DNA from: Blastocatellia bacterium
Lineage (GTDB): Bacteria; Acidobacteriota; Blastocatellia; UBA7656
Direction of reading: 5' to 3'
Assembly: GCA_963765495.1 (NCBI GenBank)
Contig: CAVXWP010000010.1
Coordinates: 1-64,000, forward strand
Length of the DNA stretch: 64,000 nt
A model generated the notes under the pieces. The model saw only the letters and a program-made list of their open reading frames with translations, did no database searches and was not told the DNA's origin. A program made the position numbers and the translations under genes. Positions 1 through 64,000 of this stretch are shown here, piece by piece (within the stretch, counting starts at the first letter, position 1; the number at the start of each line of letters is the position of its first letter).

Positions 1-348
1 TATAGCCAGTGCTATGGCCACTGAGCGTAGCAAGCTTTTGTTCGTCGCATGCATTCGGCATCTTAGCCTAGGTTGAAATAGTCGAAGCCATATCGGCCAA
101 TGCGGCATGTCAGATCAGGAAGCGACTGCCAAATACAGCCGGGTGCATTGACGCCTGCCTAGCGGCCCATCAGTTGTAGCGGAGGCTCCATCGCGAGAGT
201 TGTGAGTGCTCGATAGATCATCCCCTGCTGGTCACATTTGTTAGGACAAATATGGTTTAATAAACCTAAATAATCCAATGCATCTGTGTCCCATCCTGCA
301 AGCGTTTCTTTACCAGACTCAATATAGCAGCAAAGTGTCAGTAACCCC

Positions 349-1751
349 TCACACCTTCAAATACTCTATAAAGAAATTGGATTGATACCTTTGTCTCAGC
401 GACATAATCACAGAGAGTAGGACAGCCAGATTATCGGCTGTCTTTTTAGTCAGAGAACCAAAGGAAATCTTCCGTTTTATGACCAAGTGACGCAAGGCTC
501 GTTCAGCCTGGTTATTGGTCAAGGGAATCCGAGAATCTTCTAAGCAGGTCAGATATTGAGGAATATTCCTGCTGAGAGTTGTCTTAAGGCGAATCACTTT
601 TTTAGGGTCAGTAGCCTTGGTGGTTGCAAACTTGCTTAATCTTTCCACTAGGATATCATAGTTGGCTGGATTTCTGGACTGGGTAATATCCTCATAGACC
701 TGACAGAGGGTAGCATAGTTTCTTCGACAAGTTTGTTTCTGCTTTACCCCAACTCACTAGTCTGGGCTAGATCTCGAAACTTTCTCAGCAAGTGAGCCCA
801 ACAAAGTTGATGCCTTTTGAGTTTACGGTAAGCACCATAGTCGTCAGAGACTACAACTCCTTGATAATCTTCGCCCAATAATTGGTCGGCATTGCCTTTG
901 CCTCGGGATTGACCCACTACAAAAACCGACTCATCGCTTTGAGCCCCGCTCATAACCCAGGAGTAGGACTTGGTTTGATCCAGAAACAGCCGCCAGCCGG
1001 TTTCATCGAGATGAATCATTGGTTCTCCTCGAATTTGCTGCTTTAACCGCTCATAGAAGGGTCGGAGCCTAATGGCTTCTCGGTTTAAGATCTTGGCGAT
1101 CTCACCTTGAGAAATATTGAATCGGTAAGTATCAGAGAGTAATTGCTGAATCTGGCTAAAGGACAGGCGACAGAAAATATTGAGATAGCAGACATATTTC
1201 TGGACATGGGGACCAAGGATAACCTTCGTGGTCGGGATAGGAATGGCTGTTTGCTGGTTTTGGCACATAGGACAAATCGCTTTTTCTACGATGTGCTTCC
1301 TAACAACCTTTCTGGTGGGAACAAGGATGTCTTCTTCATAGAAAGTTAGGATCTGTTTGTCGGTCAAAAGTCTGCCGCAAGTGCAGAGGTCGAGAGCGTG
1401 ATGTTTGGTCTCAGTCACTTCTTCCTCCTTGGGCAGTGGCCGGTGGTAGGACTGACTTGTTCTTGGCAGCTTAGCTGATGATGGCCCAAGATCGTCATCA
1501 TCAGCTGATTTCTGTTTCTTTTTACCAAAAACTATAGTGCGCAGTTCTGTCATTTGGAGCTTGAGGTCTTCGATAATCTTTTGCTGCTCATTAACTACCA
1601 GCTTAAGGGCTTTGACTTCCTGTCTTAGGGCTCGGTTTTCGTCCCGCAGGTGCCAGATCTTGAATCTTTGATTCTCGTGGAGCTGTTCTAAATTACGGAG
1701 ACGAATTAAACGTCTGTTGACCTCTTCTGGGGATAAGCGTAGCTTAGCCAT
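349..1751 (-). pseudogene. IS66 transposase, split by one frameshift at ~747
   Basis: Coiled-coil N-terminus, Cys-rich Zn finger, HLDETGW, VVSDDY, HQLCWAHLLR, TNNQAERALR motifs; adding one G to the G4 run (minus strand) near 747 joins ORFs 744-1751 and 349-648. Confidence 0.9.
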
Positions 1752-1804
1752 ATCTTCTATTTTACCACGGTTTTACTAGGGTTTTTCTGCAAGTTATACA
1801 CAGG

Positions 1805-3134
1805 CAATACTGTAGACAAATTTTCGACTTCGAGGATTGGCAAAAAGGGCCACGAACCGGTTAAATGAGAGTAGATAACAACTCAATAACCGGTGAATGG
1901 CCCATGACAATTGTCAATCAAATCCTAATGCATATGCCTGGACTCGCCAAGCCACAAGCGAAGTTTCTCACCTTCTTGTTTGCCACCATACTGGCACGCC
2001 GTGGTCGCTGCAACTTTCGCAACTTGAGCCGCTATGGCCCTTTCTGTCAACGCTCCATTGCCGCCAGTTCCGCCGTGAATTTGACTGGCCGCTGTTCAAT
2101 CAACAAGTCATCCTCAAGGCCACCAAACCCAGCCACACCTTGATTGCGGGTCACATGCCTCGTTCATTCCCAAGAGCGGTAAACGCACTATGGCTTGGAT
2201 CACTTCTTCAACAGTTGCGCCGGGCGGGCCGAGCGCGGCTCACAAATCTCGACCTTAGCGGTCGTCAATGTCACAGACAACGCCGCTTACACCCTGACCG
2301 TTCACAAACCCCGCCTGGCAAAGAACTGTCGCGCGAAGACAAAGAACAAACTCGCATTGACTTTTATGTCAAACAATTGCACGAGCATCGCCACCTGCTG
2401 CCCGTCGAGATCACCTACTTGGCCTGCGACGGCTTTTATGCCAAGCAGAAATACATCGACGGGGTGCGGGCCTGCCATCTACACGTCATTACCAAACTGC
2501 GAAGCGATGCCGATCTGCGATTCCTTTATACCGGCCCGCGCCAGAAGGGGCGTGGTCGTCCTCGCCTCTATGATGGTAAGGTCAATTTTCAAGACCTCAG
2601 CCGCTTTCAGTATCTGGGCACGGTTACAGAGGCTGATCATCTTCACCTCTATTCGGCAGTGCTTTATCACGTCACGCTCAAACGGCGCTTGCGGGTTTTG
2701 GTCGTCTTGGATTGCCGCGACCAAAACAAGAGGCGTTACGCAGTGCTTGCCTCAACGGATACTTCACTCGATGGCGAGCAACTTTATCGGTTCTATCGCG
2801 CACGCTTCCAGATTGAATTTATCTTTCGCGACGCGAAACACTATACTGGCCTGCTCGATTGCCAGGCGCGCGACAAGAGGGCGTTGGGCTATCACTTCAA
2901 TGCGGCGCTATCGACGCTAAATCTGGCCCGGGCCGAAGCGGTCTTGGCCCATAGGGGCAGTGGAACGCTCGTCTTTTCGATGGCTAGCCGTAAACAATTG
3001 GCATTCAATGAATTATTCATCCGAGTAATTTCTGAGGAGTTAGCATTGGACCTAACTGCCATCAAAAATCACCCGGCTTACGATAACCTCAGGACTTACG
3101 GGGCTATTGCCGCGTGATTTTGTCTCAACCATTG
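1805..3134 (+). mobile_element. IS4/IS701-like DDE insertion sequence nested in the IS66
   Basis: Imperfect TIR: left CAATACTGTAGACAAA, right (reverse complement) CAATGGTTGAGACAAA; 7-bp duplication ACACAGG at 1798-1804 and 3135-3141. Confidence 0.85.
1904..3117 (+). pseudogene. DDE transposase (DDE_Tnp_1/DDE_5-like) with about three frameshifts in the 5' third
   Basis: ACDGFY, ITKLRSDADL, YRARFQIEFIFRDAK motifs; N-terminal pieces are spread over ORFs 1865-2143, 1897-3117 and 2195-2920. Confidence 0.85.
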
Positions 3135-3168
3135 ACACAGGAGGTGTGAGGGGTTACAAGTGTCATTA

Positions 3169-3197
3169 TTGACGCACATCCTGTAAACTGTTATAAT
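3169..3197 (+). promoter_or_regulatory. Near-consensus sigma70 promoter with extended -10
   Basis: TTGACG-N17-TATAAT, with TG one base upstream of the -10. Confidence 0.75.
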
Positions 3198-3325
3198 TAA
3201 ACTACTTAGGTAAACACACTATGGCCTGTCTAACCTAGGTAATTCACAAGAAATCTTCTTTTCGATAGATGGCAGTGCTTTAGGGATAGAGCCCTGCCAG
3301 ACTGTCAGAAAGGAGGAGGCTGGAT

Positions 3326-3551
3326 ATGAAGAATTGCCAAGCATGTTTTTAGAGAAATCCCAGAAAAAGCAATTGAGCGTGGGGTCATATATGAATTTGC
3401 ACGCCACGGGGAATCTTTGGACTGGAGTTGGGTGGGTTGTTTCAATTGTGGCAGAATAGTCTGCCGCAACTGCTACCACAAAGAGGAGGACGAACCCGTC
3501 CCCCTCTACTGTAAGGAATGCTGGCAATCAAACGAGCAAGTACCTTACTAG
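3326..3551 (+). CDS. Small Cys-rich (4x CxxC) zinc-finger-like protein, ~74 aa, needing removal of one T
   Basis: AGGAGG RBS before ATG 3326; deleting one T from the T5 run at 3346-3350 gives MKNCQACFREIPEK...GCFNCGRIVCRNCYH...LYCKECWQSNEQVPY*. Confidence 0.65.
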
Positions 3552-3570
3552 GCCAGTCGGTGCCGCAATC

Positions 3571-3596
3571 AAAGGCCGCGAGTAATTCGCGGCTTT
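3571..3596. terminator. Hairpin between convergent genes, probable bidirectional terminator
   Basis: AAAGGCCGCGA-GTAAT-TCGCGGCTTT. Confidence 0.6.
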
Positions 3597-3652
3597 CTTA
3601 TGCGCATGTTGAAAGGAATCGCCCGAAAATGGAGATACATCTCCTTGACCGC

Positions 3653-5153
3653 TCACTCGATGTCGTATTTTTTCACCCAATAATCGAATGTCTGATAGTT
3701 CGGCAATCCAAGCAGTTTTGCCGCTTTGGTCTTATTACCTTGTGCTTGCTCGATTGCTCGCTTTAGATAATCACGGACGATCTCACCCAGAAGTTCTTTC
3801 AAGCTAAAACCATTTCCGAGGGGGCGACCGATGATCTCTGTATTTCGTTCCAAAATGCTGGGAATGAGCGCGGCATGAATGTCTTCGACTTCTATCCGTC
3901 CACCGCTGGACCAAATTGCTGCTCTCCATAAAGTGTTTTGCAGCTCTCTTACATTACCTGGAAAATCATGTTTGAGCAGAACGTTTCTTGCAGCTGGGGA
4001 AAGAATCTTAGGTGCAAACCCTGGCTCTAGGGCGCTTTCCCTATTAATCACTTCCAGAAATCTGTCAACCAACAAACCTATATCACCTTGGCGGATACGT
4101 AACGGTGGAACATAAAGAATGGCAACTGCCAGACGATAAAAAAGGTCTTCACGGAATCTGCCTACGGCTACCTCTTTGATCAAACTTCGATTCGTAGCCG
4201 CAATTATCCTGACGGCGACCTTCTTTGACTTGCTGGAACCAAGCCGAGTGACATGACCCTCTTGGACAGTACGAAGCAACTTGACTTGGGCCGCCAGCGG
4301 CAATTCACCAATCTCATCAAGGAAAAGCGTACCCTCGTGTGCTACCTCGAAATGGCCGGGGCGCGGTTTGTCAGCCCCGGTGAAAGCTCCTTTTTCGTGA
4401 CCAAAAAGCTCAGATTCTACTAACTCCGCTGGTATGGCTCCGCAATTTATAATCACAAGTGGTTTGTCTCTTCGCGGACTTGCCCTATGTATAGCCTTAG
4501 CCAGCAATTCTTTGCCTGTGCCTGACTCTCCCTCAATTAACACTGGAACTGATCGAGGAGCAACGCGACGAGCCATGATAATCGTTTTCTTCATGACAGA
4601 GCTCCGGTGAATTATGTCCGAGAATTCAGGAGCCTCCAAGGGTAATCCCGCACTCAACTGGTTTAGTTTCTCATCCTGGCGTCGCAGTAAATCAGGAATG
4701 AATTCTGCTGATATATCAAAAGGCACGGAAGTGGTGGTTACGCCATAATCCTTTGATGATTGGATTAACTCAGCGGGGAATTGTGTCTTAGCAAGAATAA
4801 TCCAGACGGCAGCCATAGAAGGCGTTCCGGGGCTCAGATGATAAGTTAATTCTACTGTGCGCCCGTTAGACTTAAAGACTTCTTGAGTTGCCTGAACAGC
4901 CGCTTCATAGATTTCTCCAAAATGTGTAGGCGTTGAGAGGTTTATATAATGAAATTCGATTCTGGCGTGCGTTTGCGCCTGAAGCCATCTTAGATAAGGT
5001 CACCCTAACCTTCGGATAGTTACTTAATAGAAAGATAAAATCAAATTCGAGTTCGCTAACTGCTCGTGCAATTGGGCCCAGACCAACCCTATCACCTTCG
5101 TTTACCGCCCGAAGGTCGGTATCGCCAACCCAGCTAATGAGTGCCTTACTCAT
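3653..5153 (-). CDS. Sigma54-dependent activator with N-terminal RtcR/CARF-like domain (frameshift at ~5000)
   Basis: GESGTGKE Walker A, GAFTGA loop, FLDEIGEL, C-terminal HTH; N-terminal ISWVGDTD and LSPGTP motifs; ORF 4905-5153 joins the frame of 3653-4816 near 5000. Confidence 0.85.
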
Positions 5154-5355
5154 AAGACCTAGTCAAGTATAACATTTTTTGTGCAAACATAAACGATTTT
5201 ATTAAAGTAATGACATCCCAGAAAGAGGTCCCCGTCTATCATTCATGTTATAGGGCTGCCAGACTTTATCATCAGGGTAGCCTTTTAGGTTTCAAGTGGA
5301 CTGTTGATTGCCCTAGTGTGCGACGGAGATATCAGATAAGAGAGGGGTATCAGCA

Positions 5356-6668
5356 ATGGTTCTTAACAAACAGGCACAAGCAGTAGAAGCAGAAGGTTTC
5401 TATCACGGCACACAGGGAGTGAGCCCGGATGCGGCGCAGTCAAAGATTCAAGCTCAATTCACACAGCGGCAAGAGAAGGTGCGCGACAACGCAACTCCTC
5501 TAATTAAACAGCAAGAAGCGAATCTTGCAATTCTAAAAGACGCCAAGCAGAAACCGAGAAGCATTGGCGCGACTTAGAGATTCATACTAATGGAATGCCG
5601 CCGCAGATGGCTCTACCGTTTTTAGCCTTCATCTCGGCCTTGCTTGTGGTCATTGGTGAAGGAATTTTTCTTGCTCCGGTCATGGATGGCTTTGGAATTA
5701 CGGATCCACTCCAACAGTCAATTCTTGCGACGGTGCTAGTCCTGACCTCAAGCGGTCTTCTTAAATTGGCCATCCATCAGTTATATCCGCCGCCACCTTT
5801 GAATATTGGTGGTAGTGATACAGAAATCAGTGTAAATAGAACTTCCTCAAAGTCCAAAGCGGTCCTCGGGGTGGTTATTACAGCCCTCCTTTCATTGTTG
5901 GCTCTATCACTTGTTTTTATTCTGGGTTTGTGGCGAGCCGAAGAGATGATCTTTGCCGCGTCACTTCAGCCGGGAGAACTGGCCAGCTTTCTCAGTCACA
6001 ACCGGACACTAACTAAAATCTGTGTAGTGTTATTGACCATCGGGCTTCCAGTCTTCGCGGCCATCGCGTTTGAGTACGCATTTAATCACCTGTACCTTGC
6101 CTGGGAATGGCGTAAGGCGCGGCAGGCTTTCTTGAGTTCGTCGCGCCGTCTTGACCAAACCCGCAAGAGGATTGAGGCGATCAAGGAAAGAGTTAATCAC
6201 CAAGTTGTTGATCTCAATGAGCGAAGAAAGGAGCGGATCAATGCCTATCTGCAGAGTTACGAGGTTGGCCGCAAAGTCGGCGCTCAACAAGAGCCGTTTG
6301 GGCCGATTTTGCTCAAAATCGTAGCGGTGGGGGTGTGCGTCTTGTTGGCCTGCCTTTTATTTGATCCGGTGCTGGCCAACTATATAACCTCAGGTGTGTA
6401 CCGTGGCTTGGTTTACTCCTGCACTACGCTGGGACTTGCTGGCCTGTATGCATATCACGCGCTCAATGCCTGGCGTCGCCCTAACCCAATACAGTTGTAC
6501 AGGCATCGGGCGACCCTTTGGCGGAAGGAATCAATATCCAGCACATCTGAACAAGCCCCGGTGCACAGCACAATACAACCAAAACAACAGCAGGTTGATT
6601 CCATCGCGGTGATTCCGCGAGGCGAAGGTAGAACCCCACCCTATTTCGCGAGAGGAGGGGAACGATGA
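5356..6668 (+). CDS. Polytopic membrane protein with coiled-coil segments (frameshift at ~5552)
   Basis: RBS before ATG 5356; one extra A in the AAA run joins 5356-5577 to 5595-6668; about six hydrophobic segments. Confidence 0.7.
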
Positions 6669-7456
6669 GGAAGATGACTTTAATGAAGAATGTAATCTGC
6701 GCATTACTCCTATCACAAGTCTTGTATTTTGGTTGCCGTCGTCATCAGGTTGAACCTCTACAGTTGATTTGCATTGTTGACCTGACAGCGAGCGTTGACC
6801 CGAAAGCGCAAGCGGAGTCCTTCGCGGCTCTCGAAGCTATATTCCTCCAGCTAAGGCGAGGCGATACCGTTACTTTGATCCCTATCACCGGCGATAGTCT
6901 GACTGAAACTCAAGGGCACATTCTCAGATTTCACCTAAATGAGAAGCGAGAGGCTTATGATGCCGATCTGCGGCGGCTAGCTGAGGAAGCGCAAAAAAAC
7001 TTGCAGGTGATAAAGGAACAGGCTGCAGCCAAGCCATATATGAAGAGCGATATCCTCGGTGCAGTCGCACTCGCGGGGGAAGAACTGTCCCTGACACAAG
7101 CGGAAGTGAGCAAGCTCATAGTTGTCCTAAGCGATTTCATCCAGGATGATGCTCAACACAACTTCAATCGCGATGTGAGACTTGCAAAGGAGCAATCGGC
7201 CAAAGACTTAGCCCAGATTTTGGCACAACCTCATGCGCTTCAAGAAGCGACCGTCTATATGGGACTGCTTCGAAGTTCCGATCTCAAGTCAATGCCACAG
7301 GGAAGACGCTCAGCGATCCGAACTTTTTGGACCGAGTACTTCGGTCTTGAAGGCGCTGGATCTGTTCACTATACAAGCGATGGCCCGGGCCAACTCGCTC
7401 AGTTTCTGAAAAGGTCGCAAGAGGTTAAGACGCAACAATCGGATTTGACTGAGTAG
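6665..7456 (+). CDS. VWA-fold lipoprotein
   Basis: Lipobox-like YFGC; MIDAS-like IVDLTAS, SDILGA, VVLSDF; ATGA overlap with upstream gene. Confidence 0.7.
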   Translation: MRKMTLMKNVICALLLSQVLYFGCRRHQVEPLQLICIVDLTASVDPKAQAESFAALEAIFLQLRRGDTVTLIPITGDSLTETQGHILRFHLNEKREAYDADLRRLAEEAQKNLQVIKEQAAAKPYMKSDILGAVALAGEELSLTQAEVSKLIVVLSDFIQDDAQHNFNRDVRLAKEQSAKDLAQILAQPHALQEATVYMGLLRSSDLKSMPQGRRSAIRTFWTEYFGLEGAGSVHYTSDGPGQLAQFLKRSQEVKTQQSDLTE

Positions 7457-7477
7457 GCGTCCTTGGAGAGGTGAATA

Positions 7478-8217
7478 ATGGGGAAAGAACTGACACGCAG
7501 TTTTAAGTTTCACGCGCTAGTTATTCTTGCGGTTGCTGCTTTGGGGTGTTCGAAGCGCATCGCCTTTGATCGTACACCAACAGTTGGTACCGCAACCTGT
7601 CGAGTGAATCTTCGGTCAGGCCCGGGCACCTCCTTTCCCCGGATTAATACGATTGAGGAGGGTACCCAAGTAAGGATCACGTCGCGTGATGGCGACTGGT
7701 ATCAGGTTGAGTGCAATGACCAATCGGGATATATCTCTTCGACTTATCTCAGCCTTGGAAACGGCGCACAACCAGAAGCTCCTGCGGAAGACTATCAGAG
7801 GGTGCTTGCTAATCCTAAAAACTTCAATCCAAGACACGCGCAAATCCTGAAATCCACAGGCTGGTATGAGTACGTGAATGGCAATATCGACGTGCTCAAG
7901 TACTACCATTGGAGTGCGTTTCAAAGCGATAAAGGTCCTGCGGTCGGATTGTCATACATCTCCAATGGAGAACGAGTCGTATTCGTAGCCACAAAGGATC
8001 GAAGCGAAGAAGATGTAGTTGCCACTTTAGTTCATGAAGCTGCCATTGCGAGTTCGGGGTAAGGTACGGGCAGGGTGGTGGCCGCCAATGGCGCGATCAA
8101 AGTGAGGCCTATGCCCAAAAAACCGAAAGGCGGTTCCTTGACGACTATTACCGATGGATCCGAGGCAAATGGCCTCAACCACGTTGCACGTGCAGATGCT
8201 CAAGTGGGAGACAGTAA
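7478..8217 (+). CDS. Lipoprotein with bacterial SH3 domain and C-terminal HExxH zincin-like domain (frameshift at ~8044)
   Basis: Lipobox ALGC; SH3b signature VNLRSGPGT...WYQV...GYIS; adding one C restores LVHEAAHCE...SEAYA and extends to TAA 8217. Confidence 0.7.
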
Positions 8218-8221
8218 CGAC

Positions 8222-8647
8222 ATGAAGAAGGCAGCACTTATTCTGGGAATGGTTTCTGGCGTGTCCTTATCCTTGGGTATCTACCCTGGAAGTCTGATGG
8301 TTCTTGGAATTATCCTCCTTGTCTTCGTAGCCTGGGGACGCGGTCTTGCTGGCAAAAAAGCCTTCGATCGGGAATTCCTGATTTCGTTTCTTATCGTATT
8401 ATTCCTACCCCTCTTTGTTTGTACACTGATTAATGCCATCGGTTGGCCAACGCTGCTGGTTCTCATGCTGGCAACAGCCCTCTTCGTTTACGTCGATCTG
8501 AAAAAGAGATGGCGGCATACACGGCCTAACAAACCAAGCGCGTCGAACACCAGAGGAATCGAGCGCACTCCTCTATATCCGCTTCACCATATTGGTGATC
8601 GTGATGGGTACTTAGATGAAAGCTTTGAAGTTGATCCAGATACTTAA
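8222..8647 (+). CDS. Small integral membrane protein
   Basis: GGGAG RBS then ATG 8222 (MKKAALILG); about four hydrophobic segments. Confidence 0.65.
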   Translation: MKKAALILGMVSGVSLSLGIYPGSLMVLGIILLVFVAWGRGLAGKKAFDREFLISFLIVLFLPLFVCTLINAIGWPTLLVLMLATALFVYVDLKKRWRHTRPNKPSASNTRGIERTPLYPLHHIGDRDGYLDESFEVDPDT

Positions 8648-10239
8648 TAGAACGAAGATTCAGCGGGCCACAAGCAAGTTCTTATCTGAAACCGCCTCTT
8701 ATCAGCACTCTCGCTATAGGCAGCGGGTGGGTGAACAGATGAGGAAGATTGAACGGAGTGCCGGGCCGTTAGTTTCTCTGGGCAAAACGGAGTGGGGAAG
8801 AAGTGTCTTTGTGCCCTTCGATCACCTCTACGCCCACAGCCTTATCGTGGGCGCGAGCGGCGCAGGGAAGAGTTATACCGCCCTTCAGATCATCCTGAGA
8901 TTGCTTCGCGAGGGTGAAGCTGGCTTTGGGTTGGTGGATGCGAAGGGCGAGCTATACGGACTCGCAGTACGTTACCTTTATGCTTTCCTCTATCGGCTTT
9001 CGCCGACAAAGCGAGAGAAATTCAAACGAAGGATTACACTAATTGACTTTTCCGACTCTCAGAGGATTTCACCCTACAACATACTTTTGCCTCATTCGGG
9101 GCAAGACATTGAAGTCCTGATAAACAACCGTCTGGACACAATCAGTGACCTGTTCTCCGACGAGACTTCCGGCATAACGACTCGAATGAGAACTGTGCTC
9201 AAATACATTTTCGTGCTCGCTGCACATGCCGAATACCTCTTACTTCGATTGACAGGCTTATAGACGATCGTAAACTCCTTGAACACTATATTAGCCGGTG
9301 CCCCGATGAACGGGTCAGAGATTACTTTCATTCGCGGTTCGACAAAGAACCTGAGATAACTGTCCAGGCAGTCAGGCAACGACTCGACGCGATTCTGGCG
9401 AGTGAAAGCGTTCGCTTGGCACTTTCGGCAGATACTGCGCCTGATTTCAGAAGACTTCAAGATGAAGGGGCCATTGTCTTGGTCAACACAGCAGGACGCA
9501 ACATCAACCGTTCGGTCTCGCTACTCTTACAGATCTTAATCTTGCAAGATATCAAGCAGTCGATCTTCAGCCGGAAAGAAAAAGGGCTCCTCACCTCTGG
9601 TTTCTTGATGAGGCTCAGAACTTCTACCGGTCTCGCTCAGCGCAGAGCAGTATGAATGAGATTCTGACTATGGCCAGATCCTTCGGCTCCTTTGCTTGCT
9701 TGATAACGCAAGCTGCCACTTCTGCCATTCAGGACAGCGACGCTTTAAACACCTTGCTTGCGAATATCCGTTGGCTTCTTATGTTCCGCTCAACAAGTAG
9801 AGATGCCCGAATGATCGAACCGGCGATCCCCTTAACCGGCAATTGTCAGAAACTGCAACGGCATCCCTATGAGCAGGCCGAGTACATGGGCTTGGAGGAG
9901 GAGAAACGTCATCGATTAAACGCCGTCAGCTACCTTCCCGACCGCAAAGCCTATCTCTGGCTGAAAAGTGAAATGTCAAAGGCGATTATGATAGAGACTG
10001 CTTCTGTGCCATCACCGTATGCGGTTGCCGGTTGTAGCCAACTTGAGCTTGAACGATTCATAGAAAGCGAAGAATTGGGTTCTCGAATAAGGAGGGAAGA
10101 CCTTCTTGCTCAAACAAAGAAACGCCAAGCCGAGATGAGAGGGATAGAGGCGGTAGAGCCATCCATAGCATCTGACGATCTGCTTCATTCGCTTGAGGAG
10201 GAGTATAAGAAAAAGTCATCGCGGAGGAAGAGTAAGTGA
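8616..10239 (+). CDS. VirD4/TrwB-like (HerA-FtsK superfamily) coupling ATPase; two frameshifts (~9227, ~9582)
   Basis: HSLIVGASGAGKS Walker A, VDAKGE, restored Walker B LWFLDEAQNF, ARSFG..LITQ. Confidence 0.85.
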
Positions 10240-10535
10240 GCGCTCCCTCGAATTGGAAATTCATGTCCAGGATTGTGGCCTATATCATCGTAAGTCCGTT
10301 CTTAGGAATATGGATATTATGTAAAGGGATTCGTCACCTCGTGAAGATCAAAGTGGCTGGCAAGATTGCGGTGATGTGTCCAAACTGCAAGATGCTTGTG
10401 TCGCTCGTGGGGATTTGGAAATGCACCTGCGGCTTTACTTATCGGGGACATCTTATCACCAAGTGTCCGATCTGTTTCACCGTTCCCCGAATGGTACGTT
10501 GTCCTCGTTGCCAGGTGACAAGGAAACTTTTATGA
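10236..10535 (+). CDS. Membrane-anchored Zn-ribbon protein
   Basis: N-terminal hydrophobic helix; CPNC, CTCG, CPIC, CPRC; overlaps both neighbours by 4 nt. Confidence 0.7.
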   Translation: MSAPSNWKFMSRIVAYIIVSPFLGIWILCKGIRHLVKIKVAGKIAVMCPNCKMLVSLVGIWKCTCGFTYRGHLITKCPICFTVPRMVRCPRCQVTRKLL

Positions 10536-11428
10536 CAGTCAAGATCACAGATAGAGATATCCAGATTCTTGAGTTGATTGCCGCCGTCGGGTGGCTTTCA
10601 ACCCGCCAGATTCACTATGCCCTGTTTCCTGATGCCATTGCGAAGGTGGTCAACAAACGAACGCGAAAGCTCACTCAGGCACGCTATCTGGACAAGGTGA
10701 GACTCAGCCGAACAGATCAAAATCTCTATAGGTTGGGGAAGGAAGGCAAGAAACTGCTGGCCGTTGAGACTAACTTTCCAGAGGAGGGGATCGTACAAAT
10801 GAGAAAACCGCCAAGAGAGCTAGACCATTTCCTGGCAATCAATGATTTGAGATTGATCTTTGAAAAAGAAATCAAGAAGCGGGGCGGTGAGATGAAGTTC
10901 TTCCTTGCCGATCTTGAGCTAAGAAAGAGAGGTGAACAATCTCCCATCATTCCTGATGCTATTATGCGTTTCCTGTTAGATGGGAGGGATTACCGCTTCG
11001 TTATCGAGTATGACAACGGCACCGAAACCTCACGCTATTTTGCAAGGGAGAAGGTGCGGAAGTATATCCAGATCGTTTCTACTAACCGCTCAATTTTTAG
11101 TCTTATGCATTTTCGGATTCTCGTCTTCACTGCGAATCTAAGAATAGCTTTGAAACTGATTAAGGGGTCAGTCAGAGAAAACCCTCCACCGGGCCTTTTC
11201 TACTTCGCTGCCAAAAGTGAGATAGCTCCCGAAGATATCTTGGCCGACAATTACTTGGATCCGGCAGGGCTTCTTCAAGAGGGGCGTGGTAGCAAGGTTG
11301 AGGGCATAACCAGCCGCCGATCGGAGGTTAAGTGGCACTCCCTTACTGAGATGGTGTCTCGTAGTGGTGTCTCGATGCACCAGGAAGAGCAGGATAAGTC
11401 CTTTGCTATACGTGAATGCCAACTCTAG
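10532..11428 (+). CDS. Replication-relaxation (Replic_Relax, MOBC-like) protein
   Basis: N-terminal ITDRDIQIL...LSTRQI wHTH, DHFLAINDL, IPDA, IEYDNGTE (PD-(D/E)xK-type); AAGGA RBS before ATG 10532. Confidence 0.85.
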   Translation: MTVKITDRDIQILELIAAVGWLSTRQIHYALFPDAIAKVVNKRTRKLTQARYLDKVRLSRTDQNLYRLGKEGKKLLAVETNFPEEGIVQMRKPPRELDHFLAINDLRLIFEKEIKKRGGEMKFFLADLELRKRGEQSPIIPDAIMRFLLDGRDYRFVIEYDNGTETSRYFAREKVRKYIQIVSTNRSIFSLMHFRILVFTANLRIALKLIKGSVRENPPPGLFYFAAKSEIAPEDILADNYLDPAGLLQEGRGSKVEGITSRRSEVKWHSLTEMVSRSGVSMHQEEQDKSFAIRECQL

Positions 11429-11582
11429 CCAAAACAAATATGCCTATGAATTCTTATGATAATTGACAGATCAAACCAGGTAACAAGGTGCTTGCCCCTT
11501 TCGTCAGCTTCCGCACCCTTGTTGACTTGCTTATATTTTCTAATCTGAAGCTGGTTCTCTGAAAACTAGGTTTCTCGGTTCA

Positions 11583-11852
11583 ATGGGATTGAAACAGTTG
11601 GAGCAAACCAAGGCAATGACCGATGATGTGCTAACAAAATCTGAACTGGCTGAATTCCTCAATGTCAGCGAGCGCAGCATCGAAAGGTGGATTGTGGAGA
11701 GGACCATTCCTTTCATTTTGCTCCCCCAAAGAGGCTCACGCTGCAATATACGCTTTCTTAAATCCACAATCATTATGTGGCTTAAGAAGAATGAAAGGAG
11801 AGCATCAAACAGACTTCTCATGGAGGTAGATAATGAAGAAGAAAAAGAGTGA
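11583..11852 (+). CDS. Excisionase-like HTH protein
   Basis: LTKSELAEFLNVSERSIERW...IPF...IRF; immediately upstream of integrase. Confidence 0.85.
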   Translation: MGLKQLEQTKAMTDDVLTKSELAEFLNVSERSIERWIVERTIPFILLPQRGSRCNIRFLKSTIIMWLKKNERRASNRLLMEVDNEEEKE

Positions 11853-12929
11853 ACTTCCACAAGGCGTTTTCTGGAGGGGAAACATACTTTGGATACGCTA
11901 CCAGAACGAGCAAGGTAAAATCGTCAAGGAAAGCACAGGACAAACCTCTGTCAAAGTAGCTGTGCAGATTTACAACAAGCGAAAGACAGAGGTTGCAATG
12001 GCAATCAACTTCCCTTCTAGAAGAATTCAAGAAAGTTTCCTTTTAAAGAGTTGTTCGACTACTGGTGGAACAATCACGGAAAGTACAAGCCGAGTAAATT
12101 TGAATACCTGATCCCTCGCCTTCATAGATTCTTTAAGCTCAAAGCAAGGCAAATCTCTTCTGACATGGTTCGCGCGTTCTTGAACAGCCTGAGAGACGAA
12201 GAGGGATTGTCAGCCTCTAGCGTCAATCACTATAGGACAATTATTAACTCTGTTTTTAACTACGCAATCAGGAACAAGAAGTATGATGAAAATCCGGTAA
12301 AGGCTGTGCCTATGATGCCGCAGCCGCCTGGACGAGACAGATTCACAACGCCGGAAGAGATCCAGAAGCTTCTGGATATGTGCGAGAGGGAGAATGATCT
12401 AGAGATGAAAGCCTTTGTCATCATTGCGGCCACCACTGGTTTGCGCAAAGGCTCAATCCTGCCCCGCAAGTACTCTGATGTGTTTCTCGATACGGAGATT
12501 CCCTACCTTTACGTGGGCAAAACCAAGAATGGCGACCCAATCAAAATCCCTCTGGCAGAGATGGCAACGCAATCCATTAGGACGTTGCCTAGCTATGGAA
12601 GAAGTGAGTACCTATTCCCGGCAAGGCCCAACGTACGCTACAAGGGCAATTTCAAAAAGCTGCACACCTGGGATATAGGAAAGCGGTTTAGAAGGCTTTG
12701 CAAGCTGGCCGGTATAGAAAACCTGAGGGTTAATAACCTGAGACACTTCGCTACTACTATGCTGTTTATGGAGGGAATCTCAGATTCGATGATAGCCAAA
12801 ATGACTGGACATAGGAGCAGAGAGTTGAAGCGTTACCAACACCTGAGTCCAGAGTTCAAGAGGCAGACAGTTGAAATAATAGCTCAGAAACTCACCAAGG
12901 CTATTCCTTCCAGCGATCTCATACATTGA
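11833..12929 (+). CDS. Tyrosine recombinase/integrase (frameshift in 12021-12050)
   Basis: Arm-binding N-terminus, SASSVNHY, NPVK, TGLRKG, KTKNG, NNLRH, TGH, RYQH. Confidence 0.9.
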
Positions 12930-13165
12930 TGCAGGTGGTTGCACAGATTGGAGTCCCATTTCAAGGGAAGCATCTACGGGTTTGTGCGTGCTTCCCTTCT
13001 TTATTCCGTATTTCAAGTGATGGATTACAAATATTTGGCTGAAAAAGCTCTCAATACTAATTGGCCCGACACCTGTCACGAGTTCTCATTTTGAAATGTG
13101 CCAAGTCCACTGCGCTTGATTTTAGGTATGTTTAGTGGAACACCTACTGGCACAGTGCTTTTTCC

Positions 13166-13204
13166 CAATGATTTAGGGCTAGTTGAACTAGCCCTAAATC
13201 ATTG
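13166..13204. terminator. Perfect 39-nt palindrome downstream of tRNA-Asp
   Basis: CAATGATTTAGGGCTAGTT-G-AACTAGCCCTAAATCATTG. Confidence 0.6.
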
Positions 13205-13211
13205 ATTATAA

Positions 13212-13290
<79 letters not shown>

Positions 13291-13351
13291 GCTGAAAATT
13301 CAATGCCAACTCAACGCCAGAACCGGGGAAGACTTCCCACCCTTAAAGCGA

Positions 13352-13426
13352 TGGTGGGCGGTACTGGGTTCGAACCAGTGGCCCCCGGTTTGTAAGACCG
13401 ATGCTCTACCGCTGAGCTAACCGCCC
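13352..13426 (-). tRNA. tRNA-Val(TAC)
   Basis: Reverse complement GGGCGGTTAGCTCAGCGGTAGAGCATCGGTCTTACAAACCGGGGGCCACTGGTTCGAACCCAGTACCGCCCACCA. Confidence 0.97.
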
Positions 13427-13442
13427 CTCGTGGCGAAAGGAT

Positions 13443-13472
13443 ACTATAGAGGGCATATTCAAGAACTGTCAA
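13443..13472 (-). promoter_or_regulatory. Sigma70 promoter of the tRNA-Val/Asp pair
   Basis: TTGACA-N18-TATAGT on the minus strand just upstream of tRNA-Val. Confidence 0.7.
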
Positions 13473-13590
13473 GTAATAAAGCAAATCCTCTACGGGCGCA
13501 AATCGAGAAGGAAATCAGTCAGAGAATTTTGCAGATTCATCCCCCATTTGCAGTATTGATTGGCCCGACCCAATGCCTCAAACTTTTCTC

Positions 13591-13618
13591 TTGACGAAAT
13601 TGTTATCCGTAGTACAAT
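13591..13618 (+). promoter_or_regulatory. Sigma70-like promoter upstream of the M4 peptidase leader
   Basis: TTGACG-N16-TACAAT. Confidence 0.55.
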
Positions 13619-14165
13619 GCGGTCTTTCATACAAAACTTGCACTATCGAACGTATCAGTCGAAATTTCGGACGCTGATTGCATGTGGGTTGGAGAGGCGC
13701 AGCCAATGCTCGCACACCAGGCCGCATCAATAAAGGCAGACGCCAACAGAAGCGCTGCCCAATCAGACCGAAGCCTCATCCTCGGTCAATATCAGATCGG
13801 AGGAATACCTGGCCTTTACAGGGGTTGTTATGTCCCGAAGGCGCAGGCCTTTAAAGATTGCGCCTGAAAGACCTGTCGATGCTCTCCTGATTTAACCGGC
13901 AATCGCGTTCCTTGCGGCGATTGCTTCAACCGATAACCACTCAGCGGTCGGTGCGAAGGCTTTCTGCACCGGCATTACATAAATCTCACGGTTTATCGCA
14001 GGCGAGTGCACGCTCAAGGGCGTGCCCGGTGGAATTCGTATGCCTGTGCTTCCGGGCCGCACTCGCAGATGCTCAATAAAATCACTCGATTCGAGTGAAA
14101 GGGGAGAAGGTGTAGCGCAGACCGAGACCCCGTCAAAAGACTCAGAAGCTTGCTAAGGAGGAAAA

Positions 14166-16265
<2,100 letters not shown>

Positions 16266-16541
16266 CCTTGCAAGAGGCAGTGAAGGGGCGGCTCTGAGGA
16301 GTCGCCCCTCGCTCGTTTCGGCCTCTCCCTTTTAAGATCATCATTACTTTGAAAACTGTCTCTTTAATCTGAGATTTGAAATTTGAAATTTGAGATCAAA
16401 GATAAGATACGGGAATCAAAGAATCTGCTTTCCGATATTCCAAAGCATAAATCCTGTCAGGTTTATCTGCCCTCTCTTGTGTGATAGACTCTTACAGCGT
16501 AGAGAGTGTTTCGAGTACAACAGAGGGGGTGCAGTGCCGTT

Positions 16542-16958
16542 ATGGCTGACAATAATAAGGAAGAGTACATTGATGCGGGAACGGCCGAAAGCGAGCAGTT
16601 CGAAGCTGACGAAGAGGTGCAGCAGGAGTTTGCCGATGCGCAGAAGCTCGGTTCAGGCGGTGAACAGTTTATGCGCGAATTGCGCGAACATCATTCGCGC
16701 ACGCCCGATCTCTCGGGCGGCGATCTGGATGCCGATTGGGCGCGTGCCGACATCGGCGATGAGACCGTAGGCGGTTCCAGCCCTACGCCCGATCAGGATA
16801 TAGTCGAAGAGCTGGGCGAAGCCGTGGGCCTGACCTATCAAGACAACGAACCATTGCATACGACCGAAAAAGTGGATGAGCGCGATCATAAACGATGGGA
16901 GCTGGATCCGGCTTCTTCGGAAGACTACAACCAGAGAGTCAATCACGAAGGCGAATGA
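16542..16958 (+). CDS. DUF6335-like acidic protein
   Basis: LSGGDLDADW, VGGSSPTPDQDIVEELG, RWELDPASSED pattern. Confidence 0.75.
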   Translation: MADNNKEEYIDAGTAESEQFEADEEVQQEFADAQKLGSGGEQFMRELREHHSRTPDLSGGDLDADWARADIGDETVGGSSPTPDQDIVEELGEAVGLTYQDNEPLHTTEKVDERDHKRWELDPASSEDYNQRVNHEGE

Positions 16959-17098
16959 AGTTTTCCGGCCTGTCCTCTCTTCGAATCGAAGAGGGCGCGG
17001 GCCGGGGCTTTGTTCGCGGCAAGTTTCTTCGCAATTGACCTTCTGATATAATTCGCGCCGATTTCGAAAATCGGAACGAGTGGAGGGATAGCGTAGCA

Positions 17099-18055
17099 AT
17101 GCGCAAGATTTTTTCAATTCTGCTTATGACCACAATCGCGCTTGCCGCCCAGGCGACGCAAGCCGATACCATACACCTGAAAAACGGCAGCGTGCTCAAA
17201 GGAAAAGTCGCAAGCTTTGCCGATGACCTGTTCGTCATCATGCTCGATACCGGATCGGGCCAGTATATGAGCAAGGCTATGATCTACATGGGCGATGTGG
17301 CTCGCATAGAGTTCGACTCGGCTCCTTCGATCACATCAGGCACAGAAGGCCCGTCAAGCCCGTCAAGCTCGTCAGGCTCGTCGGAGTTCTCCGATTCACC
17401 GCCCGCGCGAATCGATGCGGCACCTGCTCGCCAGGATAATTCATCATCGATACTGCCAAGCGTCAGCAAGCCTCGCGAAGAGATTTCGCGCGATTCCTCT
17501 CCGGGAGTCACCGTCCTGCGCGATGAGGTTCCGCGCGATACGCAGCCAGCCGAGGCTGTCCGCGATGCAACCGAAGCGCCTGCCGAAGCTCCAAAAACCG
17601 ACACCGATACGCCTCAGCCTCAGCCTGTGACCGAAAGCCCTGCGCCTGCCCGGCCTTCTCGAAAGCTCACAGGCCCGGTCAGGACAGCAAGTATTGATGT
17701 CGTTGCGGCGCGCGACTGGACGAGCACCGGGCTTATCGTCAAACGAGGCGATGTTTTGCGAATAACGGCCACCGGCTCGGTCGTGCTTGATCCCGTGAGC
17801 GGTAAATCGAGCGGCCCGGAAGGAACCGAAGCTGCCGACGCCAAGAAGCTTTTGCAGGATCGCCCTACGGGAGCGTTGATTGGAGTGATCGGAGCCGACA
17901 ACGATGATTTTATCTATATAGGCAATTCGGCCGAATTTACAGCTACTCGCGACGGCCTGCTCTTTTTGTCGGTAAACGAAGGAACGCTGTCGGATAACGA
18001 AGGCTCCTATAAAGCCACTATCGAATTGCAGGCGCAACGCGCTTCGATCAAATAA
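17099..18055 (+). CDS. Secreted protein: DTIxLKNG N-domain, Pro/Ser linker, LecA/PA-IL-like C-domain
   Basis: Signal peptide; WTSTGL...ITATG, GALIGVIG, LFLSVNE..DNEG. Confidence 0.65.
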   Translation: MRKIFSILLMTTIALAAQATQADTIHLKNGSVLKGKVASFADDLFVIMLDTGSGQYMSKAMIYMGDVARIEFDSAPSITSGTEGPSSPSSSSGSSEFSDSPPARIDAAPARQDNSSSILPSVSKPREEISRDSSPGVTVLRDEVPRDTQPAEAVRDATEAPAEAPKTDTDTPQPQPVTESPAPARPSRKLTGPVRTASIDVVAARDWTSTGLIVKRGDVLRITATGSVVLDPVSGKSSGPEGTEAADAKKLLQDRPTGALIGVIGADNDDFIYIGNSAEFTATRDGLLFLSVNEGTLSDNEGSYKATIELQAQRASIK

Positions 18056-18191
18056 TTGATAGATCAGGAGATTGGAGCAGGGTGAGCGCACGGCTCAACT
18101 CTGCTTCGATCTGCTCTCATTTTCACCATCTTCTCACACTCGAATTTTGCAAGCTCTCGCTCGGTAATCTAACATTCAATACCCTGGACGG

Positions 18192-18247
18192 TTAACATCC
18201 ATTTTACATCCATTTTCCTTGACTTGATTACAACCTTGAAGTAGGCT
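18192..18247 (+). promoter_or_regulatory. Promoter with OmpR/PhoB-type tandem box
   Basis: TTAACA-N5-TTTACA (18192-18208) upstream of TTGACT-N17-TAGGCT (18219-18247). Confidence 0.45.
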
Positions 18248-18736
18248 GTCGCTTACTGTTTGCGGTTGTTTTTATCCTTTCAAAGTCCAGGGGCAAGGCG
18301 GGCAGCAGCGTAACATTTTTGTAACTCGTTTAGAGTTCCATCCGACCCGGGTTAAGGATCAAAATGACGCGCAGACGTTAAGGCTCTTTTCAGGCAAAAA
18401 ATATGACCACTCATAACCGCAAAGGATAGAGCTTCATATCCGCGCGGCAGGATAAAGGCTGTAAGCAATTGAGTTCCGGTCAAAAGCTGTTGCTGCGATA
18501 ATAAGCGGCCTTAAATTTTAGTAAAACCGCTCAAAGGCTTGGGGCCGAATGCTCAAAATTGGTAAAGAGACGGGGGCGCTGCTTTGTATAAAGAATCTCT
18601 TATGCAGCTCCACGCCGATCAATTCAAATCAGAGTGAAGATATACGAAATCAGGTTACGAAAGATTTCCGGTCAGGCAAAAACGCCCGATCGGGTCTTTC
18701 GTAGCCTTAACCTTATTTCCAAAGAGAGGCAGGAAA

Positions 18737-21700
18737 ATGTCAAAAATAAAACCATTCCGATCAGTTAGTGCGCTGCTTGTGGCGCTCTGCCTGGCCCTCA
18801 GCACCGTTCCGGCGATGGCACAATCGCAGGCCAGCACGGGCCAGATCACCGGCTCGGTCGTCGACAGCACGGGAGCACTGGTTCCCGGCGCGACCGTAAA
18901 AGCCACAAACAATAATACGGGTTTGGAGCGTAAGGTGACGACCGGCGATGATGGGCTGTACACGCTCGTGTTGCTCCCCCCCGGCACCTATACTCTAACC
19001 GGCGAGGCAAGCGGATTCTCGACTACGACCGTCACCAATGTAGAGGTAGTCGTGGGACGAACCGTAGATGTTAAGATCAACCTTAGCGCAAGCGGCGTGC
19101 AGGAAGAGGTGCAGGTATCTGCGGGGGCGGTTCAGGTACAGACGACCCGTCCCGAAGCCGACGCGGTGCTAAACGAGAAAGCAATCGACAATCTCCCGAT
19201 CAATGGACGGCGCTTCCAGGATTTCATAACGCTTACGCCCTCGGCTCAGGTCGAGCCTCGCCGCCAACAGATTTCACTTTCGGGGCAGCTCGGAATTCAC
19301 AGCAACATCAACGTTGACGGTGTGGATTATAACCAGCCGTTTTTCGGCGGCATTCGCGGAGGCGAACGATCCAACAATGCCTACACCATCCCGCAGGAAG
19401 CCATCAAGGAATTCCAGGTGGTTGCAGCCGGGTACTCGGCCGAATTCGGTCGCTCGACCGGAGGCATCGTCAATGCCGTGACCAAATCAGGAACCAACGA
19501 TTTTCACGGCTCGGCCTTCTATCTTTACAGGCCAAAAAAACTTGCCAGGGACAACGATTTCATCAACGCGCTGGAGCTTAATCTGAGCGACCCGACCGGC
19601 TTCGATAATCCGACCGGCCCGCTCGTCGATATTGCCCCAGCACCAACACAACACCAGTTCGGCGGCTCTTTCGGCGGCCCTTTGAAGAAAGACAAAATAT
19701 TCTTCTTCGCCGCCTACGAGCAACAGCGTGTGCGTCAGACCCGGCAGGTGCTCTTTGATGCCCTGTCAGGATTTACTCCGACCTCGGCAACACAGGAAGC
19801 ATTCGACTTCTTCGAATCGCTGCAAACACCTTTTATCCAAACCAACGATGCGAATGCCGTGCTGGGGCGCGTTGACTATGAAATAAACAACAGCAATCGC
19901 TTCAACATCCGTTACAGCTTCAGCAGGAACGAGGCATTGAATGCCGTATCCAACGGCGTGCCGCTGTTTCCAACCATAACAAACGCGCTCTCTAATAACG
20001 GCACGGAGAAGGACCGCAGCCACACGGTAGTAGGCCAGTTGACCAGTTTCTTCAGCACAAGCATGGTAAACGAGTTACGCTCTCAGTTTTCCCGCGAAAC
20101 TCGCCCGCGCCTGTCAAATGAAGAGTCGCCCACAGTCGAGACAACTATCGGGCGCTTTGGAACGGTCAGCTTCCTTCCCACAACCGAGTTCGATTGGCGC
20201 ATTCAGATTGCCGATAATTTGACCTATAGTCACGGCGGTCACACCTTCAAGTTCGGCGGGGAGTATAACCGCACTCACGCGGATCAGGCATTCGGTTTCA
20301 GTCAATTCGGGCGCTTCATTATCAGCAGAGATACCGTGACGACGCTCGACGTACTGGGTCTTGGCGGATCGACCGCCAACCGCTTCGATTCGACTGCGGT
20401 CACTTATCTGAAACAGATCGGAAATCTTCAGGCAGCTTTCAACACAAATGAAGTCGCCTTCTTCGGGCAGGATGCCTGGCGCGTGCTGCCTAACCTCACG
20501 CTCAATTTCGGGCTGCGATGGGAAGGTCAATACAATCCTGACCCGGAACTCGGCAACGATGCCTTAATCAACCTGATCAAGGGATTTCCCTTCCCCTCAA
20601 AACATAACGTAGACCCGACACGCATAGACGACGACACCAACAATTTCGGGCCGCGTTTCGGGTTTGCCTATGATCCGGCGGGTGACGGAAAGACCGTCAT
20701 CCGTGGTTTTGCGGGCATCTATTATTCGCGCACGCCTGCGTTGCTGATTGCCGGACCGCTCAACAATTTCCGCATACCGGCGGGCGACCTCTCGATAGCC
20801 CTTCCGCTCAGGGCCGCGCCCGGTAATCCCAATGCATCGGCCAACACCGTCTACAAACAACTGAAGCTGATCGGCATAGACCTCAACACTTTCTCGCTCG
20901 GCAATCTGCCGAACATATCCGCAGAGCAGATTCAACAGATCGCCACACTGCTTGGTGTCGATCCGTTCACAGCCGGTCTTCAGCCCATCCTGATGGCAAC
21001 CGGATACGAAAATCCGAGATCGAATCAGGCGGGCATAGGCGTCGAGCGAGAGATCAGCAGAGGTCTTACGGTCGGAGCCGATTTCACATATGTCCACACA
21101 CTGCATCTTCAGCAGAACCGCGATGTGAACATACCGGAACCGAGAATCCGGGCAACCGATCCGGCGCAACGCCCGTTCTTCGGGCTTCGCAGCGGCACAC
21201 CGCGCCCAATCCCGACTCTGGGCAGCATTCAGATACGTGAATCCACGGGCAAATCGCTCTATCGCGCGCTTACGCTCCGGTCGAAATTCCAGCGCCGCTG
21301 GGGGCAGGTAAATCTTTTCTATGTTCGGGGAAAGGCGCTTTCCAGCACCGATAACGAGCGCGAATCGGGCGGCGTGCAGTATGAAAACGCTTTCGACGTA
21401 AACTCCGAGTACGGGCTTTCGAACCTGGATATCAAACACCAGTTCCTCGCCAACCCGATCATATTCCTGCCCTGGGGCATAGATGTAGCGAGCGCCATTC
21501 GGCTGAGATCGGGTCGCCCGATTGACGCAGTCTTTGGCAGCGATGCCAACGAAGACATCGGCGGTTCGGATCGTCCTTTCAGCGCCCCGGGCGTGCCCTT
21601 CGAGCGTAATATGTTCCGCAACAGAGCGATCTACAATATTGATTTTCGCGTCCAGAAGAGAGTCCAGCTCAGCGAAAACAAACGGCTGATCTTCTCCGCG

Positions 21701-21946
21701 GAATTCTTCAACATCTTCAACTTCAACAACATCGAACTGGCGGGCACAACCGTCACCCGGTATTGCGACAATGCCGTGGGATCGAGTTCGGCCCCGCTCG
21801 ATTGCGGGTTCTCAAGCCCGACCAATCCCAACTTCCTTCAGTTGAGAGACATGAATCCCGCATCAAAACGATTTGGAAAATTGTTACTCAGCAACAACTC
21901 GGGCGATCCCTTCCAGGTGCAGCTGGGCGCTCGATTCCAGTTCTAA
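18737..21946 (+). CDS. TonB-dependent receptor, Oar-like, with carboxypeptidase-regulatory-like N-domain
   Basis: [38 protein letters not shown]-terminal QLGARFQF. Confidence 0.95.
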
Positions 21947-21969
21947 GCAGACTGGCAGAAAAAACTCTG

Positions 21970-22002
21970 GCGGTAGCGAGACAAACTCGCTACCGCTTTT
22001 TT
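21970..22002 (+). terminator. Rho-independent terminator
   Basis: GCGGTAGCGAG-ACAAA-CTCGCTACCGC-TTTTTT. Confidence 0.9.
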
Positions 22003-22237
22003 CTTTTGCAGAAAGTCTTGTTCACCCCATAAAACGATACTTTCTGCAAGCCCGATATTCTCTCCCGTTCATTCAAAGGTAAGAGATTCTGGAACCGAAT
22101 TCAGTTTCAGGTGTCTAAATAATAAGCGCCATTCAATCAACAAAAAAAGCGCACGCCGTGCTGTGCGGAATCTGGAGATGTGCGCTGATGCGAGCTGCCA
22201 CCGAGCCTTGCGAGCCGCGTCAGCAATGGAGGAGATA

Positions 22238-24844
22238 ATGAAGAAAAGATTCGTCTTGACGTGTGCCCTTCTCACCGTCGCTTTCCTTGCCGCTTACATA
22301 GCCCTCAATAGAGTATCCGCAACCACAGCCCCCGAGCCTCAGCCTGAATCGGGCAGCGTCACCCAGGGCGCTCTCAACGTAGTGGGTTCCGAGGGGCAAT
22401 TGACCGCCCAGTGCCCGCTCAAGCACACCGATGTAAAGGCAGAAATCAGCGGCTTTCTTTCAAGGGTAGTCGTCACTCAGGAATTTGATAATCCATTTAA
22501 AGATAAGATCGAGGCTGTCTATACTTTTCCTCTGCCTCAGGCCGCAGCCGTCGATGATATGACTATGATCGTAGGCGATAGGACCGTCCACGGGCGAATC
22601 AAGCGGAGAGAAGAAGCCCGCGCCGTTTATGAAGCCGCTCGCGCCGCCGGAAACGTAGCAAGCCTCCTCGATCAGGAACGCCCGAATATCTTTACTCAAT
22701 CCGTCGCAAACATAATGCCCGGCGAAAAGATCAAGATCACTATCAGCTATGTCGAAACCCTGAAATATGAAGACGGCTCATACACATTCGTCTTTCCAAT
22801 GGTAGTCGGCCCGCGTTACATTCCGGGAGCGCCCACAGGCCGACAGGCGGGCGGACGGTCGCCCGACACGACAAGCGTGCCCGACGCCTCGCGCATCACT
22901 CCCCCCGTTGCGGCGAAGGGCACGCGCGCGGGCCACGACATCTCACTCGAAGTCGCGCTCGACGCGGGCGTGCCGATTGATGATCTGAAATCAACGCTTC
23001 ACGAGATCAACCTTGAACGTCCGACCGATCACAGCGCGATCATCAGCCTCAAAGACAAGGACGTGATTCCCAACAAAGATTTCATCCTCAAATACGATGT
23101 CGCGGGCCGTAAGATCGAAGACGCGGTGCTTGTGCATCGCTCGGAAAGAGGAGGCTTCTTTACGATGATTCTGCAACCGCCCGACCGCGTGGCGGTCGAG
23201 GACGTGACCCCGAAAGAGCTTGTATTCGTGCTCGACACTTCGGGTTCGATGAGCGGCTTTCCTATCGAAAAAGCTAAAGAGACAATGAAACTTGCGCTCG
23301 ATAACCTCTACCCGCAGGACACATTCAATCTGATTACATTTGCCGGGGACACAAGCATCCTCTTCCCCCAGCCGGTCCCGGCAACGCGTGAGAACCTGGC
23401 AAAGGCGCAGGCATTTCTGGCCTCGCGCGCGGGCGGCGGCGGGACCGAGATGATGAAGGCCATACGCGCCGCGCTCGATCCGTCAGACGCGCAAAATCAT
23501 ATCCGCATAGTCTGTTTTATGACCGACGGATATATCGGCAATGACATGGAGGTAATCTCCGAAGTTCAAAAACACCCGAACGCCCGCGTCTTTTCATTTG
23601 GCATAGGCAGTTCCGTAAATCGCTTTCTGCTCGACAAAATGGCCGAGTACGGGCGGGGCGAAGTCGAATATGTCACGCTTGAGGATGACGGGTCGGCGGC
23701 GGCCCGGCGATTTCACGAGCGAGTCAGAAAGCCTCTGCTCACAGACATCTCGGTTGACTGGGGTGGGCTCATCGTCGAAGACGTTTACCCCGCGCGCATA
23801 CCCGATCTGTTCAGCGCAAAGCCGGTAGTCCTGACGGGGCGCTATACATCAGGAGGCAGCGGCAAAATCCTCCTGCGCGGCAATGTGGCCGGACGCGCGT
23901 TCCTACGGGAAATCCCCGTAGAGTTTCCCGAGAACGAACCCCGTCACGATGTGCTCGCCGCGCTCTGGGCACGCACCCGGATTGATGATCTGATGGGACA
24001 GGACTACGCCGGTCTGCAACAGGGCACCACGCGAGACGACATCCGCGAGACGATAACGCAACTGGGTCTTGAGTTCCGCCTGATGACCCAGTTCACCTCC
24101 TTTGTTGCCGTAGAAGAGATGACCATCACAGACGGCGGCGAGCCGCGACGCATAGAAGTCCCGGTTGAGATGCCCGAAGGCGTGAGCCACGAAGGCGTAT
24201 TTGGCGATAAGGAAGAAATGGTAGGTGTTGCAGGCGGGGTGTCTCAAGGAGTAGTGACGAGTATTGGAGGTGTCCCAAAGCCGATGGCTCGTATGAGGAA
24301 AGGTGAACCATTAAAGAGTAAAACCAGTATGGGTAGAGGGTCAGGCGGAGGCTCTGGTGCGGGCAGCGGAGCAGGCAGAGGCCCGGCCAGAGGTTCTAAT
24401 GCGGGCGGAGGAACCGCTGTAACAGGAAGCGGAACTGCGCCTTATTCGCCGCCGCCACCACCGCCTGCCAAGCCCATTACTGTTAATGAGGTTGGCAAGA
24501 ATAAGGCTGACACTCCCTTATCCGCTAGAGATCAGAAACGGCAGGAGCTTCTTTCAAAGCTTCATCCATCTGTCGTCGCTGTGATAGAGCGGCTAAAGAA
24601 TAAGAACGCCAGAGCGGGCGCAGATGAGAGTAAATTTGTCCGCAACGGCAAGGCCGAGCTTCAGATATGGCTTGCAGACAAATCGCCCGAGACAATGGCC
24701 GCGCTCAAGAAACTCGGCTTTGAAATACTGCTTGAGCCAAAGACGGCAAAGCTTGTAATCGGGAAAATATCCATCGAAAACCTTGAGGCGCTGGCAGAAA
24801 TTGCCGCAGTCCGATACGTAGCGCCCTCGACCGGAGGTAATTGA
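22238..24844 (+). CDS. Exported VIT + VWA domain protein with Gly-rich linker and extra C-terminal domain
   Basis: PLKHTDV, EAVYTFPLP (VIT); VLDTSGSM, GGGTEM, MTDG (VWA); GGAG RBS before ATG 22238. Confidence 0.9.
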   Translation: MKKRFVLTCALLTVAFLAAYIALNRVSATTAPEPQPESGSVTQGALNVVGSEGQLTAQCPLKHTDVKAEISGFLSRVVVTQEFDNPFKDKIEAVYTFPLPQAAAVDDMTMIVGDRTVHGRIKRREEARAVYEAARAAGNVASLLDQERPNIFTQSVANIMPGEKIKITISYVETLKYEDGSYTFVFPMVVGPRYIPGAPTGRQAGGRSPDTTSVPDASRITPPVAAKGTRAGHDISLEVALDAGVPIDDLKSTLHEINLERPTDHSAIISLKDKDVIPNKDFILKYDVAGRKIEDAVLVHRSERGGFFTMILQPPDRVAVEDVTPKELVFVLDTSGSMSGFPIEKAKETMKLALDNLYPQDTFNLITFAGDTSILFPQPVPATRENLAKAQAFLASRAGGGGTEMMKAIRAALDPSDAQNHIRIVCFMTDGYIGNDMEVISEVQKHPNARVFSFGIGSSVNRFLLDKMAEYGRGEVEYVTLEDDGSAAARRFHERVRKPLLTDISVDWGGLIVEDVYPARIPDLFSAKPVVLTGRYTSGGSGKILLRGNVAGRAFLREIPVEFPENEPRHDVLAALWARTRIDDLMGQDYAGLQQGTTRDDIRETITQLGLEFRLMTQFTSFVAVEEMTITDGGEPRRIEVPVEMPEGVSHEGVFGDKEEMVGVAGGVSQGVVTSIGGVPKPMARMRKGEPLKSKTSMGRGSGGGSGAGSGAGRGPARGSNAGGGTAVTGSGTAPYSPPPPPPAKPITVNEVGKNKADTPLSARDQKRQELLSKLHPSVVAVIERLKNKNARAGADESKFVRNGKAELQIWLADKSPETMAALKKLGFEILLEPKTAKLVIGKISIENLEALAEIAAVRYVAPSTGGN

Positions 24845-24930
24845 CTTTATTTGCCGGGGCCATGAGTTGTCCCTGTATCCCTTTAGCGGCCCCGGCCTTT
24901 TTATGGACTCCTCTCTACAATCTATGCTCT

Positions 24931-24962
24931 GGGCAGGCTCTGCGGAGCTTGCCTATTTTTTC
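24931..24962 (+). terminator. Rho-independent terminator
   Basis: GGGCAGGCTC-TGCG-GAGCTTGCCT followed by T tract. Confidence 0.7.
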
Positions 24963-25100
24963 TTCGCTTGCCGAGAGTTTGAGGTTATGCCTGATTGCTT
25001 CCAATTTGTCCGATTAACTTTCGGTCTTCACCAATAGCGATGAATGAAGCCGCCCTCATCGAGTTTCAAAAGGCAAAGCAAGATGTGGTCAGGCAATTAC

Positions 25101-25649
25101 TCAGAGGGAAATTTTTGTTGCGCCAAATGTCCCGTTTATCACGCCTATGGGAACTTCGGCCGGGTCCAAAGGATCCTGGAAGGGCAAAAACAATTCGTTC
25201 TCGAGAGATCCTTCAAAGCTTTCGAAATCCTGATCGAAAGTGACTATTCCACTCACCCTCCCTTTGAACATCAATTGCCCGTTTTGGTCCATGTCGAAAT
25301 AGAAAAAGAGAATCTTCACCCGATGACCATCCATTCTCTTCCAGGTACCAAAACCGGGCGTGACATTCCTTCCGGGCGGGCCGAATGAATTTCGCCCCAG
25401 TGCTATCCCCTCTCGGGTCAGGATAATCAGGGTTTGGAATTGGAAGCCAGGGGTAATGAAGGGTGGAAGTGCAGGTGTCCCGGATTCTATTACCCCATGA
25501 CCAAAATATGTTCCAGCAATCTTCTTACTCTTTCCTCCTGCATTAGCCTTAAGATTGGCTGCGAGCACCCGGCTCGGCAGGGCAGGAACCAAGAGTCCAC
25601 ACAGGATAAAGATTGCGGGAATAGCTCTTGCGTATCGTCGTATTAGCAT
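25101..25649 (-). CDS. Secreted beta-rich hypothetical protein
   Basis: AAGGAG RBS, signal peptide, IAGTY and GFGTWK beta-barrel-like motifs. Confidence 0.7.
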   Translation of the reverse strand: MLIRRYARAIPAIFILCGLLVPALPSRVLAANLKANAGGKSKKIAGTYFGHGVIESGTPALPPFITPGFQFQTLIILTREGIALGRNSFGPPGRNVTPGFGTWKRMDGHRVKILFFYFDMDQNGQLMFKGRVSGIVTFDQDFESFEGSLENELFLPFQDPLDPAEVPIGVINGTFGATKISL

Positions 25650-25882
25650 GTCTATTTCTCCTTTCGGTTTAAGGTTTGTCCTTTTCAGGGCTTTTTTGAT
25701 TCAAGTTCATCCTCCTGTACCGGGTGCGCACCGTGGGACGTGAACTCGAATCGTTGTAAGACGTTCTTTAAAAAACTCTATTGATTCAAATCAGGGGTAA
25801 CTGAATAGAGATCAGGGCAAAGCTATCCTAAGACTCGCCACCTCTTTTGGCTGTCAGGTCGGATATGGGTTGTCAACAAACT

Positions 25883-26059
25883 TCAGAGCGTTTTCAAAAA
25901 CGCTATAAGCGCCTTGCGATCTTCCATTGAAAGTTTCAGTCCGAACTCCTGCCCCTTCACTGCTCGCGCCTTTCCTCTATTTCCACGCAGTCCCGGCGAC
26001 ACGTAATCCTCTTTGAGCCGACGCGGGTCAAACCAGACTTCGAGGGTAGTATCTATTTC
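25883..26059 (-). pseudogene. Orphan 3' gene remnant, probably of a cytochrome c-family protein
   Basis: TTLEVWFDPRRLKEDYVSPG...RAVKGQEFGLKLSMEDRKALIAFLKTL*, in-frame stop immediately upstream, no usable start. Confidence 0.55.
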
Positions 26060-26283
26060 TTATCCCTGGCCCGTTGTTGTTCGCCGTACTTCCTTATAAA
26101 GACGGGCGCAATCTATTGACGAGGCATGAGGGCCGGTTCACAGAAGTCTGTGGCCCTCATACCTCGGACGCATTGCTCCGTCCGGAAGCATTGCAGTAGA
26201 ATAGGTTCTCTACCAGGACTCCACCTGCATTGGGATGTCACTGGCATCACCTTGTTAAGGGCAAATCATACTCGGCTGGCAGG

Positions 26284-26330
26284 TTTAGAGTCCTCAGAGA
26301 TGCTCTAAGAATACCTAAGAATTTCTAAGA
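26284..26330. promoter_or_regulatory. 10-bp-phased CTAAGA direct repeats; putative wHTH operator
   Basis: CTAAGA at 26305, 26315, 26325; degenerate copies at 26293 and 26284. Confidence 0.55.
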
Positions 26331-26336
26331 GCCGTT

Positions 26337-28283
26337 ATGAGTCTGCAATCACAACAATTATATGAGTTCGGCCCTTACCGCCTCGACCTCGAAAAGCGCC
26401 TCCTGATGCGCGATGGTGAGATAGTGCCCCTCATGCCCAAGGCTTTTGATACGCTGCTTGCACTGCTTGAGAGTAACGGAAACGTGGTTGAAAAAGACGA
26501 ACTGATGAAGCGAATATGGCCCGACAGCTTCGTCGAGGAAGGCAATCTCACCAATAACATCTCTACGCTCAGGAAGGCGCTCGGCGAGAAAGTAGGCGAA
26601 CATCAATATATAGTGACCATTCCCGGACGGGGTTATTGCTTTGTGGCAAAAGTGAGCGAAGTGTGGGACGAATGCGCAGACTCTGAAACGCAAGAGAACA
26701 GCGGATCGGATACCGACCTGAAAAAGGGGCTTACACCTGATCCGTCTGAACCGGAAAGCGTCTCAAGCGTGTTTGAGAGCAAAATCACAGTCCGAAGATT
26801 GAAGGTAGCGGTACTTACGGCTTTGATAGCATCAACAGTAACGCTTGCGGCGACCTGCGATTTTATTTTCGATAGATCAAAGCCCAAAGCAAGGATAAGG
26901 GTAAAGACAATAGCCGTACTCCCCTTCAAATTTTTAGGCTCTGAGCAGGACGATCCGTACCTGGAGCTTGGCATGGCAGACACTTTGATCACAAAGCTGA
27001 GTAATATCAAGCAAATCATCGTGCGGCCGACAAGCGTCATACGAAAATACTCAGATGAGAACCAGGACCCGATAGCCGTCGGTCGAGAGCAGCATGTTGA
27101 CGCGGTCCTAGATGGCAGCATTCAAAGGTCAGAGGGAAGGATTCGCGTTACCCTGCGGCTCTACTCCATACCTGATGGCGCGCCGCTTTGGGCGGACACA
27201 CTCGATAGACCCGACGAGGATATATTCAAGCTCCAGGATGCGATTGCCGAAAGGCTGGTAGCTGCTCTGACAGTGGAGATAACGAGCGAAGAGCGAACGC
27301 TTCTAGCCAAACGTAACACGGAGAATACCGAGGCCTATCGCCTCTATCGAATGGGGCGCTATTGGTGGAACAAACGAAGCGAGGAAGGATTCAAAAAGGC
27401 AATTGATTATTTCAATCAGGCGATAGAAAAAGATAATCGTTACGCTCTGGCTTATGCCGGGATTGCCGATTGCCACACTCTGCTCGGGTTCACTCCGTTT
27501 GGAGTCTTGCCTCCGACAGAGGCAATGCCTAAAGCAAAGCAGGCGGCTATGCAAGCTTTGAGACTCGATGACTCGCTTGCCGAAGCTCATAACTCATTGG
27601 CCCTTGTTCTGATGAATTACGATTGGGACTGGCCGGGCGCTCAAAGGGAATTCAAAAGCGCGATTGAACTTAACCCTAACTACCCGGCAGTTCACGATTG
27701 GTATGCCGATTATCTATTGGTTATGGGGGAACGCGAGAAAGCCATAGCAGAGAACAACCGCGCTCAGGAATTAGATCCGCTATCGCTCATTTTCAAATTG
27801 AAGGCAGGCAATCAACTCTACTTGGCGGGAGATTACGATGAGGCCATCAAACGCATTTCGAAAGTGATCGAGATGGACCGGAACTTCTCTCCGGCGCACA
27901 CGTCTCTGGGATATGTCTATCTGCAAAAGAACATGTATGAGCGGGCCATAGAGGAGTTTCAAGAGGCGAAATTGCTTTCCGGTGACAGCCCTTGGGATTT
28001 AGAATCGCTCGGATACGCTTATGCGGTATCGGGAAGAAGAGAAGAGGCGATGAAGATGCTTCTGGAATTGAGGGAAATGTCAAAGCAGAGATATGTCTCA
28101 CCAATCCATGCGGCAATGATTTATATAGCTTTAGGTAATAAAGACAAAGCTTTCGAACTGCTTGAGAAAGCCTACGAAGAACGCTCTTCTCGACTGCTTT
28201 ATCTCAAAATACATCCATCTTTCGACAGCCTTCGCGCAGACCCGCGCTTTGCGGACTTGTCGCGACGCGTCGGACTTCCGTAG
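26337..28283 (+). CDS. Winged-HTH / TM / TolB-N-like / TPR transcriptional regulator
   Basis: [28 protein letters not shown]; IAVLPF; multiple TPRs. Confidence 0.93.
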
Positions 28284-28516
28284 CAAACCGGCTAGCTGAA
28301 GGGATACTCTCTGATTGAAAATCTTTTTAGACTATCCGCGTCCCGACTGCCTGTAGAGTCACCCCTTGCTTTTACCTATGTTGCGATTGCCTTGATTGCG
28401 CCCGTCTGATTCTGTCCGTCCGATTGCGCGAAAAAAGCCGGTTCTCCTCGCGATGTTTGTCGAATTCGATATATAATTCACCGATATATGATTCGCACAG
28501 GAGAAGATAAAGAGAG

Positions 28517-30232
28517 ATGAAATCATTGGATTCTGATCCCGGCACAACGGCTGTTGAATCCGGAGGCCGGTCGAATTTTATTCGTGACATCATTATACAG
28601 GACCTCGAAGAAGGCAAAAATGGGGGACGAGTGCAGACCCGCTTTCCTCCCGAACCAAACGGGTATCTCCACATAGGCCATGCCAAGGCGATATATCTCG
28701 ACTTCGGGCTGGCTGATGAGTTTGGCGGCAAGTGCAACCTTCGTTTTGACGACACGAACCCGTCCAAAGAAGAGACCGAATATGTTGATTCCATTATGGA
28801 AGACATCAGATGGCTTGGATATGAGTGGGACGGGCTGTTTTATGCTTCGGACTATTTCGGGCAGCTTTACGAGTGGGCTCTGCAATTGATCAGAGACGGC
28901 AAAGCCTATGTGGACGACCTCAGCGCGGAGGAAATCCGCCAGTATCGGGGCACATTGACCGAGCCGGGCCGAAACAGCCCGTACCGCGACCGTTCAATCG
29001 AAGAGAACCTCGATCTCTTCGAACGGATGAAGAAGGGCGAATTTCCAGACGGCTCGCGAACGCTGCGCGCCAAGATCGATATGGCTTCGCCAAACCTGAA
29101 TATGCGCGACCCGGTGATGTATCGCATCCTCCACATGGAACACCACAGGACGGGCGATCAGTGGTGCATTTACCCCATGTACGACTACGCGCACGGCCAG
29201 TCGGACTCTATAGAGAAGGTGACGCATTCGATTTGTACTCTCGAATTTGAGGATCATCGCCCGCTCTACAACTGGTTTATAGAGCAACTCGGGATATTCC
29301 CCTCGCGACAGTTTGAATTCGACAGGCTCAATCTTACCTACACGATCCTGAGCAAACGGAAACTGCTGAAGCTGGTAGAGGAAGGCCACGTAACAGGTTG
29401 GAATGATCCGCGAATGCCTACGCTTACGGGTCTGCGCCGACGCGGTTATACGCCCGAGGCCATTCACAATCTCTGTTCAAATATCAGCGTGTCGAAGACG
29501 AACAACACCGTGCAGCTTTCGCTTCTAGAGCATTATGTCCGTGAAGACCTCAACAGACGAGCGCCTCGTGTTATGGCTGTTCTCAAGCCGCTGCGAGTCG
29601 TCATAGAAAATTATCCCGAAGATCTGGTAGAAGAGATGGAGGCGATCAACAATCCCGAAGATGAGAGCGCGGGAACCCGCGTGGTTCCTTTCTCAAGAGT
29701 CCTCTATATCGAAGAGGATGATTTTCGCGAAGACCCGCCCAAGAAATACTACCGGCTCGCGCCGGGCCGCGAAGTCCGCCTCCGCTACGGGTACTTCATT
29801 ACCTGCACCGAAGTCGTAAAGGATGCTGACGGGAAGGTCATAGAACTCCGGTGCAGCTACGACCCGGCGACGCGAGGCGGCAACGCTCCCGACGGACGGA
29901 AGGTCAAATCTACGATCCACTGGGTCTCGGCCGCCCACGCCCTGGACGCGGAAGTCCGTATCTATAACAACCTTTTCACAAAAGAGAATCCAAACGAGGT
30001 GGAGGAAGGGCAGGACTTTACGGCCAATCTGAACCCGGATTCATTAGAGGTGTTGACGGGTTGCAAGATCGAGCCGAGTCTCGGTGATGCGGAGGCAGGG
30101 TCGCGCTATCAATTTGAAAGACTTGGCTACTTCTCGGTCGATACGGATTCCACATCCGGCAACCCCGTGTTCAACCGTACGATAGGTCTGCGCGACACAT
30201 GGTCCAAGATCGAGAGTCGCGACAAAAAATGA
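28517..30232 (+). CDS. glnS: Glutamine--tRNA ligase
   Basis: [37 protein letters not shown]. Confidence 0.96.
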
Positions 30233-30288
30233 GAGATGGTGCCGCAAATCAATCTTGCACCGGAATCACAGAAAACTAACGAGTCATT

Positions 30289-32058
30289 ATGGATAAACAT
30301 ACCGCCAATCTGATGACATCAGGTGGCGCTTTCGACACCTCGGATAATGCAGGCCAGTCTCAGCAGAATGATTGGATTGCCATAGCCGAATTATTATTTC
30401 CGGGATGGGGAGAATTCCCATCCCTTGAACAACTCCACGAGAGGTACCCTGAAAGAGCCCTGGCCGAAGGGGCGATGGTCACGCGCGTAGGGCCAAGCCC
30501 AACGGGAATGATGCATATTGGCGGGCTATATGTCGCGATTCTTAACCATAAACTTGCCCGGCAGACAGATGGTGTTTTCTATCTGCGCATTGAAGACACG
30601 GATACCAAGCGAACGGTAGAAGGGGCTTATGAAACCATAGTCAGGTCTCTGATGGATTATCGGTTACTTCCCGATGAAGGGCCGATTCGAAACCGGGAAG
30701 GTGAGTATATAGAGCGGGGGGATTATGGTCCTTACGTTCAATCAGATAGGAAGATTATTTATCACGCCTGTGCCTTTGATCTCATCCGCCGAGGGATAAT
30801 GTACCCGTGTTTTATGTCGGCGGAAGAACTTGAGCAAACCAGAGAGAAGCAGCGAGCCGAAGGGTTACGCCCGGGCATCTATGGCCCCTGGGCCAAAAGC
30901 CGCAACCTCTCTATCGCAGAGATTGAGACTCGACTAAAGGCACAGGGTTCATTCGTCTTGCGGTTGCGTTCCACGGGTGATTTTGACAGGACGGTTAGCT
31001 GGGATGACGGAGTACGCGGAATATTGACTCTGCCGGAATATGACATAGATGCGGTAATGATAAAATCCGACGGCATACCGACTTATCATTTCGCCCATCT
31101 CGTTGATGACCACTTCATGGGGACAACCGATGTTATCCGCGCCGAGGAATGGATATCTTCGGTGCCTCTGCATTTACAACTCTTCAAGCGCATGGGATGG
31201 GAGCCACCCCGTTATTCACACGTTTCAGCCATTCAAAAACTCGGCGAGAAAGGGGGGAAGCGAAAACTCTCAAAAAGCAAAGATCCCGAGGCCGATGTCC
31301 AATTTTACTGGCAGAGCGGTTTCCCTCGGGAGGCGGTTATCGAGTATCTGCTGAATCTGGCAAATCCCGATTTCGAGGAGTGGCGTGGCGAGCATCCCGA
31401 TACGCCCTATGATGCCTTTCAACTCTCGCTGAGCAAGGTGGGGCAAGCCGGCCCGCTGGCGGACATGGTAAAACTTGAGAGCATCAGCCGCGAAGTTTTA
31501 CACCGGATGCCAATTGAGCGATTATACGAATATTCTTATACATGGGCTGTCGATCACAATCCTGCCCTGGCCGAAGAGATGGCCAAAGACCCAGATTACG
31601 CAAGCCGGGCCCTCGACGTTATCCGTGATCCCGAGAATTCGGCTAAGCGGATTGTCACACTCAAATATCTGGAACCTTTGTTGTCACCGTTCTATGATCG
31701 CTTCCTGCCCGAAATTGATCAACTGCCGTTCCCGCCGGGTGTCAGCAGTGAGGATCGAAATCATATTCTGAAGCTGTTTACTGAACGCTATCAAGAGGAA
31801 GATTTTTCGCTCCATTTTTTCGAGCGGATAAAAGAGATCGCTGCCGAGTTAGGATTCGCGGCGACAGTCAAGGATTATAAGAAACACCCGGAAGAGTACA
31901 AGGGACATGTCGGCGATGTTGCCATGATAGTTCGGGTGGCAGTATTCGGCAGTACTCGCTCTCCTGATCTTGGTATGCTAATGCCGGTGTTGGGTAGGGA
32001 AAGGGTTGTGCGACGTTGTAATCAGGCTATGGGAGTTGAAACGGAACGACACGACTAA
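30289..32058 (+). CDS. gltX: Glutamate--tRNA ligase (long form)
   Basis: PSPTGMMHIGG, LRIEDTD, KSDGIPTYH, DDHFMG, KLSKS. Confidence 0.88.
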   Translation: MDKHTANLMTSGGAFDTSDNAGQSQQNDWIAIAELLFPGWGEFPSLEQLHERYPERALAEGAMVTRVGPSPTGMMHIGGLYVAILNHKLARQTDGVFYLRIEDTDTKRTVEGAYETIVRSLMDYRLLPDEGPIRNREGEYIERGDYGPYVQSDRKIIYHACAFDLIRRGIMYPCFMSAEELEQTREKQRAEGLRPGIYGPWAKSRNLSIAEIETRLKAQGSFVLRLRSTGDFDRTVSWDDGVRGILTLPEYDIDAVMIKSDGIPTYHFAHLVDDHFMGTTDVIRAEEWISSVPLHLQLFKRMGWEPPRYSHVSAIQKLGEKGGKRKLSKSKDPEADVQFYWQSGFPREAVIEYLLNLANPDFEEWRGEHPDTPYDAFQLSLSKVGQAGPLADMVKLESISREVLHRMPIERLYEYSYTWAVDHNPALAEEMAKDPDYASRALDVIRDPENSAKRIVTLKYLEPLLSPFYDRFLPEIDQLPFPPGVSSEDRNHILKLFTERYQEEDFSLHFFERIKEIAAELGFAATVKDYKKHPEEYKGHVGDVAMIVRVAVFGSTRSPDLGMLMPVLGRERVVRRCNQAMGVETERHD

Positions 32059-32305
32059 CCTTATTGCCGATCTCGTTTCGACCGTGTGCTCTTTCCTCAT
32101 CCTTCGGAAATTCCCCTGGTAATTTCGGTCTATTCTTCATTTCAGGGTCATGAGAGGGATCTGACTCGGTCGATATAGCAAAAGACTGGTTTCCCTCTCA
32201 AGCTCGCTGGTCGAGCACATGCTTTTTCTATTGCCAGTGGGTGCTCTCGAATTTATTCTGTGAGCGGGTATCGATACAGATTCCATTCAGGCGGTCCGTA
32301 AATTA

Positions 32306-34735
32306 ATGGAGACAAAAGATTCAAATCTTATACTTTCCGGGATAGAGCCGGTGGACGAATTGCTTGGCGGGCTGGAAAGCGGTCAGTTATACCTGGTCCA
32401 TGGCGATTCTGCCGGCAAGTCGCTTTTCGGGATCAAGTTTCTCATCGAAGGGCTCAAGCGCGGGGAAAACGGCTCGCTCGTTATTCGTTACTCTCCCGAA
32501 GATGCGGTCAGGCGATTCGCCCGGCTGGGATACGATTGTCTCGAAGACATCTACAGCGGACGGCTGGTAATACTCGAATACACAAACGACATCATACAGC
32601 AGATAGCCCGGCTTGAAGAGATCACCCCGGTCCTGCGCGAACTGGAATGGCTGCTCGGAGAGACCCGACCTCAGCGAGTTATTTTTGACCCGGTAGCTCA
32701 TATGGTGCTCAGCGAACGAGGCGACATTGAAAGACGCGTGCGCGCCTTTGCCGATTGGGCGATCTCGTTTGGTTCGACCGTCGTGCTTATCGCAAACGGC
32801 GATGGATCGGGCGTAATTCAGCACTTCACCCCACTTGTAAAGGAATCCTTCCGCTTCGAAGTCAAGGAAGACGAGGAACGAGCTACCAGATACTTTATCT
32901 TTGAAAAATCCAATAACATCCCCGATCAGCCAATCGAAGTCGATCCTTCGCGTGGAGTCTTTTTGCTTGGCCGCGCACAGATGCCCGGGCAATTCGCTAC
33001 CAGATTTCACCCCCCGGCTGCGGCTGACATTACGATAGAAACTCTCCCCATCATAGAAGCCCGGCCTCAAGCCGAATCCGATGTCGAAAGCGAGCCCGTT
33101 GTCGAAGCCGAACCCGCAAGCCCGGTCTTGGCTGAGGTCGAAACAGAACCCGAGGAGAGCGAGAAAGAAAAACTTCTCGATGAAACCGATAAGCCGCTTG
33201 CGGCTACAGATGCTGAGGCGAGCGGGGCGGATGCGGATATGGATACGTCTCAGGTGACAAGACCATTGATTCCGCCGCCGGGACTCCGGCGACAAAGCAC
33301 TCTCAATACAAACCCGACCGAGGCTCCGCAAGAAGAAACCGCTTCGCAGTTGCCCGCGCCCTCAAGCCCCAATGAAGTAATTGAATGGCAGGAGGACCTG
33401 CTTTCTGAGTTATTGGATGATCTGGCCGGGATACCTTCGCCCGTGGATCTGGAAAGCGACGATTTCCAGCCCATACCCACGGAGAAAGTGAAAGCAGAGA
33501 AGGCAAAAGAAGAAGCCGGTGCCTGGATGCCCGCTTCGCTTGAAGAACCTCGCGAAGAGGAGGATTTTCAACCCCCGGCTGAGACAGAGTTGCAGCCCGC
33601 CCCCCAGCCGACTCCCGTTCACACCGAACCATCAAAGAACGAATCACCCATCACAAGCAGGGCCGTAGAGGCTTTGCTCCGGCCACCCGACACCGAACCC
33701 GAAGCGTCGATTGCGGGCGCTGCTTCCTTCTCTTACGAGGAAAACCGTATTCCTGTAGGCATAAACACTAAGGATTTCAATGTGCTCGTCATAGATGATG
33801 ATCCGGCTTCGTGTTCTCTGATGACGCAAGAGTTGAGCGACTACACGGTTGAAATCGTTCACGATGGCGTGGCTGGGCTTGCAAAGCTCATATCATTCAA
33901 GCCCGATCTTGTGATTCTCGATGTGGATTTGCCTATACTCGACGGGTTCAGAATACTGGCTCACATCCGGTCGAGCCTGAATATGCCGGTGATCATTTTA
34001 TCGGGTACGCATATGAGGGCAAGCGACCGCGTACTGGCCGCAGAACTCGGCGCGGACTATTACATGACAAAGCCCTTCAGCGTAAAAGAGATGCGCCAGA
34101 AGGCCCGACACCTGATAGCTCGCTACCGGGGCATCAACTCTTGGATCATCACCTCGCCCACTTCGCAGGAGGCGCAAATCGTGCCTCCCATACAGGAAAA
34201 GATCGAACCCGAGTCTGCCCGCCCGACAGAGAAAGCGGAGATGGCTTTGCGGTTCAAACCTTACAGAGATTTCGTCCTGCTGGTTGAAGACAATGTCAGG
34301 CACGCGATAGATAGCGGAGCATCATTTTCAATAGTCGGATGCCGGTTGAAGAATATGACTGCCGGCGGAGGACGCCCGGCTATGCATCTGTTGGATATGG
34401 TGAGCAAGCTCGTACGCGAGACCGATCTGCTCTCGACAAACCCCCGCAATGATCTGGTGATCTTTCTGGCCGAGGCGGACGTTGCCGGGGCGCAGGCCTT
34501 CGCCGGTCGCCTGCGAGAGCGCGTGCTGGAAGAGATGAATCAGGAACCTTCCGTCTGGATGCGGAGCTTCCCTGACATCGAAGAAGCCGATCAGCCGACC
34601 AGGCCTACCTACGTGCCCTCAAACGGCAACCTGAACCGCCGGGCAAGCGATGTCAAAATTTCCGAAAACGACCTGACCGAGAAGGGCGAAGATCATTCGG
34701 AAAAATCGCTGACCGATTTTCTCGACAAATTATAG
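32306..34735 (+). CDS. RecA/KaiC-like ATPase + acidic linker + receiver + degenerate GGDEF protein
   Basis: SGIEPVDELLGG..HGDSAGKS; VIDDD...LVILD...KPF; RETD-LLSTN-PRNDL. Confidence 0.8.
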   Translation: METKDSNLILSGIEPVDELLGGLESGQLYLVHGDSAGKSLFGIKFLIEGLKRGENGSLVIRYSPEDAVRRFARLGYDCLEDIYSGRLVILEYTNDIIQQIARLEEITPVLRELEWLLGETRPQRVIFDPVAHMVLSERGDIERRVRAFADWAISFGSTVVLIANGDGSGVIQHFTPLVKESFRFEVKEDEERATRYFIFEKSNNIPDQPIEVDPSRGVFLLGRAQMPGQFATRFHPPAAADITIETLPIIEARPQAESDVESEPVVEAEPASPVLAEVETEPEESEKEKLLDETDKPLAATDAEASGADADMDTSQVTRPLIPPPGLRRQSTLNTNPTEAPQEETASQLPAPSSPNEVIEWQEDLLSELLDDLAGIPSPVDLESDDFQPIPTEKVKAEKAKEEAGAWMPASLEEPREEEDFQPPAETELQPAPQPTPVHTEPSKNESPITSRAVEALLRPPDTEPEASIAGAASFSYEENRIPVGINTKDFNVLVIDDDPASCSLMTQELSDYTVEIVHDGVAGLAKLISFKPDLVILDVDLPILDGFRILAHIRSSLNMPVIILSGTHMRASDRVLAAELGADYYMTKPFSVKEMRQKARHLIARYRGINSWIITSPTSQEAQIVPPIQEKIEPESARPTEKAEMALRFKPYRDFVLLVEDNVRHAIDSGASFSIVGCRLKNMTAGGGRPAMHLLDMVSKLVRETDLLSTNPRNDLVIFLAEADVAGAQAFAGRLRERVLEEMNQEPSVWMRSFPDIEEADQPTRPTYVPSNGNLNRRASDVKISENDLTEKGEDHSEKSLTDFLDKL

Positions 34736-34747
34736 GACGCCATACAT

Positions 34748-34832
34748 AGACAGGATTACCAGGATTCAAAAGAATTAGACAAGATTGAAAGAGAATCTTG
34801 TTGCATCCATAGAAATCCTGTAAATCCTGTCT
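34748..34832. repeat. CAGGATT-type inverted repeat between convergent genes
   Basis: AGACAGGATTACCAGGATT ... AATCCTGTAAATCCTGTCT. Confidence 0.75.
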
Positions 34833-36121
34833 CAAATGCGCCTGTAGCGGCGAGCCTTAAATTCATAGCGTGGCAGGCTGCCGCTTGCCGCCTTTTCCAT
34901 ATTCACACGGATATTGAACCGGGCTCGAAACGCCTGTTCGATCTGGCGCGATGTCTCTTCGAAGTTATGGCCTGAAACGGTTTCTATCTTTAAGAGAAGC
35001 TCATCCATTCCCGCCGCCCGGCTTATGATAACCTCGTATTCGGCGACGCTTCTAACGCCGCGCACAAGATCGTCAATCGCGCCCGGATAAATATTCACGC
35101 CGCGCACTATCAACATATCGTCGGCTCGTCCAAGCAAACCGCCTTTGATGCGGGCCATGCGTCTGCCGCAGGGACACGTCTCGCGGGTAATTTCTGCGAG
35201 GTCGCCCGTGCGGTAGCGGAGTACGGGCATTCCGGCGCGACCCAGATTTGTGATTACAAGCTCGGCCCGAGCGCCGTCGGGCGCGGGCGTCCCGCTGCCG
35301 GGCAGCATGCTTTCAAAGATAAATTCAGCTTCGTTCAAGTGAAGCGCGCCGGTCTGAGCCTCGCAGTCAAAGGCCCACGCGCCTACTTCCGTGGCCCCCG
35401 CGTGATCGAAACAGATTGCCCCCCAGGCTTCTTCTATCGCGCGCTTGACGTTTGGAAGACTCGCGCCGGGTTCGCCCGCGTGTATGCTCAACCTGATCGC
35501 GGAAGACCGCAGATCAAGCCCCCGCTCTCTTGCCACTTCGGCCAGATGCAACGCATATGTAGGCGTCGAGACAAGCACCGTCGCGCCACTGTCGAGCATA
35601 GCCTGCAATCGTTGCTCCGAATTCATCCCGCCGCCTGAGATGGCCATCGCCCCGATGTGCCACGCGCCTGAAATGGCCGTCCAGTGACTGATATAAGGTC
35701 CAAATGAGAAGGCGCAAAAGACACGGTCATTTTCCGTCACTCCCGCCCCGCGATAGACGTAGCCCCAGCATCTGGTCCACCACTTCCAGCTATCTTCCGT
35801 GTCGAGCCATCTGAGGGGTGTTCCGCTCGTGCCCGATGTCTGGTGAAAATAGCGATAACGCGACAACTCGTAGGTGAGCAGATTGCCAAACGGCGGGCTC
35901 AGGTTCTGTGCTTCGACCAGTTCGCTCTTGGTCGTGAAAGGAAGAGCGCGCAGTTGCTCAATCGTCTCGATCTCTTTGAGATCAACCCCGCAAGAGGCAG
36001 CTTTCTCCTGATAGAATCTGTTGGCAGCAATTTCGCCGATCAGTCTGCGTAGCCGGTCATTCTGGACCTCTCGCAACTGGTCGCAATCGACCGTCTCCAG
36101 CTCAGGGTTGTAATAAAGCAC
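34832..36121 (-). CDS. Phenylacetate--CoA ligase family (PaaK-like) adenylate-forming enzyme
   Basis: LPFTTKSEL, TSGTSG, GEPG, GATE, RYRTGD, GRADDM; probable GTG start at 36121. Confidence 0.88.
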   Translation of the reverse strand: MLYYNPELETVDCDQLREVQNDRLRRLIGEIAANRFYQEKAASCGVDLKEIETIEQLRALPFTTKSELVEAQNLSPPFGNLLTYELSRYRYFHQTSGTSGTPLRWLDTEDSWKWWTRCWGYVYRGAGVTENDRVFCAFSFGPYISHWTAISGAWHIGAMAISGGGMNSEQRLQAMLDSGATVLVSTPTYALHLAEVARERGLDLRSSAIRLSIHAGEPGASLPNVKRAIEEAWGAICFDHAGATEVGAWAFDCEAQTGALHLNEAEFIFESMLPGSGTPAPDGARAELVITNLGRAGMPVLRYRTGDLAEITRETCPCGRRMARIKGGLLGRADDMLIVRGVNIYPGAIDDLVRGVRSVAEYEVIISRAAGMDELLLKIETVSGHNFEETSRQIEQAFRARFNIRVNMEKAASGSLPRYEFKARRYRRI

Positions 36122-36545
36122 TCCGCGTCTTCCTCTCTCACTACAGGGCTTGAGTTTAATCCTACCGGCAACGGAAAATTTGAACCAGACGAAATTGAAA
36201 CCCACAAGGCGTGACCGGGCAATCGGGTGATAAAAGGCCCGTCCGGGGGTTTTGAGCTATTGATCACATAACCATCGCGCATTTTTTTGAACAGGCTCGC
36301 CATTTTTTGCTTGTGTTTCGATACACGCAAGTATATTTTTTCTTTGTATCCAGATCTCCACTCACAGGGCAGTTGAAGCGTATGGCTGTCCTCTGGTGAC
36401 GAATTGAAACCAGGCCATCCGGCTTTAATCAAAAGTTAATGACCGAAGAAGTGACACCAGAAGAAACAAGCTAAGGCGACTGAAATAGGTTGCCACTTCA
36501 AGAGGAACTCACCGAGACTATCAATTTTGCAAAAGGAGAATATGT

Positions 36546-37847
36546 GTGATGGAACAGCAGATACAGAATCAGACAACGAGTGCGGCCCCGCCTTTTCGGG
36601 TGGATGTTAAATTGCACCAGTTGCTGGTAAAGGGGACATCCGAGCGAACTCCTCCCCTGGAGCCTGCGGGTCAAACTCTCCCCGATGCGGTCTTTCCGCA
36701 ATACCCGGAACTCCTGGCTCTTTCAAACAAGGCGGTCGAGGGCCCTCACATTCCTCCCGAGTCCCGCAAGTGGACAGGGCCGCTCATCTATAGAGCGATG
36801 CGTGGATGGTTATTCCCCTATGTCAAGTCGCGAGTTCTGCCCGGAGATTTTCATCCGATAATTGCCTATCTTTTTACCGAGTGGAAATGCAATCTCGATT
36901 GTCACTACTGCTGGGCATTCGACAACAGCGTAAAAGGGATGAGCGAAGACACCGCCCGACGCACGATAGACTGGCTCCACGACACAGGTTGCAGGGTGCT
37001 GGCCCTGATGGGCGGCGAGCCTTTGCTCCGCCCCCAGTTTGTCCACAAGGTTGTCTATTACGCGGCGAAAAAGGGCTTCTGGGTCTACTTGCCGACCAAT
37101 GCGCGTTTGCTGCGTCCCGATGTCATAGACCGTCTGGCCGATGCCGGGGTCGCTACATTCAACTTCGCCGTTGACGCCGTTGATGAAAAGCCGGGGCTGC
37201 CGAAGGCGCTCAACCCGATAAGGGCGAATTTCGATTATCTGGTAAAGAAGCAGTACACCTACGGCTACACGGTGTTCTTCAATATGAACATCTGCCGTAA
37301 TAACATGGATGACATCAAGCAGCTTACCGAGATCGCCCGCGAAAATGCGATAGCGACCGACTATCACATCAACGAATCTCCCATGCTCGAACAGGAGCAT
37401 TTCAAGCATCTCGACGAAAACGACACCTTCATCCGTCGCGAGGACTGGCCACAGGTGGACGCGCTTGTTGACTGGCTGATCGAGAAGAATCGCCAGGGCT
37501 ACAAGATGGTGAATTCCATCCAGCGCCTTCAGGATATGAAGGAATTCATGCGCGGCAAGGTCGAGTCCTGGCAATGCCGAGCGGGGCAGAACAACGTGAT
37601 CATCCGAGTGGATGGCACGCTCGCTCCATGTTTTCCGATGTACTCGGCCACTTATGATTGGGGGGTAGTGGGCAATCATAAATTCGAGGTGAAACAACTC
37701 GACGATATGAAGACGGAGTGCCAGACACATTGTTTTTCGACTCTGAATCACAATCTGGCATTCTGCTATAACGATATGCGGGTTGTGAAATGGGTGCTCA
37801 GACAGGCGGTTCGCGGCTTCCAGGGAGTAACCGGCAGCTTCGACTAA
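36546..37847 (+). CDS. Radical SAM protein with Twitch/SPASM-like C-terminus
   Basis: CNLDCHYC, GGEPLL, CRAG...DGTLAPC, CQTHC. Confidence 0.9.
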   Translation: MMEQQIQNQTTSAAPPFRVDVKLHQLLVKGTSERTPPLEPAGQTLPDAVFPQYPELLALSNKAVEGPHIPPESRKWTGPLIYRAMRGWLFPYVKSRVLPGDFHPIIAYLFTEWKCNLDCHYCWAFDNSVKGMSEDTARRTIDWLHDTGCRVLALMGGEPLLRPQFVHKVVYYAAKKGFWVYLPTNARLLRPDVIDRLADAGVATFNFAVDAVDEKPGLPKALNPIRANFDYLVKKQYTYGYTVFFNMNICRNNMDDIKQLTEIARENAIATDYHINESPMLEQEHFKHLDENDTFIRREDWPQVDALVDWLIEKNRQGYKMVNSIQRLQDMKEFMRGKVESWQCRAGQNNVIIRVDGTLAPCFPMYSATYDWGVVGNHKFEVKQLDDMKTECQTHCFSTLNHNLAFCYNDMRVVKWVLRQAVRGFQGVTGSFD

Positions 37848-37881
37848 ATCAGAAAAAAACTACCACTGCCTGATAAGAAAA

Positions 37882-37943
37882 TTTTGCGTTACTTTGCGGC
37901 TTTGCGAGAATCTGTTCCTCGTAAAGCCACAAAGCTCGCAAAG
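37882..37943. repeat. CTTTGCG/CGCAAAG-type inverted repeat between convergent genes
   Basis: TTTTGCGTTACTTTGCGGCTTTGCGAG ... CTCGTAAAGCCACAAAGCTCGCAAAG. Confidence 0.65.
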
Positions 37944-37966
37944 AGCTTTCGTAGAGGTGAAACCCT

Positions 37967-39577
37967 TCACACGCTCAGGTCGGCGGTTGGCAGAAACTTT
38001 GGCGGGCGGCGAAAATGTGTAGCCTGCTCGAAGGCATAGGCCAGCTTTATCAGCGTAGGCTCGCTGTAGGCCCGTCCGAAAAACGATATGCCCACCGGCA
38101 GACCGAAAATATATCCCGCCGGTACATTGATGTTGGGATACCCGGCCACGGCCGCGGGCGTGGAACTGCCGCCTGAAAAATGATCTCCATTCACCAGGTC
38201 CGTAGTCCAGGGTGGCCCTCCCGTAGGCGCGATGATCGCATCAAGTCGATTTTTTCGCATAACCGCGTCAATCCCCTGCGCTCTCGAAAGCAGATGATCT
38301 TTTCTAAGGGCTTTCAGGTACGCGCTCGACGTGAGCGGCCCTTTCTCTTCGGCCCGGTGGAATATCTCCTGGCCAAAATAGGGCATCTCTTTCTCCTTGT
38401 TCTGCTCGTTAAAGGCTATGAGTTCTTTTAGCGAATGAGCGGGCGCATCCTTTCCAAGCCCCGCCAGATACGAATTCAAATCGGCCTTGAATTCGTATAA
38501 CAACACTTCGAATTCCGAGTCGTCAAACTTTCCCGAAGTAGGAATATCGGCCGGATCAATCATAATCGCGCCCTGTTGTTTCATCGCTTCTATGGAGTCG
38601 TTCATCAAACGGTCTACCCTGTCGCTAAAGCCGAAGAATTTACGCGCCACTCCGATTCGCGCCCCTTTCAGGCCGTTCACGTCGAGAAAGCGCGTGTAAT
38701 CGGTAAAGGATTTTCCCCGGCTCTCTTTTGTCGCCGCGTCTCGCTGATCTATCCCTGTGAGCGCGCCCAGAAGTATCACAGCATCTGTCACGGTACGGGC
38801 CATCGGCCCGGCAGTGTCCTGGCTGTGAGATATGGGTATGATGCCTGCCCGGCTAATCAGGCCGAGCGTCGGTTTGATTCCGACTATCGAATTTGCCGAA
38901 GACGGGCATACTACAGACCCATCGGTTTCCGTGCCGATTGCGACGGCGCAGAGGTTGGCAGCCACGGCTGCGCCCGACCCTGAACTCGACCCGCAGGGGT
39001 TTCTGTCGAGCGCGTAGGGGTTGCGAGTCTGCCCGCCGCGCCCGCTCCATCCACTGGTCGAATGGGTAGAGCGGAAGTTGGCCCATTCGCTGAGGTTTGT
39101 CTTTCCAAGTATCACGGCCCCGGCCTGGCGAAGTTTTTCAGCAACGAAGGAGTCACGGACGGGTTTTGCCCCGACAAGCGCGAGCGAACCGGCGGTGGTC
39201 ATCATACGGTCGGCGGTGTCTATGTTGTCTTTGATGAGAACGGGGATGCCGTGAAGCGGGCCGCGCAAGCGCCCGGCCTTGCGCTCCTGATCGAGCGAAT
39301 CGGCTATGCTGAGGGCATCAGGATTGGTTTCGATAACGGAGTTTACAGCCGGGCCGTTGCGGTCAATCTCTTCGATGCGCGACAGGTATTTTTCCGTGAT
39401 TGATCGCGCGGTGAGCGCCCCCGCCTGCATCGCTTCGCGCAACTGTGCGATAGTGGCTTCTTCGAAATCGAATGAGCCTGCGTTCTGCGAGCGAGCGACT
39501 GATCGAGGCAAAGCAGGTCGAGCGATGGCCATTGCGCCGCCAAGCAAACCGAATTGCAGAAAATTCCTGCGCTTCAT
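37967..39577 (-). CDS. Amidase-signature family enzyme, Tat-exported
   Basis: KRRNFL Tat motif; KDN, GSSSGS, GTETDGS. Confidence 0.93.
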   Translation of the reverse strand: MKRRNFLQFGLLGGAMAIARPALPRSVARSQNAGSFDFEEATIAQLREAMQAGALTARSITEKYLSRIEEIDRNGPAVNSVIETNPDALSIADSLDQERKAGRLRGPLHGIPVLIKDNIDTADRMMTTAGSLALVGAKPVRDSFVAEKLRQAGAVILGKTNLSEWANFRSTHSTSGWSGRGGQTRNPYALDRNPCGSSSGSGAAVAANLCAVAIGTETDGSVVCPSSANSIVGIKPTLGLISRAGIIPISHSQDTAGPMARTVTDAVILLGALTGIDQRDAATKESRGKSFTDYTRFLDVNGLKGARIGVARKFFGFSDRVDRLMNDSIEAMKQQGAIMIDPADIPTSGKFDDSEFEVLLYEFKADLNSYLAGLGKDAPAHSLKELIAFNEQNKEKEMPYFGQEIFHRAEEKGPLTSSAYLKALRKDHLLSRAQGIDAVMRKNRLDAIIAPTGGPPWTTDLVNGDHFSGGSSTPAAVAGYPNINVPAGYIFGLPVGISFFGRAYSEPTLIKLAYAFEQATHFRRPPKFLPTADLSV

Positions 39578-39699
39578 CGTCTCCTCCTCTTTATCCGTTT
39601 AATTGGGCCAATTGCTGCCGAGAATCATTCGATCTTTAACGCAAAATCTTTCACTTGCGCTTATCTGAGATTTCTTCAAATCTCAAATCTCAGAAGTAC

Positions 39700-41127
39700 T
39701 CAGCCTTTCTTCGGGCGATAGATGTGAGTGCTCTGGCCGTAATATGCCTCGGCGGCTTCCATAATCGTCTCCGACAGAGTCGGATGAGGATGTATCGAAA
39801 GCTCTAAATCTCTTGCGAGCGCCGCCATCTCTACGGCGACGACGCCTTCCGATATCAACTCGCCAACTCCAACTCCAACCATTCCTACTCCAAGCACGCG
39901 CTCGGTTTCAGGATCGATCAGGAGTTTGGTCACACCGTCCGGGCGGTCGAGCGTCGTAGCCCTTCCCGATGCGGCCCACGGAAAGCGAGCGACCGTATAG
40001 GCGCGGCCCTCTTTTTTCGCCTCTGTTTCGGTCAGGCCGCACCACGCCACCTCCGGGTCAGTGAAGACGACCGCCGGTATCGCGCGAGGCTCGAAGACCA
40101 CGTTATGGCCCGCGATGACTTCCGCGGCCACGCGGCCTTCGTGAGACGCCTTGTGCGCAAGCATGGGCTCGCCCACACAATCGCCTATGGCAAAGATAGA
40201 CGGCTCGGCGGTGCGCAGTTGTTTGTCAACCTTGACAAAGCCGCGCTCGTCAATCTCTACCTTTGTATTTTCAAGCCCCAGCCCGGCTGAATTGGGCTTG
40301 CGGCCAACCGAAATCAGAACCTTGTCATAAACCTGTTCGGCCTCTTCTATGCCCTCGCCTTCTATCCTGACCTTGATTCCCTTCTTCGTCTCATTAAGCT
40401 CGACCACTTTTGAGTTGAGCATGATCGAGTCGAAAATCTTCTTCACCTCTCTGGCCAGAATACTCACAAGGTCGCGATCCGCGCCGGGAAGTAATCCCGA
40501 TGTCATTTCCACAACCGAGACCTTACTCCCCAGAGCCGCGTAGACGGTTCCGAGTTCGAGGCCGATATAGCCGCCGCCGATCACAAGCAGCGTCTTTGGA
40601 ACGTCTTCGAGATCGAGCGCGGTGGTTGAATTCAGAATGCGCGAGCTTTCAAGAGACAGCCCCGGAAGCGTGGCCGGGCGCGACCCCGTGGCGAGTATCG
40701 CGTGTTCGAATTTAAGTTGCTCGGTTCCGCCTTTTACTCTTTCGATCTTCAAGGTATTGGCGTCGACGAAAGTCCCGCGACCTTGAATGTAGTTAATCTT
40801 TCTGACTTTATTAAGCTGGCCAAGCCCGCCCGTCATCTGCGCGACCACTCTGTTTTTCCACTCGCGCAGCTTGTCCATGTCGATCTCAGGCTCGGAAAAC
40901 TTTATGCCCCACCGGGCAGCATGGCGCGATTCGTTTATGAGTTTGGCTACGTGCAGGAGGGCCTTTGACGGGATACAACCTCGATAGAGGCAGACCCCGC
41001 CTGGATTGAGTTCGAGATCAACCATCGTTGTTTGAAGACCGAGATCGGCGGCCAGATAGGCGGCTGCGTATCCGCCGGGGCCGCCGCCTACGACGACCAC
41101 CTGTGTCGAATTGTTATTTTCAGTCAT
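39700..41127 (-). CDS. lpdA: Dihydrolipoyl dehydrogenase
   Basis: GGGPGGY, GGVCLYRGCIPSK, HPHPTLSE. Confidence 0.96.
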   Translation of the reverse strand: MTENNNSTQVVVVGGGPGGYAAAYLAADLGLQTTMVDLELNPGGVCLYRGCIPSKALLHVAKLINESRHAARWGIKFSEPEIDMDKLREWKNRVVAQMTGGLGQLNKVRKINYIQGRGTFVDANTLKIERVKGGTEQLKFEHAILATGSRPATLPGLSLESSRILNSTTALDLEDVPKTLLVIGGGYIGLELGTVYAALGSKVSVVEMTSGLLPGADRDLVSILAREVKKIFDSIMLNSKVVELNETKKGIKVRIEGEGIEEAEQVYDKVLISVGRKPNSAGLGLENTKVEIDERGFVKVDKQLRTAEPSIFAIGDCVGEPMLAHKASHEGRVAAEVIAGHNVVFEPRAIPAVVFTDPEVAWCGLTETEAKKEGRAYTVARFPWAASGRATTLDRPDGVTKLLIDPETERVLGVGMVGVGVGELISEGVVAVEMAALARDLELSIHPHPTLSETIMEAAEAYYGQSTHIYRPKKG

Positions 41128-41136
41128 AGCTAACGT

Positions 41137-41242
41137 GATGCGTTCACGTGATTCGTGATTCGTGATATTAAGGGCAGTTCCCCTGTTAATCGGGATTTGC
41201 AGTGAGTCACGCATCACTCTTCACGAATCACGTGAACGCATC
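41137..41242. repeat. 22-bp perfect inverted repeat built of TCGTGA-type heptamers
   Basis: GATGCGTTCACGTGATTCGTGA (41137-41158) / TCACGAATCACGTGAACGCATC (41221-41242). Confidence 0.85.
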
Positions 41243-41248
41243 CCTCTC

Positions 41249-42643
41249 CTATCCTTCCAGAACCAGTAAGAACGGCTGTTGCAGGGCTTCGGCCACCCAT
41301 CTGAGGAAGCGGGCGGCGTTTGCTCCGTCTATCAAACGGTGATCGTAGGAGAGCGTCAGCGGCAAGATCAGTCGCGGCTGAAACTCTCCATTTATGTAGA
41401 CCGGCTGCATGCTTGCCCGCGAGATTCCCAAAATAGCCACCTCCGGCACATTCACTATCGGGGTGAAACCTGTGCCGCCTATGCCGCCAAGATTTGTGAT
41501 GGTGAATGTGGCTCCCTGCATCTCGTCCAGACTGAGTTTTTTGTTTCTTGCCTTCTGGGCCGCTTCGTTCAACTCGGCGGCCAGCTCAAGTATGTTCTTC
41601 TTGTCAACATCGCGGATCACAGGGACCAGAAGACCGCGCTCCGTGTCTACGGCCACGCCGATGTTGTAATACTTTTTGTAGATGATCTCTTCGTTTTCAA
41701 CATCAATGCTTGCGTTGAACTGAGGGAAAACTTTGAGGGCCGAGGCCGCTATTTTCAAGGCAATGGCCGTGACCGTGAGTTTTCCTCCCATTGATTCGGC
41801 CCGCTTGCCAAACTTTTCTCTCAATCGCTCAAGGTCTGTGATGTCGGCCTGATCGAATTGAGTGACACGGGGAGACGAGAGCCAGGAATTTCGCATGCTT
41901 TCTGCGGTCTTGCGACGAACGGCGCTCATCGGTTTGCGCTCTATCTCGCCCCACTGGCTGAAATCAGGCAGCGGTACCGAGACAAACGGCGAGGCTGAAA
42001 CTTTGGACGCGCTCGCGTTCACAATGATCGAGCGGGCATAATTCCTCACATCCTCTTCGGATATGCGGCTACCCGGCCCGGTCCCTTTCACTTCGTTGAT
42101 TTCGACTCCAAGTTCGCGGGCCATCCTTCGAATCGAAGGCGCGGCAGGCGCAAGCTCTTTCGCTTCCCCAGTCTGGAGAGCCGGGCGCGCCGCGCGAACA
42201 GGTTCGGCGGTTTCGGCTCGCTCAGAGGGGCGCGCCGCTCTCTCTTTCGTGTCAGGTTTCGCCTCCTGCTCAACCACTGCGGGTTCGGCCTCTGCTTCAA
42301 CTTCTTCGGCTGCTTCCTGCTCTTCGGAGGATTGATCCTGAGCCTCTGCGTATTTTTCCAGTTCCTCTTCGGGTCTGGTTTCTGCGGGCGTCTTCTGGCC
42401 GTTGGTTCCTGTTTCGACCGTCAGAATCACCTGTCCTACTTTGACCTTCTCTCCCTCCTTTACGTGAATCTCTCTTACGACACCGCTTGCGAATGCGGGG
42501 ACCTCCACGGTTGCCTTATCGGTCTCAAGCTCAAGAATGGGCTGATCCTTGTCAATCTGATCGCCCACCGCAACCAGTATCTTCGCCACATCGCCCGAAT
42601 CCACGTTTTCACCGAGCACGGGTAATTTGATTTCAGTTGCCAT
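41249..42643 (-). CDS. aceF: Pyruvate dehydrogenase E2 acyltransferase
   Basis: ETDKA lipoyl motif, E3-binding domain, DHRLIDG. Confidence 0.93.
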   Translation of the reverse strand: MATEIKLPVLGENVDSGDVAKILVAVGDQIDKDQPILELETDKATVEVPAFASGVVREIHVKEGEKVKVGQVILTVETGTNGQKTPAETRPEEELEKYAEAQDQSSEEQEAAEEVEAEAEPAVVEQEAKPDTKERAARPSERAETAEPVRAARPALQTGEAKELAPAAPSIRRMARELGVEINEVKGTGPGSRISEEDVRNYARSIIVNASASKVSASPFVSVPLPDFSQWGEIERKPMSAVRRKTAESMRNSWLSSPRVTQFDQADITDLERLREKFGKRAESMGGKLTVTAIALKIAASALKVFPQFNASIDVENEEIIYKKYYNIGVAVDTERGLLVPVIRDVDKKNILELAAELNEAAQKARNKKLSLDEMQGATFTITNLGGIGGTGFTPIVNVPEVAILGISRASMQPVYINGEFQPRLILPLTLSYDHRLIDGANAARFLRWVAEALQQPFLLVLEG

Positions 42644-42658
42644 AATTCAGACCTTCCT

Positions 42659-45343
42659 CTACGCCAGAAATGGGATTGCCTTTTCGGCATCTATATTCAT
42701 ATCTTTCATAGCCTTCTCTACTACGGCGGGCTTGATCTTCTTCTCGGCGGCCAGAGCCGAAAGCGTCGCAAGCGTTATAAACCGCGCATCGACTTCGAAG
42801 AAGTTGCGGAGCGCCGCGCGGCCCTCGCTTCTCCCAAATCCGTCTGTTCCCAGAGAGATGAGGCGTCCGGGAACCCATTGAGAGATCGAATCGGGCAACG
42901 CCTTTACATAATCCGTAGCCGCTACAAATACGCCCGGCGCATCGGCCAGACACTCTATAACATAGGGCACGCGCGCTTTTTCGCCCGGGTGCATCCTGTT
43001 CCAGTGCTCCACTTCGTGCCCGTCGCGATAGAGTTCCTTATAGCTGGTCACGCTCCAGACATCGGCGGCGACATTGTACTGCTCGGCCAGCATGGTCTGC
43101 GCCTTCAAGGCTTCGTTCAAGATAGCGCCGCTTCCGAAAAGCTGCGCGCGGAGTTTGGCGTCCGTGTTTTCGGTGGCCCTGAACCTGTACATCCCCTTGA
43201 GTATCCCGTCGCGCACTCCATCGCCTTCGGGCATATGCGGGTGGTCGTAGTTCTCGTTCATCACCGTCAGGTAATAGAATACGTCTTCCTGATGTTCGTA
43301 CATTCGGCGGATACCGTCGCGGATGATGACCGCAAGTTCGTAGGCAAAGGCCGGATCGTATGTGATGAGGTTGGGCACAGGATAGGCCAGAAGATGACTG
43401 TTGCCGTCCTGATGTTGCAGCCCTTCCCCGGCAAGCGTAGTGCGTCCGGCGGTCCCGCCCAGCAGGAATCCTCGGCAACGCATATCGCCCGCCGCCCAGA
43501 CCAGATCGCCTATGCGCTGAAGGCCGAACATCGAATAGAAGATGTAAAACGGTATGGTGTTTATGCCGTGCGTGGCATAGGCCGTACCGGCTGCGATGAA
43601 ATCGGCCATCGAACCTGCTTCCGTGATGCCTTCTTCCAGGATTTGCCCGTCTTTCGCCTCTTTGTAATAGAGCAGCGTGGCCGCATCGACCGGCTCGTAT
43701 AACTGGCCTACGTGCGAGTAAATGCCTACCTGTCGAAAGAGCGGCTCCATACCAAAAGTGCGCGCTTCGTCCGGCACTATGGGTACGATCAACTTTCCGA
43801 ATTTTTCATCGCGCAACAGCTTCGCAAGTATCCGCACAAAGACCATAGTGGTGGAAGCCTCGCGCCCTTCGGTTCCGCTATAGAATTCCTCGAAGAGTTC
43901 TTCGCCCGGGGCCTTTATCGATTCGACCGCCACCACGCGAGACGGTACATAGCCGCCCAGTTTCTGTCGCTGCTCGCGCATGTACTGAATCTCCTGACTG
44001 TCTTCCGAGGGACGATAAAAGGGAGCCTCGGCGATCTCTTCATCAGAGATTGGGATGCCGAACCGGGCGCGGAACCGCCGCAACTCATCCTCATTCAGCT
44101 TTTTCTGCTGGTGAGTGATGTTCTTTCCTTCGCCGCTTTCGCCAAGCCCGTACCCCTTGATTGTCCTCGCAAGTATGACCGTAGGCGATCCCTTGTGCTC
44201 GACGGCAGCCTTGTATGCCGCGTAGACCTTTTGAGGGTCGTGCCCACCGAGCCTCAATTTCTGAAGTTGATCGTCCGACAGGTGCTTTACCATGTCGAGT
44301 AATCGCGGGTCCGCGCCAAAGAAATGTTCGCGGATGTAAGAACCGGGTTCGGTGGTGTATTTCTGCCACTGACCGTCTACGGTCTCACCCATTCGCTTGA
44401 CGAGAATTCCGTCGTGATCGCTGGCAAGCAACGGGTCCCAGTCGCTCCCCCAGATGACTTTTATCACGTTCCAGCCCGCGCCCCTGAACGCGGCTTCAAG
44501 CTCCTGAATGATGTTGCCGTTGCCGCGAACCGGGCCGTCGAGCCTTTGCAGATTACAGTTGACCACGAAGATCAGGTTGTCGATTTTTTCGCGCGCCGCA
44601 AGCGTTATAGCGCCCAGCGTCTCGGGCTCGTCGGTCTCTCCGTCGCCGAGAAAGGCCCATACCTTTGCGTTTGTGTGTTTCTTCAGTCCGCGATCTTCCA
44701 GATAACGGTTAAAGCGCGCCTGATAGATCGCCATGATCGGTCCAAGTCCCATAGAGACTGTAGGAAACTCCCAGAAATCAGGCATAAGCCACGGGTGCGG
44801 ATAAGAAGAAAGCCCGCCTCCCTCCCTTGATTCCCGGCGAAAGTTTTGCAGATGCTCTATCGAGAGTCGGCCTTCGAGAAAGGCTCGGGAGTAGATGCCG
44901 GGCGAGGCGTGCCCCTGAAAATAGATTATGTCGCCTTCGTGATCGGCTCCCTTGCCGTGAAAGAAATGGTTGAATCCGACCTCGTAGAGATTCGCCGCCG
45001 AGGCATAGGTAGAGATGTGCCCGCCGATGCCGCTCTCTTCGCGGTTGGCGCGCACCACCATAGACATGGCGTTCCATCGAACGAGGCTCTTGATGCGGCG
45101 CTCTATCTCGCGGCTTCCCGGAAAGACGGGCTGTTTTTCTAAGGGGATAGTGTTGATATAAGGCGTGTTGGCTGTAAAGGGGATTTTTATTCCGGCCTTC
45201 TGGGCGTGAATCTGAAGGCGTGTGAGGAGGTTTCTCACCCTTTCCGCCCCGCCGTTCTGTATCACGTAATCAAGCGAATCGAGCCATTCCTTGATCTCCA
45301 CTTCCTCCGTTGTGGTTGCTTCTTTCTTAACCGTCGTAGTCAT
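42659..45343 (-). CDS. aceE: Pyruvate dehydrogenase E1, homodimeric type
   Basis: GGHIS, YPHPWLMP, GDGETDE, NCNLQRLDGPV, PDEARTFGME. Confidence 0.97.
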   Translation of the reverse strand: MTTTVKKEATTTEEVEIKEWLDSLDYVIQNGGAERVRNLLTRLQIHAQKAGIKIPFTANTPYINTIPLEKQPVFPGSREIERRIKSLVRWNAMSMVVRANREESGIGGHISTYASAANLYEVGFNHFFHGKGADHEGDIIYFQGHASPGIYSRAFLEGRLSIEHLQNFRRESREGGGLSSYPHPWLMPDFWEFPTVSMGLGPIMAIYQARFNRYLEDRGLKKHTNAKVWAFLGDGETDEPETLGAITLAAREKIDNLIFVVNCNLQRLDGPVRGNGNIIQELEAAFRGAGWNVIKVIWGSDWDPLLASDHDGILVKRMGETVDGQWQKYTTEPGSYIREHFFGADPRLLDMVKHLSDDQLQKLRLGGHDPQKVYAAYKAAVEHKGSPTVILARTIKGYGLGESGEGKNITHQQKKLNEDELRRFRARFGIPISDEEIAEAPFYRPSEDSQEIQYMREQRQKLGGYVPSRVVAVESIKAPGEELFEEFYSGTEGREASTTMVFVRILAKLLRDEKFGKLIVPIVPDEARTFGMEPLFRQVGIYSHVGQLYEPVDAATLLYYKEAKDGQILEEGITEAGSMADFIAAGTAYATHGINTIPFYIFYSMFGLQRIGDLVWAAGDMRCRGFLLGGTAGRTTLAGEGLQHQDGNSHLLAYPVPNLITYDPAFAYELAVIIRDGIRRMYEHQEDVFYYLTVMNENYDHPHMPEGDGVRDGILKGMYRFRATENTDAKLRAQLFGSGAILNEALKAQTMLAEQYNVAADVWSVTSYKELYRDGHEVEHWNRMHPGEKARVPYVIECLADAPGVFVAATDYVKALPDSISQWVPGRLISLGTDGFGRSEGRAALRNFFEVDARFITLATLSALAAEKKIKPAVVEKAMKDMNIDAEKAIPFLA

Positions 45344-45524
45344 ACCTTAAAGGTCCCTTTCTCAAATACCTGTTCAAATCGCAAATGAGTATTCTATTGC
45401 GCCAGGGAGTGATTGCTCAAGCTGAGGATTAAATAGCAAGACAGGAAGCATTAAATTCTATAGTAACCGTCTGTTTGAATGTGGGCAATTCGTAAAGGCA
45501 AGATCAAATAAAGGCGGATGGGAA

Positions 45525-45555
45525 CAGGCCTATTCAGTTTTCCAAAATGTAGAAT
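45525..45555. repeat. Partial copy of the CAGGG-ended MITE
   Basis: ATTCAGTTTTCCAAAATGTAGAAT (45532-45555) identical to 57911-57934. Confidence 0.7.
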
Positions 45556-45597
45556 CGGTTTAACCTGTATTCCCAAGAATGCATCAAGCGATACTTT

Positions 45598-46365
45598 CTA
45601 ATCAAACACGGCCAGGACGGGCACGTGGTCGGAAGGGCGTTCCCACCCGCGAGTCTCTTTTTCTATTCTTACGGATTCGAGCCGCGAGGCAAGCGGGTCA
45701 GAAACCCAGATATGATCTATGCGAAGCCCCGCATTGCGACGAAACGCCCCGGCGCGATAATCCCACCACGAGTAAAAGCCGCCTTCTTCCGTGCGCAATC
45801 TAAAGGCATCTGAAAATCCCCAATCCCTTATATTCTCGAGCGCGGCACGTTCAGGCTCGCTGAAAAGGACCTGCCCCCGCCACTTCTCCGGGTCGTGCAC
45901 ATCGCGGTCTTCGGGCGCGACGTTGAAATCGCCACACAACAAAACCTGCTCGCTCTTGTCGTGATGGGAATCAAGAAATGAGCGTAGCCGCCGCATCCAG
46001 TCGAGTTTGAAACTGTATTTATCGGTTCCCACCGCGCTGCCGTTTGGGATGTAAACATTGATTATGCGGATGCCCTCTATCGTGACGGCAAGCAACCGCG
46101 CCTGCGCCCCCGGCTCATCATCGAGAAACCCGCGCTGCGGCTGCTCGATTGCGGTGCGCGAAAGCGTGGCCACGCCGTTGTAGGTCGGCTGCCCGAAGGT
46201 TTCCGACGTGTAGCCAAGCTCCGTAAATGCCTCGCGCGGGAAACGTTCATCTACCGTCTTGGTCTCCTGCAAACAGAGCACATCCGGGCGGGCCGATTCC
46301 AGCCATCTGAGTACGAGAGGCAATCGCGCCGCCACTGAATTCACATTCCATGTAGCTATTTTCAT
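45598..46365 (-). CDS. xth: Exodeoxyribonuclease III
   Basis: MKIATWNVNS, LQETK, GDFN, RIDH, SDH. Confidence 0.95.
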   Translation of the reverse strand: MKIATWNVNSVAARLPLVLRWLESARPDVLCLQETKTVDERFPREAFTELGYTSETFGQPTYNGVATLSRTAIEQPQRGFLDDEPGAQARLLAVTIEGIRIINVYIPNGSAVGTDKYSFKLDWMRRLRSFLDSHHDKSEQVLLCGDFNVAPEDRDVHDPEKWRGQVLFSEPERAALENIRDWGFSDAFRLRTEEGGFYSWWDYRAGAFRRNAGLRIDHIWVSDPLASRLESVRIEKETRGWERPSDHVPVLAVFD

Positions 46366-46399
46366 AATCATCCACTTAGCGAACAATTTTTGTGTCGAC

Positions 46400-47560
46400 T
46401 TACTTTGCGGGAACGAGTCGCAGTATGCGGTCATCATCGTTTGTGGGCGATCCTCGCCCGTCCCGGTTTGATGTAGAGAAATAGATAAAGCCATCCGGCC
46501 CCTGAGCGATTTCGCGTATGCGACCGTACTGGCCTTCGAGCATACGTTCCTGACTCACTACGCGGCTGCCGTCAAGAACTACGCGGATGATGGCGGTGCC
46601 GCGCAGACAACCGAAAAAGAAGTTGCCTCGAAACTCCGCAAAGGCCGGGGCGCTATAAAACATGCCGCTCGCGGGCGCTACTGCCGGAGTGTATTCCAGC
46701 AGCGGAGATTTCAACCCCGCCCGTTCCTGCCGGTGGTGAATGATCGGCCAGCCGTAATTGGCTCCCTTCTCAACTATATTCATCTCATCGCCGCCGCCGG
46801 GACCGTCAAAACCCGAGGGTCCGTGCTCGGTTTCAAACAGCGTGCCTGTGCCCGGCTGCCAGTCTATCCCCTGCGGATTGCGATGGCCGTAACTCCATAT
46901 CTCTGGCCTCGCGTCCGATCTTCCGGCGAAAGGATTGTCCGGCGGCACCGAGCCGTCGTCGTTTAAGCGGAGTATCTTTCCCGCAAGCGAATCAAGCCTC
47001 TGAGCCTGTTCGCGCTCCGTAGCGTCGCCCGTCGTGATATAAAGCTTTCCGTCGGGGCCAAACCTCAGACGACAGCCCGCGTGAAAACGCGCCGCAGGGA
47101 TTCCCTCGATTATCACTTTTGGCTCGGCGAGCGCCGATCCCGTTTCACGATACCGCACCACGCGCACAAACATGTCGCCGTTTTTGTAAGCATAAGAGAG
47201 ATAGAGCAGATGATTATCGGCAAACTTCGGGTGCAGGGCGAGCCCCATCAATCCGCTCTCGCCCGTATCCTCGGTTTCTGAAATAGCGGCGAGCGGCTCA
47301 CCTCGCAGCCGTCCGTTTTCAACTACCCTGACCCGGCCCGGACGTTCCGTGAAAAACATCCTTCCATCCGGGGTAAAAACGATTGACCAGGGAACCTGGA
47401 GATTGGAGACGACCGTCTCGACCTTGAATTTTGTGTCGCCGCTCGGCGTGGCGAGCATCTCTCCTGCGCCCTTCCCCGGTGGAGGACTGCCGCACGCGGT
47501 CGCGAAAAACAGGGCTGCGAAAAGAAATGTTATTAAGTTCATATGCTTCCTGATCCTCAT
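46400..47560 (-). CDS. PQQ-dependent sugar dehydrogenase (GSDH family) lipoprotein
   Basis: PWSIVF, FGPDGKLY..TGD, GHRNPQG, EHGP, NYGWP. Confidence 0.92.
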   Translation of the reverse strand: MRIRKHMNLITFLFAALFFATACGSPPPGKGAGEMLATPSGDTKFKVETVVSNLQVPWSIVFTPDGRMFFTERPGRVRVVENGRLRGEPLAAISETEDTGESGLMGLALHPKFADNHLLYLSYAYKNGDMFVRVVRYRETGSALAEPKVIIEGIPAARFHAGCRLRFGPDGKLYITTGDATEREQAQRLDSLAGKILRLNDDGSVPPDNPFAGRSDARPEIWSYGHRNPQGIDWQPGTGTLFETEHGPSGFDGPGGGDEMNIVEKGANYGWPIIHHRQERAGLKSPLLEYTPAVAPASGMFYSAPAFAEFRGNFFFGCLRGTAIIRVVLDGSRVVSQERMLEGQYGRIREIAQGPDGFIYFSTSNRDGRGSPTNDDDRILRLVPAK

Positions 47561-47958
47561 CTGATTTCGCCTTTCCTTTCTTGATTCACAGGCAGGAGGC
47601 GTTCAAATGCTCGCTGCTCGGGAGCAATTCCACGACGATAAATAAAACAATGAGCAATTCTTGCTCAGGATTATGATAGGTGAAACATCCTCTTTTGGCC
47701 ATTCACGAGGAAAGCCGGGCAGACCCGAGTTTGCACCCGGCAATCATCTGAACGCTAATCAGACATGCCTGCACTGTAAGGGGACACAAATGCAAATTGC
47801 AAAGGATGACTTTGTCCGGCTTCGGTCGGCCTGAAAGCAAAAGCGAGGGTAGGCATATGCAAAACAAGCACAATTTTTGCCGGGATTTTGGGGCTTTTTT
47901 CATCTTCCTCGTGGATATACCTCTATGAGAACCCGGAGCCGAAGGATGAAATGAGGGC

Positions 47959-47974
47959 TGGCATCTGTTTTGCA
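47959..47974 (+). promoter_or_regulatory. Sigma54 (-24/-12) promoter
   Basis: TGGCATCTGTTTTGCA, GG-N10-GC. Confidence 0.7.
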
Positions 47975-48056
47975 ATTAATAAAACCGGGTTGGCGTGAGT
48001 GCCCAATTATTTGAGCAAACGGTAACAAAAAAAATCAAGATAGCAGGAGCGTAACT

Positions 48057-48416
48057 ATGGAACAGACTAAAGACCATTACAGCACTGGCGGCGGGGCGGC
48101 GGCTGTCGGGGCGCGGACCGAATCGGAAGGTTCGACGTTAAACAATATCAAGACAACGGTAGCCGAAAAACTCAAGACCGCGGCCAGCGCCCTTGATGAA
48201 AAAATCAGCGAGACGGGCGGGCGTGACAGTACGATTTCTACTTACGGTCGTCAGGCGGCGGTTTTGCTTGATCAGTCTGCGGATTACGTCCGCGATCTGG
48301 ATTTGAGTGGGATTGACAAGAAAATACGCAACGAAGTGCGCCAGAACCCAGGCCGCGCCCTGCTGATAGCCGGGGTCGCGGGATTGTTCATAGGCGCGCT
48401 GCTCAGACGGAGGTAA
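48057..48416 (+). CDS. DUF883/ElaB-YqjD-like tail-anchored protein
   Basis: VRQNPGRALLIAGVAGLFIGALLRRR C-terminus. Confidence 0.75.
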   Translation: MEQTKDHYSTGGGAAAVGARTESEGSTLNNIKTTVAEKLKTAASALDEKISETGGRDSTISTYGRQAAVLLDQSADYVRDLDLSGIDKKIRNEVRQNPGRALLIAGVAGLFIGALLRRR

Positions 48417-48422
48417 CAGGAT

Positions 48423-48842
48423 ATGGAAGCGCGCAGAGAGTTTATAAGACGAAACGAGGCAATGATGGAGCGCGAATCCTTTGGCGAATTGCTGGGCCAG
48501 CTGGCAAATAATTCCGCTGCGCTGGTCCGCGACGAGATCGAACTGGCCAAGCAGGAGATGGGCGAAAAGGTGAGCATGTTTCGCTCCGGGGCCGTTGTCA
48601 TAGCTGCGGGCGCAATCATCGGACTGATAGGCGTGATGGCCCTTGTCGCCTCGGCAATTATCGGATTGGCAAATTACATGGCACCGGGATACGCGGCGCT
48701 TATAGTCGGAGGGATACTGGCGCTCGCCGGAGGCATAACCGCTTTCGCAGGCATCGGGCAGATCAGGCGAACAAACTTCAAACCAGAACAGACAATCGAG
48801 ACATTGGAGGAGGATAAGGTATGGCTGAAGGAACTGACGTAG
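48423..48842 (+). CDS. YqjE/'phage holin family' membrane protein
   Basis: LVRDEIELAKQEM, two TM helices, PEQTIETLEED. Confidence 0.8.
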   Translation: MEARREFIRRNEAMMERESFGELLGQLANNSAALVRDEIELAKQEMGEKVSMFRSGAVVIAAGAIIGLIGVMALVASAIIGLANYMAPGYAALIVGGILALAGGITAFAGIGQIRRTNFKPEQTIETLEEDKVWLKELT

Positions 48843-49300
48843 CGGCTCGGCAGCGCGCTGTGGTCGACATATCGGAGCGAAGCGCGGCGGAAATTCGTCA
48901 CGACATTGCCGCCAAACGCGAATCCATCTCTGAGACGGTGGATAAGCTCGGCGAGCGTATCCATGAATCGCTCGACTGGCGGGAGTATGTGGCCGAATAT
49001 CCTTACGTAGCTCTTGGCATAACGGCCGGACTGGGCTTGCTCGCGTCAGGCATCTTCAAGCCGCACCCGTCCCCGCGTGACCGCATAATGGATGCGATAG
49101 CGGAAACGGTAGAAGATTTTACGGATCGCGCGCATTCGACCATCGAAGAGGTAGTTGATCGCAAGAAGACAGGTCCAGTGCGGATAGCAAGGACCGCTGT
49201 TGGAACTATCATTGGCAAGGCCGTGACCGATTTTGCAAAAGGGAAGATTCAGGAGGCGCTTGAGCAGCGCAACAGAAGGTCTCGCAGCAGGAACGCATAA
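48821..49300 (+). CDS. DUF3618-domain protein
   Basis: EIRHDIAAKRESISETVDKLGER. Confidence 0.75.
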   Translation: MAEGTDVAARQRAVVDISERSAAEIRHDIAAKRESISETVDKLGERIHESLDWREYVAEYPYVALGITAGLGLLASGIFKPHPSPRDRIMDAIAETVEDFTDRAHSTIEEVVDRKKTGPVRIARTAVGTIIGKAVTDFAKGKIQEALEQRNRRSRSRNA

Positions 49301-49384
49301 AAATGCATCAACGCGTCCGCTGCCCGGGAAATAGATTTTGATCCGAAGATTCAGGTACGAACTAATTTCATAAGGAGGGAAGGT

Positions 49385-49816
49385 ATGGAATCGAACAAGA
49401 CCACTACAACAGACACAAACAAGACGGCTGAACGCACCGCATCTGCGGTGACTACAACGGGCGGACAGAATAATCCGACGGCAAGCGCGCCGCAACGCGC
49501 GCGCGAGGTGGAGTCCGATGTGAAAAGCTTTACAGAGGAAGCCCGTAAACAGGGAGAACAGGCCTATCAACAGACCAAACAGGTTGTCAGCAATGCTTAT
49601 GAGAAGACATCCGAAGCATTGAACGATACTTACAATCAGGCAATGAGCTATGGCCGCGACAATCCCGGCACGGTAACGCTGATCGCATTCGGCGCTGGAG
49701 TAGGAATTGGGCTGCTCCTGGCCGGCGCATTTACAGACAGGCGAAGCCGGTACAATCGACTGGCGGAGCCGGTAGTAAACACGCTTGCGGAAATAGCCAA
49801 AGAATACTTTCGCTAA
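49385..49816 (+). CDS. DUF883-like membrane-anchored protein
   Basis: Hydrophilic helical N-terminus, RDNPG..LIAFGAGVGIGLLL; AAGGAGG RBS. Confidence 0.7.
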   Translation: MESNKTTTTDTNKTAERTASAVTTTGGQNNPTASAPQRAREVESDVKSFTEEARKQGEQAYQQTKQVVSNAYEKTSEALNDTYNQAMSYGRDNPGTVTLIAFGAGVGIGLLLAGAFTDRRSRYNRLAEPVVNTLAEIAKEYFR

Positions 49817-49922
49817 ACCGTAAGCAGCTTTTCAACACGAGGCAATACAGAACCAGGATTTCGGGTGTCTGGTCTTTGATCGGGCATCCGGTGGATTCAC
49901 AGATTCTCCTAAATATTACCGA

Positions 49923-49955
49923 AGGCGCGGGCCAGAGGCTCGCGCCTATTTTTTG
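49923..49955 (+). terminator. Rho-independent terminator
   Basis: AGGCGCGGGC-CAGAG-GCTCGCGCCT followed by T tract. Confidence 0.75.
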
Positions 49956-50005
49956 TCCTCATGCGCCGGAAATCACTAAAGAAGTGTTAGACTGTAAGGC
50001 AAGCT

Positions 50006-50422
50006 ATGAATAGACCCGAACCACCAGAACAGATCAAAGCGATGGACACGGCGGAAGGACACCAGCGATTTCTGCGGGCGCAGTGGAAGAAATTTGCCGC
50101 TTATGCCTGGCACAAGCATCTCTCGGAGGGGCGCGGCGCGGTTGTAATCGATCTGAGAAACGCCAGGCGCGAAGGCGCAGGGTTTAACGTGCCCTCGCAG
50201 TATGTGGCGGAAGAGAGCCGGCAACTCGCAAAGCAGGGCGGCTGGCCCGATACGGATGTCGCTCAGGTGATCGAAGAGTATGACCCCACGCAGGACGTAG
50301 TCTTTATCTTTCTCAGAACCAATGGAGAGATATCTTACTATCAGGCCTCTGACGACCCCACACCACCCGAAGCCTTCGAGATTCAAATGAGCGGCTCAAA
50401 GCTGGAACCTTCCAAAGACTGA
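50006..50422 (+). CDS. Hypothetical protein
   Basis: 138-aa ORF with globular composition (GRGAVVIDL, YDPTQDVVFIF). Confidence 0.7.
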   Translation: MNRPEPPEQIKAMDTAEGHQRFLRAQWKKFAAYAWHKHLSEGRGAVVIDLRNARREGAGFNVPSQYVAEESRQLAKQGGWPDTDVAQVIEEYDPTQDVVFIFLRTNGEISYYQASDDPTPPEAFEIQMSGSKLEPSKD

Positions 50423-50440
50423 ACTACTTATTTCTCTCCC

Positions 50441-50662
50441 CAGGGCCATTCAGTTCTTGAGTTGAGGGCAATAGGCGGAAAAAATATTAAAAGTTGAGTT
50501 GACGCAAAGGCAAGTTGAAATAGGCCGCGGATAACGCGGATCGAGCGGATCTACGCGGATTAGCTCATAAAGAGTCAGATCCGCGAAAATCCGTCGCATC
50601 CGCGTACGTCCCGGCCTATTTCCCTTATCTCTTTCTACATGTTGGAAAACTGAATGACCCTG
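50441..50662. mobile_element. MITE with CAGGG termini (ISAs1-like ends)
   Basis: TIR CAGGGYCATTCAGTT; 10-bp duplication TTTCTCTCCC at 50431-50440 and 50663-50672. Confidence 0.88.
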
Positions 50663-51304
50663 TTTCTCTCCCTGATGAGTATGTACATAACAACAAATAT
50701 TATTGCTCTTTTCCCAACCGGCTGTTATAAACAGACTAGTGTTTGTGTTCAGGGCGAGAAGTAATCACATTAAGCAATATGGGTTATGTTTGAAAACTAT
50801 TAGGTTATTAGCCTGTCACTCCTTGATTTGAATAACGGTTATAGACCCGTGCTCATTTAATGAGCAGTCTCTTAAGCAAATTGTAGCAGTGGAAAATAAA
50901 GGTTGTATTGCAAAGACAGATCCCCCACCTGTCTTCATAGACGATTCAGGCTCAACATCCTCGTATGCACAGGTTGCTGACTCTGAATACATTCGATAAG
51001 TGACTCTTCCACAGGGTCGGATTAGTTTTAGAATTTATGCAGTTGAAACAAGACTAAGCTAAAAGCAAAAACGCAGCGCAATGGGCTATCACTGTAAGTT
51101 GCTGATTCTTCGTTCAATTGCCTAACTCTAAAAATTATTATCGATGCTCAGAATATTTCTTGAAAGATAAATCACGCACGTCATTGAATTTATTTGGCAT
51201 ACTGAAATCAAATTGAAATAATAGGAACCTATTAGCAGGCCAAACTGAGATGAGGATTTTTTCAGCATTTTACGCCCAGGAGATTATGGTAGTCCCGGCA
51301 CTCT

Positions 51305-52828
51305 ATGGTGCTGCCAAATGGAAACTTCGCTATGAGTAAAACAGTTAGGTCAATTGCGATGCGATATGGACTCGCTCTGGCATCATTTGTACTAACTCTC
51401 TTTATTGCGTTGGTCCTTCGATATTATTCAATCAGGATCAGTCTGGCCATACCGATTATTCTCGTATTGATTGGAACTACCTGGTATGGAGGGAAAGGGC
51501 CGGGGCTTATGGTGGCAATCCTTCTTGAGATTGCTACTATCCTACTGGCCTCTCCATCCCCTGAAACATCGCTGGCAAGAACCATATTTGGGTATTTCAA
51601 CGTCATGGTGTTACTCATCACAATGGTTCTTCTGATCAGCGGGCGAAAAAAGGCTGAAAGTGAGTTGCGCGAGCAACGCGAATGGTTACAGGTGACACTT
51701 TCCAGTTTACGCGATGCGGTGATTGCAGCCGATCTCAAGGGCCGGATCAATTTCATGAACCCGGCGGCAGAAAGCCTGACCGGCTGGCCCATGACGCAGG
51801 CGGCAAACAGGCCTCTCGAGGAAGTGTTTCAGACCATTGAGAAAGCGCCCAACGACATAGAAGAGAGCCCGTCTTCAAAAGCGGGCGTTTCAGGAATTCT
51901 TTCCGCAGGTATCTCTGATGAGGTTACGCTTGTTTCCAGAGACGGGATAAAGAGAGTGATTGATTATAGTTGCGCGCCGATTCTAAGCAGCAACGGCGAG
52001 GCTACAGGTACGGTTATGGTATTTCGCGATATTACCGAGCGAAAGCAGGCTCAACAACTCATCCTCGATCTCACATCAACACTGGAAAGCCGTGTGATCG
52101 AGCGAACAGCCCAGCTTGAAGCCGCAAACAATGAACTCGAATCATTCAGCTATTCGGTCTCTCACGATTTGCGCGCGCCTTTGCGGCACATCAACGGTTT
52201 TGCCGATTTGCTTGAAAGAAACGGTTCATCTGCACTCGATGAAAAAGGCCGCCGTCATCTGAAGATCATATCGGATTCGGCCAGACAGATGGGTCGATTG
52301 ATCGACGATCTTTTGAGTTTCTCGCGCATGGGTCGCACAGAGATGCATCAGACCGTGATCAATTTCGAGCAACTCGTAAATGAGGTCAAATCCGAACTTG
52401 AGCGCGAAGCCGAAGGACGCGAAATCGTCTGGAAGATAGAGAGCCTGCCCACAGTATACGGCGACCCCTCGATGCTGCGGCTGGTATTGATAAATCTATG
52501 CTCCAATGCTGTGAAATACACTCGCGGGCGCGTCCAGGCCACTATCGAGATCGGAACGCTCGCCTCCCCTGAGGATGAAACGATCTTCTTCATCCGCGAC
52601 AACGGCGCAGGATTCGATATGAAGTATGTAGACAAGCTCTTCGGAGTATTCCAGCGGTTGCATCGAGTAGACGAATTTGAAGGGACGGGGATCGGGCTGG
52701 CCAATGTTCGGCGGACCATACATCGCCACGGAGGTCGCGTCTGGGCTGAAAGCCCGGATGAAGGCGGCGCAACTTTCTATTTTTCGCTTCCAAACATCAG
52801 AAAGGAAGAGCTATGTCGCGCGATATAA
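51305..52828 (+). CDS. Membrane PAS sensor histidine kinase
   Basis: TM helices, [12 protein letters not shown]-box, NAVKY, DNGAGF, GTGIGL. Confidence 0.93.
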
Positions 52829-53271
52829 GACGCATCCTGCTTGCCGAAGATAACCCCAATGATGTCGAGTTGACGCTGACGGCGCTTGAAGAAAACAACC
52901 TTGCCAACGAAGTGGTTGTGGTTCGTGACGGTGAAGAGGCGCTTGATTATCTCTATTGCCGGGGGCCCTTCAAGATGCGCGATGAAGGAAACCCGGCTGT
53001 AGTCCTGCTTGATCTAAAGATGCCTAAAGTGGATGGGCTGGAAGTGCTCAGACAGGTAAAGTCTGATCCGGCGCTCAGAATGATTCCAGTCGTAGTGCTC
53101 ACTTCTTCGCGCGAAGACCGTGACATAGTCGAAAGCTACAGCCTGCATGCAAATGCCTATGTGGTCAAGCCGGTTGACTTTCATGAGTTTGTTGATGCGA
53201 TCAAAGAGCTGGGCCTTTTCTGGGGCATCATAAATGTCGCGCCGCCCGGCAGCATCGGCTCCGAAAAATAG
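52813..53271 (+). CDS. Single-domain response regulator (Rcp1-like)
   Basis: [26 protein letters not shown]. Confidence 0.93.
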
Positions 53272-53282
53272 GACCCCGTCTC

Positions 53283-53336
53283 CAGGGTTAAAGCGACAGG
53301 GCTAAAGCGACAGGGCTAAAGCGACAGGGCTAAAGC
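53283..53336 (+). repeat. 14-bp tandem repeat, nearly four copies
   Basis: CAGGGYTAAAGCGA x3 plus CAGGGCTAAAGC. Confidence 0.9.
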
Positions 53337-53355
53337 CTCCTCTGGGATTATTGAT

Positions 53356-55698
53356 ATGAAAAAATCTCTACGTATTCTCCATCTTGAAGACAACCCGCTC
53401 GACGGCGAGCTTATATACGAATCGCTCGAAGAATCGGGTGTTATGTGCGAGTTGCTTCGCGTGGAGACCCGCGACGATTTTATCTCTGCGCTCGAGCGAG
53501 GCGGATTTGACCTGATACTTGCCGATTATACCCTTCCCGCCTTCGATGGTATTACGGGGCTTAGTATCGCTCGACGCATGCGCCCCGAGGTCCCGTTTAT
53601 CTTTGTCTCGGGCTCACTCGGCGAAGAGGTAGCGATTGAGACGATGAGGTGTGGCGCTACGGATTACGTTCTCAAGAATCGGCTGTCGAGGCTCGTGCCG
53701 TCGGTGCGCCGCGCTCTTGACGAGATCAAACAGCAGGAAGAGCAAAGGCGCGCCGAGAGACAAATTCTCTTTCAGGCGTCACTGCTCGATCAGGTGCGCA
53801 ACGGCATTATAGCGACCGACGCCGACGGCAAAATAATCTACTGGAACAAATTCGCAGAGACTCTTTTCCAGTGGAAGGCCGAAGAAGTAAGGGGCAAAAA
53901 CATGAGAGAGATAATCGGCTCCGGCAAAGATAATGATATGGCAGAGCAGATATCGATTCAGCTCGATAAAACCGGGTACTGGGAGGGAGAGCTTGAGGTA
54001 AGACGACGCGACGGAGATATATTTCCGGTCTATGTAGTCAATTCAGTGATAAATAATGGGATCAGCGAAGGCATCGTAGGCATTTCCATAGACATCACGG
54101 AACGCAAGAGGGCCGAAGATGCGCTCAGGGAAAGTGAAACCCGGTTTCGCATGCTGGCAGATACGGTCCCGGTCCTGATCTGGTTATGCGGCCCCGATAA
54201 TCATCGCACCTATTTCAACAAAGTCTGGCTGGAGTTCACCGGGCGAACTATGAAGGAGGAGACAGGTCGGGGCTGGGTTGAAGGCATACACCCCGCCGAC
54301 CGGCAGGATTATTTGGACATCATCAATTCCAACTTCGAGGCGCGGGAGCCTTATCAGAGTGAATACAGGCTCAGACGCTTTGACGGAGAATATCGTCTGG
54401 TTCTGGCTACGGGTGTTCCGCGTTTTACGCCCGGCGGTGAGTTCGCCGGTTATGTAGGCTCGTGTATAGATATTACCGAGCGCAAACAGCTTGAAGAGCA
54501 ACTGCGTCAGGCACAAAAGATGGAGGCCATCGGGAGGCTGGCCGGTGGAGTGGCGCACGATTTCAACAACCTGTTGACGGCTATCATAGGGTACAGCCAG
54601 ATACTGATAGAACGTTTCATCAAAAATGGCTGGGAGAGTAAAGAGATCGAAGAGATTGAAAAGTCAGGAAGGCGGGCCGCCACCCTGACAAGTCAACTGC
54701 TTGCCTTCAGCCGCAGGCAGGCGCTTCAACCAAAAATGCTCAGCCTTAATACGGTCGTCGCCGACATGGAGAATATTCTGCGAAGAGTCATCGGCGAAGA
54801 CATTGATCTGCTGACTATCCTCAAACCCGAACTGCATTACGTCAAAGCCGATCCCGGTCAGATGGAACAGATCATTATGAACCTTGCCGTGAATGCGCGC
54901 GACGCTATGGCGGAAGGCGGCAAGCTTGTGATCGAGACAGGCAATGTCGATCTGGATGCGAGCTACGGACGTGACCACCTCGATGTAACGTCCGGCCCCT
55001 ACGCGATGATGGCTGTGACCGACACGGGCTGCGGGATGGATAACGATGTGCGGGCCAGGATATTCGATCCTTTCTTTACGACCAAAGAGGTAGGCAAGGG
55101 GACCGGGCTCGGTCTTTCAACCGTGTACGGAATCGTGAAGCAGAGCGGCGGGCACATCTGGGTCTATAGCGAGCCGGGACAGGGCTCAACCTTCAAGATA
55201 TATCTGCCCAGGTTTGCGGATGTATTTGACGTAGAGACCCGATTCGCAAACACAGAGACCTTGCCCCGAGGGACGGAAACGATACTGCTGGTCGAAGATG
55301 ATTTGTCGGTTCAAGGAGTCGCGGCCCGTGTGCTGAACGAACAGGGATACACCGTGCTGCTGGCTTCAAACGGCGAAGAGGCTTTGCAGATTGCCGAAGA
55401 GCACGCCGACTCTGAGATTCACCTCCTGCTTTCGGATGTCGTGATGCCTCAGATGAGCGGTAAGACGCTGGCCTCGCACCTCAAGCGTTTGCGACCAGGA
55501 ATCTGTGTTATATTCACTTCGGGTTATACAGACGATGCCATAATATTTAATGGTGTATTGGATGCGGATTTGGCTTTTCTTCAAAAGCCGTTTACGCCGC
55601 GCTCGCTTTCGCGGAAAGTTCGCGAAGTATTGGATTCGCCCAGACAGGGCAGCGCGTCGCCAGATGTCAAAAATCCCCAAGACGAATCCTCATACTGA
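53356..55698 (+). CDS. Hybrid kinase REC-PAS-PAS-HisKA-HATPase-REC
   Basis: GVAHDFNNLL, NARDAM, PFFTTK, GTGLGL; two receiver domains. Confidence 0.95.
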   Translation: MKKSLRILHLEDNPLDGELIYESLEESGVMCELLRVETRDDFISALERGGFDLILADYTLPAFDGITGLSIARRMRPEVPFIFVSGSLGEEVAIETMRCGATDYVLKNRLSRLVPSVRRALDEIKQQEEQRRAERQILFQASLLDQVRNGIIATDADGKIIYWNKFAETLFQWKAEEVRGKNMREIIGSGKDNDMAEQISIQLDKTGYWEGELEVRRRDGDIFPVYVVNSVINNGISEGIVGISIDITERKRAEDALRESETRFRMLADTVPVLIWLCGPDNHRTYFNKVWLEFTGRTMKEETGRGWVEGIHPADRQDYLDIINSNFEAREPYQSEYRLRRFDGEYRLVLATGVPRFTPGGEFAGYVGSCIDITERKQLEEQLRQAQKMEAIGRLAGGVAHDFNNLLTAIIGYSQILIERFIKNGWESKEIEEIEKSGRRAATLTSQLLAFSRRQALQPKMLSLNTVVADMENILRRVIGEDIDLLTILKPELHYVKADPGQMEQIIMNLAVNARDAMAEGGKLVIETGNVDLDASYGRDHLDVTSGPYAMMAVTDTGCGMDNDVRARIFDPFFTTKEVGKGTGLGLSTVYGIVKQSGGHIWVYSEPGQGSTFKIYLPRFADVFDVETRFANTETLPRGTETILLVEDDLSVQGVAARVLNEQGYTVLLASNGEEALQIAEEHADSEIHLLLSDVVMPQMSGKTLASHLKRLRPGICVIFTSGYTDDAIIFNGVLDADLAFLQKPFTPRSLSRKVREVLDSPRQGSASPDVKNPQDESSY

Positions 55699-55825
55699 TA
55701 TTTGCCGCCCTCGATCCTCACGTCATCTCTTTGAAAGCATCCGGCCAGGCTGGCATGTCTGGAACGTTGGACGGTCTTAAGGTCGGGTCTTGATGTAGGC
55801 TCTGAGAGTTCCAGCTTATTTCGGA

Positions 55826-56113
55826 TTATGATTGAAAACTGACCCCGACAATGTATCCGTCTTCGACGGCTTCTGCCCATCTGATAACGGCCCAGGAAGA
55901 CCCGGATGGCCCCCCAACATTCAAGCTCAACCTGATTTTCTGGCCGATAGGAATGGCTGTCCTGGTCTTAAGCCCGGCTCCGGTGTTGCTGATCGAAAAG
56001 GTGTGAGCGTTTTCGATGACTTCCTGGTCGGAAACATCCGTCCAGCATAGAGTCGCCTGGAACCGCACACTGACTCTGGGTTCTTTGCGCTTGTCTTTTA
56101 GGGGGTATGACAT
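55826..56113 (-). CDS. Stand-alone PilZ-domain protein
   Basis: RKEPR and SISNTG motifs, C-terminal GVSF. Confidence 0.8.
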   Translation of the reverse strand: MSYPLKDKRKEPRVSVRFQATLCWTDVSDQEVIENAHTFSISNTGAGLKTRTAIPIGQKIRLSLNVGGPSGSSWAVIRWAEAVEDGYIVGVSFQS

Positions 56114-56447
56114 CCTGAGTTTTCGACCTGCTCTGCTATTCCACCTCCTTATCTATAGAAGCATGCTTCGCTCAGGAATCGAACGATTTCTGAGATTTAC
56201 TGCTCGCATCATAAAGACCTGAGGTGATCAAGAGTTTTATCATCAAGCTACAGGCCCGTCAATTACCCGTTCGGGGCCGTAAGAATTCTCGATCAATACC
56301 GCATCCGGGAATTAACCTTACACTTATCCGCCTGCCCCCCGGCTTTCGATTGGATAAGTATTGGCCTGCTAACGAGAACGAAACAAGAATAAGCGATACG
56401 TGTGTGGAGAAGATCGGTAAAGCTCCAAAGGCTTTGATCAAGCGGCG

Positions 56448-57497
56448 TCAATGTTTGAATGACTGGTAGCCGTCCTTATAGCTGACCGATAATCTGCCAA
56501 GCCCCTTGGGCGATCTTATTTTGATCTTCACTTTATGCCATCTGGCTTCGCTGCTCGCATCGGTTGGATAAAAGCCTATGGCGTACTGGTTGCGAAGTTC
56601 GAGCGCTATTCGCGTGCAGATTTCCATAAGCTCCGGCTCGTTATAGCCCATCGGGAAAAAGGCGCGCCCGCCCGTCGTGCGAGCTATCTCTTCAAGCAGC
56701 GACCGACCGTAGGCCGCCAGCGAATCCTGATAAGGGTCGGTGATGCCTATGACATAAACTATGACATCGGACTCCTTGAGGCGGTTGCGAAGTTCTTTAT
56801 AGGTATAGCGGCTGTTGTTATCCTGCCCGTCTGAGATTATCAGCAGAGCCTTTTTCGGGTGGCGTCCCTGTTTCACTTTCTCCACCGCAAGATAGGCCGC
56901 ATCATACAGCGCCGTCGATTTTCTTGCGTCTACAAGCATCAATCGGCTGACAAGCTGATCTACGGAAGTCGTGAAATCCTGTACGAGGCTTGCGCGCTCG
57001 TTGAAGGCTATCAAAAAGAAATCATCGTCCTGATGGGCTGTTTCGAAGAATCTGGTAAGCGCGCGAATCGAGCGGTCAAGACGCGATTTCATCGACCCTG
57101 AAACGTCATAAACTACTCCGAGCGAGACGGGCGCGTCGGCGTCGGAGAAGAAGTCAATCTGTTGTTTTACTTTATCGTCATAGATCTCGAAATGCTCGGG
57201 CCGCAATCCGGTGACGAATCTCCCGTGGGTGTCAGTCACCGTGACGTTCATATTGACAAGGTTTGTGCCGAGTACGATCTTGTCTTTACCCTGATTCTGC
57301 TTTTCGGCTATGAGCCCGACGGGGCGTCGAGTCTTTGCCTCGGCTTCATCCCCGGTCGTGTTATCGGCTCTCAAGGCCGCCGCCTGAGCATTTTTACTCT
57401 CGCTTCCTCTCTGTTGTTGAAATCTGGCGACACCTATCGCAGGCAGCGCCGTGGCAATGAGAATTGCCAGCACTACATGGGTAATTCTGTTTCCCAT
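56448..57497 (-). CDS. Acidobacterial VWA-domain exported protein
   Basis: VTVTD..GRFVTGL, DVSGSM, TALYDA, ISDGQD, TGGRAF. Confidence 0.9.
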   Translation of the reverse strand: MGNRITHVVLAILIATALPAIGVARFQQQRGSESKNAQAAALRADNTTGDEAEAKTRRPVGLIAEKQNQGKDKIVLGTNLVNMNVTVTDTHGRFVTGLRPEHFEIYDDKVKQQIDFFSDADAPVSLGVVYDVSGSMKSRLDRSIRALTRFFETAHQDDDFFLIAFNERASLVQDFTTSVDQLVSRLMLVDARKSTALYDAAYLAVEKVKQGRHPKKALLIISDGQDNNSRYTYKELRNRLKESDVIVYVIGITDPYQDSLAAYGRSLLEEIARTTGGRAFFPMGYNEPELMEICTRIALELRNQYAIGFYPTDASSEARWHKVKIKIRSPKGLGRLSVSYKDGYQSFKH

Positions 57498-57781
57498 TGG
57501 AATACCTCTTGTTCTTATCTGTGAGCAACGACTCTCTGCTCAGAATTAGTATTCAAATACAAGCGATGTCTTCTTTGGATGCAACTTCTATGCTACTGCT
57601 ATGCTATCATTTCAGACAGATATATGCAAAAAACTGAGGCTTTTGCCTACAATTCTGGGACCCGGCTGAGACATAAGTGCGTAGCGGGGCAAACAATCCG
57701 GTCACGGATGTAAGAGATTCACTCACCTTTCACCTGGAAGAATCTGCCGAGAATCGAATGCGGAAGGCAACGCCATTTGGC

Positions 57782-57883
57782 TCTCAGGATAATTCTTAGA
57801 GCACATTGCGACTTTGCGTCTTTGAAACTACCTGTGGCTTCGCAAGTCGCAAAACCGCAAAGCTCGCTAAGAGGTTCCTGAGA
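57782..57883. repeat. CGCAAAG-type imperfect inverted repeat
   Basis: TCTCAGGA..TTGCGACTTTGCG ... CGCAAGTCGCAAAACCGCAAAG..TCCTGAGA. Confidence 0.55.
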
Positions 57884-57903
57884 ATTATATGGCCCCGGTT
57901 ATG

Positions 57904-58044
57904 CAGGGCCATTCAGTTTTCCAAAATGTAGAATTGGAAAATAGAAATAGGCCGTCCCGGCCTATTCCCACTCGCCTTTCGTTCGAATTAACCTGCAAAA
58001 ATTTTGTCGCATACAGCCCGCAAGTCAAAAACTGAATGGCCCTG
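57904..58044. mobile_element. MITE with CAGGG termini (ISAs1-like ends)
   Basis: Perfect 17-bp TIR CAGGGCCATTCAGTTTT; 9-bp duplication CCGGTTATG at 57895-57903 and 58045-58053. Confidence 0.9.
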
Positions 58045-58436
58045 CCGGTTATGGCCCTGGCTCGCCCCGGCTTTATTCATTGTGCTTGCACTGGTTTGCT
58101 ATTGTTGATATACTCCGGCTCCCGACTTTTTGCAGAGAGTAAAACATTGAGCCGTTGAAAGATAGCCTAAGAGTCCGGCGCGAATATCCGGCGCAAAAAT
58201 TTTGCAAATTTAACATAGTCAGTTCCGCTCGCATAAAGGCACAATGTTTTATTTCCAACCATAAATGATCGGGTCTGCCGGAGTGAGGTTCGGCTTTTCA
58301 GAGCAGGATGACAGTTGGCCTTTTGCCCCTCGGGTGTGTATTTCCCTGAAGGCAAGCCTTAAGTAATTTCATTCTGCCACGGCAATCAGTCAAGCAGTAC
58401 GGTCGTGGGGATCAAGCTCTTCAGAGGTTTGTACGG

Positions 58437-61400
58437 ATGGCTCGTGTAGTGTTTTTGTCTTGCGCTATAGTATTTCTTCTCATCACATCCACAATTCCCG
58501 GGCATACGAGTTCCGGCAGTTCCACGGCTGATTTAAAGCCTCAAACTTTAAAGTCTGCCGCGATCACAGGTGATTATTCCCTTGTCCTTGTTGATGCCGG
58601 CTCAAGGGAGGAACTTGATGAGGCAGACGAATTTATTCAGGCGCAGGGAGGAAAGGTAGCTTTCGTTTTTCCACCTCATGCCATCCTGGGAACCATATCG
58701 CCCGATGTGAGCGCGAAGATAATAGGCCAGCATAAGATACGCTCGATTTATCATTCCACCATCGGACCGGGGACGACCGGCTATACCGACCGCGAGACTC
58801 TGAGCGCCATAGGTCTATTCAATGAAATGATCTCAGGCTCTTTGGCCTCTCGTATCACGAATCAGGCTAAAAAGGCGACCGGGCCGGGGACCGATCTTCC
58901 TCCCCTGATAGACGACTCTCTTCCCCATCAGAAAGCGGATCAATCCGATATGATTCGCAATCTCCGCTCGATGGGCGCACATTCATCCGTAGCAAAATTT
59001 CAATCCAATATACAGCCTCAGTTTTTCAGCAACAGCGATTCTATGGACGGCAAGGTAGCCGTCGCCGTCTTCTTTATGGAGAGCAACGGCGGGGTAGACC
59101 CTAATCTTTATTCGTGGAGCGAAGAGGATAAAAACTACGCTTACCAGCAGGTTGTACAGGGATTGAACTGGTGGGTCGAGCAATCGAGCGCGTTCAATCT
59201 TGGGCGACCGCTACAATTCATCATCGTCCCGTTTTATCCCGACAATCCGGTCTGCCAGCAACCCTACGAACCGATACTCCACCCGGCAAGCGATGCCAAT
59301 CTCTGGCTCGATCGCATCATGAGCAACGTGGGCTCAAACTCAGGCACAATCTATTCTCGCATCGCGGCCTTCGACCGCCAGATCAGAGATCAGAATAATG
59401 CCAACTGGGCTTATTCGATCTTTATCTCTTACAACCCGTCTCCGGTTCGCACTTCCTTCACCGACGGGCGCGCTTCGTGGGCCTACATAGGAGGGCCGCA
59501 CGCAAACGTCCTGTTCCGAAGCTTCGGCTGGGATCTGGCTCGAATCGTCACTCACGAAACGGGACATATATTTTACGCCTGCGATGAATACTACCAGCCG
59601 GGGTATCAGACTTGCAGTTGCACGTGCGCACCCGAAATCAGACCGGCCGCTCAGAATCATAATTGCCAGGATGCCAGTTGCACATTCAATTCCGTGCCCT
59701 GCATGATGCGCCTCAACGAATTCGGGCTATGCCCCTACACGGTGGCCCAGATAGGCTGGACCGGAACCGTTCAACCTCCTGCGCCCACAGCGCCGGAGAG
59801 CCTTGTTGCCACTGCCGCATCGCCCACCCAGGTGGACCTGATATGGCAGGACACTTCAAAGGGAACGCTTGGGGCGGCCAGCGGATTTATGATCGAACGC
59901 CGGGGCGGGTCAAGCGCCGAGTATTCTCAGATAGGAACCATCAGCGCCGCTTCCGCCAGCTTCAGCGACACGACCGTGCTGCCAAACACCGCTTACGCGT
60001 ATCACGTGCGGGCTTTTAACAACACGGGCGAATCTGACTTCTCCAACGAAACTACGGTCATTACACCAGTGACCGCATCCGCGCTGTCGGTGAGTACCGA
60101 CTCTCTGCCCGATGCAGTCGTAGGCGTACCCTATGACCGGACTCTTTCCGTAAACGGCGGCAAACCCGATTACAGGTGGACGATTGAAAGCGGTTCCCTG
60201 CCCTCCGGGTTTTCTCTTTCGCAAAACGGCGACATCTCCGGCACACCGACTACTGCGGGCACAAGCAATTTCGCCGTGCGGGTGACGGACGGCGATAACA
60301 GTTCGGCAACAAAACCGCTCTCTCTTGTCGTCAAACCGGCAGCCCCTCTCTCTTTGACGACGACCTCGCTGCCCAAAGCAAGCGTAGGCACGACCTACAG
60401 CCAGAACCTCGGCGCGAAAGGCGGGCAAACGCCTTATAACTGGGCCGTTCAATCGGGCAATCTACCCGATGGACTGATTCTCAACCAGACAACCGGGGCC
60501 ATCTCCGGCATACCCGAACGCGCGGGAAGTTCGAGTTTCGTTGTCACGGTAACCGATCAGACTGCGACAAGCGTCAGCGCGACTCTTTCCATACTGGTAA
60601 ATCCGGGCATAAACGAACTCACTTTCGATACGGAGTCGCTGCCTGATGGTGTTGTAGGGCAAGCTTATTCGCGTTCATTGAAAGCCTCGGGCGGCAACAG
60701 CCCCTATCTCTGGGAGATAAAACGGGGGGCGTTGCCTCAAGGGCTCGCGCTTTCCCAGGCCGGAGCTATCGAAGGCAAACCACAGGTTTCCGGCGAAGTC
60801 GAATTCGACATACAGGTATCGGACCAGAGCGGACAGTCGGCCGTCAGGACCCTTTCGATAGATGTTGACCCGTCTCCTGAGTTGACCATTGTCAGTCCAA
60901 CCGCGCCGCCTCAGGCTGCCTTAGGCGTTCCCTACAGCGTGGATTTCTCGGCGACAGCCGGGCAGCAACCATACAAATGGCTCAAGAAGAACAAAGCAAA
61001 ATTCGGGACGCTGCCCGACGGTCTCAGTCTGTCGAAAGAGGGCAGGCTTTCAGGCACGCCTACGCGTGAAGGCACGTTCGATTTCACCATCATGGTGAAA
61101 GATGCCGGTGGCAAGAGGGCCACCAGACCGCTGACTATCGAAGTAGGACCGCCGCCGCCGCCGCTTGCCGTAAAGACTACATCACTTCCGAGCGCATTGC
61201 GCGACCTGCCCTATAACTCTTTACTTGAAGCTACGGGCGGGCTCACACCCTACACATGGGCAATCGAATCGGGCATTCTGCCCGACGGGTTGACCATGAC
61301 GAGTGCCGGTGTAATTTCAGGCACTCCGACCACAATAGGAAGCACGACCTTCACCGTTCGGGTGCAGGATTCGATAGGAACCACGAGCCTCCAAACTCTC

Positions 61401-63110
61401 TTTATAACCGTGACCCAGCCGCCGCCGCCGCTTGTGATACTGACGACGCATCTGCCGGAGACGACCGCCGATCAGGGTTATTCCCAGACGCTTTCGGCGG
61501 CGGGCGGAGTGCCTCCCTACACCTGGACCATCGCGAGTGGCAGCCTGGGCCAGGGATTGAACCTCTCGGCGGCGGGCGTTATTTCAGGCATAGCCGCAAA
61601 TGCGGGCACAAGCGTCTTCGTAGTGCGCGTGACAGATTCGGCGCAACAGACCGTTCAACGCACGCTGGCAATCGAGATCAAACCGGCTGATAAACTCGCG
61701 CCGTTTGGAAATATTGAGACACCCGATTCGCGCGCAACGCTCAACCGCAACGCTACCGTGACAGGATGGGCGCTCGACAATGTGGGCATAGTCAAGGTAG
61801 AGATACTGGTTGACGGCACGAAGATGGGCGAAGCCATCTACGGGTTGCTGAGACCGGACATCGCCCTCGTATGGGGAAGTTTCCCCAAGGCAAATCTGTC
61901 GGGCTTCTCCTTTACATTTGACACCACGGTGTTGCCAAACGGCAGTCACACGCTTGTTGCCCGCGCGCTTGATCAGGCAGGCAATGCAACACTGATCGGT
62001 TCGCGCACGGTTCAAACGCAAAATCAGGTTCTGGTAATAACGACAGGCGATATCCCCAAAGGGAAAAAGGGCGAGTTCTACAGCACACAGTTGAACGCAG
62101 CCAACGGCGTTCAGCCCTATACCTGGACGCTCAACTCCGGGGCGCTCCCGCAAGGGCTTTCGTTGAATGTATCAGGCAGGATTTCAGGAACGCCCCAGGT
62201 ATCGGGCAATTTCTCGGTAGGTGTGCGCGTATCAGATGCGGCTGGCGCGTCTGCCACCTCTGTTTACACGCTAGTTGTGCAACCGGACTTTATTCCATTA
62301 ACGATACTGGTTTCGGGCGATCTGGACCCCGGAGTCAAAGGCGAACCCTATTCCTTCCATCTTCTGTTCACAGGAGGCAGACCGCCCTACCTGTGGGGAG
62401 ACGGAACCGGCACGCTTCCGCCGGGGCTGTCACTCAACTACGAGACGGGTATAATAAGCGGCACGCCGACGCAGGTGGGCAACTTTACCTTTACAGTAAA
62501 GCTGAATGACTCCACGCCATCGACGATCACAAGCCAGCCGCTTCGAATAAGGATAGATCCGGGTCCGCTTACAATTCTGAGCGCCGGTGCCCTGACGGCA
62601 GCGACGGTTGGCGAGATTTATTCTCAACAGATTCAATTCTCAGGCGGAGTCGGTCCATATACCTGGAGCCTGCAAAGCGGAGCCCTGCCTGCGGGGCTTT
62701 CACTAAACACCTCGACGGGAGCCATTACGGGGACGCCGAGCGAAATCGGAACATCTACCTTCACGGTGAAGTTGACTGACTCCACATCGGCTTCGGTCAC
62801 ATCCACATCCCTGAGCATAACCGTTATGCCTGGCCTGTTGACAATTCTCACAAATGGTGAGTTGACACCGGGCACAATAGGAAAAATCTACACTTATACG
62901 CTCTTAGGGACGGGTGGAGTTCTCCCTTACACTTGGTCCATAGAGAGTGGAGCCTTGCCTTCGGGAGTAACACTTGACGGGGCCACGGGAGTGATTTCCG
63001 GCACGCCTGCCGAGGTAGGCACTTATACTTTCACAGTAAAGCTAACCGATTCGACCACAGCGACGACGACCTCCGGCCCGCTCACAATCAACGTCGGCGC
63101 ACCTGATTAG
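58437..63110 (+). CDS. Large secreted zinc metalloprotease with FN3 and about ten He_PIG/Ig repeats
   Basis: Signal peptide, HETGHIFYACDEY, FN3 (AYAYHVRAFN), repeated LP.G..G..Y...GG..PY.W....G.LP.GL.L...G.ISGTP. Confidence 0.88.
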   Translation: MARVVFLSCAIVFLLITSTIPGHTSSGSSTADLKPQTLKSAAITGDYSLVLVDAGSREELDEADEFIQAQGGKVAFVFPPHAILGTISPDVSAKIIGQHKIRSIYHSTIGPGTTGYTDRETLSAIGLFNEMISGSLASRITNQAKKATGPGTDLPPLIDDSLPHQKADQSDMIRNLRSMGAHSSVAKFQSNIQPQFFSNSDSMDGKVAVAVFFMESNGGVDPNLYSWSEEDKNYAYQQVVQGLNWWVEQSSAFNLGRPLQFIIVPFYPDNPVCQQPYEPILHPASDANLWLDRIMSNVGSNSGTIYSRIAAFDRQIRDQNNANWAYSIFISYNPSPVRTSFTDGRASWAYIGGPHANVLFRSFGWDLARIVTHETGHIFYACDEYYQPGYQTCSCTCAPEIRPAAQNHNCQDASCTFNSVPCMMRLNEFGLCPYTVAQIGWTGTVQPPAPTAPESLVATAASPTQVDLIWQDTSKGTLGAASGFMIERRGGSSAEYSQIGTISAASASFSDTTVLPNTAYAYHVRAFNNTGESDFSNETTVITPVTASALSVSTDSLPDAVVGVPYDRTLSVNGGKPDYRWTIESGSLPSGFSLSQNGDISGTPTTAGTSNFAVRVTDGDNSSATKPLSLVVKPAAPLSLTTTSLPKASVGTTYSQNLGAKGGQTPYNWAVQSGNLPDGLILNQTTGAISGIPERAGSSSFVVTVTDQTATSVSATLSILVNPGINELTFDTESLPDGVVGQAYSRSLKASGGNSPYLWEIKRGALPQGLALSQAGAIEGKPQVSGEVEFDIQVSDQSGQSAVRTLSIDVDPSPELTIVSPTAPPQAALGVPYSVDFSATAGQQPYKWLKKNKAKFGTLPDGLSLSKEGRLSGTPTREGTFDFTIMVKDAGGKRATRPLTIEVGPPPPPLAVKTTSLPSALRDLPYNSLLEATGGLTPYTWAIESGILPDGLTMTSAGVISGTPTTIGSTTFTVRVQDSIGTTSLQTLFITVTQPPPPLVILTTHLPETTADQGYSQTLSAAGGVPPYTWTIASGSLGQGLNLSAAGVISGIAANAGTSVFVVRVTDSAQQTVQRTLAIEIKPADKLAPFGNIETPDSRATLNRNATVTGWALDNVGIVKVEILVDGTKMGEAIYGLLRPDIALVWGSFPKANLSGFSFTFDTTVLPNGSHTLVARALDQAGNATLIGSRTVQTQNQVLVITTGDIPKGKKGEFYSTQLNAANGVQPYTWTLNSGALPQGLSLNVSGRISGTPQVSGNFSVGVRVSDAAGASATSVYTLVVQPDFIPLTILVSGDLDPGVKGEPYSFHLLFTGGRPPYLWGDGTGTLPPGLSLNYETGIISGTPTQVGNFTFTVKLNDSTPSTITSQPLRIRIDPGPLTILSAGALTAATVGEIYSQQIQFSGGVGPYTWSLQSGALPAGLSLNTSTGAITGTPSEIGTSTFTVKLTDSTSASVTSTSLSITVMPGLLTILTNGELTPGTIGKIYTYTLLGTGGVLPYTWSIESGALPSGVTLDGATGVISGTPAEVGTYTFTVKLTDSTTATTTSGPLTINVGAPD

Positions 63111-63262
63111 GCAGTAGGCAGTAGGCAGTTAGTTGACGATCAAGACCCAACCAAAAGGGCTGGAAGCAGCTAAGGATATGGATATGAATAGTTGGTTCCC
63201 GCCTCCGGCGCTTTCACTGAAAAATGAAACCTCAAATCTGGAAACTGCCTACTGCCTACTGC
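63111..63262. repeat. 20-bp inverted repeat made of GCAGTAG heptamers between convergent genes
   Basis: GCAGTAGGCAGTAGGCAGTT (63111-63130) / AACTGCCTACTGCCTACTGC (63243-63262). Confidence 0.85.
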
Positions 63263-64000
63263 TTCCCGAAAAGCCGGCCAGCGCAATGACTATCGCGTCA
63301 ATGTCGCCGCGAACCGGAGAGGTGCGATCCGAGTTGTAGTAATTGTTTAGAAGGATGGAAAAAGCCAGATGCTCTCCGGCTGCCGTCGCCACGTAGCCCG
63401 AAAGCGTATAGACATAGCTGAGCGAACCGGTTTTGGCTCTGACATTTCCTTCCGCCGGAGTCCCGTTCATTCGATTCTTCAAGGTGCCGTCTATCCCTGC
63501 GATGGGCAGCGCATCGCGAAAAGCCTCGGCAGCTTTATGACGATTCATAAAGCTGAGCAATCCGACCGTGGCATCAGGCGTTATCATATCGCGTCTCGAC
63601 AGGCCGGAACCTTCTTCGAGCACGACATCCCCCTTCTTTACTCCGACCTCTGACAAAAAGGCATTCATCGCCTCGATGCCCGCCTCTTCCGTAGTCTTTC
63701 CCGGTTGATCGTTTTGAGCACTCGCGGACTCCGGGCTCTGCGCCGCGTTTGCTCCGACTGTCAGCAACAGCAATTGCGCCCACAGATTTTGTGAAGGCTT
63801 GAGCGTCTCGCGGATCAAATCTTTGACCGGGAGCGATTGAACCGAGCCGAGATCAACCAGCTTCTTGAAATCAATCGGCGTGACTTCGCGGTAATGCCAG
63901 TCGAGCGTGCGAGTCCTCCCGGTTACGATTATTCCGCGTCGGGCGAGCGCCTCCTTAAACAGTGACGCAAACAGACCGGCAGGATTATGCACAGCCACAT
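63249..64000 (-). CDS. dacB: D-alanyl-D-alanine carboxypeptidase/endopeptidase (PBP4, S13), 3' part only
   Basis: SQN, GSGLSR, DGTL, AKTG, LSGY motifs; runs off the window edge. Confidence 0.9.
   Translation of the reverse strand, partial: VAVHNPAGLFASLFKEALARRGIIVTGRTRTLDWHYREVTPIDFKKLVDLGSVQSLPVKDLIRETLKPSQNLWAQLLLLTVGANAAQSPESASAQNDQPGKTTEEAGIEAMNAFLSEVGVKKGDVVLEEGSGLSRRDMITPDATVGLLSFMNRHKAAEAFRDALPIAGIDGTLKNRMNGTPAEGNVRAKTGSLSYVYTLSGYVATAAGEHLAFSILLNNYYNSDRTSPVRGDIDAIVIALAGFSGSSRQ

Follow-up and report, generated by a model that had tools for sequence, protein, structure and literature searches.

Gene content and boundaries of the island

The window, a 64,000-nucleotide stretch of a Blastocatellia bacterium genome that begins at base 1 of contig C10, contains nine closely spaced plus-strand genes (here named A to G, xis and int) that run up to a tRNA-Asp gene. 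The checked ORF coordinates agree with the tightly packed same-strand operon described in an earlier note on this DNA, including the 4-nt overlaps (ATGA at 6665-6668, GTGA at 10236-10239 and ATGA at 10532-10535) and the overlap of D and E at 8616-8647. The adjoining gene next to int is an intact tRNA-Asp (GTC), predicted by ARAGORN on the minus strand (13212..13288) and assigned as the integration target. A blastn comparison with a second copy delimits an attR core at 13202..13258, made up of the tRNA-Asp 3′ end (47 nt) and a further 10 nt, and the second copy of this 57-nt direct repeat, attL, is identical at 57/57 positions and lies on another contig (G000:C17:187994-188050), 2.7 kb from the contig end, with no tRNA predicted at that copy. 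A perfect 19-bp hairpin (13166..13204) abuts the att core and is probably a tRNA terminator brought by the element. As the window begins at the first base of its contig, it lacks the island's left part.

The portion of the island between the contig start and gene A contains further genes. A broken IS66-family transposase lies on the minus strand near the contig start (349..1751), where two ORFs (349-648 and 744-1751) match different parts of the Pfam DDE_Tnp_IS66 profile at 7e-9 and 3.7e-27, and is followed by a 406-aa IS4-like DDE transposase on the plus strand (1897..3117; Pfam DDE_Tnp_1, 3.3e-8). An RtcR-like CARF/sigma-54 AAA/HTH regulator on the minus strand (3653..5153), part of the island's cargo, is also broken, with its body at 3653-4816 (Sigma54_activat, 8e-69) and its N-terminal CARF piece as a separate ORF at 4905-5153; the two pieces match the PADLOC model RtcR_PspF2--CARF_AAA_HTH at 7e-163 and 4.8e-7, respectively.

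Comparison with intact orthologues revealed five frameshifts in the assembled sequence, one each in A, C and int and two in E, mostly outside long homopolymers. The frameshift in A falls at ~5535-5595, and its two halves are aligned by tblastn in different frames; the one in C (~8045-8050) lies inside the HExxH motif and ends the called ORF at 8062. Gene E is spread over three frames (frameshifts at ~9209-9230 and ~9580-9583), and int is interrupted at ~12027-12030, with the orthologues from relatives L074 and L078 (73-81% identical) aligning in two frames. Because these five frameshifts occur together with a broken CBASS, a broken IS66 transposase and a broken regulator in the same island, we consider the element decayed, and the copy in this Blastocatellia bacterium genome is probably immobile as judged from its sequence.

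The ATPase, zinc-ribbon and nuclease genes and their conservation

Gene E (8616..10239, plus strand) encodes a TrwB/VirD4-like P-loop ATPase without a transmembrane segment, as assigned through its orthologue P0033, an AF2 model and Foldseek. P0033 is an intact 541-aa protein with 78-89% identity to the three pieces of E. The AF2 model (pLDDT 94.8) contains a long C-terminal helix at residues 494-540, and its best Foldseek match is TrwB of R388 (PDB 1e9s, 1e9r; 3.2e-12, with TM-scores of 0.46 for the query and 0.56 for the target), from which E differs in its 15-16% identity, the missing N-terminal transmembrane domain and the long C-terminal helix. The DndH C-terminal domain and HerA anti-phage complexes score nearly as well as TrwB, with the former (7es4) at rank 4. 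The nucleotide-binding domain, all-alpha domain and TrwB-like fold of type IV coupling proteins (T4CPs) occur in E, the Walker A and B motifs GxxGxGKS and DE(A)Q are conserved across its family, and TrwB_AAD_bind and TraG-D_C were matched by 16/52 and 9/52 family members. P0033 itself falls below every Pfam T4CP threshold (best AAA_10, 21.7 bits against a cut-off of 27.5), E falls far below the cut-offs of the NCBIfam TraD and VirB4 models, and hydropathy identified no hydrophobic segment, and hence no N-terminal transmembrane domain, in either P0033 or the ATPase of the distant relative L060. The family is large, with 2340 representative clusters at E <=1e-3 and 70 at 1e-30, and a plasmid search with the ATPase returned only three weak matches.

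Gene F (10236..10535, plus strand) is intact and encodes a protein with one transmembrane helix and a double zinc ribbon with eight cysteines conserved in the alignment. The intact gene G that follows (10532..11428, plus strand) encodes a MOBC-type Replic_Relax protein of the PD-(D/E)xK type, identified through Pfam, alignment and PHROG, and is the sole Replic_Relax gene of the genome. It scores 68.8 bits against the Pfam model (PF13814; cut-off 25.3, E 8.5e-19) and matches phrog_9381, annotated as replication initiation by nicking, at 1.6e-17, as well as phrog_2190. An alignment of 30 sequences defines a PD...ExD...K core with P142, D143, E160 and D162 invariant and K175 present in at least 90%, a motif described as the MOBC active site in PMC12857230. 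A search for an N-terminal winged HTH gave weak profile matches to MarR/ZitR-type regulators only (E 0.15-0.2), and neither the spacer between G and xis nor the sequence upstream of A showed a direct-repeat array. As G had no tblastn match in 72,556 plasmids, it is family membership alone that suggests a relaxase function. The last two genes, both on the plus strand, are xis (11583..11852), an excisionase-type HTH protein (HTH_17, 5.3e-9 in Pfam; phrog_66; TIGR01764 at 26.4 bits, under its 28.8 cut-off), and int (11833..12929), a tyrosine integrase (Phage_integrase, 1e-23 in Pfam).

Conservation of this gene order was assessed in 80 metagenomic loci of the ATPase, dereplicated at 90% identity of E. 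The E-F-G trio was invariant, being found in all 30 dereplicated groups whose downstream DNA was long enough. Among individual loci, F lay directly 3′ of E in 53 of the 54 with 500 nt or more of downstream sequence, and G was present in 44 of the 50 with 1.3 kb or more. In close relatives xis, int and a tRNA come after the trio, and among 12 relatives examined the tRNA lay within 125 nt of int in six and within 3.5 kb in two more. A distant Acidobacteriota clade represented by five loci (L011, L028, L060, L063 and L071) has the order ATPase, Replic_Relax, double zinc ribbon, small ORF and tyrosine integrase. On the evidence of these comparisons, a large family of elements from soil bacteria has a predicted conserved mobility core that consists of the genes for the ATPase, the zinc-ribbon protein and the nuclease.

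The upstream genes as probable variable cargo

Gene A (5356..6668, plus strand; ORFs 5356-5577 and 5595-6668) encodes an N-terminal soluble, coiled-coil part and a polytopic membrane protein with at least five hydrophobic segments by hydropathy; its relatives are intact single ORFs of 424-461 aa, and it had no match in Pfam, PADLOC, NCBIfam or PHROG. Gene B (6665..7456, plus strand) is intact and encodes a lipoprotein with a von Willebrand factor A (VWA) domain, as assigned from an AF2 model (pLDDT 90.7), Foldseek and alignment. All Foldseek matches listed were VWA or I-domain proteins or complexes (BatB best, 2.7e-6), and the Rossmann-like fold is accompanied by MIDAS-like residues, with D39, S43 and D157 invariant and C24 present in at least 90% of aligned family members. 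B shares the fold and the DxTxS...D metal-site pattern with VWA domains of the BatB and integrin I types (3ibs, 4jdu, 1n3y) but is only 12-15% identical to them, falls below the Pfam VWA threshold, with nothing returned by the Pfam search, and, unlike them, is a lipoprotein paired, and at times fused, with a coiled-coil polytopic membrane protein. Its family comprises 32 proteins among 5.8 billion, one of which carries PF13519.

Gene C (7478..8217, plus strand) encodes a lipoprotein with an SH3 domain (Pfam SH3_3, 1e-14) and a C-terminal HExxH domain that can be read only past the frameshift. Its one homologue among the 5.8 billion proteins (P0185, 242 aa, 75% identical) has an intact HEAAH and matches the +1 frame downstream, and C is, by this distribution, a putative lineage-specific SH3/HExxH passenger. 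Gene D (8222..8647, plus strand; listed ORF starting at GTG 8075) encodes a small membrane protein with about four transmembrane helices by hydropathy, and in the window, as in relatives of the L074 type, its 3′ end overlaps the start of E. The gene immediately upstream of E is D-like in 8 of 42 groups, among them the closest relative, L072. These analyses bear out the domain calls of the earlier note, namely the VWA fold, SH3 with HExxH, TrwB-like ATPase, membrane zinc ribbon, Replic_Relax, xis and int.

The same note had proposed that the VWA and SH3 lipoproteins might replace mating-pair-formation (MPF) parts, and this was not supported. Searches with tblastn near E detected A in 0/80 loci of the ATPase relatives, and among 28 dereplicated groups the upstream slot contained a B-like VWA gene in 9, an E1/JAB set in 11, both in none and neither in 8. 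The four upstream genes are therefore not co-conserved as a set with the ATPase and relaxase, the outcome named in the note as a refutation. Against a complete rejection stands the repeated presence of distantly related A/B-like pairs, and of A-B fusions, immediately upstream of E; such pairs or fusions also accompany the distant clade at L011 and L028, the only B-family loci scanned with Pfam that contained a TrwB-type ATPase. These cassettes are very rare, yet they are found beside E-type modules more often than random cargo would predict. The link of c7/c11 to B/A is weak (hhalign probabilities 7-9%; HMM E 3.8e-4 for one member). On sequence grounds, the membrane, VWA and SH3 genes would thus be exchangeable passengers in front of the mobility core.

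A and B may form a separate two-gene cassette in this variable slot, combining a membrane, coiled-coil protein with a periplasmic VWA lipoprotein. A lies directly 5′ of B in 7/7 genome-contig loci, and four full-length and one truncated A-B fusion proteins were found; because the two are fused in some relatives, they are taken to work as a pair. Genuine A-B pairs in other genomes stand alone, with neither ATPase nor relaxase, and their neighbors include RT-Cas1/Cas2 and Zorya genes, TIR/ThsB-like, CARF and PIN/AbiEii genes. Owing to this genomic company, the cassette is most likely a defense or exclusion-type envelope module, and A, B, C and D each matched zero PADLOC 2.0 families.

A probable mobilizable element and its alternatives

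We consider it likely that a decayed integrative mobilizable element (IME) is inserted in the 3′ end of tRNA-Asp and that the region represents its right-hand part. An integrase, an excisionase and att repeats at the target site are all present, as is a relaxase, and no MPF genes were found in the assembled contigs, between which the C17-C10 gap is unassembled. The earlier note reported no VirB4 in the window, and extending the search to the whole genome (PF03135 and PF12846; 97.9% complete, C17-C10 gap unassembled) likewise found none; zero VirB4-family matches in the assembled genome speak against a self-transmissible integrative and conjugative element (ICE). VirB4 was detected in one of five other genomes with a related module, in 29 of a sample of 401 genomes of the phylum, and in 0/37 from the families listed as "same class" (f1-f5). 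The mobility core would consist of E, F, G, xis and int, possibly with D. G may nick and process the element after excision, E may pass the DNA on to another element's type IV secretion channel, and xis and int would carry out excision and integration. As E has no membrane domain, F, and D in its clade, are proposed to tether it to the membrane. Dependence on such a helper, one of the two possibilities raised in the earlier note, fits the invariant E-F-G order followed by xis, int and tRNA, the published coupling protein-MOBC-recombinase layout and the missing VirB4, and the earlier interpretation as a whole is partly supported.

The same compact order of coupling protein, relaxase and recombinase is described for the streptococcal IME_Class_8 (Coluzzi et al. 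2017, PMC5357655), a source in which CONJscan reads PF13814 as MobC. The two share co-oriented coupling protein and PF13814/MobC relaxase genes and a recombinase at the element end, with no MPF genes. The window element differs in having a tyrosine integrase and xis at a tRNA gene rather than a serine integrase, an ATPase that lacks a transmembrane domain and falls below Pfam T4CP thresholds, a conserved membrane zinc-ribbon gene between ATPase and relaxase, and hosts among the Acidobacteriota and soil bacteria. CloDF13 MobB/MobC likewise combines its own coupling ATPase with a MOBC relaxase of restriction-endonuclease fold and a borrowed channel (PMC7431656 and PMC12857230). The T4CP of MOBC1 mobilizable plasmids, MobB, is encoded by the plasmids themselves and has an essential transmembrane domain (PMC7431656), whereas E has none; moreover, CloDF13 is a plasmid while the window element is integrated, and G has no sequence match in plasmids.

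Several observations count against an IME, namely the scarcity of VirB4 in the hosts, the fact that E is missing the N-terminal transmembrane domain on which the tested T4CPs depend, the absence of G from plasmids, the recurrence of the rare A/B-like cassettes beside E-type modules and a match of E to a defense ATPase. The best PADLOC match of P0033 is mad8, the ATPase of an ATPase-nuclease defense module (1.2e-13), and ATPases of the distant clade match it at 1e-18 to 7e-20. E-F-G could accordingly be read as a defense module resembling MAD7-MAD8, DndH-type or HerA-nuclease systems, carried as cargo beside recombination genes. The MAD7-MAD8 module of MADS (PMC13662399) and the DndH C-domain offer the same pairing of a same-superfamily P-loop ATPase with a nuclease, DndH-C and HerA complexes are among the top fold matches, and a D12 methyltransferase lies near the ATPase in the distant clade (directly upstream in L028, L060 and L063, one gene further in L011). 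We nevertheless judge this unlikely, as TrwB is the single best fold match, G matches no PADLOC model yet matches Replic_Relax and a nicking-initiator PHROG, the other MADS and Dnd genes are missing, and a fixed order of trio, xis, int and tRNA at the end of an element is what characterizes mobility modules.

The scarcity of VirB4 in hosts also leaves room for a minimal, self-transmissible system in which D, E and F form an inner-membrane DNA pump and A/B-like proteins, with C, provide contact and envelope passage in place of MPF. The A/B-like pairs or fusions directly upstream of E (9/28 groups, and L011 and L028) and the D-E overlap would suit such a system, but it appears quite improbable given the groups with the E1/JAB set or neither set in the slot, the absence of true A homologues from all loci, the single homologue of C, the A-B pairs that exist without any ATPase or relaxase, the weak c7/c11 link, and the fact that no outer-membrane channel component was seen. 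Slightly more doubtful still is a general form of this idea, in which the TrwB-like ATPase without a transmembrane domain, the zinc ribbon and the MOBC nuclease (with D), often aided by A/B, export or transfer DNA independently of VirB4 in diderm soil bacteria; if true, it would explain the abundance of the family in lineages where no VirB4 was found. We give equally little credence to a role of the genes in replicating or packaging a plasmid-like or satellite element, with G as nicking initiator for the excised circle and E as a partition or encapsidation pump. The phrog_9381 and phrog_2190 matches, weak Zot and terminase-like P-loop matches of P0033, and a primase and RuvC upstream in L074 and L078 are in its favor, whereas a search of 2.9 million viral contigs gave no relative, capsid or coat genes were not seen, and plasmids gave only the weak ATPase matches and none for G.

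As a relic, the window copy of the proposed IME points to two uncharacterized things. One is the large family of soil-bacterial elements that integrate at tRNA genes; they reside mostly in genomes in which a type IV secretion ATPase was not detected, and knowing how they move would bear on gene flow in the Acidobacteriota, a dominant and genetically intractable soil phylum. The other is the very rare A-B envelope cassette, which travels on these elements and also sits in defense islands, making it a testable candidate for a new defense or exclusion function.

A conserved ATPase, zinc-ribbon and Replic_Relax trio

All long open reading frames between 5356 and 12929 lie on the plus strand. The gene content, strand and adjoining tRNA-Asp described in the earlier note were borne out in nearly every detail, as were xis, int and the overlaps between genes (ATGA at 6665, GTGA at 10236, ATGA at 10532 and 32 nt shared by D and E at 8616–8647). 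Relatives of the encoded proteins come from Acidobacteriota MAGs, mostly Pyrinomonadaceae. The ATPase gene, E, is split over three frames, the pieces of which are 78–89% identical to an unbroken orthologue of 541 aa (P0033). The model of E (pLDDT 94.8) has TrwB as its best fold match (3.2e-12), with the DndH C-domain, HerA, Cag-beta and DotL close behind, and a transmembrane (TM) segment is absent. Protein F combines one TM helix with eight conserved cysteines; its predicted complex with E scored 0.00, which weighs neither for nor against binding. Protein G matches Replic_Relax at 68.8 bits, with a PD...ExD...K core that is invariant in 30 sequences, and its profile search against the PDB returned nothing significant.

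The E family comprises 2340 representative clusters at E-values up to 1e-3, and its gene neighbourhood was sampled in 80 metagenome loci (35–62% identity). F lies directly after E in 53 of the 54 loci with at least 500 nt downstream, and G follows in 44 of the 50 with at least 1.3 kb downstream. Merging of loci with E at least 90% identical left 48 groups, and both F and G are present in every group with enough downstream DNA (30/30). Upstream, a gene like D, which in the window encodes about four TM helices from an ATG at 8222, precedes E in 8 of 42 groups. Among the 28 groups with at least 2.5 kb upstream, nine carry a gene like B (VWA lipoprotein), 11 carry a ThiF-type E1, none carries both and eight carry neither; a JAB peptidase accompanies the E1 in nine of those 11, and the E1 and JAB proteins match CBASS Cap2/Cap3-type models. 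Genes A (membrane protein) and C (SH3/HExxH lipoprotein) were each found by tblastn in none of the 80 loci. As the trio is retained throughout while the upstream content varies, E-F-G is an invariant unit and the genes before it are exchangeable. The proposal that the VWA and SH3 lipoproteins replace parts of the mating-pair formation (MPF) apparatus thus fails the co-conservation test set in the earlier note.

Within the clade closest to the window (L072, L074, L076 and L078–L082), E-F-G continues into xis, int and a tRNA gene; the order in L072 is an A-B fusion, D, E, F, G, xis and int, at tRNA-Ser. Of the 12 relatives examined, 6 have a tRNA gene no more than 125 nt beyond int, and the tRNAs differ. 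In two loci of the clade (L074 4700–8700; L078 4030–8200), whose xis and int are 59–81% identical to those of the window, D-E-F-G is preceded by genes for a Toprim/CHC2 primase, an unknown protein of 450 aa, an HTH protein and a RuvC-like resolvase; this suggests that some members of the family replicate after excision. Separately, an unannotated family of about 320–335 aa (c3; L084 10165–11130 and 26 other ORFs), whose only match is phrog_29643 (3.8e-12), occurs downstream of G in 9 of the 14 groups with at least 4.5 kb downstream and may be a further conserved part of more distant elements.

Mobilization and alternative readings of the trio

Mobilization is the best-supported reading of E-F-G with xis-int. 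According to PMC5357655, CONJscan assigns PF13814 proteins to MobC relaxases, and the streptococcal IME_Class_8 has the same compact coupling protein–relaxase–recombinase order as the window element. Two further papers describe a restriction-endonuclease-type active site in MOBC relaxases (PMC12857230) and MOBC1 mobilizable plasmids such as CloDF13, which encode their own coupling protein with an essential TM domain (TMD) (PMC7431656). E differs from the latter in having no TMD, and F, together with D in the nearest clade, is therefore proposed to tether it to the membrane. The family is best read as an integrative mobilizable element (IME) of MOBC/T4CP type, a known kind with new features: the TMD-less ATPase, the invariant zinc-ribbon membrane protein, a tyrosine integrase at tRNA genes and soil Acidobacteriota hosts.

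Two other readings of the trio remain. E-F-G could be an ATPase–nuclease defence module, as the best PADLOC match of E is mad8, MADS includes the MAD7-MAD8 ATPase-nuclease module and, in the distant clade, the ATPase gene comes after one for a D12 methylase; it could also serve replication, as one PHROG matched by G carries the annotation "replication initiation by nicking". Both are disfavoured by the constant placement of the trio ahead of xis, int and a tRNA gene and by the lack of any relative in viral contigs, where a scan with the ATPase alignment gave 82 pattern matches and 0 confirmed. An inovirus-like reading, with a morphogenesis ATPase after coat-like membrane genes, was dropped in view of the TrwB-like fold of E and the same lack of viral relatives. 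A metagenome scan with G alone gave 444 pattern matches, of which 0 were confirmed; against plasmids, G had no tblastn match and P0033 had three weak matches (22–26% identity). A literature search, with subscription journals mostly outside its reach, returned no paper describing the E-F-G trio or the A-B cassette.

What tells most against the mobilization reading is the scarcity of VirB4. The whole-genome scan for virB4 called for in the earlier note found none in the window's genome (7.3 Mb, 17 contigs, 97.9% complete), and VirB4 was found in one of five other genomes with the related module and in 29 of the 401 genomes sampled across the phylum, with 0 of 37 in f1–f5, the families listed as the window's own class. 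A helper type IV secretion system (T4SS) would therefore have to be a transient visitor, and for this reason a VirB4-independent route is kept as an unlikely alternative. The suggestion that the element is an IME borrowing such a T4SS is supported by the conserved E-F-G trio, by the xis-int-tRNA order that follows it in close relatives and by the finding of no VirB4 in the genome.

The A-B cassette

The product of A (5356–6668, plus strand) has five or more hydrophobic segments as well as stretches of coiled coil; it had no match in any profile library searched and only unnamed clusters in the ESM Atlas. B is a lipoprotein whose family numbers only 32 proteins among 5.8 billion, with D39, S43 and D157 invariant. 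The fold matches of its model (pLDDT 90.7) are all VWA-type proteins, BatB first, and its sequence profile gave nothing significant against the PDB. B has a match in only five of 400 other genomes of the phylum.

A immediately precedes B in all seven loci found among 185,579 species genomes. Pfam scans of B-family loci (L010, L011, L012, L023–L026 and L028) showed a TrwB/DUF87-type ATPase with Replic_Relax in L011 and L028 alone. The order there is ATPase, Replic_Relax, zinc ribbon, ORF, integrase, ORF, ORF, A, B, so with the integrase and ORFs intervening the A-B pair lies outside the ATPase operon. Elsewhere the pair has other neighbours. In L012 (518–11694) its order is reversed, and it is flanked on one side by Cas2 and an RT-Cas1 fusion and on the other by a Zorya-like set (EH_Signature, OmpA-like, SNF2); it lies beside TIR/ThsB-like genes in L024, a CARF protein in L025, and PIN/AbiEii and Cas1 in L023. 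In a Pyrinomonadaceae MAG, a 1191-aa FtsK/SpoIIIE protein and then a WXG100 protein come right after A-B (L010 9244–13111), a type VII secretion-like pair in an acidobacterial genome. In L023, the gene right after the stand-alone A-B pair (10732–11361) encodes a zinc-ribbon membrane protein of the RDD family, reminiscent of F. A second, fragmentary B copy in the window's genome (C9:49390–49644, minus strand; L014 9391–9648; 47% identity over residues 174–256) has no A-like gene beside it by tblastn.

In L072, L090, L091 and L106, the gene upstream of E encodes 525–616 aa, with a C-terminal part matching the B profile (1.6e-15 to 3.2e-12) and an N-terminal part laid out like A, with a soluble head followed by TM helices, a coiled coil and TM; L089 has a truncated copy. 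Such A-B fusions argue that A and B act together. Another set upstream of E, c11 (~350 aa) plus c7 (~270 aa), shows the A/B architecture and a DxSxS motif, with weak homology (one c7 member at 3.8e-4 against the B profile; hhalign probabilities of 7% and 9%).

As so rare a family repeatedly adjoins E-type modules, the presence of B-like genes next to E is not random: either these elements are the usual vehicle of the B family, or B assists them. Vehicle and cargo is favoured, because the slot alternates with the E1/JAB set and stand-alone A-B pairs occur in defence-rich neighbourhoods. A-B is an uncharacterised, very rare envelope pair and a candidate for a defence or exclusion role.

Island boundaries and decay of the window copy

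After int lie tRNA-Asp (13212–13288, minus strand) and then tRNA-Val. A 57-nt att core at 13202–13258 joins the 3'-terminal 47 nt of tRNA-Asp to 10 further nt, and a second copy (57/57 identical, direct orientation) lies at C17:187994–188050, 2.7 kb from the end of that contig. The window covers the first 64 kb of contig C10. Because the core recurs on C17, the island extends from C17 over an unassembled gap to C10:1–13258, so its left part, to which the earlier note referred, is only partly in the window. No tRNA is predicted at the C17 copy, and the ends of C17 and C10 have no repeat in common with the rest of the assembly. The C17 flank found no DNA match to an empty site in two same-family genomes, and no convincing att repeats were seen within eight related loci. 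A perfect 19-bp hairpin (13166–13204) abuts the att core on the island side and probably serves as an element-supplied terminator for the tRNA operon.

Several frameshifts affect the window copy: one in int relative to orthologues 73–81% identical, and others in A, C and E (twice), mostly at sites other than long homopolymers; chromosomal genes flanking the island are intact. C carries an SH3_3 domain and has only SH3 clusters in the ESM Atlas, with scores below 0.9. The HExxH motif attributed to it in the earlier note is genuine but frameshift-hit: P0185, the sole homologue of C (242 aa, 75% identical), has ...LVHEAAHCEF... at this place and from there agrees with the +1 frame of the window. 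We read the frameshifts as decay and the window copy as a decayed relic.

Just inside attL, the C17 part of the island holds a CBASS remnant (L001 7920–9720), with a patatin-like phospholipase effector split by a frameshift into 7920–8342 and 8329–8532 and a 149-aa oligonucleotide cyclase fragment (PADLOC 2e-34). Genes for a broken IS66 transposase and a DDE transposase lie at the left end of the window, and 3653–5153 (minus strand) encodes an RtcR/PspF-like CARF-AAA-HTH sigma-54 activator (PADLOC 7e-163). With the CARF part of its N terminus split off as an ORF of 82 aa, this gene is probably broken; its product may in the past have controlled the CBASS next to it. Outside the island, the gene at 14166–16265 is intact and encodes a thermolysin-type M4 peptidase with propeptide, and the product of 17099–18055 contains a PA-IL-like lectin domain.
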